A stretch of DNA of 63,024 bases, counting the filler, from Asterionella formosa (Eukaryota), in the NCBI GenBank assembly GCA_002256025.1. It is 28 parts of 28 records of this genome, joined end to end, with 100 filler letters (N's around TTAATTAATTAA, not from the genome) between each part and the next. Parts side by side here need not be neighbours in the genome. Positions count along the whole stretch, not along the records: positions 29,363 to 31,516 come from NKIB01000317.1; 27 more parts are not named here. The stretch is one strand, 5' to 3'. The translations under genes and the position numbers were made by a program. Below, piece by piece: positions 1-63,024 of the stretch (position 1 is its first letter; every line of letters begins with the position of its first letter). The notes under the pieces were generated by a model. That model was not told the DNA's origin. It searched no databases and saw only the letters and a list, made by a program, of their open reading frames with translations.

Positions 1-12485: not shown

Positions 12486-13463
12486 GGTTCCTGCATTTGA
12501 ACCCCTAGGCAAAAATTAAAATATTGCTTAGGGTTGCCGAAATTCCCTGGAACTAAGAACTTTTATGTGCTAATTTGAATATCAATGATTCCGTTTGAAA
12601 AATTCAAATGAGTGGAAATTTGCGCGTACGTATATAGATTCCATTTCAAATGCATAAAATATGTAATGATAGATATTTCATCGCTGAATGTTTTATATTG
12701 CTACTCTACCGATAGTATACCTACTCGTATCATAAATATGTTTCACATGCACGACCCGGCGGCTGCAAAATATATTTGAATGTGCAAACTATCGGTACTA
12801 AGGTACTGGTTAGCGTGCACTACCATTTACTATGACGAATGATGATCAGTTACCTGGAACCGGTAGGTCTACCCGGTTCTCGGTATTCCTACTCCGTACG
12901 GATTCCGGTATACGGGTAAACCTACCCGGTACTCGATATTCCCACTCCGTACGGATACCGGTATACGGGTAGGATCGGCCAACACCCAAGAAAATGCTTC
13001 ATGTGTATCCAGTGTGGCCGGCGTGGGATTGCACGACCTCGCAAACCGTGCCAATCGAACGGATGTAAGGATAACCAATCAGAATATGATTATTACAGCG
13101 GGCAATTACATTGGAACTTTTTGTACACGAGATTTTACGACTACAAATTTTAGCACAAGACTACCATTCCGATGATGACGTTTCGGCGATTAGTGATTCT
13201 GATTCCGACGTTTGGGTGACCGTTGAAAAGGCCGATATTGTCGAATTTTTGGACGACGATAGCTCAACGTTGGCAGGGTTTGAAGAAGAGTTAAGTACAT
13301 AGGTAATCTTCATATAGCCCCAGAAGTTAACTTTCGGCGAGAAACTGCAGAAAGGAACTTCGGTTTTTTTACTAGGCCAAATAAACGAGTTAGCCCGGTA
13401 AAATCCACTATTTTCAGCATAGTTAAAAAACCGAAGTTCCTTTCTGCAGTTTCTCGCCAGATC
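12486..13463 (+). mobile_element. Non-autonomous Kolobok-like element (left TIR plus internal and right-arm sequence)
   Basis: TTAA|GGTTCCTGCATTTGAACCCCTAG (23-bp TIR); 13259-13463 matches the right arm at ~21831-22035. Confidence 0.8.
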
Positions 13464-13563
13464 NNNNNNNNNNNNNNNNNNNNNNNNNNNNNNNNNNNNN
13501 NNNNNNNTTAATTAATTAANNNNNNNNNNNNNNNNNNNNNNNNNNNNNNNNNNNNNNNNNNNN

Positions 13564-14187
13564 TCGTACTTGAACTGGGTTTCGAAGACTTTCGACCAAC
13601 GCACTCTTCCCTGTTCCTGTAAATCCTTTGACAAAGACGACTTCAGAATCATGCCCTGGATCGCAGATCCGCTGATATGCGTTTTCTAACAAGGCGAGTT
13701 CATGTTCTCTGCCATAAATCCTAGATTCTGCAACGGAGAGTTTCCTGTCAACGACGTTGTCTCTGTCAAAATTTCCCATTGTAAGCGAGCTGATTACAGT
13801 TCCATCAGAATCCATACGAGGAAAGAGTAATAAATCTCTTCCAACAAATTCATGAACATTCGAAGGGTTGAGACTCATGTCGTAGTTCTCCAACGAAGAC
13901 TGATTTCGTAATGGCCTCGTCATGGTCGTGTCTTCTGGAAGTGTATTCCATTCATTCTCGATTTGTCTCGTCGTCATGATCACTTCGGATGACGAATTAT
14001 TACTGAATTTCAGCTCGTCCTCATGGTCAACCACAAGAAGGGGCTCTGGAGTCATCGTTTTCCCTTGTTTTAATTGATCTTTCGTTATATTTTTACAATT
14101 GATCTCGTGATCTTTCGTAAATTTTTGTAATCGTGGACAAATATTTTCAAGTCGCTTTGAATTTCTGTATAGCATGAAGTACTCCAA
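13564..14187 (-). CDS. AAA_16/STAND-like P-loop ATPase, N-terminal part
   Basis: IYGREHELALL...VVFVKGFTGTGKSALV (GRE motif plus Walker A). True start is probably a downstream Met; runs into the gap. Confidence 0.75.
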
Positions 14188-16062
14188 GTTGCCGTAATTT
14201 TGCTGAAACCAAAGAATTAGCTATCTTTATCCCAGATTCAAATGTTAGTTTAAGCAAAATGACCGCAACTTGCTGGTACTCGGAGTATGAACTGTCGCGT
14301 TTTGTGAGTACCCGGTGCCTTGTAGCTGTTTACCGGTAGGCTAGCAAACCAGTATGCGGTTCTAGTCTTAAGGATTCAGTCTACAGTGTATACATTGATT
14401 TGTACAGTGTATACAGTCCACAATGTACAGTATAAAATACGTTCACCTCAAAAGCAAGAACAACCGCCCAGATAGATTATCAATACCCGGTGGTCATACA
14501 TGACTATGTACCGGTATGCAAACGTATCATGGGCTACCAAGTATGACTACCGGTAGTCTACCAGTAGAAATAATGCATATCAAGGGCTATATGTAAAGTT
14601 TTCATTTGTCGCGCCTGGAAATAACATGTATACAGGCAGGGGACATTTATGAAGCCCTGCCTCCTGATGACGAAATATGATTGTAGATGACGACAGATGA
14701 GCAATCTCGAAGAATCAAAATAGTTTGGTACCTTTTATTGTGAGCGATCCCGAAAATCAACACAGATGTTTATAGGCTTAGGGCTAATTCAAATACCGGC
14801 GAGTGTGTTACCAGGGTACCAGGTACCAGGTACCTGGTAGCTGGTACCAGGGTCCCCCTGTACCTGGTAGTTTGTCCTTTGCAGAATGGGGAACAGTCGT
14901 TCACCAAATCCAAGTAATTCTTTCTTGGTGGATGCTTTGGGTACCATGCCCAATTTTGTTCCAGTTATTTATGAAATGTATCACCACCCTTTTCCTTCTT
15001 CACTTACCTTTCGAAGATTTGTGATCCTCAGCATCATTATTGCTGATTGCCATTGCTGGAATGTCATCTGAGGATGATCCGCTTCTTTCACAAAATTCCT
15101 GACCTGTTTGCAATTCCATTTGGATAAGTGCATCATGAACTGATATAGAAGGCATAACAAGGGGAAAATTGGCAATGGAGTCTTGGTTGTTGTGATGATA
15201 ATGTTTAAAAAATTGTTGTAGTACTAGGCAGGAGAAGGGAGGTTGTTAGGTGCAGGTGGGTACACTTGGAAGAAGCAAAATGTGCCTGTCCCATGAGGAG
15301 TACATATCAAACAATGATCTTCCAATGTCACCATTCTTTAGAATCACTATACTTGTTTGTAGATATTGAATGAACAAATATAGACTTTTGTGGTATTACT
15401 CAATGCATCCTCTGCTGCTCCTTGATTCACAACAGTAGCTGTATTGTTGTCATTGCCTATCAATTTGCTGCAACAAACCAGCTTGCAAGTCACCATGATT
15501 GGCTGTACCCCTCTGGGAGAAAAATATCGCTTCAATTTGCAGCGAATCCAGTGTCGAGCAGCTTATTTTTAGGACGAGCATGGAATAGGGTTGGTTAACT
15601 CGAAAAAATGAGTTTTTTTAGCTAGTTATGTAGAGGCGAGTAGCATAAACTTGCAATTGTTACTTCAATTATTAGCATCTAAATAAATTATTCAAACAAA
15701 TTGAACATCAATATATTCAGTNNNNNNNNNNNNNNNNNNNNNNNNNNNNNNNNNNNNNNNNNNNNTTAATTAATTAANNNNNNNNNNNNNNNNNNNNNNN
15801 NNNNNNNNNNNNNNNNNNNNNTGCTTGATCTTGGCGCGTGTTTCTGTCTGTGGCGCGTCCAATTCGCTCGACTTCAGTGCTCAACTGAACCCCGTTTTTA
15901 TTCCTGCTTTGCAATATGGGAATCTCGTATCTTGAACATCGAGACTCCATAAAATTTCGGAAGATAAGCTCCATTTCACAAATTTTGTGCACAATTCCCG
16001 GTGCTTAACTTCCGGTATTTACGGTAGTGTGCTTCAACTCCTCTCGACTCTAGTTTAGTAGT

Positions 16063-17649
16063 TTAAACTGATGCTATGGGGTTGACAGTAGCCCTCTCCT
16101 CTCTACAGACACAAACAGATGCTCTAACAGCATTTCTCAATCCCTCTTTGTCCAATTTCATGACATTCACTGGTCGAGGGTCAGTGAAATACCTCAACAT
16201 GTCCTGGAGCTGCTTGTTTGTCCACATAGCAATCGTATCCTCATTATGTATGGCTGCATCAATCAGTGGAGTTATTTGTGGCAAAATTGAAAGCTTCTTC
16301 TGCTCCAATGATGCTATCGCTGCCACCTTCTTTCTCTCCTTATCCTGGGTCTCAACCTTATTTGCAATTGACCTTGCTTCCTTTGCCCTGTCATTTTCTC
16401 CACAAATCTCGCCAACAATAGACATGACTTCATTCATCTCTTTAATTCTTTCCATTTGGCTTGCTGAATTCAATACCCTTGAGTAGCTGGCCACATTGCC
16501 CTCCAACATATTGATTCTCCTCTTTGCAATCTTCTTCTTTGCTCCAACACCAATTGCATCAGAAATTACAGAACCGTGCAATACATCTTTCATTGTAGGT
16601 TGTAGCAGTGAAAGTTGGTCCCCACTTATAGATATATCAAGGAATGCTGATGGCTCCAGATTCCTGTCTAGCTTGTTCCAGTGTTGCCGGCTGACAAAAT
16701 TTGTCATGTGATCAAACCAGACTTTCTGCAGTACATTGCAGTTTCGGTCTTCAGTGTACTTTTTCACCATCTTTTCGGGTTTCCAAGAAACCCATTCAAA
16801 TGAATCTAAGCAGGTTAGGTTGGTTGCAGCTTGCCTTAATTGTGTTTGTGGTACTGGTACTCCAGGTGGGCCTCGACCTCCACGCTTCAAATTAGGAAAT
16901 TTGCCAGCGCGGATCAGAAAGTCCAAGTGATTCTCAGCTTGCTTCCATTTACAACATCCAGTAAAATCCATAACTAAAAGAATCATCTCCTTCCTCGTCA
17001 TCCCATTGTTGTTTTTATCCCTGAAGCAAGCTATACCTTGAAGCTCATCTCTTTCTGACAACGTTGTTAAAGATTTGGGTGAAGGACAAGTTGGGCGCAG
17101 CATTTCTATGGTTGCAATTCCAACCAAATTCTTATTGTTGGGATTGGCAACCTGCAGTCGTTTCCTTGCATCATACAATGTTGATCTTGGAACTCTGTGA
17201 GTGCGCACAATATTTGCCTCATTCCCCCCTCCCATGATGTTCAATTCTTCCAACAGTACTTTGATGTTACCAGGCAAATTCCAGTTCTTGTATCGACCGC
17301 GATGTTTCTTCTTCGAAACCAGAGATTGACTCACTAAATTTTCAACATCATTCATTTCTTCTGTAATCACTGAATGGCTGCGCTTCTTGGCCTTGGTTGC
17401 TGCCTTCATCGTTGTAGTTATTGCTTTTGCTATTAATGTCACTGGTTTCTGATGAGACAAATCAGACTGATCCTTTGGAGGTCGTCCGCGCCGTAAAGGA
17501 ATCCATCTAACAGAACAAGTAAACAAGAAAATGAGCAAATTGCAATAACTCTGGACGTCCATTATTACTGGCATTGTTACTCACCCTCGTATGTCACCAG
17601 ACCCTTTCAGCCTCGCCTGTTCTTGCCTAGTCTTTGGCCTCCCAGACAT
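16063..17649 (-). CDS. Transposase-derived protein (pogo-like, DDE core apparently deleted), two exons
   Basis: Exon 1 17649-17585 (MSGRPKTRQEQ...), GT-AG intron 17584-17507 splices in frame. AT-hook RRGRPPK, psq-like VPRSTLYD, CENPB-like GMTRKEM, SAP-like tail. Confidence 0.5.
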
Positions 17650-17707
17650 GGTTTGATTATTGTAATTGAATGTGCACTGAGCAAGAAGAGTAAGTGACGC
17701 AAATTAA

Positions 17708-17978
17708 GGTTCCTGCATTTGAACCCCTAGCTCGAGGTAGGGTTAAAAAAATAATATTAAGTCAGAGTAGTCAAACATAGACTTCTTACGAGTAAAACGT
17801 AAATGTATATCGCTAAACGGAGCTTTCACCAATACACACCCTTTCCACATGCTTAAATACAGTCATTTATCAAAGTAGGGGTTTAGGTCAACGCTATATA
17901 TCGTCAGGATATAGGATCTGGCGAGAAACTGCAGAAAGGAACTTCGGTTTTTTAACTATGCTGAAAATAGTGGATTTT
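17708..17978 (-). mobile_element. Kolobok-like right end
   Basis: TTAA|GGTTCCTGCATTTGAACCCCTAGCTCGAGG; rc-matches ~21975-22242. Confidence 0.8.
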
Positions 17979-18143
17979 NNNNNNNNNNNNNNNNNNNNNN
18001 NNNNNNNNNNNNNNNNNNNNNNTTAATTAATTAANNNNNNNNNNNNNNNNNNNNNNNNNNNNNNNNNNNNNNNNNNNNTGAATACTGTATTGCAATACTC
18101 TATAGGAATATATTTATGAAGCATGGAAAATATTTTCTAAAAT

Positions 18144-19812
18144 CTACATTTCACACTTGCACTTGAATCCCCTCATAAAGGCTCCAGGAACCATGAGTTC
18201 ATCAGGCGTCAGGGGAACACATCGACAATCACTTGGCTTAGGACCTGGAATTTTTGCAATTTCATGTAAATATAGACCCAGCACCTTGATGGCATTCATC
18301 ATGTTGAGTTTATTATACTTTTCATTTTGTGAGTGTGCCATGTCATCACACGCCCCTACTGGAAGAAGCAACACATTCATACCAGTAGCATCTTCTATTG
18401 CTCCAGCAATGGGAATAGATCCACCTTCACGAGTCATGTCAGGTGCTTGACCAAAGACACGTTCAATTGCCTTGCATGCTGCTTGGTAGTTGGGATGATG
18501 AGGATCTGATACCCAAGCCTTTGCGCCGTGGAGCATAGATAACTCCATCTTGTTGGGAGAATTCAACTTGAATATTGGAGTGATGGGAGTCATTGGAGGT
18601 TTGTGAGAAAGAATTAATATGTGCTGAATGGAAAAATTTGGTTTGTCTCCTTACCTTTTGGAACTCTTTCTCAATGTGATCCTTGACCAAAGCTTCAATT
18701 TTTTGGGGGTCTTGATGAGGAACCAATCGCAAGCTGAATTTTCCCGTGACCTTGGCTGGAATCACAGTCTTGGCTCCAGGCCCTGAGAAAGCTCCCTCAA
18801 TGCCATGCAAACTCAATGTAGGGTACCTCCAACGATGCAAAAGGATGTCTTTCTTGTTGTCGAACAATAATTTTTCAGAAAAGATTTTGACTTCATCCTT
18901 GTATTCTTCCACATTAAAATCAAGATTTTCGTACAAAGCTTCTTCTTCTGCTGTCAAAAGTTTGACATCGTCCATAATCCCATCGACAAGAATTGTCCCA
19001 TCTGTATCAACGAGAGTCCCCATGAGTTTGATCAAATCAGTCATTCCTTCATGAACTGATCCTCCAAAGGATCCTGAATGCAAATCCTGATGCGCTCCTT
19101 GCACCGCAAGTTGAAAGTATGCCATACCACGAAGTCCGTAGGTGACACATGGTTTCGTCTTGCCCAACCAATAATTGTCACTAATACAGAAGAAATCTAC
19201 ATCTTTCAGAAATTGAGTTGCCTCGCTTTGAATCCATTCAAATAGTCCGTCACTCCCACTTTCTTCCATTCCCTCATATACAATTTTGATATTGACTGGC
19301 AGTGGCATGCCCAATGCCTGATGCGCTTCCACGACCCACAACCACGACAGGGCAGGTCCCTTGTCATCTGTGCTTCCTCGGCCATAGAGCTTCCCATCTC
19401 GTTCTGTGAGTACAAATGGCGGACTGTCCCATCCGTCCATGGACGCTGGTTGTACATCTAAGTGGCCATAGACACAAACCGTCTTTGCGTTCTTGTCTGA
19501 GGATTGAAATTCTCCCGCCAAAATGGGCGGCAATGGACGGTCCACTGTAGAGGCCGGATTCGCTCGAAGTTCGGCAGCTCCGCTCAGACGCAGAATGTGA
19601 TCTTTGGTCCATTCCATCATGGTACAAATGTCGCTCAAGTGTAGGTCCAACTCAGCCGAGACGGATGGAATTGCCACAGCTTGGGCGAGACGTTCTTGAT
19701 ACAAGGCGGCATGTTGGTCAATGTAGTTCATGTAAGCCTCTACAAACTCGTCGTTTGCGACACTGCTAGAAGCGTCACTACCGGTAGCACTGATACCAGT
19801 ATGGCTTGTCAT
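18144..19812 (-). CDS. CNDP2: Cytosolic non-specific dipeptidase (M20, CNDP2/DUG1 family), two exons, intron 18567-18654
   Basis: YGHLDVQPA, LYGRGSTDDKGP, EGMEESGS, DLHSG, REGGSIP, AHSQNEK motifs; in-frame GTAAGG...CAAG intron. Confidence 0.95.
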
Positions 19813-20335
19813 GGTGATGTTGCTGGTTGCGAGCGGGGATGATGTACTTGTAGTCTACGGGTATACATTAGAAAATGCAATTGGAATGGACGAAAGATTT
19901 TTACTTTCGGATTCTTTCCGGCTAGGCTAATTTCAGTCTAATAGACTGGATTCAGTCTGGGTTTTCAATCCCTTGCCCCTGGCTCAATTCAATAAATATT
20001 TCATTTCTGAAAAGTTAATCTAAATCTAAAGAACTGTAGACTTCTGGAAGTATCCATGAAAACAAGCTTACATAGGTTTACAAATCCAGATACATGAGAA
20101 GTCTGCCTGCCAAAAAAATCTCAAAAATATCTTTGCAGGATGGTGTGAAAACGAAATTTGACAACAATGGGCAAAGCTGTCATTGTTTCATGCCTTTCCA
20201 AGTACATTCACCCATCACTGTGGGTCCGAAATCATNNNNNNNNNNNNNNNNNNNNNNNNNNNNNNNNNNNNNNNNNNNNTTAATTAATTAANNNNNNNNN
20301 NNNNNNNNNNNNNNNNNNNNNNNNNNNNNNNNNNN

Positions 20336-21749
20336 TCGTGGTGAGGGTGTTGGATATGCTGCGATCGATCTTGATAACGCGGCATCAATTGGCGAATATG
20401 CTGGTCAGAAGCCAACAAGTTCTGGATACTTGCCTCCTGAACAGGCTGCTGTTGAGTACAATAAGCAGACAGGTCAGGTTGCTACAGAAAGAGTTGAAGC
20501 CAGTTCCCAATATGACATGTGGTGCTTCGGAGTTCTTCTTTATTACCTCTGCACTGGTGATCAACTTTTTCGTATGAATGTTCGTGAAGAAGTATCATCG
20601 CTGGACGAGCTAAAGAAAATAGTAATGTGGAGTGACGAAGATTGGGAAAAAGAGGTTGAACGACGTATTCAGCATGAATGGAGTCCCATGATACCTCTGC
20701 TTCTACGATTGCTTAAGAAAGAGCCAGAAAAGCGCTATTTTTATTGGAAGCATATTATTAAGGATCTTGACGATGCTGACTATTCTAAAATGATTCGTGA
20801 AAATAATGAAAAGATTAATGCTAAATTGCAAGAAGTGGGGAATAAAGTTGGTGTAACACAGCATGCCGTGCTTGAAACCAGGGATCTCGTGAGTGAACAG
20901 TCTAAAATACTCCAATACTTAAAATCGAGCATCAACCAAATCCCTCATTTGATGGTCCAACTTGAAGAGGTGGAATTCCCGTACATGTTTACCCTTCTCA
21001 CTGCTCACGAGTTTGAAATTTTCAAGAGAACATTGATGTCTGAGCCCTCATTGGATAAACAAGCTAGTGATGGAGTGGAGGGAGTGGTAAAATTTATTGG
21101 TCGAGCTCAGGAGTCATTTGCATGTTGCCGCGACTTTCTTGACTCTTTGAATAACAAGGAGACAGCCACTGCTCTCAGAAAAGGTTGGCAACTTATCAGT
21201 GGTAAGACGACTGAAGTGGTCTATCTTCAGTTGTTGTGTGGGCTGACGCTTCAACCACTTGTCTCATACAAAATCGCAACAACCACATATCGGGAGGAAA
21301 TCAAAAAATTTGCAGAGATAGGGGCCAAAGTGTGTGTAGTTGGAGTGACTGTTGCAACGCTATGGAATGTGGCTGGGGGATTTGCAAAAGCATTTGGTTA
21401 TCATATTCCCAACCTTCCAGGTGATGTTGAGCTCAAAGCAAAGAATTTTCTTGATGAAGTGAACAAATCATCACCTGTTGAGGGTCTGAAGGAATACAAG
21501 AAGTCTGGGTTCAACCTGAACCAAATGAAGGAGTTTAAAGAATTTGTTGAAGATCTGGAAAGTAAAGGTATGATGCGCCATTGCTTGCAAGAGTGTGACA
21601 AGAAAGCGCTGAAATCCAGAACTTGGCATTTTGCGCTCAAAAAGCATGTGCTTACTGATTTGCCAAATTATGAAAAGCAAGTCACATTTATCTCTGTCAG
21701 CTTGAAATCCAGTTTTGGTGGTGATACCAACTATGAGTGCCTCACATGA
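20336..21749 (+). CDS. Protein kinase C-lobe + coiled coil + C-terminal domain with hydrophobic segment (5' truncated)
   Basis: PPE...YDMWCFGVLLYYLCTG...LLKKEPEKR (subdomains VIII-XI), followed by a domain paralogous to the repeats at 24849-27003. Confidence 0.75.
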
Positions 21750-21830
21750 TGACCTACCACTTACTTCTAATGTGTTGGTAAATAAGTTTGTTAATGTCTT
21801 GTTCAGTAATATATTTATATATATATATAT

Positions 21831-22242
21831 ATAGCTCAACGTTGGCAGGGTTTGAAGAAGAGTTAAGTACAAAGGTAATCTTCATATAGCCCCAGAAGTT
21901 AACTTTCGGCGAGAAACTGCAGAAAGGAACTTCGGTTTTTTTACTAGGCCAAATAAACGAGTTGGCCCGGCAAAATCCAGTATTTTCAGCATAGTTAAAA
22001 AACCGAAGTTCCTTTCTGCAGTTTCTCGCCAGATCCTATATCCTGACGATATATAGCGTTGACCTATACCCCTACTTTGATAAATGACTGTATTTAAGCA
22101 TGTGGAAAGGGTGTGTATTGGTGAAAGCTCCGTTTAGCGATATACATTTACGTTTTACTCGTAAGAAGTCAATGTTTGACTACTCTGACTTAATTTTTTT
22201 TTTTAAACTCTACCTCGAGCTAGGGGTTCAAATGCAGGAACC
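21831..22242 (+). mobile_element. Kolobok-like right arm (5'-truncated at a (TA)n tract)
   Basis: Ends CTAGGGGTTCAAATGCAGGAACC|TTAA. Confidence 0.8.
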
Positions 22243-23013
22243 TTAACCCTAACCTAGTTATTATGATGAGGTAGAATATACTACCCAAACGAGGGAAAAA
22301 ATTCAACCAAAAATTCTACAAGGTAGAATTTTGAGCTGGTACATACCTCATACTGACCACGTAAATACCGGTTATTTGCCAATACCTTGGAGGTATTTTC
22401 TGTCCTCAGTAGAAGACTACCAAGGCCTACGAGAAAATACTACCCTGGTAGAATTTCGGGACTACTAAACCGGTATGCCGGATCAAATATCTNNNNNNNN
22501 NNNNNNNNNNNNNNNNNNNNNNNNNNNNNNNNNNNNTTAATTAATTAANNNNNNNNNNNNNNNNNNNNNNNNNNNNNNNNNNNNNNNNNNNNTCTCCACT
22601 ACAAAAAGATACATGATGTTCTTCCCGTAGGAGACATCAGCGATTGAAAATCTTATGAATTCATTCTAATGACAAAAGTTCTCGATGTGATGGCACAATT
22701 TTTTTGCCGAGAATTAAGCGTGGGCGGCAGGCATCGTCATCATGCAGTCTCTATAACTGTTGGGCGCGCTTCGAAATACCAAAATAATTTGTGCCAAAAT
22801 TATTACATCACAAATATTCTTTGCTGATAGAATATATATATAATATCGTCATTGCGCTCCTCTGATACTCGAAATATTTTAGATTGCTTATCTGACAGTA
22901 AATAAAATTTATACCAGTTAAATTTTCATAGCGACGCATCCTCTGGTGTGTTATGCCTCCTTTTGTACACTGTATACATTTTTCCATAATTTCACCAATG
23001 TCAGTCACTGACC

Positions 23014-24115
23014 ATGTCGGCTGACCTCTCATCTCCTGATGATGATGATGATGATGATGAAGATGAAGATATAATCATCACATTACTTCTGCTAGCAGCA
23101 TGTGATCTTTCAATAAGCAAGAAAGCATTGTTTCATGAAAGTTTGACTGTTGATGACATCAGAAGAAGAAGTGGCAAAATCCGGCACCACGCAGCCACTA
23201 CAGCTTCAATTGGCAAGTCCATTCTGGACTTTGTTCAATAGCAAGCATGATGATGCCCTCATCACATTGTGTGGGTTTGATCATGCTTCCTTCGAGCTCC
23301 TGCAGCAGCGATTCAAGCCTTATTTTGATTCCTTCTTTACTCCCTTAGAAAAAAAGGAATTCATTGTCAAGAATTCAACAAACAAAATCCTGTCGACCCA
23401 GATTGCTGTGTTCCATCAGTTGTCTGGCACTTGGGCTGGCATGTACAAGAACTCGCGGATCCTATATGATTCGTCTTCAAATCATTTTCTGCTTAACTCA
23501 TGGTGAGCATTCGATTGTATTTCTCAAGGCAGATGATTGTGAAAGTGCTTCGGACTAATGAAGATGCCATTTTTCGACAACCTACTGCAGCCGAAACCAC
23601 TTTATTTGCATCCATGATTCATAAGAACAGCAATCATGGATGGTCTGAAACTCACCCTGTAAACGACCTGGAAATGAAAGGCAGCAAAATAATTTCTACA
23701 ATAGGTGGACTCATGAAGACTATGTGACAAACTTGTTTCTTTTTTCTCCTGATAGAAAAATTCGTTGCTCTTATTTTAATTTACCTGGTGTTCTCCACAA
23801 CTCCACCATTATAATTTGGTCTTTGATCTATGATCAAATTGAAATGGCTTACAGGGATACAGGTAAAAAAGTAGTTGTGGATTCAGCATTTGCATCTAAG
23901 AAATCAAATGCAATGCTAAAATACCATCAAAATAATGTGGATGTAAACGGTAATAATCGACAAAGATTTGGCATAAATTGTCAAGCAACTTTAGTCAGGC
24001 AGTTTTCTTAATGGAGAATGAGTTGTCTTCAAGGTTTGTTTCCCAGGATGAAAGATAAATTTCGTTATGAAGAGAATGGTGAAAGGAAACTAATACTCCA
24101 AATGATTGTTTTGAA
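23014..24115 (+). pseudogene. Heavily decayed Harbinger-type transposase
   Basis: DDALITLCGFDHASF, NLFLFSPD..I, PGVLHNS, VVVDSAF, ATLVRQFS*...FPRMKD across several frames. Confidence 0.75.
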
Positions 24116-24848
24116 AATTTTCATTGTGCTTGGATGCTACACATTCCCATTCATGTGATCCAATTGGAAGGTATGTCAGAACAGTGCTGTCCAACAATGA
24201 CATGACCTCGTTCAACCTAAACTGCCACCCCCGACTCTGCAGGTTGCAGTGGGCCTTTGGAAATGTTGGTCATTAATCTCGCCTGCTATTGATACCCACA
24301 GTTGTCTTTTTTGTAACTGTTTGTATGGTTTCACTTCTTGCACTGGGACGTGAAAAATTACTGCCATTGATCCTTGATGAAAGATGAGAGATACCAATCA
24401 GAGAGCCAACAGGAGAGGCATCAGCCCGGCTGTCATCATCACTGGCGCCTTCATCAGCATCATCTTCTTTCTCTTCCTCATCTTGGGATTGCAACTCTTG
24501 TTCCTGCTCGAGATGGCGATGTTCTCGCATCCATGGGGAGGAAGGGACACCCTCTCTGGCTAGTCTCCTTTGCCCAGCACTGGAAGAGGATGATGACGTC
24601 ATCGCTGTAATCTGAAACAGAGGATGACAAACAATGTACATACGGCTGATTGATGTGAACATATATATGCATATTACCATCAGCCAAGTACCTTTTTTGG
24701 CAAGAGCAAGCCATTTTGGGTATGAGCACGCAAGTCATGGAATATTCTNNNNNNNNNNNNNNNNNNNNNNNNNNNNNNNNNNNNNNNNNNNNTTAATTAA
24801 TTAANNNNNNNNNNNNNNNNNNNNNNNNNNNNNNNNNNNNNNNNNNNN

Positions 24849-27003
24849 GGAGTGAAAGTTGCCATGCTATGGATCGTGGCTGGGGGAATGGCAAAAGCAT
24901 TTGGGTATCCTATTCCCACGCTTCCAGGTGAAGTTGTGAACAATGTCAAGAATTTTCTTGATGAAGTGAACAAATCGTCACCTTTTGAGGGTCTGAAGGA
25001 CTACAAGAAGTCTGGGTTCGACCTGAACAACCAGCTGAATGATTTAAAAAATTTTGTTGAAGCTCTGGAACGTAATGGTAAGATGTGCCATTGCTTGGAA
25101 GAGTTTGACAAGGAAGCGCTGAAATCCAGCTCTTGGCAGTTTGCGCTCAAAAAATATGTGCTTCCTGATTTGGCAAATTATGAAAAGCAAGTCATATTTA
25201 TCTCTGTCCACTTGAACAACAATCTTTGCGCTGACGCAGGAGAACTTGAAAAAATTGAAAATAGAATGCAAGCGATTGAAATGAACATGCAAGCAATTGA
25301 TAATTTAATGCAACCGGTTGATAATAATTTCCAGGTCGTTCAATCCAACATCAAGGATGTGGATGTGATAACTGAAAATGAACGTTTGCTGTATGCCCAG
25401 TCTGTGACACTCCAATACATACAGTTGAGCATCGACCGAATCCCTGATTTGATGGTTCATTTCCCGTACATGTTTATCCTTCTCACCGCTGACGATTTTC
25501 AAACATTCAAGAGCACATTGATGCCCAAGTCGTCAATGGATAAACAAGGTCGCGTTGGAGTTAAGGAAGTGGTAGAAATTATTGATCGAGCTCAGAAGTT
25601 ATTTGAATGTTTCCGCGACTATCGTGACTCTTTGAAGAACAAGGAGACAGCCACTGCTCTCAGAAAAGGCAGGCGACTTTCCAGTGGTAAGACTGAAGTG
25701 GTATATCTTCAGTTGTTGTGTGGACTGACGCTCCAGCCACTTGTCTCGTACAAAATCGAAACGGCAAAATATCGGATGCAAATCGAACAGTTTGCAGAGA
25801 TAGGGGCCCAGTTGTGTGCTGTTGGAGTGAAAGTTGCCATGCTATGGATCGTGGCTGGGGGAATGGCAAAAGCATTTGGGTATCCTATTCCCACGCTTCC
25901 AGGTGAAGTTGTGAACAATGTCAAGAATTTTCTTGATGAAGTGAACAAATCGTCACCTTTTGAGGGTCTGAAGGACTACAAGAAGTCTGGGTTCGACCTG
26001 AACAACCAGCTGAATGATTTAAAAAAATTTGTTGAAGCTCTGGAACGTAATGGTAAGATGTGCCATTGCTTGGAAGAGTTTGACAAGGAAGCGCTGAAAT
26101 CCAGCTCTTGGCAGTTTGCGCTCAAAAAATATGTGCTTCCTGATTTGGCAAATTATGAAAAGCAAGTCATATTTATCTCTGTCCACTTGAACAACAACTT
26201 TTGCGCTGACGCAGGAGAACTTGAAGAAAATGATAATGGATTGCAAGCGTTTGAAGATTATAGTTTGCTGCATGCCCAGTCTGTGCCGGTCCAACTTAAA
26301 GATGTTCGATTTCCGTACATGTTTACCCTTCTCACCGCTGACGATTTTCAAACATTCAAGAGCACATTGATGCCCAAGCCGTCAATGGATAAACAAGGTC
26401 GCGTTGGAGTTAAGGAAGTGGTAGAAATTATTGATCGAGCTCAGAAGTTATTTGAATGTTTCCGCGACTATCGTGACTCTTTGAAGAACAAGGAGACAGC
26501 CACTGCTCTCAGAAAAGGCAGGCGACTTTCCAGTGGTAAGACTGAAGTGGTATATCTTCAGTTGTTGTGTGGACTGACGCTCCAGCCACTTGTCTCGTAC
26601 AAAATCGAAACGGCAAAATATCGGATGCAAATCGAACAGTTTGCAGAGATAGGGGCCCAGTTGTTTGCTGTTGGAGTGAAAGAAACCATGCTATGGATCG
26701 TGGCTGGGGGAATGGCAAAAGCATTTGGGTATCCTATTCCCACGCTTCCAGGTGAAGTTGTGAACAATGTCAAGAATTTTCTTGATGAAGTGAACAAATC
26801 GTCACCTTTTGAGGGTCTGAAGGACTACAAGAAGTCTGGGTTCGACCTGAACAACCAGCTGAATGATTTAAAAAAATTTGTTGAAGCTCTGGAACGTAAT
26901 GGTAAGATGTGCCATTGCTTGGAAGAGTTTGACAAGGAAGCGCTGAAATCCAGCTCTTGGCAGTTTGCGCTCAAAAAGCATGTGCTTATTCATTTGGCAA
27001 ATT
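24849..27003 (+). CDS. Protein with near-identical tandem copies of the kinase-associated C-terminal domain (partial at both ends)
   Basis: Open across the whole contig; DNA repeat periods of 975 and 849 bp; heptad-like spacer IENRMQA IEMNMQA IDNLMQP. Confidence 0.75.
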
Positions 27004-27671
27004 NNNNNNNNNNNNNNNNNNNNNNNNNNNNNNNNNNNNNNNNNNNNTTAATTAATTAANNNNNNNNNNNNNNNNNNNNNNNNNNNNNNNNNNNNNNNNN
27101 NNNGGATGAGACAGGCAAAGAAGAACGAGAGTTTGGTTTTGGTTGTAACAAGATGATGATAACAGCGAAATTACAAACATTCATGATCACTGCCTGTGTA
27201 AACGGTGCTACTTGATTGCTAGTGCACTAGCTGTCACTACGGGTATAATTTTCTGTCCAACAACAAAATACTGGTACTACCTGGTACCAGGTACCAGGGT
27301 ACCTATTGCTATATACTCCATATATGTACATAACATACCGATAATTATGCGTCATAACTGTACATGATATAAAAGAGAGGTGAGGGTTGGTTATTTTAAC
27401 ACGTCCAGACTTGCCACAAAAAATGAAGTCTGACGCGTCGTTTGGATATAATAATAACCTCTAGTTATTCATTCCAAGTCTGGACTTGAGTCCAAAGTCT
27501 GACGCCACCAAGTCAGACTTGATGACGAATAACCACAGTTATGCATTATTTTAGTGAGGCAGTATTTATAACCTGGTTATTATATACCAAGTCAGAAACA
27601 ATGGACACTTTTATACTGGGATGGGGAGCAAGTTGCTAAAAAAATTATAAACAACTTCATTTACATTCAAG

Positions 27672-28580
27672 ATGAGATTGACAATGGTTTCACTATCATC
27701 TGGAGGGAAAACAGTAACAGAGGAATTGGAAAGATGTGTCAAATGGTTGAAAGAAAATGATCCAAGTTTGACTGAACTTCTTAGTCTCAGTTATAATTCA
27801 ATTGGTGATGATGGCGCCAAGGAAATTGCATTGCTGGCCGTCTTGGTCAATGCTGTCTTGACCACACTTTTTTATCTTGGAGGTAAATCTATTGTTGTTG
27901 ATCATGCCAAGGCCATTGCAGAGGCCCTCCTCACGGTCAATACCATCTTGACTGCACTTGATCTCAGTATGCTACCACTATATCTCAATGGTAATTCAAT
28001 TGGTAATGAGGGTACCAAGGCCATCATACCTGAGGCACTCAAGGACCATAAAGTCAGGATTTCACTTTTTGTCAAGTGAAATCCAATTCATGATGATAAT
28101 TTATTAACAAAATTTGAGGGACTTGTTAATCTAAACAAGAACTGTATCCACAAGGTCAATACTGACTTGACTTGACTATAGAAGAAATTACAACAATTAT
28201 GCCTTCTATGATGATGATGATGATTTCTTTAGTCAATGCTACTGGGCAAGAAGAAGGTCTCATGAAGCTTCAGAACTTCGCTGTGAATAATGACAATAAC
28301 AAGTTGATGATTGCTAAAGAAGGAGGTATCACTACAGTTTTGTCTGCTATGGAAGAACATCCAAAGAATGCTACTGTGCAAGAATCTGGTTGTTCAATAC
28401 TTGGGAACTTGGCTGTGAATTACAACAACAAAGCGTGCTGCAAATAAATCACTATGAAGAATCTGATATCAAATGAGAATGATACTTTGCAGTACTCTAT
28501 GCTTGCACAGCACATCGGAAATTGGTTGTGAATACTGCCCAAACAAATTGAAGATTGCTGCAGAAGATGTTATCACTACA
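27672..28580 (+). pseudogene. Degenerate RNI-like LRR followed by armadillo-repeat coding sequence
   Basis: LKENDPSLTEL, LSYNSIGDDGAKEIA, LYLNGNSIGNEGTKA; then NNKLMIAKEGGITTVLSAMEEHPKNATVQESGCSILGNLA; stops and indels. Confidence 0.75.
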
Positions 28581-28816
28581 ACCAACCGAACCCTACCTAA
28601 CCCTAGCATCAGACGAAAAGCAAAATACCAGTAGTCTCATTACTTTTTGGCAAGTTAATTAGTCACCTCATCGTCATTGGATAATCGTCATTGTAGCTCC
28701 TTCCTTTACCTAACCCTAATTATTTTGGTTATTTAAATCAATGGACAGCTTATGGTGTTTACAACCAATACAGCCATACAAAAGATGGGAAACTAGTCAT
28801 GATGTTTGCATTCTGC

Positions 28817-29262
28817 CTACTCCAAGCCAAAACCAATGCAAGAAGTGGTCACAGCCAGCCTAAGTTTCTCTTCAAGCTCCTTCTTTGACTGGTAGTCAGG
28901 TAGGTGAAGGCGATTGAAACATGTATGTGCCTGTGGGTAAAAACAGGAATTTCTATCCACTCCATGAATGGCAAACTTTTTGATATTTCCATCATTTCCT
29001 TGCAATACAGAAGTTCCAGTGACAAATTGCAGCAATCGAGCCTTGGTTTCTTGATCAAAGTCATCTCGTAAAACCAACTCCCAGAACCAGTTCATAATGT
29101 GATTGTTTTTGCTATTTTTGTCTTCGTAAATTCCAGAATAAATTGTATTTGCTTCCCAATCAGCCATATCTAGGTGAGGGAGACCACAAAGTATGAGCTC
29201 TAGCTCTTGGTGATCGAAAACAGACAGAGCTGGCTCAGGAATGACATCAAAGAACCCAAGAA
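28817..29262 (-). pseudogene. HECT (NEDD4-like) E3 ligase C-terminus, probably a pseudogene
   Basis: FDHQELELILCG, WFW, LLQFVTGTS, PQAHTCFNRLHLPDY. The usual xVPxxGF segment after GTS is missing. Confidence 0.8.
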
Positions 29263-29689
29263 NNNNNNNNNNNNNNNNNNNNNNNNNNNNNNNNNNNNNN
29301 NNNNNNTTAATTAATTAANNNNNNNNNNNNNNNNNNNNNNNNNNNNNNNNNNNNNNNNNNNNTGAGATCGAAGCAACAGAGCGTGATGAATTTGAACTTG
29401 ATTATTCCACAGCGGCCACTGTCGCAAAGCGGGTAGCGGAAGTATAATGACGCTACCTGTGTGTCTGCCTCGTATCAATACAGGTTACTTCTTTTCAATC
29501 TAGAACCAGCAGATAGAAAACCTTACAATACCCGAGCTGCCGCCAAACTTAGGATCCTGCCCTTTTGCTATGTACATTCATTAAAAAATATATATGAATG
29601 ATGTAACAGTCATTAACGGTTAATCATCATGTCCCTTTTAATAATACATGCCACATATGGTGGCTGCAACTTTGCAATCAATCACTTCA

Positions 29690-30730
29690 CTCACCATGAT
29701 GCATATCTCTGTTTGTCTTTGTTTGTCTTGCTATTCCAATGATCAACCAGCAATGACTTCATCACTGAATCCTGGTTGTTCTTGGTGACAGTTAGCACTA
29801 CCTCAGGTACCATTTGTTCCATTTTCCACGGGCTTGTTGGATACCTGAAATTGATTTTCAGTGACGAAGGGGAAAGAATAGGAAGGAACATGACAAACAA
29901 TAATGAGACCAACAAATCAAGGCACAGAAGGAGATCATTGCCCATTAGCATAAATCCAAAGCACAAGTTTTTTGATATGAAGAGACAATTAGTCAGAATT
30001 GCCAAAACCTTGGCGAGGTGAATGTCTTCAAGTTTCAATGAAAGTACAAGGATAGGAGAACAACATCTACAAATTTCAACATAAAGTAGAAGAAGGATAT
30101 GATCCATTGACAGATTGAAAAAGGTTGCAGGAAGAAGGTAAAATAAAAATTGGAAGTGAAATGAAGTGAGACAATTTATCAGTGTGTCTTGGAAGGGAGG
30201 GTTAATTGATTTTTGTGTCAATGAAGAATGTCTTGTGTCAATCAAGGATACATTGTGGATGAAAGTTTTGACGATCTTCTGGCAAGCCGAAAACATCAAG
30301 GCTAGCTGTGCCTGAGCCTGTATCATTCAGCTGGACAATCGCGCCACACCAAGCTTGCAACTTGCAGGTTTGACTGTTAAAATTGATCTCAGGCCAAGGA
30401 TATTGCCATCGTGAATGTCATTGGCAATGCTTGTGATGTTGTTGAAAGTTGTTTCAAGATGGTGACTAGTAAGAATACAATAATAGTGTAAGTGTATTAA
30501 CAAATAGATAGAATACAATAATTGCTGTTTTTTTGTGTATCCATAAAATATTTGAGACTGTTGCGCCAGATGTACAAGGAGGGTAAAGGACTATGGGAGA
30601 TACAAGGCACCAAGTGGGTTCCCCCCCTACAAGAAGCATGTGCCACCTTCTTAGGCAGTCAGAGTTTCCACTAATGCTGCATCTAGCTAAGAGACAATCA
30701 CCTTTCGGAAATGGTGAATGGGGACTCACC
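29690..30730 (-). pseudogene. Decayed 3' region of a non-LTR retrotransposon
   Basis: Fragments (IQAQAQL..., LLVDHWN) loosely resemble the C-terminal region at 58631-59607; many stops. Confidence 0.3.
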
Positions 30731-30913
30731 TATGCTAACAAAGCTAGGCAAGCACAGGTCTTTTTGGCAGGTAGCGCAATGAAAGGCTGGCTATAAAACA
30801 TACTATCCTTTTATATACCATGTGTATTATGATTTCATGTAACGGAAATATCTCCTTACCAATAAAAAGAGTTTAAATATATTAATTAATTGCAATTGAT
30901 AAATCCGGTACTC

Positions 30914-31003
30914 ATCAGGAGATTCCGGGTTCGAATCCCGGGCAGGTTTCTTAGCCCTAATCCCCCTGACTTGTTGGCCCAATGGTAAGGCGCCTGACTA
31001 CGG
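30914..31003 (+). tRNA. Circularly permuted tRNA-Arg(ACG): 3' half 30914-30949, 18-nt spacer, 5' half 30968-31003
   Basis: 3' half ATCAGG-AGATT-CCGGG-TTCGAAT-CCCGG-GCAGGTT-T lies upstream of 5' half GACTTGT-TG-GCCCAATGGTAAGGC-G-CCTGA-CT-ACG-G. Rejoined halves give a 72-nt cloverleaf. Confidence 0.88.
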
Positions 31004-31008
31004 TCGGA

Positions 31009-31017
31009 TTTTCTTTT
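31009..31017 (+). terminator. Pol III terminator-like T-runs after the permuted tRNA
   Basis: TTTTCTTTT directly after the trailer helix. Confidence 0.65.
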
Positions 31018-31789
31018 ATAAAATTTTATTTCTTCGTCGCATTCTGAACTGGTCGATTTTCCATCACTACCGGTATACCGGATAGATGGTGTTCCGATCG
31101 GATTTCTGAGTTTCTTTTCCTAGCTTTGCTTGCTGATGTAACCTGGTCCTCCTCCCAGGTTGTACGGACCTTGGAATGCCGCCGATATAGTCTATCAATA
31201 TGTATACGTTCGTAAATAAAAAACAATAGAATTTGCATGCAATGAGGATAAGAAAATAGTCTACGAAACGTTTTAAGTAAACAACCGGTATTATTAGGTA
31301 GTCAGGAAGAGTGCAATTGATGTATACAGGGTCCATCTTCGCTCCATGCTTTACGTTGGCTACAGTCAGAGAAGACTTAGGCATAGAGGACGGTATTATT
31401 CCTATCAAGTGAACATGTACGATGTGAGCATCGCTATGTCGAGCAGTAATCGACTGCAACTTTCGACTCGGGAGTATCGACTTCGCAGATTAATACCTTT
31501 TTCTATCAGGAAATGTNNNNNNNNNNNNNNNNNNNNNNNNNNNNNNNNNNNNNNNNNNNNTTAATTAATTAANNNNNNNNNNNNNNNNNNNNNNNNNNNN
31601 NNNNNNNNNNNNNNNNGTCCGGAATGAAAGTTGTTCTGGTAAGATTACTGCGCTATTTTGACGGCTATATAAGCAACGCTACTGATAACTCACACTGATC
31701 TTCCTCTACATTCAATTGACATTGCAGCAAACCCTTTCAGTGAAGGAGCATTCGCATGCCGTTCCGAATGAGCAGGCTTTATTTCATTA

Positions 31790-32186
31790 ATGAAACTCTT
31801 CAATTTAGTTGAATGAGCTCCAGAAAATTACGTAAACAAATTTAACACATTAAGTGAACTTTATTCTAGAATTATGTGAACGAAATTACAGAATTACGTG
31901 AAGGATTTCAAATAATTATGTGAAGTATTTCAAATAATTATGTGAAGTATTTCAAATAATTATGTGAAGTATTTCAAATAATTATGTGAAGGTGATCACA
32001 TAATATAGTGATGATCAGGAATGCATGCATGATACTTTGATCAAATATTTAACGTGATGTATTCAGATAATATATAGACATGTTCAACTACGTATTTTGA
32101 TGTATTCAACTAATTCATGTGATGCATTCAAAATCAACTAGGCTTATTTACGTGATGGTCACTTCACGTAATACGCGGCTTAGATG
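31790..32186 (-). mobile_element. End B of CATCTAAGCCGCG transposon
   Basis: Ends ...CACGTAATACGCGGCTTAGATG; 22-bp tandem subterminal repeats AATAATTATGTGAAGTATTTCA. Confidence 0.85.
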
Positions 32187-32699
32187 ATACAGAAAGTACT
32201 GATAATATGTTGCAGGGGAATAAAATTATTGTCACTTTGTAGTATGATGCACACAATCAATTACGACTCACCATCACTTCATTTCAACCTCAACCAAATA
32301 ATAGAATGTTGATGAAATCATTCATGAATACTCAATAGATAGCTATTAGTAGTGTTAGTACTACAATGGCATGATTCTTCGGTTGGCTGCTTGAACCAAA
32401 TTAATTCCCTTATTCATTTCAATAACTACTAGTAGCAATTCATAAGCATCAAAATTTCAAAATTTTAGTTTCGATGCTAACATTGTAGTCTTCCGTACCA
32501 TAGTAGATTTATCAATACTGCTAGCTAGTTTGAATAATCTCTTGCACATTGTGAGTTTACCTTACTTCATGCACTCGCTCCTTGAATCGCTCAGCATGAA
32601 GCCTCAATGATCATACGCTTATGGAGCGAGTTCAATCATCTCTTAAATCTATCAAAGAATCATGTTTATTTGTGTGAGTTTTTAACTACCCGACCTGCT

Positions 32700-33245
32700 T
32701 ATTAGCTTGCAACAAATGGTGGACCCTCTCTGACAAATTTGCATGACATGGTCGTGGTGGTGATTGAGAATCCAGAAAGCTTGATTCAATTCAACAATCA
32801 AAAATTCGCCTAAGTTTAAAAACACAAGTCGGTAATCAAAATGGAAACAACCTTGATCCCGCCCACCAAGCCTATCAACGCAATAAAAGAAACTGCCCAA
32901 GCCCATCTTGACTTGCACAAAAATAAGTTCTGCCAAGAACCTATTGTTCTTCTTGGCATCTGTTGGCATTCATGCTCTTGGACCAAATGTGCTTGCATCT
33001 GCAATGTTGAGAAAGAGAAAGGTAAAGGAACTACTTACTGATCGTCAAAATAAAAGGCAACACGAATTTGTGAAGCTACAGAACAAATTTATTGCTCTAC
33101 ATACAGCCAACAAGCCTGAGCATATGCTGTCAGTTACAATGGAGATTTGCCGGTACCACAAGCAAGGAGCAAGACAAGCCCTAACTACTCGCTTGGGTGA
33201 GACCTCACACCGAGAAGATCATCATACGCCAATACAGGTCTGAGG
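32700..33245 (+). pseudogene. Decayed paralog of the pogo-like C-terminus at 4523-5369
   Basis: LASVGIHALGPNVL vs FAVGNTCLGPPLF; RYHKQ...TSHRED vs WYKR...TCCRGE. Confidence 0.5.
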
Positions 33246-34813
33246 TGACTCACTTATCTAAAGCAGACCTGGCATGATTTGACAGAATTGCTAGAAAATT
33301 CAGAAATTGAACATGACAACTTCTTTGATGAACGATATTGGAATCAAATGTCACAATGATGCATCATCCTTGTAGCATTTATTGAAACCATGAAGCGTGC
33401 TATCCATATCCCAAATTACAATTGATATAAAACAATAGCTGTAATGCTGAAAGGAGGTGCATGGAGCAGGATGTTTTCAACCACCATGATTCTTGTTCCT
33501 TGGGTGAAACTGTTTGTTTTCAGCAAATTTTGAGCCGTAACAGGAGATACTCCAATGAAAGCTTGTAATGCATGACTGCTGCTGGCATACACTCTGGAAA
33601 CATTGAAAGTATCAACCATTACAGAATGCAACTATTGTTATACGATTACATTTTGGAGCCAGTTAATCAAGATCAGACTTTCATGGGGTGATGGTAAATC
33701 CTCATGCCAAGAATAGTAAGAGTGCCAGTAGTCTACCTGACTATTTACTACAAGCAGTTACTATACTGTGNNNNNNNNNNNNNNNNNNNNNNNNNNNNNN
33801 NNNNNNNNNNNNNNTTAATTAATTAANNNNNNNNNNNNNNNNNNNNNNNNNNNNNNNNNNNNNNNNNNNNGGCGCATGTAAAATTAAATAAGTTTGGTAC
33901 GATCGGCGACGATAAGAAATCGACACCAGGGAGTATATTGGTATATTTTAGTCGACTGATGGTATATGTCAAATATACCGAACTAATATAGCATAATACT
34001 TCCGTTTTACTCTTTTTTGTATGTATGACGATGGTCTTTTCCTCTACTGCATAATACCGTTATATGTTATCTCATTCAAATCTAATATTGCCCATAATAC
34101 CGTATCATACAGTGCTCCGTACTCCGTACTCCGTAATTGATTAGCTTACCGGTGGTGTTAGAAATCAGTAATTATTGAACCAAAAACAGCTACTACACCC
34201 CCGTATCGTAAAACCTGGTCTCTCGTATCCCCCCAGATACCTGTACCCCCCTTCGTACATCTGGCACAACACCCCCAAATATTTTATGTCTACAGAAAAA
34301 ATAACAGCATATTATTGTATTTTAGCTATTTATTAATTGTATTCTTACCGGTCACCTTCATGAAACAACAATCAACAACAACACAAGCGATGCCAATGAC
34401 ATTTGCGATGGCTATATCCTTGTCCTGAGATCTATTTCAAAAGTCGAAGCTGCAACTTGCATGCTTGTTGTGGAGCGATTATCAAGCTGAATGCTAAAGG
34501 CTCAGGCAGTTCTGGCCTTGATGTTGTTGGCTTGCCGGAAGTGTTCACAGAATCATTTCGTCTGCTGCCTCATGATGCAGAAATATTTCGTGCATGTCAT
34601 GATTCTGGTCGAATAATCATGTAAGTGATGTGGTTGGCTTACATTAATTTCCATCAGCCACGATCCAAGTCGTAGAGTCTACAAATACAAATGGGTACAC
34701 ACACTTGGAATTACTGTTGATGCCATCACAAAACTCCGGCGCACCGGTGCACCAAAAATAGAAATTGTATCGATCATAGAAACTTTTTGAGCCTACAACT
34801 ATATATCTTTTAA

Positions 34814-36023
34814 GGTTCCTGCATTTGAACCCCTAGGCAAAAATTAAAATATTGCTTAGGGTTGCCGAAATTCCCTGGAACTAAGAATTTTTATGAGTTA
34901 ATTTTGAATGACGTGATTCCAATTGAAATATTTGAATCACTGGAAATTTGCGCGTACATACATAGATTCCTTTTCGAATTCAATAAATATATACATAAAC
35001 GTTCTCCATCGCTCAATGTTTATATACCCTATCATACAATCAACATATATGTGTCAGACAAGCAAGCTGCTGGCAGCATGGCAAATATTGTTGATGACTA
35101 CCGGTAAGAAACTAAAAAAGCAACAATCAACCATGAGCAAAATTACACATCAAAATGATGACAATGGTAATGACGAATTTAACTACAGTCATGATAGTTG
35201 TCCTACCTGCCAAGACCGGTTGATTGTAGAGTCGTACTACTATGTGGAGGGATGTGAGGATCGCATCTTCTGCGAATGCTGCGATTTTTGCTGCCCTGAA
35301 TGTCAGTGCCGATGGGATGAATTCGAAGAGTTGGTGGAGAAGTTTCTGGAAGGTGAATCCATTCTTACCAGGTTGAAGGATGAAGACATTACGGCATCAA
35401 GAGCCCGCAATCTTCTGTACAAGTTTCTAATCAGAGTTTTCAGTGGTCCATTGGGAAAAGGTGTTCGGATGCAACTTCCCGACTGTTGTTTGAAGGGGGT
35501 TCGATCTCTTTTGAAGAACAAGGACCCAAACGAAGTGTTCACTGGTTTCAAACCAACTTCCAAACGTTCTAAATGTTCTAAATCTATTAGTGATAAGTGT
35601 TTTTACGATTTTCATTTATTTCATTAGGAAATCAAGAACTTCAATCCACCTACGTACGATGTTTCAAAACCTTCTAGAAATAAGGTGGCATGAATAACAA
35701 ATAAATTTTTTATTTTTACACAATCTAACTAATCAACCTGCCACAAAAACAGCAACACCAGCCAACTATTATAAGACAAAATCATGCCACGTTCCAGTGG
35801 TAGCCGTCTCATTTCCGAAATTGGTGTTGGTGGTCAAGGAGGACGAAATATAGCGTCCGATGAAAATCAAAATTGGTGGACCTCTAAGATGCCTTCTTGT
35901 CCCCCTACAACAACCACTTCACCAATTGAACTAGCAATCACATCGTCACCAATTAAAACAGACTGCTCTCAACTGAACACGAATCATATAATCGACTATA
36001 ATACATTGTCGAAATTTCTGCAG
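34814..36023 (+). mobile_element. Kolobok-like element, left end with coding capacity
   Basis: TTAA|GGTTCCTGCATTTGAACCCCTAGGCAAAAATT, same left end as 12486. Confidence 0.8.
35133..35627 (+). CDS. Cys-rich KolX / P2X7-ballast-like protein
   Basis: CxxC...CECCDFCCPECQC, then RNLLYK...GPLGKGVRMQLPDCCLKGVR...FTGFK. Confidence 0.65.
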   Translation: MSKITHQNDDNGNDEFNYSHDSCPTCQDRLIVESYYYVEGCEDRIFCECCDFCCPECQCRWDEFEELVEKFLEGESILTRLKDEDITASRARNLLYKFLIRVFSGPLGKGVRMQLPDCCLKGVRSLLKNKDPNEVFTGFKPTSKRSKCSKSISDKCFYDFHLFH

Positions 36024-36222
36024 NNNNNNNNNNNNNNNNNNNNNNNNNNNNNNNNNNNNNNNNNNNNTTAATTAATTAANNNNNNNNNNNNNNNNNNNNN
36101 NNNNNNNNNNNNNNNNNNNNNNNTCTAAAATGATGTCATCTTGGTGACACAAGGAAATGTGGGCCACCCAGTTGTTATATTGCCGCAGTATACAAAAATT
36201 GTTGGACAGAATAATTTTGCAA

Positions 36223-37836
36223 TCATGCAGGAGCCAAATACAAATCACCATCAGGAATCACCCCTTGCTCCTCATCCATCACCAGTACACGCCCACTCCG
36301 ACTCCGAGGAGAGGATGGTGGCGTGGAGAATGGTGTCACAATGACAGTCCCCAAGGTGCTTTCCATTGCTGATAAGGCTTGTTGCTTGGCCTTACGAGCC
36401 CTTCGCTGATGCAATCGCTCTGCTAGACGCAGCTTGGCATGATATACACTGTCCATGCGTAGACAGACAAGGCCCGAAACGAACCAAAAGAAGCATGAAA
36501 ATATACTCACAATACTCCCTCCAGATAATCGACATGCATTTGTTCGACATAACATTGAATCGAAAAAAAAGAATGAGAAGGACTGGAAAAAATATGCAAC
36601 CAAGAAACCAAGTGCAATGGGCTTCATGTTGATGGACTCCCAGTATATGCTAGATAAAAGCATAGCGGTCAAAAAGGCACCCAAGTAGATGGCCGAGGAT
36701 AAAAAGCATCGTGATACATTCCACATAACGTCATTCACATTTTCGGTTGTTAGGTCCTGGGCATAGCAGCCAGGGCCCGGACTACTAGAGGATTTTGACA
36801 CACCCGCAGAACTTGTTGTGGAAGTGGTGACTGTTGAAAGATTATATTCCCCCATGGAGGTTGTTGTTCCACCTTCAGATTCGCTTTCATTAAAGCACAA
36901 TCGCATTCGATAAATTCCAATTTTTTCTACCTTTTGGAAGTAGGGTGACACGTAAAGTGGATCAGCAAGAACGGCAAACTCTAGCGAGCGCTTCGAAAGT
37001 ATTGCCAAAATTAATGCACTGATGGCAGTCACCAGCGAAATGATAGTCAAGAATTTGCCATGAGCAAACCAAGATAAATGCTTTTTTTGTAGAGTGTTTG
37101 GTTCTATTACCTCTTTTTGATCACTTGCTTCATCGACGGAAGGAGAGTCATTTGAGTGAAACTCAATATTATCGGTGTGGACTGCATGGTCCACTACGAT
37201 CGATGGTGTACACTCGAAATGTTCTGTCGCAATTCCAGAAAGATTGCGCAAACTTTTTTGCTGTGATAATGTATAGAAGTCATTGGACTCGATCGGGGTC
37301 AAGGCGTCGGCAGCACTTGCGTCGTTAAAGTACATGTTGGCAACATCACCATCCGTATTTGAGTCTTCAAACCGGTGCAAAGTCGGTGATTTTGATGGAG
37401 CTGAGTTTGATCGTGCTCTACCTATAGGTACTCTTGATTCAGATTGCGACAAGTATGATAGTTGTGACCCTTCCGTATCCAAATCGAGGGATCTTTGTTT
37501 GACATGCGAGTCATCCTCAAAGTCTGTTGGTTCTGTAACGTCAAGTTCAAACTCCTTCGACTCATGAGAAACCGTTTGCTCGATACCATCTTCTTCGTCG
37601 GTTTGAACCGTCACCTTCGGTGCTGGTATCGACGCCACAAAGATTAATTTATCCGGAATGGCCATGAGTTGAGTAATAAATGAATCGAAACTAGGAACAA
37701 TCAAATTTGAGGTTGCTCCATCACAAGAACTTGACGTCGCTTCCTCCAACTTGTCATGATTCGGCATAGGAACCGTCTCGCTTTCCCATAGTTCATTGAC
37801 CGAACAGGTGCTGGCGTAGGTTTCACTGGTTGTCAT
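36223..37836 (-). CDS. 537-aa membrane protein: low-complexity N-terminus plus claudin-like 4-TM domain
   Basis: Intact ORF; four hydrophobic helices with Cys-containing loops (IGIYRMRLC, LCRTNACRLSGG). Confidence 0.75.
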   Translation of the reverse strand: MTTSETYASTCSVNELWESETVPMPNHDKLEEATSSSCDGATSNLIVPSFDSFITQLMAIPDKLIFVASIPAPKVTVQTDEEDGIEQTVSHESKEFELDVTEPTDFEDDSHVKQRSLDLDTEGSQLSYLSQSESRVPIGRARSNSAPSKSPTLHRFEDSNTDGDVANMYFNDASAADALTPIESNDFYTLSQQKSLRNLSGIATEHFECTPSIVVDHAVHTDNIEFHSNDSPSVDEASDQKEVIEPNTLQKKHLSWFAHGKFLTIISLVTAISALILAILSKRSLEFAVLADPLYVSPYFQKVEKIGIYRMRLCFNESESEGGTTTSMGEYNLSTVTTSTTSSAGVSKSSSSPGPGCYAQDLTTENVNDVMWNVSRCFLSSAIYLGAFLTAMLLSSIYWESINMKPIALGFLVAYFFQSFSFFFFDSMLCRTNACRLSGGSIVSIFSCFFWFVSGLVCLRMDSVYHAKLRLAERLHQRRARKAKQQALSAMESTLGTVIVTPFSTPPSSPRSRSGRVLVMDEEQGVIPDGDLYLAPA

Positions 37837-38852
37837 GGTCGTGACTACTGTGTCTTCCCTGTCACGATTTTTCGATTGGCATTTATTATGGTAACATTAA
37901 TCAGGCGATTTCGAGTTTTTTGTTGCTTGACAACACTCAATTACCCACGCTTTGTGAGCAGAGCACAATTTAATATACCCTACGCATATGGTTATCCTTC
38001 ATACCCAATTTCGGTGATAGTAAATTAAACACATAAAAGCTGCTCTTGATAACAAGTAGATTGGACTCCAGACAAAATGATGATTTTGCTACTTAAATGC
38101 CGGTACTGACATCGATTATGAATGTCGGTAGAGTGGTCCATGCGTTGAGACGTTGAGGACCATGAACATACCGTATGTGTGCGTAGAGCCAACAAGCAAG
38201 ATGAGCGAATTGATGAGAGGAAATTGCATGTATTCACATAATATCGAGAAACCTCATATAGAGACACACATGTAATNNNNNNNNNNNNNNNNNNNNNNNN
38301 NNNNNNNNNNNNNNNNNNNNTTAATTAATTAANNNNNNNNNNNNNNNNNNNNNNNNNNNNNNNNNNNNNNNNNNNNGCTGGACAAGAGAGTTGATTGGAG
38401 GTCCAAGGCTGGACCCTAGAGCGGGTCTCTTTGTAGCATGTGGAATGCATCAATTAGCGGATCCAATGTGTAATGCATAGTTGTTTTTCTTTGCTTGTGA
38501 TATTTGTATTTTGGAAAACAAGTTGCTTCTGGCTTCCACTTCTTTCCAGTTGTTGCACTATTAACAAATACTTTTTCAAATGTTTTGATTTGATCAAATC
38601 TTTTCTCCTGGTTTTACTAGTATGCATGACAAACAAATATTGCTTCCTCAATGGAACAATTTTCATTATACCTTCTGGGGTTGCGGACTTGGCAAGAATT
38701 GAAATCCATTTGTAAATGTTCTCCTTTCTTAACCAGCTCCTCCGAGTTTCTGTTCTTACCATGAACCCAAAAACTGCATCAAACATCTTGATAGATGAGA
38801 GGTTCCCTAAATCTTGATATAGACTGGTAGATACTTCTATGTTGTATTAGGA

Positions 38853-39603
38853 ACCACTTAAAAACTGTAAGCCACCGTTATTTTACTCCATCTTCCGACT
38901 AAAAAATATTCAAGTAATATAACAATCGAAACCTGATGCAAGTACGAAGTGTATGTTACACGATGCACTCTTTTCTACGAATAAGAAATCAGTTTCAATT
39001 CAGGAGTGTATAAAGCCATGAAGATCTAATTTTTTTAAAGTCATTAAGATTGTTGCATAGCGGTGGCTTACAGTGCATATTTTTCTGCACATATGAGTAT
39101 ATTTTCCCCCCAAACCGTGATTATTTTTACTCCGTTTATACTACAGAAACTATTTTCGTATTACTTTACCTTTTTTGCGCGATGCAGTATGCTTTTTGCC
39201 CTTGCATCATCAGCGAATTCTTCTGATGCATAATGTATTCGAAAGCACAATGACGTCGTACACACATTTAATAATGCTAAATTAATTCTATGACAAGAAT
39301 TTCTCCAAATACATGTGCACGTGTAGAAAGACGATGCCAGCTCAATAGAGTAAACATTAAATTTTCCATTTTTCGCAATTTCGCGTCGACAGCAACCTTT
39401 GGGCCGTAATAAGTAGTTAACAACTTACACAATGCAACAATACAAGTACGTACGTATTTACTTGCTATATAAATCTGAACAACTTCTTCGTGACAATAAT
39501 TAACGTATCTTCCAAACTAAGTTCAAACCGTGCGTTTACTCCGTTTAGCGGTGGCTTACAGTTCAAAAGTCGTCATAGCGGTGGCTTACAGTTTTTAAGT
39601 GGT
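38853..39603. mobile_element. MITE-like element with 25-bp perfect TIRs
   Basis: ACCACTTAAAAACTGTAAGCCACCG / CGGTGGCTTACAGTTTTTAAGTGGT; internal copies of TAGCGGTGGCTTACAGT at ~39058 and ~39546. Confidence 0.7.
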
Positions 39604-39641
39604 ATACCATTATGTACAACATGTATGTACCCCAATGTAAC

Positions 39642-39808
39642 TGTTGAGGGGAACCTTATCGTGAATAAAGGTGAACTACAATATTATGACTATTCTATTG
39701 CTGTTCCAAGTACATCGTTGTTAGCACTCATGCATGTACCTAATCTGGTGGCTGTGCCGGTATGGTTCGTATGGCGCATGTATGGAGCATCATATGCAGA
39801 TATTAACA
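39642..39808 (-). repeat. 3' LTR (167 bp) of a Copia element
   Basis: TG...CA ends (TGTT/AACA); preceded on the minus strand by purine-rich GGTGAGGGTG; homologous to 48206-48373. Confidence 0.9.
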
Positions 39809-40529
39809 CACCCTCACCAACAGATGCAGGCAGAAGAACAGGAGCGGGGGTGGAGATGATATCAGCATCGGAAGCCAAGCAGGCATAATAGTTAGGAGGA
39901 CTAGGGAGGGATGGAGGGCAATGGAGATAGTGCGGGTGCATCAACATATGATGGGAAGCGGGATGATGTTTAGTGAAATAATCAGCATGATTCAAACTAC
40001 CTTTTTTCCAGTAGACAAGAAATTGGCCTTGGCGAAGCTGATCGCGTACCCAGTAATAACGCATATCCATAGCTTTGGAACGTTTTTGTCGGACGGTATC
40101 ATTGGCAATGCCACTGGCAGTGCTATTATCGGTGACAATATGGGTAGAAGGTTGGGGATGACCAAGCTTAACAAGAATGTTGCGAATAGCAATGCCTCTT
40201 TGCCATTGTGGAACAAAGCAGCTAATTCAGCCTCAGCAGCACTTGATACAACCTCCTTAAGAATTTGAAAGTGAACGTAAATAGCACCGTTAAGAGGAGG
40301 GATGGATGGAGTGAGGCTAGGTGAAGACAAGGGTTTACAGCTGAGAAAGTGAATGCCGGCAGCGCGGGAGCGACCACGTGTTTCAGAGAGATAGGAAGCA
40401 TTGCTTTCAACATGGAGGACCATGTCACTGGCAGTAAAGCGAAGTGTGGCCTCAGGATGCGTGGCACAATAATTGAGAAGGTGAGTAATAGCAGTCAAGG
40501 TAGCCACAGTGGGGGTTGCTTGTTGTGTA
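39809..40529 (-). mobile_element. Copia (CoDi-like) RT end and RNase H, frameshifted
   Basis: SYLSETRGRSRAAG, VVSSAAEAELAALF, MDMRYYWVRD, NHADYFTKHHP. Confidence 0.93.
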
Positions 40530-40629
40530 NNNNNNNNNNNNNNNNNNNNNNNNNNNNNNNNNNNNNNNNNNNNTTAATTAATTAANNNNNNNNNNNNNNN
40601 NNNNNNNNNNNNNNNNNNNNNNNNNNNNN

Positions 40630-41640
40630 CACCAGATGGCTGTGGGGCACCACTGGTGGTGGGCACCCTTAACATCAACGGGCTGCAGCGGAAAAAAACC
40701 GATCTTCGGTTTCTGTTGCAACAAACCCGGTGTGATGTTATGGCGGTGCAGGAGACGCTGCTCCGATCAACGGATTGGCAGCTTCGTTTGCCAGGTTACC
40801 ATTGCCTCACAGCAATGGGGGACCTGACAGCGTCGCAGCGAGGTGTGGCAATACTGGTGTCGCCCAAATTCAACTGTACCCCAGTTGGTAAGGCCACACC
40901 ATTTTGGACTTTTGCGAGAGTCTATGGGGCCACCCTCTTGAGGCCTATTCTTGTGGGAACAATCTATGTCCCATGCAGAGCGGATCGCATCCGAGTGCTC
41001 AGGGCCCTGCCCCGAGCCTTGGACGCTCTACATCGGGAGTTTCCAGAAGACCCAATTGTGATGATGGGAGACTTCAACATGAAGATGACGGAGTTGCAGA
41101 TTCTGATGGGACCGTGGCGGCTTCCCTTTCGGGTGTTACCCATCCGAGGGGGGGCCTCCACTCGCCAAAGCCGGCGGGAGGGACAGCCAACACCTGCCAT
41201 TGATTTCATCACATATTGTGGTGACACAGTGGCGGCTGTCCCCCCTGCCAGGGTCCTCGACACATGGGATATTTCGGACCACTTCCCAGTTGTTGCGGAC
41301 CTACCTGGGCTTACCAGAATCCCAGATATGGGGATTGCCCCACCACGGCCGGAATCACTGTACCGGCGGATTGTGATGGAGGAGAAGGAACTCAAAGTAA
41401 CCGTGGCTAATAGTAACTATTGGCAGCCACTAGCTGACTCGCTGGAAGAGGACCTGGAGGATGTAATCGAGTGTTCACATTCACTTGAAAACCCCACCAG
41501 TTACCACCAGGAAAGGTTGGATGGTATGGCCAAGAAGTTCACTACAACATGTCACCAGGTGGCAGAGGACCTGAACCTCCACCAACGGGTGGCGGGACAA
41601 AACCCACCAAGAGTGACAGGACAGGTATGTCGGGCAATTG
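40630..41640 (+). mobile_element. APE-like endonuclease domain of a non-LTR retrotransposon, truncated
   Basis: GTLNINGL, AVQET, RGVAILV, IYVP, MGDFN, IDFI, ISDHFPV motifs. Confidence 0.9.
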
Positions 41641-42782
41641 ACACTTCAGCAACTTCTTCACCCACATTGTTTGAAAACTCATCTGGATCCCAGATCTCGT
41701 CAATGTAGAGTTCCGCCTCTGCACCATTCACAACAAGTAGCCGTTTCCCCACAGGATTTGTACCTGGTTGTAGATTACGTACAAGTGCGTATGCCATCTG
41801 GATCCGTTGTGTCAGCTTGCCTGGTAAGAAACCCAGTAGACTTGGCTCAAAAGCCGCCCAAAGAAGGACTGGATGTGCCAGCGTTAGTGCCACATTCCAT
41901 GGAAATTCCATGCATATATTTGGCACTACATATTGCAGAAGCCAATCATCAGACGCACCGCTTTCTTCATTCAGAACATACTTGCATTTGGCGTCTGGAT
42001 AAGGTAGCTCAACATCAATGTAAGTGTCAACTTGTTCTGTGCGCCGTTTCCAGCGTCCACGGAAGGCAACATCATCCCAGGAGCAGCCATTTCAACGTGC
42101 ATGTGTTGATGGGTACTTCCGAAGGCTGTGTGTGCCAATCAAACCATTGTTCATTCGTTTGAACTCACTAGCTACTTCCCATACATCATCACGCAGAATT
42201 GTATAGGCCTTTCTTTTTGCATTTGATGGATTGTTGGTTTGTAGCGAAAATACTCATGGATTTTAGGGTGATGCACCTTGTTCCATACATTCTGTCTCAA
42301 GATGAACAGCCAAGGCAAGGAGAACGCAATAGTCTTGCAACATGGATGCAATGAGTACCTGGTTTGGTGCCTCCCTCTCTTCTTTAGCGTTTTTGTCCAA
42401 CACAGCTTGGCCATCAGAGTGAAAGGAAATCGAAGATTTGCAGTTAGGTTTATTTTTGTTAATTGCACACAATCGTCAATTCGGCCAACCATGTGGAATT
42501 GAAAGGCACACAGTGCAGGCAACTGATACCGATGGATACTGTTCTTGAATGAATGAAGGATATGCATTGTATTGGAGAACTCTTGGGATTTTAGGGGTCG
42601 CCTTGTTGCTTGTGATGGTTTCCCTTGTCTGCGCACTTCCTTCTTTTTTACTGCTTTGATGAGGTTATTGACACGCACAGACCTTGTTGGATTGCCACTG
42701 TGCATAATAGCATTCCAAGTGGAGAGTCGATTTGGCATAAAATACGACAATGCCTTTTTGTAGTATTCCAGGGAAGAAGACC
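41641..42782 (-). mobile_element. Crypton-like tyrosine recombinase pseudogene
   Basis: GNPTRSVRVNNLIK, FQFHMVGRIDD, KNAKEEREAPNQVL, and GTHSLRK and YPDAK remnants as in stramenopile Cryptons; several frameshifts. Confidence 0.7.
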
Positions 42783-42882
42783 NNNNNNNNNNNNNNNNNN
42801 NNNNNNNNNNNNNNNNNNNNNNNNNNTTAATTAATTAANNNNNNNNNNNNNNNNNNNNNNNNNNNNNNNNNNNNNNNNNNNN

Positions 42883-44466
42883 CAACAAAACTTGCCACAA
42901 CGACGAATCAAACGGTTTCGAATATGAGGAGTGGTTGGAACGAAGAGACTTGTCATATACATGACACTTCTGTCCGACTCGGTCGATGGAGCAAAAGAAA
43001 CGACACCAGCGTCCGGTTATTTGCAAATGGCTGTACTTGATTAAAAACAAATAACCATTTTGTTAGTAACTATTAATGAGTAAATAAAAATTCTTACTTC
43101 CATCTTTCCCCATAGGAATCAAGCAAAAACGAAACTAGTGATGGAGAGATACGCTCTGTACCATTTGCTTTTGTGTTAATGGCATTTCCGAATCTTTTGC
43201 AAATGGCAACTGAGTTTTGCTCTGGAGTGGAACCAGGCGACAAATACATGTGAAGTCTCAATGCACCATTGCTTAGGTGATTATCCATAGCACCTGCATG
43301 AACTTTATCACCTCGCATTAAGAAGATGTACTGGAAGGGAATGCGAAGAAGCATCGCATGTTGGTTTACATGTTCCATGGCATGTTGCTTGAATTTTTGC
43401 TTTACCTGTACCTTTTCGATCTAAAATGAGGTTAGACTCAAATGACTCGCCATCCCAGACATTTATAGAGAAACCACCAGCACCTAGGGACATATCCAAT
43501 CCCCAAGGAAGGCACTTTTCGAAGTCATTGACTACCAGTTCTGCCTGCTGATAGTCAAAATGTGGCTCCTGAGAAACATTTGAGTGATTTACAGCAGTGT
43601 GCAACAATGTACAGGTGTGAGGCATACTCTTCCTGACATATGTTGCATCACTTACAAGTGATTGCAGCACAGAACCGGGAATGACCATAGACAAAGTTTT
43701 CCAAAACATGTCGATATTGTTGGAAAGTAATGAATCATTTATTGTTGCCCACACGAGGGGCTGTGTCTGTGATGACCACGAATTGATTTAAAAGGACCTT
43801 TACCACAGAATTTACATTTGTCCTCGTCGTTGTTGTCACACAGATCCATGATATTTACTGTCGTTGCAGTGCTGTGTTGGCGAGAGAAAAATAAGAATAA
43901 CAGGTAGCTAAAATAATGGACCTTGTTCGGCACATATTTGGCAAACAATACTACCTGGTACCATCCTCATCAGTAGACATAATTCCACCAGTGTTGATTT
44001 TGACTAATAATAATCACGTAAAAAAATTGGGTATCTTAGTTGAACTTTCAAATGAATTATTTGAAACATCAACTAATTCAGTCTCGCGTTCAAAATTCAT
44101 TGTGAAAACTTCACATGAAACAGTTAAAACTTCATATGAAACCGTTAAAACTTCACATGAAACCGTTAAAAGTAACCTTTTTACGTGAAGAGTGGCATTA
44201 ATGCATGTGAAGTACCACATAATTAACACTCGTACGTAAACGAAATTTCGAAAAGTCAAATGAATTATTTGAAACATCAACTAATTCAGTCTCGCGTTCA
44301 AAATTCATTGTGAAAACTTCACATGAAGCAGTTAAAACTTCACATGAAACCGTTAAAAGTAATCTTTTTTACGTGAAGAGTGGCATTAATGCATGTGAAG
44401 TACCACATAATTAACACTCATACGTAGACGAAATTTCGAAAAGTGGCATATTTCGCATCTTAGATG
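42883..44466 (-). mobile_element. End A of CATCTAAG transposon with duplicated subterminal block and internal gene
   Basis: Ends ...GTGGCATATTTCGCATCTTAGATG|TA; the ~200-bp subterminal block is present twice. Confidence 0.85.
43094..43849 (-). pseudogene. Zn-finger plus 2OG-Fe(II) dioxygenase-like gene, frameshifted
   Basis: CKFCGK...HHRHSPSC; QEPHFDY (HxD); LMRGDKVHAG (distal His); LRLHMYL (2OG-binding Arg). Confidence 0.6.
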
Positions 44467-44845
44467 TAACTCTAGCAAGTACAATACAGAAAAAGAATCA
44501 GAGGAGGAGTAGCTGTCAAGGATTGAATTCATAAAATGTTTTAGAAACAGCTGTTGCATATTTTAACATTCAATGCATGTCGCCGTAGTGAGTCGAAATT
44601 GAGATGTGCCGCAATGGCCTTCTCTGTTACGAAGCAGTAACAAATAGTCTACAGCGATTACTCTAGCAAGAACAATATAGAAAAAGAGGGAAAGGATGAG
44701 TAGCTGACAAGAATTGAATCCGTAAATTCGCTAAGAAACAGCTGTTGCATATTTTAACATTCAATGCATGTCGCCGTAGTGAGTCAAAATTTAGATGTGC
44801 CGCAATGGCCTTCTCCTTTTCGGAGTGGCTACAAATAGTCTACAG
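44467..44845 (+). repeat. ~185-190-bp tandem repeat (also at 57927-58186)
   Basis: Two units containing GTTGCATATTTTAACATTCAATGCATGTCGCCGTAGTGAGTC. Confidence 0.85.
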
Positions 44846-45134
44846 TTCTCAGAAAATCAACATTCGCAATGACGGCATTGATCTCGTGTACATTGAATAC
44901 TATGCTGGATATAAATCGGCCTTAAATTGGTGGAGAAAGATGATGGTTTGGAATTTTTGCTGCCACAGCACTGATGATCAGTCCACAAGCATCCGAAAAT
45001 TTTACACATCCGGATGCCTTCTTTGATCAGTATANNNNNNNNNNNNNNNNNNNNNNNNNNNNNNNNNNNNNNNNNNNNTTAATTAATTAANNNNNNNNNN
45101 NNNNNNNNNNNNNNNNNNNNNNNNNNNNNNNNNN

Positions 45135-45450
45135 GATAGAATGGAACCTGACATTGAATGCCTTGGCAAGGTCAGAATGTTTCGACCAACCTGCAGGAGC
45201 GCAATAGCATACATGAGGAATGTCAAGATGTTGGAGAGGAGCCAGTTACTGAAACTGAAAATTCCAAAGCATTTAAAGAGCCGAACATCGAATGCATTGG
45301 CAAATCAGAATGTTTCGACGAACCATCAGGATCGCAACAGCATAAATGAGGAACGGCAAAATTTTGGAGAATGCCAAGTACAGAAACTCAAAACTCTGAC
45401 ATTTTCAGCGTCGATACTGAGATAGAATGAATTTGGACATTGAATGCGTA
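45135..45450 (+). repeat. ~135-bp degenerate tandem repeat, probably coding-derived
   Basis: EPDIECLGK / EPNIECIGK units recur. Confidence 0.55.
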
Positions 45451-47385
45451 GACAAAGTAATTTCGTGGAAAACATATATCATTGCTAAAATGGATGCTTT
45501 CAAAGCTTAATGTACCTTTGACATGCAATTTACTAATATCGAAAGGTATGTATAAGATGATGTGATTATTTTGTGGTGGGCATTTTCGAAGTATTAGTAC
45601 TAGTTGGAAATACATAACTTTGTGATTTGGACGCAAATGAATTTTTTAAATTTCTTCTATTGTTTATGGTGGGGCATATGATTCCTCCCCCCCCCCCTAG
45701 TTTGAATGTAAGGAATAAGGCAACGGCACAAGTAGTTGTGTACTAAATCTCTGTTTTTCATGGGTAAGCAAGACAAAATCTGATGTGAATTCTGTCATAG
45801 ACAAGGCCAAGTGATACTCAAAATGTATTCAGTTTGTGGTGTCATGACAGAATATGTGCGACCCCTGCTCTGGTAACTTCATATAGCATTTGCATTGTTG
45901 AAAACTGCATTTGACTGATGGAGTTGATCACTCTACCTACTAAATATTATGTTTCAACCATTCTCCATGTATCCCTATACATGTCCAACATTCCTGAAAT
46001 TTACTTTTCATTAATCAAGTTGCAAGTTGCAACTGAATTATGATTTGACATCAAATATTTGTTTGATATATCAATATTTTCGTCATATTGTTCAATGCTT
46101 CTATCTCCTCATGAAAAACGAACAGTACTCTTCTTTCCAAAAGTGTGGCATTACTGTTAGCTTCTCGTGACAACAAGAACATGATGCACAATCATAAAGC
46201 CCTTCTTGTTCCATTCCTGAAGAAGGTCAACACCAGAAATAATCTTGAATTTTGTAAATGAACTTGGGATTTGCAAATGAATTATCCTTTCAAGTAGAAT
46301 ATTACTTGAATCTCCAATGAAATTATTTGTTTCATCTAGCTATCATTGTATTGTGGTGTTCAATGTTTGGATTTGAAAGTTCACACAACAACATCTAAAT
46401 AATAACCTTGCTTCAAAAATAGTTTCATAAGTATGTTTGTGAAGTGTAAAATGGTTCAGTCCAGCCAGTTTGAACAAAAATTCAAATAATAGCATAATAC
46501 ATGACTAATGTGGCAGCATGGCTGGTAAGCCAGTTAGCACTAGAACCGATTTCTACTACTGGAATATGCACTGCTCTTTCCAAGGTTGAATGCAATGTTT
46601 ATACTGTACACTGCTCCAAGAACATAATGAGACAAGAGTGACAATATTGTTGGAGTTGGACCAGGCCGGTAGCCTACCGGTACACCGTACTATATGTGCT
46701 GTCGCAAATACCAGTAAATAGAAAGATGCCGCCTAATTCCAAACCGAGAAAGGAAATGAATGTCACACTTCTGCCGATGTGAAAAATCTATGAAGGAATC
46801 GAATCAGCTGGCTGATGAACGAATCTCAATATATATTTTGCTGTATATAAATATTTACATACTGTCGGTAAGTTCAGGTGCTCTGTAAAACGCATCAGAT
46901 TCTGATTCCCGCGTAAACAATGACATCATTTTTTCTCATCGTCTTGACTTTTCTCCTACGACATTGAGTGCTGTGCGCAGCTAGTACGCACATAAACAAT
47001 TTTCCTATTAAACTTAAACTACCGTATTACAAACCGGCAATTATATACCTAAATATCATTATTCTAAATAATATTTATTTTATGTGTCGTATAGCCCCTA
47101 CTCCTCCTTGACAAAAATCTTCCGACTCAATCTTACGTCGCTCAATCATCATTGTTCCTTTTTTTTCTCGCTTTCGCTGTATTCTTTGTGTCAAGAATGG
47201 CACCGCCTTTAACTCCTTCGTGGCAGTCCAATCAGCTACTCGTCCCTTCGATAGTACTTGGCTTGTCATGCGGAGTCGGCTACTTNNNNNNNNNNNNNNN
47301 NNNNNNNNNNNNNNNNNNNNNNNNNNNNNTTAATTAATTAANNNNNNNNNNNNNNNNNNNNNNNNNNNNNNNNNNNNNNNNNNNN

Positions 47386-48003
47386 TGCCCTTCAAATGTG
47401 GTGGGGTGCTTATGTACTTTTCAACTACCAAGGCTTCACATTTAATGACTTTCTAATCTCAAATTTTGCTCTTTTATTCGCCCCTTTGGGTCTTGTTGCT
47501 GCCTTTCAAGGATTAACTGATAAAAACGAGGCAATGAAGAGTGCTGGACGAATTTTTTACTTGTTGGACAGGAAAAGTGAGATCGATCCATTGAGTGAAA
47601 AGGGTAAAAAGTTGGGTCAAGGTGAGAGCTACAATGACTATTATACATCGGGTTAGGGTTAGGGCAGGTGATTCATCAAAGCCAGGGCTCCGGCGGAAAA
47701 AATTTATGAGACCCAAGAGGAATCGGCAGATGCTTCCAAGTCCGCGGACCAGTCCATGAAGAAGTCGACTAAAAGTACAGTAAAAGAAGAGGGTGAACGA
47801 AAGCTCAAGGCTATCTTACCAGCGTACAAAATTGATGCTTTCTCTGATGAGGGCCTAAAACCAACCAACATTAAGAAAAATATCATCTTCAAGGATGTTG
47901 TGTTCACGTACCCTACTCGACCAAACAATCGTGTTTTGAAGGGACTTAACTTGGAAATTGAAGCTGGGAAAACAGTAGCTCTCGTCGGACCAAGTGGTGG
48001 AGG
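47386..48003 (+). pseudogene. ABCB (MDR/P-glycoprotein-like) transporter fragments
   Basis: AGRIFYLLDRKSEIDPLSEKG; IIFKDVVFTYPTRP...GKTVALVGPSGGG (Walker A start) followed by a GTGAGT donor. Confidence 0.8.
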
Positions 48004-48205
48004 TGAGTGAGGCTGTGTATGCATTATGACCACATTGAAGGGTTCATTGTACATTGTTGTTTATTATTATTTGTTCAAGCAATTAAAGATGTATACTTTT
48101 CATTCTATATAATTCATTTGTTTCTCCACATTAATTAGTAGTATGTACTAACTGAGTAAAAACATACAAAATAAGTATACCTAATTAATTTAATTGAGTT
48201 AATAT

Positions 48206-48373
48206 TGTTAATATCTGCATATGATGCTCCATACATGCGCCCATATGAACCATACCGGCGCAGCCACCAGATTAGGTACATGCATGAGTGCTAACAATGA
48301 TGTACTCGAAACAGCAATAGAATAGTCATAATATTGTAGTTCACCTTTATTCATGACAAGGTTCTCCTCAACA
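48206..48373 (+). repeat. 5' LTR of the same Copia family
   Basis: TGTTAA...TCAACA, homologous to rc 39642-39808. Confidence 0.9.
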
Positions 48374-48499
48374 GAACTACAATATCTGTTCTCTCTCTCT
48401 TGTCCGCACCTGTGACGTTGCGGCTCTTGTCGACGGTGCAAACCAGCACTGGTCTCAACAATCAACCGTCCAGCACCGCTTGCCCGTTCGCTGCCCCTG

Positions 48500-49535
48500 T
48501 CTCTCAGGCCTTCTTCCACCATAACGACTCCAATTGCTTCCGCTGTTTTCCCATTCCCTCATCCGCTTTTGACGCCGATCGAGGGCAAACTTACAGCCTT
48601 CACTGTAACCCGCCTTCGCAAGGAACTCTTTGCCAATGCTCGCTCTGTCCACTGTACCAGTGGTGGTGGTGCCAATGGTTTCCTTGGTATTGTCATGGCT
48701 GCTGCTCCTTATCTTTTACGTGTTGGTTAACCCTTTTTACTGCCCGAACATCCCGGCATCCAGCCGCCACACAGTGCTACTGCAACACAGTCCCAAATCA
48801 CTGCTGCCAACCGTCTTTTTGACTCCTCCCTTTGACGCATTCCGCCGTTACTCCCAAATCCGTGAAATTCTCCGCCAACAAATTCTCACAGCCATTGACC
48901 CAACTTTCATACATTTGGATATGCAGACATCACTATTCTGACCTTGCTTGCTCACTTAGAATCTACATATGCAACATTGAGTGCGGATGATTTAGAACTC
49001 AATTGCATGCGCTTGGCCGATGCTTGGACACCAGAGGAACCTATTGAACATTTATGGATCTGCATCAAACATCTTTGTGCCATTGCCGATGCTGGTGGGG
49101 AACCTTTCTCTGACAGTACTGTCATGCGATTGACTCTTTCTGATTTAGAACAGGCTGGTGTATATTCTCATAGCATTCAAACTTGGCGTGATTGCGCTGA
49201 GATGGACCGTACATGGGTTAATTTTTGCCTGCATTTCATGCATGCTGATAAGGAACGATTGCGCCTTGCCACCGCCACCACTGCCGGTTATCATGGTGCC
49301 CATGCTGCCATTCAAACCAGTGGCCCTCCCCCATTGCCAGGTATTGCTGCAGCTGCTTGTGCTGTCCCTTCTGGATACACTTACAACAATGTCCAATTAG
49401 GCTATTGTTGGACTCATGGTCTTACCAAAAACCCTGACCATACCAGTGCAACTTGCAATCATCCAGCTTCTGGCCATCAACTCAATGCCACCCTTGATCG
49501 ACGTCTGGGTGGCAGCGTTCGTATTTTCAGTGATG
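48500..49535 (+). mobile_element. Copia (CoDi-like) gag, frameshifted
   Basis: GGGANGFLG, MLAHLESTY, WTPEEPIEHLW, YCWTHG...HTSATC...GH...AT...LGG motifs. Confidence 0.85.
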
Positions 49536-49635
49536 NNNNNNNNNNNNNNNNNNNNNNNNNNNNNNNNNNNNNNNNNNNNTTAATTAATTAANNNNNNNNN
49601 NNNNNNNNNNNNNNNNNNNNNNNNNNNNNNNNNNN

Positions 49636-50078
49636 GTCCAAAGAGTATCGGTAACAAAACCAGTCATGACTTCTGTTCCCAAAATACCAATAACAAGCCA
49701 ACTCATGTATCCTGCGTTGCTTGAACCGAAACTATATACATATACGTAAATATGTTGAAACAAACGATTCATTACGATAAGTGTGAGTCACCATTGTATT
49801 CTCAAAACTCTCAAGATGAATCCTTTTTGTTGTTTCGAAAATAAATAAATTCATTTTACATATATACCAGTCCATAAAGTATCTGCAGTCTACACATAAA
49901 ATATGTATAACAAGCAGACAGACAAACAAACACAAACTCACATGTTGTACCATGATCGCAACATTGATGCTGGCAATGCAATGACATCTGATTTCTTGGT
50001 GGTAGTGCTTTGATGACGAAGAATAGAACGAGTAGCAATTCGTCGAATCGATTGTCTTGCAGCAAAGGGAGCGATCAT
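49636..50078 (-). CDS. QCR9: Cytochrome bc1 complex subunit 9 (QCR9/UQCR10)-like, two exons, 3' truncated
   Basis: Exon 1 50078-49942 has an Arg/Ser-rich presequence; intron 49941-49732 (GTGAGT...TAG); spliced WYNIFGSSNAGYMSWLVIGILGTEVMTGFVTDTLW. Confidence 0.7.
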
Positions 50079-50688
50079 GATGGCAAATGTTTTGTTGATT
50101 TATTGGACGAGGAGATGATGGTCTTGAGCAAACGCAGAAGCAAAAACAACGTATAATAACAACTTGTTTGGCTTTCGGCGAACACCCAAAGTAATATATC
50201 AACAGAGAAACGTACTATGACGTCACTTCCTTAGTCTTGTCGCCGCCTCCTGACGAAACAATTTGTCTGCAGTACCGGTACCTGGTACCCTGGTACTACC
50301 ATTCTACCTCGTACCTGGTACCTGCTACCAGGTACCGGTAGACGTGCGTTGTGTAATGTGATGTAGGTGTAAGAGTACCAGTAAATGTGTGTACAAGAAA
50401 TTCAGGGGTACCTGGTACCGGTAACTCCTCGTAGTGGTATCTGTTACTCCGAGTACCGCATCAGATAGCCTAGGTCTGGTAGCCTCCAAGCAAATTGGTA
50501 GATTTGCTTTTCTCGAATCATGCATTGCAAGTGTAGCTAGTTGTAGTTTGGAGTTCATCACTCTACATAAAATCCATCCAAACTCTGCTGTTATTAATAT
50601 CTTTATAGAGTCAGAACACGATGAAATATTTTATGCAAAGTATAAACCTGTAGTAAGCATGATATATATTCGCGCATCATCGTTTTCG

Positions 50689-51414
50689 TTATACAGAAGT
50701 AATTTTGGCCAAAGGCACTCGTTCGCTATTCTTCACACTCATGCTGTTGTGAGAATTGTTGTACCCAACTTCTTGTGATGGTGTTGAAAATTGCGCTTCA
50801 CCAATGGCACTATGACTTGCCATGAAATTCGGGGTAACTTGGTATGAATCCGCAGAATACTCGTCCATGCTGATACCAATATCTTCATACAGCGACTGAG
50901 CGAACAAGGTCAACTCATCCCTACCCAGGGCTATCAATACAGCAACCATCATATCAAGTAAAAAGACAAAAGTAGCCCAAAACCAAATCCCAGACATGGT
51001 TCCTTTATGTTCGCAGTCGTATGAAAATGTGGATAACTGTACACGTACGCATTTGGACATTTGTCCGTAAAAGAGGGAAAGGACAAATGCAAGAATTGAT
51101 CCACCAACGGCAGTCCCTAGACATACGCCTACCATAAAGTCCGAAGGAGTCAAGGCGTTGCAATAATACGGCATGCTGGTTGAATTCAGAATGGACCATG
51201 TGATTCCATTCTGAAGGATCAACAGGAAGGACATCAGCAATGAATTGATGCCAAGATTGGGCATCATGGTGGCTGACACACAATAAGTGAATAGAAACAT
51301 GTTGCAAATGCCCATGGCCATCATAAGTAGATTGAGTAGTGCAGGTATTGAATCTGCATAGGAGGAGATACAACTAGGCAGGTATGCGCGTAATCTTCTT
51401 GAATTCAAGTCCAT
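50689..51414 (-). CDS. 241-aa four-TM membrane protein of unknown function
   Basis: Intact ORF with four hydrophobic segments and a Cys pair in the last loop. Confidence 0.7.
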   Translation of the reverse strand: MDLNSRRLRAYLPSCISSYADSIPALLNLLMMAMGICNMFLFTYCVSATMMPNLGINSLLMSFLLILQNGITWSILNSTSMPYYCNALTPSDFMVGVCLGTAVGGSILAFVLSLFYGQMSKCVRVQLSTFSYDCEHKGTMSGIWFWATFVFLLDMMVAVLIALGRDELTLFAQSLYEDIGISMDEYSADSYQVTPNFMASHSAIGEAQFSTPSQEVGYNNSHNSMSVKNSERVPLAKITSV

Positions 51415-52504
51415 GATGCTAATGGTTGTGTTTGTTGTAGACGAGCCCTGATGATGTTCACGTTGGCAATAAGGGTTGCTTCCCTGGGACGGGAGTCTGT
51501 AGTTTTAGAATGATTGATTGTATGGAAGGGGAGAACCAAAAGGGATGGCACTGTAATCGATTAATGATGAGAGCTGGTGCAAGAAATCATGCTCATTTCT
51601 TTTTGTCGAAATGGAACCGTCATCACACGATCTGATCGGCGCCGCCTTCCCTGCATATATTAACATTCCGCCGTATACTAACCGGTACATATACCGGTAT
51701 GAATTGCAAATTAGAACATTATTTATTTAGTCATTCTCGGAGTGAGTACGTAGTTGCCTGTTGTTTCTTAGAGGTACCAGGTACCNNNNNNNNNNNNNNN
51801 NNNNNNNNNNNNNNNNNNNNNNNNNNNNNTTAATTAATTAANNNNNNNNNNNNNNNNNNNNNNNNNNNNNNNNNNNNNNNNNNNNGCAGAGTATCTACGA
51901 TGCCAGTATACTGCGAGCCTGCAAAAGTATTTTTTAGGCCTGCAGTTATATACCAGTATACTGCAGCCAATGGCTGAACAGTATGGTTTTTCGAAACCAC
52001 CGAAACAGTATACTGGTATACTGATCCAGCAAATCCCGGGGAGTTCTTATTCAATACTGCAGTATACTGCCAACCCAGTAAGTAATCACCGACCTATGGT
52101 GACACCTATATACCGGTATGTTGCACAGATATATGTATGTGAACGTACTACGTGTAGTACGATTGATTTGAATTTGAATCATGCCCATGATAGGAATAGG
52201 GTTCTTAGGGAGTGACTTTGGTATACCGGTATCTAAAGGTGATTGAGGGTATGCAATATCACGTAGTCGTACAACAATGTGGCATTGGTATGATCTGTTG
52301 GTGATGAAGGGGACGCAATAACACTTTCTCGTAAAAACAAGGTGACATTGGTATCTATTGTCATCTCGTACTCAGGCTACAACACGTTCTTGTACAGACA
52401 AGGTGATGACATTGGTATCGTCACTTGGTGATGGAGGGGACGCAATAACACATTGTTCTCGTGCAAACAAGGTGACATTGATATCTATTGTCACCTCGTA
52501 ATTA

Positions 52505-52822
52505 GGTTAAAAGTAAGATCAAACGAGCTAAAAGTTGTAATCTGTGATCTTATTTATTGGCAATCATGTCTAAACAGAAAATATGATCTGTATTTTTTAG
52601 TAGTAGCTAAGATATATTCATGTTAAAAGTAAGATCAAAACAGCTAAAAATTGCTATCTGTGATCTTATTTATTGGCAATCGTATCTAACCAAAGTATGA
52701 TCTTTTTTTAATTTTTTAGTAGTAAGATATATTCATGTTAAAAGTAAGATCAAAAAAGCTAAAAATTGTCATCTGTGATCTTATTTATCGGCAATCATTT
52801 CTAACCAGGAGGCATGATCTGT
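52505..52822 (+). repeat. ~115-bp tandem repeat, about 3 copies
   Basis: GTTAAAAGTAAGATCAAA...CTGTGATCTTATTTATTGGCAATC at ~52506, ~52622 and ~52737. Confidence 0.85.
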
Positions 52823-53849
52823 AAATCATAAAGATTGATTTGAGCGATTCATCTACTGGTAAATATTTTTTGATTTGTACCATGTGAAAAATTTCGTATG
52901 ACTCCCCCGCTAGCTAATTGAGGGGCTTAATTAAATTACTTACTTGTAGGTACAAGAATTGATGCGGAAAAATTCAAAGACAGTACATCAGGTCATGGAA
53001 AACAATGATATCCTCGTCATGCATTCTTGTATATATTTGAATTATGTATAACCTTAATTGAAGATAGTAGAAACATTATGTGTATTTATTTGTTTTCAAA
53101 TTTTTATAAATGTATACATAGCTAGCCTATACATTTGAAATCATGTTTAGAGGTTCCTTGTTTTGCCTACTACCGGTACCACATGATCCTGAAATGAAAG
53201 ATAATCTCTGTCCTGTGACAAGCAAGGAAAACTGAAAGAACAACGCTTCAACGCACATCATGATGATAAACCTTGCGGCTTAGAAGCAAGGATTGAGAAT
53301 GGAAGAGTGAATGGAATCTAGCTATGGTATGCATGTCAAGAGTTGCTACATGCCAAGGTGATCAATTGTTGGGTTCACAAAGACTAGCAAAATGATTGCC
53401 TCCTTCCCTAGCAATTCAAAAGCACATTTCGCATTCAGCGGGATACCACCAATGTCGACCAAAAACTTGTAAATGCTCTTGTTGGATCAATGAGCCACTG
53501 TTAGAACATCACTGACACATGTTTGTTTTTCAATCTTTCAGGATAATTTTGATCAAAGATTTTTGTTATAAGTTATAAATAACATTGGTGGAACGGTTTA
53601 TTGATTTGTACTTATGTGATCATTGACTGACACATTATTTTTCTGAATTATGCGAAAAGTTCATCGATTTCTGGTAAGTGGAGCATGCTAAAATGGGACT
53701 GCAGTGTTGAGATATAAACAAGACATGGCTAACAAGCGAGTAATTCCTTCTCATTGTTGTTATGATTAGGAAATCAAAATAGATAAAACAGAATCGTATC
53801 AAAAGGAAATGGGATTTGCAGCATGAAGTCAGATGAGTTTCAGAATCTG

Positions 53850-54034
53850 AGTGGAAGGGAGGCGGGAGGCATGAATCAAGTGATTTGAAGGCAGGATGCA
53901 ATGCATTCACAAGAGCATTGAAGGGAAGCGGGAGGCATGTATCCTTAAGAGCATTGAAGGGAAGCGGGGGAGGCATGCATCCTCACAAGCATTGAAGGGA
54001 GGCAGGAGGCATGCATCAAGAGCATTGAGACAAG
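53850..54034 (+). repeat. ~35-bp degenerate minisatellite
   Basis: AAGAGCATTGAAGGGAAGCGGGAGGCATG units. Confidence 0.75.
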
Positions 54035-54786
54035 NNNNNNNNNNNNNNNNNNNNNNNNNNNNNNNNNNNNNNNNNNNNTTAATTAATTAANNNNNNNNNN
54101 NNNNNNNNNNNNNNNNNNNNNNNNNNNNNNNNNNCCAGATGAAGGTCAGGTGAGGAACAACACCACTCGCCGTTGGTCTGACCGTTGATCGACAGCATGA
54201 AACAAGCAACACGACAGAAACCCGTAAGCTTGAGATCACCGGTATGTGCATTGCATTGGCTCTGTTGTTGACTCTTCTCTCCACGCATACCGCAGGTTAT
54301 TCGGCACCTTTCACCGATGGAAACTCTACCAATTGCACCCTGGATTAAGACTTTCCCCACAAAGGTGCGTCAAAGATAGATGAATGGATTGTCATTCGCA
54401 GCCGGTTCGCACTGAAATCTCATGTTTCTTTTTTCTCCGTTCCACTCTTGCCATTCTCGCTGCTGGTACTTCTTTTCTATCCTAGATTATGGACCGTGCT
54501 TGGGATTACATTGTCTATGTTGGCGGGACCGCGGGACTTGCCATGGGTATCATCACGTGGTCAAAGACATCGGACTACAATAAAGGGGTCGCCGAAGAGC
54601 GAGACTAATAAGCTTGGAAGCACCACAAGTAACCGTTTAATTTCAGATAGCCATTTTTTATTGTGTGTGTGTGTGCATGTGTGTGTGTTAACGTGATGGA
54701 AGGAGATCTTATTTGATGATTGGAAGCGGATAGATCATACAGGGAAGATTTGCATTGTCTGACCAACTGGTGCCTTCCCTAATTGT

Positions 54787-54929
54787 GATACTAAATGGGT
54801 ACAACGAAGTTAGTGACACTAAATGGGTACAACGAAGTTAGTGACACTAAATGGGTACAACGAAGTTAGTGACACTAAATGGGTACAACGAAGTTAGTGA
54901 CACTAAATGGGTACAACGAAGTTAGTGAC
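54787..54929 (+). repeat. 28-bp minisatellite, 5 copies
   Basis: GACACTAAATGGGTACAACGAAGTTAGT head-to-tail, no spacers. Confidence 0.95.
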
Positions 54930-54998
54930 GATGCAAGCAGGAAAAGGCTCCATATCTCAATTATCTTTAACAAGTAGAACATCGAAAACACTTAAAAT

Positions 54999-56282
54999 TT
55001 AGTACGGTAAAAGCTCCGTAGGTGGCGGGGGTTGAACTGGGCCATTTGCAACCCATGGATGTGCAAAAACCTCTGCCAAAGTTAGCCGATCTTGTGGTTT
55101 TAGCTTCAACATTTTTTGCATCAAATCACATGCTTCTCTCGACAAGAAGATGCTCCAGTTGCGCAATTGTTCCTCAAGCCGACCATTCACGATCAACTCG
55201 AAGCGCTGGTCAGTAATGCTGGCTTGGTCGTATGGCGGAAAACCTGTCAACATAATATAAAGGATGACCCCGGCAGCCCACAAATCAATTGCAAATCCGT
55301 CGAAATTTTCGATACTGGCAAATACTTCCGGAGACATGTAGTTGTGCTTTCCACATACTCCTTGAGGTTTCATTAACCGGCGTAAGTGCCTAGCTCTAGT
55401 GACATCGGTGATTCCTCGGTTTTCTGGGTCGCAATAAGGAACACGCAGACACATTCCCATGTCAATAATTTTGCACGTGTCTTCATCGACAAGAATGTTT
55501 TCTAGTGACAGATCTCGATGACAAACGCCGAGCGATTGAAGGTGGTGAAGACCCTGTGCGAAACAAGATTGAGTCAGTTGAAGTTGAAGAATCTCGTTGC
55601 ATGTACTGTAATGTGCAAAAACTTGAAGCCACGACTCCATGTTTCCTAACACTTACCCAAAGTATTTGGCGAAACCAAAACCTCGCTACCGGTTCTGGCA
55701 TACCAATGTCACCTCCACTTTCCTCGGCATACTGAACAACAACGCCAAATAAATCCCCACCCTTACAATAGGGCATGACACTATAAATAAAATCACTGTC
55801 TTGCAAAACTTCAGTGCTTCCCAGCACATGTGGGTGTGCTGATCCCAGCAGCTGCATAGCTGCCACTTCCTTGACTGGGTCTTCCAACAACCTGCCTCGC
55901 ATGTGAACCACCCTGGCCCACTCCACCATTTTAATCGCCACGTGACGGCCGGTAATTTCCCAGACAATCGGTGCATTCGGAGCACCTGGTTCTACACCAG
56001 CTGCCCGAGCAGCATCGTCGGCGGCTACTCCGTAATGTCTCTTTAGCACTAAACATGCCCAGACTGATCCATAGATGGCATCTTGCAATCGACGCTGAGG
56101 CCAATAGGCCAGGATATCTGACGGCTTGATTGCAAGGCCCTTTGTATTGCCTGAAAGATCCTCTCGGTGAATGACCCCAGAAGAGACTTGCCTTGTTCCG
56201 GTTTCTGGATGAACCACCAGCGCGTTGACCCGCACCCCGCGGACGACTAAGGGAGCTGGGAAGTCCAGCGGTCGCACTGCAT
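54999..56282 (-). CDS. Ser/Thr protein kinase (CAMK-like), intron 55554-55656, 5' truncated
   Basis: VAIK, HRDLSLEN, IIDMG, YMSPE, DLWAAGVILY; in-frame GTAAGT...CAG intron. Confidence 0.93.
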
Positions 56283-57433
56283 NNNNNNNNNNNNNNNNNN
56301 NNNNNNNNNNNNNNNNNNNNNNNNNNTTAATTAATTAANNNNNNNNNNNNNNNNNNNNNNNNNNNNNNNNNNNNNNNNNNNNCTATAGAGTTCTACATGA
56401 AGAGACAATAGTGAATGTACTGTAATTATGTATGCACTCATTGAACTATAAACGTTAGCTTGCCGGCGCGAGCCACAATCTAAACCAATAGAAATGCTCC
56501 TTTTATTTGACTACGGCCGGAGTCTAATCGACCAACTACCTGATATTTGGTCGATAAGGGGGTCATCCTCGATCAAGACCAAAGCATATTTGGTCTTGGT
56601 CGATGCGGTGGCTAAATTTTTTTTGCTTTTTCGACCAACACAACGCATCATGACGTGTAATGACCTGCAACTTCAATTGGATTGGTATTTGGTCGATGCG
56701 GTGGCGATGCTCTAATTAAACTTTCAAAGACCCTTTTACTTACTAAAATGAAAATTGAAAAAGATAAACAAATTTTGTACTAGTGCATAAATTCTCAAGA
56801 ATTCAGATGCACTTACCGTTTCGACATGGAACACATCATACATACATACAACAAAACTCGTACCGTAAAATCATTTGTATATATCATATACTGGTACTTT
56901 TATAAATCGCAAGTCGTCCTTCTGATCTATCTTTTATCTGACGCATGAAGTATTGTGTACTCGTGTGACTCGTTATTCTAGTCCAGTTAAACTGCCCTAA
57001 TCACTCTTTTAACATACCCCCTTCCAAACTCTTTTTGAGCTTGTCAGGTTCGTTAATCGACTCACACTACCAGGTACTCTCCTCCTCCTCCTTTGTCCTC
57101 GTTGTCCTTCTCCATCGTTCCCTCTTTCACTACAGGTAATGAGCCCAAGCTGTTTCCTTGAAAGAAACGAAATTGTTGATTGTTAATTCGATCTCACAAT
57201 CGGCGCTGACCACAAACTCTCATTCGCATTCGATTGTTTTCACATCGTTCATTTGTCTTCTACATCTGTCTAGCTGTATAATCCACTACACAGAGCAGTA
57301 GTCAATTGTATTGAGTAATCTCTATCAAAAGGGTGTTATTTGGCATTCAAAAGGTGCCTTCTTCCTCTCGTTCACCAGGTACCTGATACTGGTACCCTGA
57401 TACCTGATACCTGGTGGTACCTGGTACCAGGGA

Positions 57434-57927
57434 GTTGCTGAAGGCAATACATGCCCGAGGTGGTCTCTTGCCTGCGAGTATACATGTGTTCAAGGCTGGG
57501 TGGCGCGAGTAGGTTGACCGTACGAGTGGCGCCCCCGGCGCTGCAAGAAGGTCACCCTACGAGTGCCATCCCACCCGAGTACACATTTATACGAAAAGGC
57601 AAGTAGCCGCCGAGAAGGGTATTATTGAGGCAATTCCCGCTCTAGCTATCGTCGCGTCATTCGCTTACCTACTGCCCACAAATTTAGCATAAATGTCAAT
57701 TTTAGCATACTATTGCCCATCATATAAAATATATATTTAGAATATTTCCTATCTTCACCTCGAAAATTGCCAAAGGTCCGATATTGCCCATCATTAAAAT
57801 ATATTTTATATATTTCATATGTTCGCATTTTGGCAAGACAACAGACACCAATTGCCCCTCGGTTTTCCAGCCCTGGGATTGCCGAAATCGGCAAGGGGTC
57901 TACTTAAGGAAACCATTTTATATACTA
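57434..57927 (-). repeat. Dispersed repeat, copy 2 (with ~100-bp extra hairpin segment)
   Basis: rc of 8021-8412. Confidence 0.85.
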
Positions 57928-58186
57928 TAGTGTGTTGAAACTGAGATGTGCCGCAATGGCCGTCTCCTTCTCGTAGTGGCTACAAATAGTCTACAGCGAT
58001 AACTCTAGCAAGTACAATATAGAAAAAGAATCAGAGGAGGAGTAGCTGTTGAATTTGTAAATTTTTTTTAAATACAGCTGTTGCATATTTTAACATTCAA
58101 TGCATGTCGCCGTAGTGAGTCGAAATTGAGATGTGCCGCAATGACCGTCTCCTTCTCAGAGCGGCTACAAATAGTCTACAGCGATA

Positions 58187-58530
58187 CATCTAAGCCGCGT
58201 ATTACGTGAAGTGACCATCACGTAAATAAGCCTAGTTGATTTTGAATGGATCACATGAATTAGTTGAATACATCAAAATGCTTACTTGAATATATCTATA
58301 TATTATCTGAATACATCACGTTAATTATTTGATCAGAGTTTCATGCATACATTCCTGATCATCACTATATTACGTGATCACCTTCACATAATTATTTGAA
58401 ATACTTCACATAATTATTTGAAATACTTCACATAATTATTTGAAATACTTCAATTAATTCTGTAATTCAGTTCACATTGCCTTAAATTTTTGTTCACGTA
58501 ATTCTATAATATGGTTCACGTAATTTATTA
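58187..58530 (+). mobile_element. End B of CATCTAAG transposon inserted in the ~187-bp tandem repeat
   Basis: GCGATA|CATCTAAGCCGCGTATTACGTGAAG; 22-bp subterminal repeats. Confidence 0.85.
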
Positions 58531-58630
58531 NNNNNNNNNNNNNNNNNNNNNNNNNNNNNNNNNNNNNNNNNNNNTTAATTAATTAANNNNNNNNNNNNNN
58601 NNNNNNNNNNNNNNNNNNNNNNNNNNNNNN

Positions 58631-59607
58631 ATTCAGCATCCCTGCAAATACGCAACACTGTGGTGACAACAAACATGCCAATGGCCATTCGCAATGCGGC
58701 ATATCGTGATGATATGGAAAAGTATATAAAAAATATATAATTCAAATGGCTGGATGGGATACAAGAGAAATTTACGACATGGTGGATTGGACAGCAAGAC
58801 ACTAGGCAAGCAAAACACTCAGACATTCACGGAAAATGACAGTATTCAAGTTGTAATTTAATTTGTTGGCGACGTTTCGACACCAGAGTAAATATGATAA
58901 GAGCGTGGATAACAGATGTTTTCGATGTAAACGCCTCAACGAGGACATAATCATGTGATTACTTGCCCAGTTAATTAAGACTTCAGCACGGGAGGAGCTG
59001 CTACATCAGGCAATGGAGTCAGCTATCATGGGTCCAGGAGCATGTCACTATGTAGCTACAATAATGAAAGAGGGACTTAACCAATGGCTAAATGGCAGGA
59101 GTTCTCCATGGGAAGGACCTATTCCCCATGCAGCGGACGTTGTAGGGAATTTGACTTTTGAGGCCTACCTGAATCAAATGGATATTGGGTGGGACCAAGC
59201 GTTCAAAGGCAAAGTAAGGAAATTGTAGGGAGTCGCAACGGTTACGCACAGCAAAGAAAAAGTGGATAGGGATGGCGTACTGGCGGAAAAGTGGAGCGCT
59301 AGGGTTATTTCAAGTTTATGGGATATGGCCATTAAGAGTTGGATTATACACAATAAGGATCTATATGGAAAGACAGAGCAGGAAAAATTAAGGAAACTGA
59401 TGGAGGAGATGAATTCACAAATTAAGGTTAGATACAGATTTGATCAACAAAGGGTTAGGGAAAGCGATAAATCATTTTTCCTGCTTCCAATGGAGGTGAG
59501 AATTAAACAACATACTTTACAGCAGAAGCACTTGTGGGTGGAAACTGTGGATCTTGCTTTTAATGCTTGGAATAATGATCAATCCAGGACTATGCCAAAC
59601 GTTGGGT
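58631..59607 (+). pseudogene. 3' region of a non-LTR retrotransposon ORF (Ambal-like), decayed
   Basis: RCFRCKR...HV.TC zinc knuckle; QMDIGWDQAFKG; WSARVISSLWD...WIIHN. Confidence 0.65.
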
Positions 59608-59970
59608 CATCTAAGCCGCGTATTACATGAAGTGACCATCACATAAATAAGCCTAGTTGATTTTGAATTGATCACATGAATTAGTTGAATACATCAAAAT
59701 GCTCGTTTTTGAATATATCTATATATTATCTGAATACATCACGTTCATTATTTGATCAGAGTATCATGCATGCATTCCTGATCATCACTATATTACGTGA
59801 TCACCTTCACATAATTATTTGAAATACTTCACGTAATTATTTGAAATACTTCACATAATTATTTAAAATACTTCACTTAATTCTGTAATTTAGTTCACAT
59901 TGCCTAAAAATTTTGTTCACGTAATTTTATAATATAGTTCACATAATGAATTAAATTTGTTTACGTAATT
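59608..59970 (+). mobile_element. End B of CATCTAAG transposon
   Basis: CATCTAAGCCGCGTATTACATGAAG plus 22-bp repeats; matches 58187-58530. Confidence 0.85.
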
Positions 59971-60878
59971 TAAAAGTACAATCAAATATGTTGATTTCTA
60001 ATTCAACTGCCGGTATTTCACATTACATGGGAAACAAATCTCGATATGCAATCAAACAAAGCAGTTCTTTCAGAATGGCATCTTCAGTCTTGAGAAGGCA
60101 GGCATCATGAGATGTCTGTAAGGACAATGCAAGACAAACAGAAACCATTCATTCTGAATGAAAAAATTATTCATTCTTGAAAAGGCATCATGGTGCGAAA
60201 TCGCAACAGGAATGTATCACACTGGCTTCCTCCTTGTCCTTGAAATGACTTCTTCATTGACCTGCAAAGATTTACAAAAGAACAGTGTGTCAGTAATTCA
60301 ATTAATAGAACTAGCAACAGCAGAAAGCAACACACACATGTGCTTTTCAACTGTTTCACAGAGCAGACAAATTGACAGCAGAACCCCGGCATTAGCCAGC
60401 CACCAGGCAGCACCGCAACTCACTGATGCATTAAAAAAGATGGCTCCTGTTGTGAAATGGACAGCTAAAATGTAAAATAAATGTAGACAACAATAACAGA
60501 ACCATGTGATTTCTCTCTCGCTTTGCTGATACAATTATGAAACTGAAGATTAAGCTCACCTTGAAGGCCTCCATTGCGGGTCTCCATATTGCTGTGTCAT
60601 TTCATCTGCTATCACTCATACTTTCCAAAGAACACTGCTTTTCTGAAAAGGCCTGTTCAAATGTCAAATGAATGTTGAAAACAACAGCATGACACATCAT
60701 GAGTTATCCCTCGCTTGGTGATATAATTGCAAAAATAGCAAGCAAATAAATCTTACCTTAAAAGCATCGATTGCTTACNNNNNNNNNNNNNNNNNNNNNN
60801 NNNNNNNNNNNNNNNNNNNNNNTTAATTAATTAANNNNNNNNNNNNNNNNNNNNNNNNNNNNNNNNNNNNNNNNNNNN

Positions 60879-61406
60879 TCATATGACAATAACAATATAT
60901 CATATATATATACAGAGTACCAGTAGCAGGTAGTAAGTGATATACTGGGGGTAGTCGGAGTAGTAAACTAGCAACAGAACACCATATGTTCAGGACTGTT
61001 GCTACAGTGGGACAGTAAATCATCATAGTTTTAGGATCGTATGATCGTAAAACTAAAAACCAATAGTCGGAGTAATAAGCAAGCAACAGAACACCATATG
61101 TCTATGACTGCTGCTACTGCAGCGGGACAGTAAATCATCATAGTTTAGGATTGTATGATCATAAAATTAAAAACCAATAGTCGGAGTAATAAGCAAGCAA
61201 CAGAACACCATATGTCTATGACTGCTGCTACTGCAGCGGGACAGTGAATCATCATAGTTTTAGGATTGTATGATCGTAAAACTAAAAACCAATAGTCGGA
61301 GTAATAAGCAAGCAACAGAACACCATATGTCTATGACTACTGCTACTGCAGCGGGACAGTAAATGAATTTAAGATCATCGAACTTTAAGGAAGACAACGA
61401 CAACAG
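60879..61406 (-). repeat. Element with ~120-bp tandem subunits, copy 2
   Basis: Three near-identical units; rc of 11587-12190. Confidence 0.85.
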
Positions 61407-61421
61407 TTATCAAGTAGTACA

Positions 61422-62036
61422 ATGTCTTCAAGAAATCATAAAGAGGTTCATGGAAACAAGCGACATGTGGCAAATACTGCCGGTATGGAACAAAGAAGCA
61501 AGTTCCAAAATGAGTTAACAAAGAAAAAGCGAATAGGCGATTATCCAAAGCAACCCAATCGGCGATTGGGAGATGTTGGGGGTAATACCCCATCGTTGAT
61601 GGGGACACTATCAGCTACTAGTACAAAGGATCCCGTAATTGATACTGACATCGATGATGACGTTTCTACTTCAATTATTGATACAAGAAAATTGGCTCCT
61701 GTCGATGATACCATTAATAACTCCCGGATGCAGATGGACGACATGGTACCATATCATAAATTTTCTAATTGCACGGACCAACAAGTACATGAAAAACTGA
61801 GGGAAAACAATTTTGCACTTGCCAAAGGATATTATCAATTGGTCAATGAACTCAATCACTACAAAGGTCGTAATTCGGTTCAAAACTCGTCCATACGAGG
61901 TTATCAAGACTCTTCAATTTCAGCAGCCTTATCAGAACGTCCTTCTTGCTTAGCTAAAATTGAACCATCAATTGTCACAAAGGTTGTGAGTTTTATTTTC
62001 AAGACCAAGAAGTTTTGCTGTGAACATGTAAGTTAG
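61422..62036 (+). CDS. Hypothetical protein (possibly transposon-associated; may splice at GTAAGT ~62028)
   Basis: 204-aa ORF directly after the repeat; no recognisable family. Confidence 0.35.
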   Translation: MSSRNHKEVHGNKRHVANTAGMEQRSKFQNELTKKKRIGDYPKQPNRRLGDVGGNTPSLMGTLSATSTKDPVIDTDIDDDVSTSIIDTRKLAPVDDTINNSRMQMDDMVPYHKFSNCTDQQVHEKLRENNFALAKGYYQLVNELNHYKGRNSVQNSSIRGYQDSSISAALSERPSCLAKIEPSIVTKVVSFIFKTKKFCCEHVS

Positions 62037-63024
62037 ATGTTATAGTTCGTGAATTGCAGGTACCTGCAAAACTACTTCTTTGGGGAAATGTTATTTTCTC
62101 CAACACAACAAACCATTCTCTTAGCGTGTATTCGTTCCTTGAAAAGTTCAACTGAAATGAAAATTCATAAACGTATGTTTTTTGCAAGAGGAGACACCTT
62201 ATGCAATGATACAACTGAATTGAGCGTTGTTGAATTTCATAACATACTTTTGGCAGCATTTTTTGTTCCTGCTTTGAAACCACAGGAATCAAGGAAATCT
62301 CTGAAACCGTAAGAAGTTTTGGAACAGATACGGAAAGATAATTTTTATGTTGCCATGCCTCCACGTAATTTATAGAAATCAATCGGGTGGGACCAAAAAC
62401 TAACTAGCGAACGTTGATAAATATATAAGAATAATATAAATGATAATGGTAACAATATAGTTTCGCATACTAAATTGGTTATTATGAGGTTTTCACAAAC
62501 TACAATTTCCTAAGAAATGATGACATTGGATAATCCCAATGGTCTATTATTTGTTCTTTTTCACTCCCAAAGAACAACCTAAGATGGTCCTTCTCGTTTC
62601 GTCCGAAATTTTGCTTCTCCACTTTTCAGCTGCAGTTCGATATGAGTCTGTAAACTTTTTCAATTTGATTCCAGAAGGGCTATCATCAGATACAAAATTT
62701 TCTTTCAACTTTTTGTCAATTTTGATGCATCCAGCCAGAAATGTGGCCAAGAGGTGCATGATTATACCATTTGAAGGGAGCAAGTTTGTCATTACTTTGT
62801 TGTATCATGGATTTTACGTAGACAACTTCATCCTTCTTGAAAGAAGAGTTGCAAGGAACTCGTCCAAATATTTAACATTTTTAAATCTAAATAGGAAGTC
62901 AAAATTTTGTCGATACAAAATTGAAGAACAGTTATTTCCAACTGAAACATATCCTCACGAGAATTTGTCGTTGTCACTTGAGGCCAAACTGTTCCAAGAT
63001 GAAAGTATGTTGACTTGGTTGGTG

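Follow-up and report, generated by a model that had tools for sequence, protein, structure and literature searches.

Organization of the permuted tRNA-Arg(ACG) locus

The window, by which we mean the whole stretch of 63,024 nucleotides that was analysed, contains on its plus strand the two halves of a tRNA-Arg(ACG) gene in reversed order. Direct reading of the sequence places tRNA positions 38-73 (36 nt, ATCAGG...GGTTT) at 30914-30949, upstream of positions 1-37 (36 nt, GACTTGT...CTACGG, with position 17 absent) at 30968-31003 on the same strand. An 18-nt spacer at 30950-30967 joins the discriminator to position 1. Each tRNA half occurs once in the window, so the locus is a solo permuted unit, with the following features.

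30872-30889, plus strand: TATA-like AT-rich element, TTTAAATATATTAATTAA, a putative upstream Pol III promoter lying 25-42 nt ahead of the 3' half
30901-30913, plus strand: leader, with AAATCCG (30901-30907) in the outer helix, GTAC (30908-30911) in the central helix and TC (30912-30913) in the bulge
30914-30949, plus strand: 3' half of tRNA-Arg(ACG), comprising the 3' strand of the anticodon stem, the variable loop, the T arm, the 3' strand of the acceptor stem and the discriminator U
30950-30967, plus strand: spacer of 18 nt without a T4 run, putatively removed by RNase P and tRNase Z
30968-31003, plus strand: 5' half of tRNA-Arg(ACG), comprising the 5' strand of the acceptor stem, the D arm, the 5' strand of the anticodon stem and C32 U33 A34 C35 G36 G37
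31004-31017, plus strand: trailer, with T31004 in the bulge, CGGATTT (31005-31011) in the outer helix and T-runs at 31009-31012 and 31014-31017

The locus has a promoter-like motif upstream and a T-stretch downstream, neither of which is present in the spacer. T-runs begin at 31009, 31014 and 31024, and the putative Pol III terminator overlaps one strand of the outer helix. The promoter role proposed for the element at 30872-30889 is modelled on the red alga Cyanidioschyzon merolae, as described in the available text of a 2014 review (PMC3978253). An earlier note on this DNA had given the same boundaries for the two halves and the spacer, with the break at 37/38, and had pointed to T-runs downstream and AT/TATA-rich DNA upstream; the coordinates hold, and the two flanking signals are read from 31009 onward and at 30872-30889, respectively.

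Joining the two halves by their coordinates yields a 72-nt cloverleaf that ARAGORN assigns to tRNA-Arg(ACG). The joined sequence carries U8, A14, G18G19, A21, U33, G37, R15:Y48, G53 T54 T55 C56 and C61. ARAGORN is permissive in this setting, as a brute-force join test found 453 other cut-and-join versions of the locus that it also accepts, with many different anticodons. All seven acceptor pairs form at the position fixed by the D arm, for which our own arithmetic gives a chance of about 0.375^7 with G-U pairs allowed. Moreover, a contiguous homologue on a metagenome contig (L003, 627-698) scores 54.0 bits on the Rfam tRNA model (cut-off 29), and the joined sequence departs from it at 4 of 72 positions. 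In genomic order, ARAGORN finds no tRNA gene in the window, and Rfam gives no tRNA match there, either at the gathering threshold or at E-values up to 5. That standard tRNA scans miss the locus fits a permuted gene, as the earlier note had anticipated.

The acceptor stem of the window copy contains three G-U pairs (G1-U72, U7-G66 and U4-G69), and its discriminator is U73, features that had been raised as a caveat against the gene. They are indeed present, but most of them do not indicate decay. The pairs G1-U72 and U7-G66 are found in every member of the family described below, and the window's subgroup has the U discriminator. Since all three are shared with the contiguous L003 gene, they are lineage traits. 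The third pair, U4-G69, is also found in two relatives, L008 and L012.

The leader AAATCCG is the exact reverse complement of the trailer CGGATTT, and together they form an outer helix of 7 bp. Next to it, leader G30908-T-A30910 lies opposite C35-A34-U33 and C30911 lies opposite C32, forming a central helix of 3 bp plus a C-C mismatch that falls at the position of the anticodon-intron pair. The bulges, TC/A38 on one side and G36 G37/T31004 on the other, put both exon ends in 3-nt bulges, and the spacing from the outer helix to the anticodon stem is that of a canonical bulge-helix-bulge (BHB). Perfect leader/trailer pairing, GTA against U33-A34-C35, a C facing C32 and 3-nt bulges on both exon boundaries had all been described before, and all are read in the sequence. 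A strict BHB is imperfect at the window locus, with three of the four central pairs formed. When ViennaRNA was constrained to the cloverleaf, the leader/trailer helix closed the window precursor and the 3-bp central helix stayed open; the unconstrained fold is not a cloverleaf (-33.6 vs -31.6 kcal/mol). A 7-bp Watson-Crick run in any register between a 20-nt leader and a 22-nt trailer arises in 87 of 2000 shuffles, whereas such a run at the single canonical register is far rarer, at about 1e-4 by our own arithmetic from base composition.

Conservation of the permuted family

Relatives were sought in metagenome contigs with a pattern consisting of a T loop, followed within 27-57 nt by a D arm and an anticodon arm ending in ACGG. 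The scan returned 16 matches in 15 loci. The 3' half precedes the 5' half in 15 matches from 14 loci, and in these the sequence past G37 is not the 3' half; the one other match, L003, is the contiguous Arg(ACG) gene. After near-identical records had been merged (L002 with L014 and L015, L004 with L009, and L006 with L010), 11 distinct permuted units were left, which make 12 together with the window. The family encodes eight distinct mature sequences, all eight called Arg(ACG) by ARAGORN when joined, and its spacers are 4-18 nt long. The solo permuted layout is present with intact halves in 13 loci other than the window, in at least six unrelated flank contexts. Prokaryote genomes totalling 596 Gb gave no match to the same pattern, and neither did viral contigs.

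Two of these loci differ in organization from the solo units. On the minus strand of L008 (about 591-789), two permuted Arg(ACG) units stand in tandem, and the middle of this array, which runs from the 5' half of the first unit through a 19-nt link to the second unit's 3' half, is an ordinary intron-containing tRNA gene that scores 43.6 bits on the Rfam tRNA model. The contiguous gene of L003 lies in a tight cluster (548-775) of tRNA-Val(AAC), tRNA-Arg(ACG) and tRNA-Gln(UUG), separated by spacers of just 5 and 4 nt.

Flanks of 600 nt around the metagenome loci were also examined. Of the 72 stop-to-stop flank frames of at least 55 aa at the 14 metagenome loci, 47 were scanned (most tRNA-overlapping frames left out), and none of these matched Pfam. 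Between the syntenic loci L007 and L009, substitutions are spread evenly over the three codon positions (19/19/15) and the alignment has 71 gap columns, so the flanks look non-coding.

Covariation was analysed on a 12-row alignment of the distinct units. No change is seen in the D stem, the anticodon stem or its loop in this alignment; 12 of 12 units keep CUACGGA in the loop, an unaltered anticodon stem and every tRNA invariant. The acceptor stem, which forms between the separated halves, is 98.8% paired and shows changes on both sides at three pairs (2-71, 5-68 and 6-67); one pair of the T stem covaries as well. The covariation score of the whole structure is 0.256, compared to 0.125 in shuffles, none of which reached 0.256 in 500 trials, and at most 0.101 in slid controls. 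Among five syntenic loci (L001, L005, L007, L009 and L011), 712 of 720 pairwise tRNA positions are identical, the sole differences being a compensating change from C5-G68 to G5-U68, while the spacer and 200-nt flanks are identical at 1732 of 4405 columns (39%). These comparisons indicate that both halves are under strong purifying selection and that the permuted layout is maintained in relatives.

The leader/trailer helix varies more within the family. The nearest relative, L006/L010, differs from the window at one position of the mature tRNA and also has an 18-nt spacer, which matches at 11 of 18 positions. Its leader and trailer form a 9-bp helix in the same register, with a sequence unrelated to that of the window (0 of 2000 shuffles). 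This turnover of the helix sequence with pairing kept is the best evidence that the leader/trailer helix may be selected in the window's lineage. Across 13 leader/trailer sets, duplex energies of matched combinations are only marginally more stable than those of mismatched ones (p = 0.059), and leader/trailer pairing was not upheld as a rule for the whole family. The covariation in relatives looked for by the earlier note was thus found for the closest pair and is marginal for the family. Outer helices are weak in L002, L004, L007, L011 and L012, and those of L001 and L013 are not above shuffles. At the register of the window, pairing in the family amounts to 59.5% for the outer helix and 50% for the central one.

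Members of a second subgroup (L001, L004, L005, L007 and L011) share a conserved GTAG with perfect pairing to C32-C35, one base farther from the exon, and their outer helix is often slight. With this shifted central pairing and slight outer helix, the family shows relaxed BHB forms. Such forms have been described for algal permuted tRNA genes in the available text of PMC3978253.

Putative expression signals were examined across the units. A run of at least four T lies within 30 nt of G37 in 11 of the 12 distinct units; it is lacking in the leading unit of L008, where the 19-nt link to the following unit takes the place of a trailer. By regular expression, a TATA-like motif was found between -55 and -25 in half of them (6 of 12).

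A different account of the locus would treat it as a non-functional relic, in which tandem duplication of an intron-containing tRNA-Arg(ACG) gene left behind the first copy's 3' half and the second copy's 5' half, with the pairing inherited from the old intron and the working gene located elsewhere. It draws on L008, which holds exactly such a tandem around its intron-containing middle gene, on the introns reported for tRNA-Arg genes of Phaeodactylum tricornutum (PMC3531208, available text), and on the third G-U pair and imperfect central helix of the window copy. A relic should decay, yet the solo layout recurs with intact halves in unrelated contexts, and the tRNA of the syntenic loci is nearly identical in flanks that have largely diverged. 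Changes in the acceptor stem are compensated, the helix sequence has wholly turned over between the window and L006 with its pairing kept, and T-runs stand directly past the trailer in nearly all units. On this balance we consider a relic unlikely. The window locus is instead, with high probability, a functional and circularly permuted type II (37/38) nuclear gene for a diatom cytosolic tRNA-Arg(ACG).

The best Rfam match over 30901-31014 is YrlA (RF02553), at 22.8 bits, which raises the idea of a non-decoding tRNA-like RNA with permuted topology, like the tRNA-like domain of YrlA, rather than a tRNA precursor. YrlA is bacterial and has no decoding anticodon arm. Its model aligns here because it shares with the window locus the rotated order of T arm, closing stem and D arm. 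The match misses the gathering threshold of 69 bits, so membership in YrlA was rejected, and its E-value, 0.017 for a search of 501 bases, is 2.2 for the window as a whole. Furthermore, the anticodon loop, anticodon stem and tRNA invariants are unchanged throughout the 12 units, and the contiguous homologue in L003 is an ordinary tRNA gene inside a tRNA cluster. A non-decoding RNA of this kind is therefore very improbable, and we retain the tRNA gene as the reading of the locus.

RNA and DNA contigs and the host

Three metatranscriptome runs and one DNA run were compared with the locus, all as assembled contigs, and no joint of any kind was found in the four. This comparison is neutral on processing and on a second gene, since assembled contigs drop rare or short molecules. 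The RNA contigs that touch the locus are colinear with the genome only. Record 12 of RNA library X8 is colinear over 30921-31470, with 47 and 503 letters on either side of 30967/30968 and two differences in the spacer, and record 10 of X7 covers 30968-31269. These RNA-library contigs are independent data, and they confirm that spacer, 5' half and trailer are adjacent. Record 1 of X12 is a 3.8-kb transcript of the neighbouring region with an end near 31038, and the RNA contigs at the locus could be read-through from it. No RNA contig covers 30770-30917 among the assembled contigs of the three metatranscriptome runs.

In the DNA run X3, two contigs lie on the locus, one ending at 30942 and the other starting at 30974, so that 30943-30973 is uncovered. 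Compared to the window, the X3 sequence has a 26-nt insertion behind 30788 and a T-to-A change at 30872, the first base of the TATA-like element. These differences are strain variation just upstream of the gene, and the covered parts of the tRNA are identical. Another DNA contig of 838 nt (X3 record 7) shares 30974-31003, from U8 to G37, and then runs on into another T-rich trailer; it probably represents a second Arg(ACG) locus of that sample, either permuted or interrupted. In addition, a short segment 150 nt upstream of the gene (30718-30762) reaches a word depth of 800-900 in X3, compared to about 35 around it. The same segment is found in RNA run X7, is single in the window and matches no Rfam model.

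An error of assembly in this scaffold, or the collapse of two ordinary genes that stood in tandem, is barely credible: the window does contain 2376 N and the X3 contigs stop and resume within the locus, but X8 record 12 runs across the spacer into the 5' half and trailer, each half is single in the window, and L006 and L010 are separate metagenome records with the same layout and a homologous 18-nt spacer.

The window has a G+C content of 36-46%. An open reading frame for a cytosolic dipeptidase (18463-19812, minus strand) has diatoms as its best named relatives, with 62-68% identity. In a tree of 20 rows, this protein falls within the diatom clade, with the bolidophyte Triparma outside (support 97/93), and groups weakly with pennate diatoms (88/89). 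The sequencing runs that contain the locus are labelled as freshwater or lake metagenomes. Judged by the dipeptidase relatives and tree, the host is a diatom, which bears out the stramenopile host named in the earlier note.

Proposed maturation, known systems and origin

By analogy with C. merolae, on which the pathway is modelled, we infer every RNA step of a maturation that would pass through a circular intermediate. Pol III would start near 30900, some 25-30 nt past the TATA-like element, and stop in the T-runs at 31009-31017. The resulting linear precursor of about 110 nt would contain the leader, 3' half, 18-nt spacer, 5' half and trailer. Pairing of the leader with the trailer (7 bp), supplemented by the weak C32-C35 central helix and by the anticodon stem, would present the exon ends in 3-nt bulges with BHB-like spacing. 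The tRNA splicing endonuclease could then cut before A38 and after G37, and tRNA ligase could join G37 to A38 to give a 90-nt circle. Cleavage by RNase P before G1 and by tRNase Z after U73 would remove the spacer. Finally, CCA would be added, and A34 would presumably be deaminated to inosine.

So far, permuted tRNA genes have been an oddity of some red and green microalgae, a single nucleomorph and a single archaeon. The closest counterparts of the window locus are the type II genes of C. merolae (Soma et al. 2007, as given in the available text of PMC3978253), which likewise place the 3' half first and have the junction at 37/38. Leader and trailer pair in a BHB-like manner there, as they may do at the window locus. 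Both also have a TATA-like element upstream, a T-stretch downstream and a spacer without such signals; the C. merolae spacers are 7-74 nt long, compared to 18 nt here. They differ in that C. merolae is a red alga for which RNA intermediates have been shown, whereas the present locus belongs to a diatom, its RNA intermediates are predicted, and its central helix has a C-C mismatch.

The permuted genes of Ostreococcus, Micromonas and the Bigelowiella natans nucleomorph (Maruyama et al. 2010, via the available text of PMC3978253 and PMC13578239) are almost all of type II (37/38); their spacers measure 5-64 nt, and the DNA upstream of them is AT-rich. However, these are genes of green-lineage hosts, and the listed arginine case is Arg(TCT), in contrast to Arg(ACG) in the window. 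In Auxenochlorella, added by a 2025 paper (PMC12636532, available text), the halves are likewise reversed and were noticed through an incomplete tRNAscan-SE set, but this is a trebouxiophyte green alga and not a diatom. For Thermofilum pendens (Chan et al. 2011, PMC3218864; PMC3978253, both in their available text), BHB cleavage and circularisation have also been proposed, although it is an archaeon and its junction lies at 59/60 (type IV) instead of 37/38. The intron-containing tRNA-Arg of P. tricornutum (PlantRNA, PMC3531208, available text) shares with the window locus the host group, the amino acid and the interruption at the canonical 37/38 site, but its halves are in normal order.

The 2014 review brings together in its Table 1 a set of 34 permuted tRNA genes, found in C. 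merolae, Ostreococcus, Micromonas, the B. natans nucleomorph and Thermofilum, and, in the text available, neither Arg(ACG) nor a stramenopile is among them (PMC3978253). A 2026 review (PMC13578239) and PlantRNA 2.0 name, in their available portions, only red and green algal cases and the nucleomorph. Our literature search, which covered the accessible main texts, found no report of a permuted tRNA from a stramenopile or diatom. What appears to be new at this locus is the stramenopile host lineage and the Arg(ACG) isoacceptor, while the type II design is known.

The forms in the family, namely the contiguous gene of L003, the L008 tandem with its intron-bearing middle and the solo permuted units, are those expected if an intron-bearing gene was duplicated in tandem and then lost its outer halves. 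In terms of sequence, the L008 tandem looks like an intermediate of this route to permuted genes. An intron-containing tRNA-Arg of the P. tricornutum type, as in the middle gene of L008, is likely the ancestral state. We further propose, tentatively and with slightly more doubt than confidence, that diatoms, and perhaps other unsampled protists from which the metagenome loci derive, make the inosine-bearing tRNA-Arg(ICG) from a permuted gene, possibly the sole gene, which would have originated by tandem duplication of an intron-containing gene. Its origin would be independent of the red and green algal cases, because the contiguous, tandem-with-intron and solo permuted stages stand side by side in the family. 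The three forms also make the tandem-duplication model of permuted-gene origin directly testable.

A conserved family of permuted tRNA genes in diatoms, which are major primary producers, would widen the range of such genes to the stramenopiles. A prediction that follows is that RNA can be circularised by the tRNA splicing machinery of diatoms; if the permuted-gene origin of tRNA-Arg(ICG) is true, the stramenopile splicing endonuclease and ligase would routinely circularise pre-tRNA. The tRNA-Arg(ACG) is needed to decode CGU, CGC and CGA, and standard tRNA scans of diatom genomes would list it as missing.

Within the window, a search for T arms and acceptor pairing with brute-force joins, a method blind to breaks within a T arm, picked up a single T arm, at 30925, and no other permuted tRNA, and a permissive Rfam scan gave no other tRNA-like match. 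A bacterial promoter and terminator scan of the window has no bearing on a eukaryotic Pol III gene. A weak match to the plant microRNA precursor model MIR9481 at 13344-13448 on the minus strand (36.1 bits vs a cut-off of 130, E 6e-4) probably reflects no more than a hairpin. An open reading frame at 40656-41708 on the plus strand carries an endonuclease/exonuclease/phosphatase domain (Pfam E 3.6e-14). Another Pol III gene, a solitary 5S rRNA gene, lies at 5929-6047 on the minus strand, with an Rfam score of 94.7 bits.
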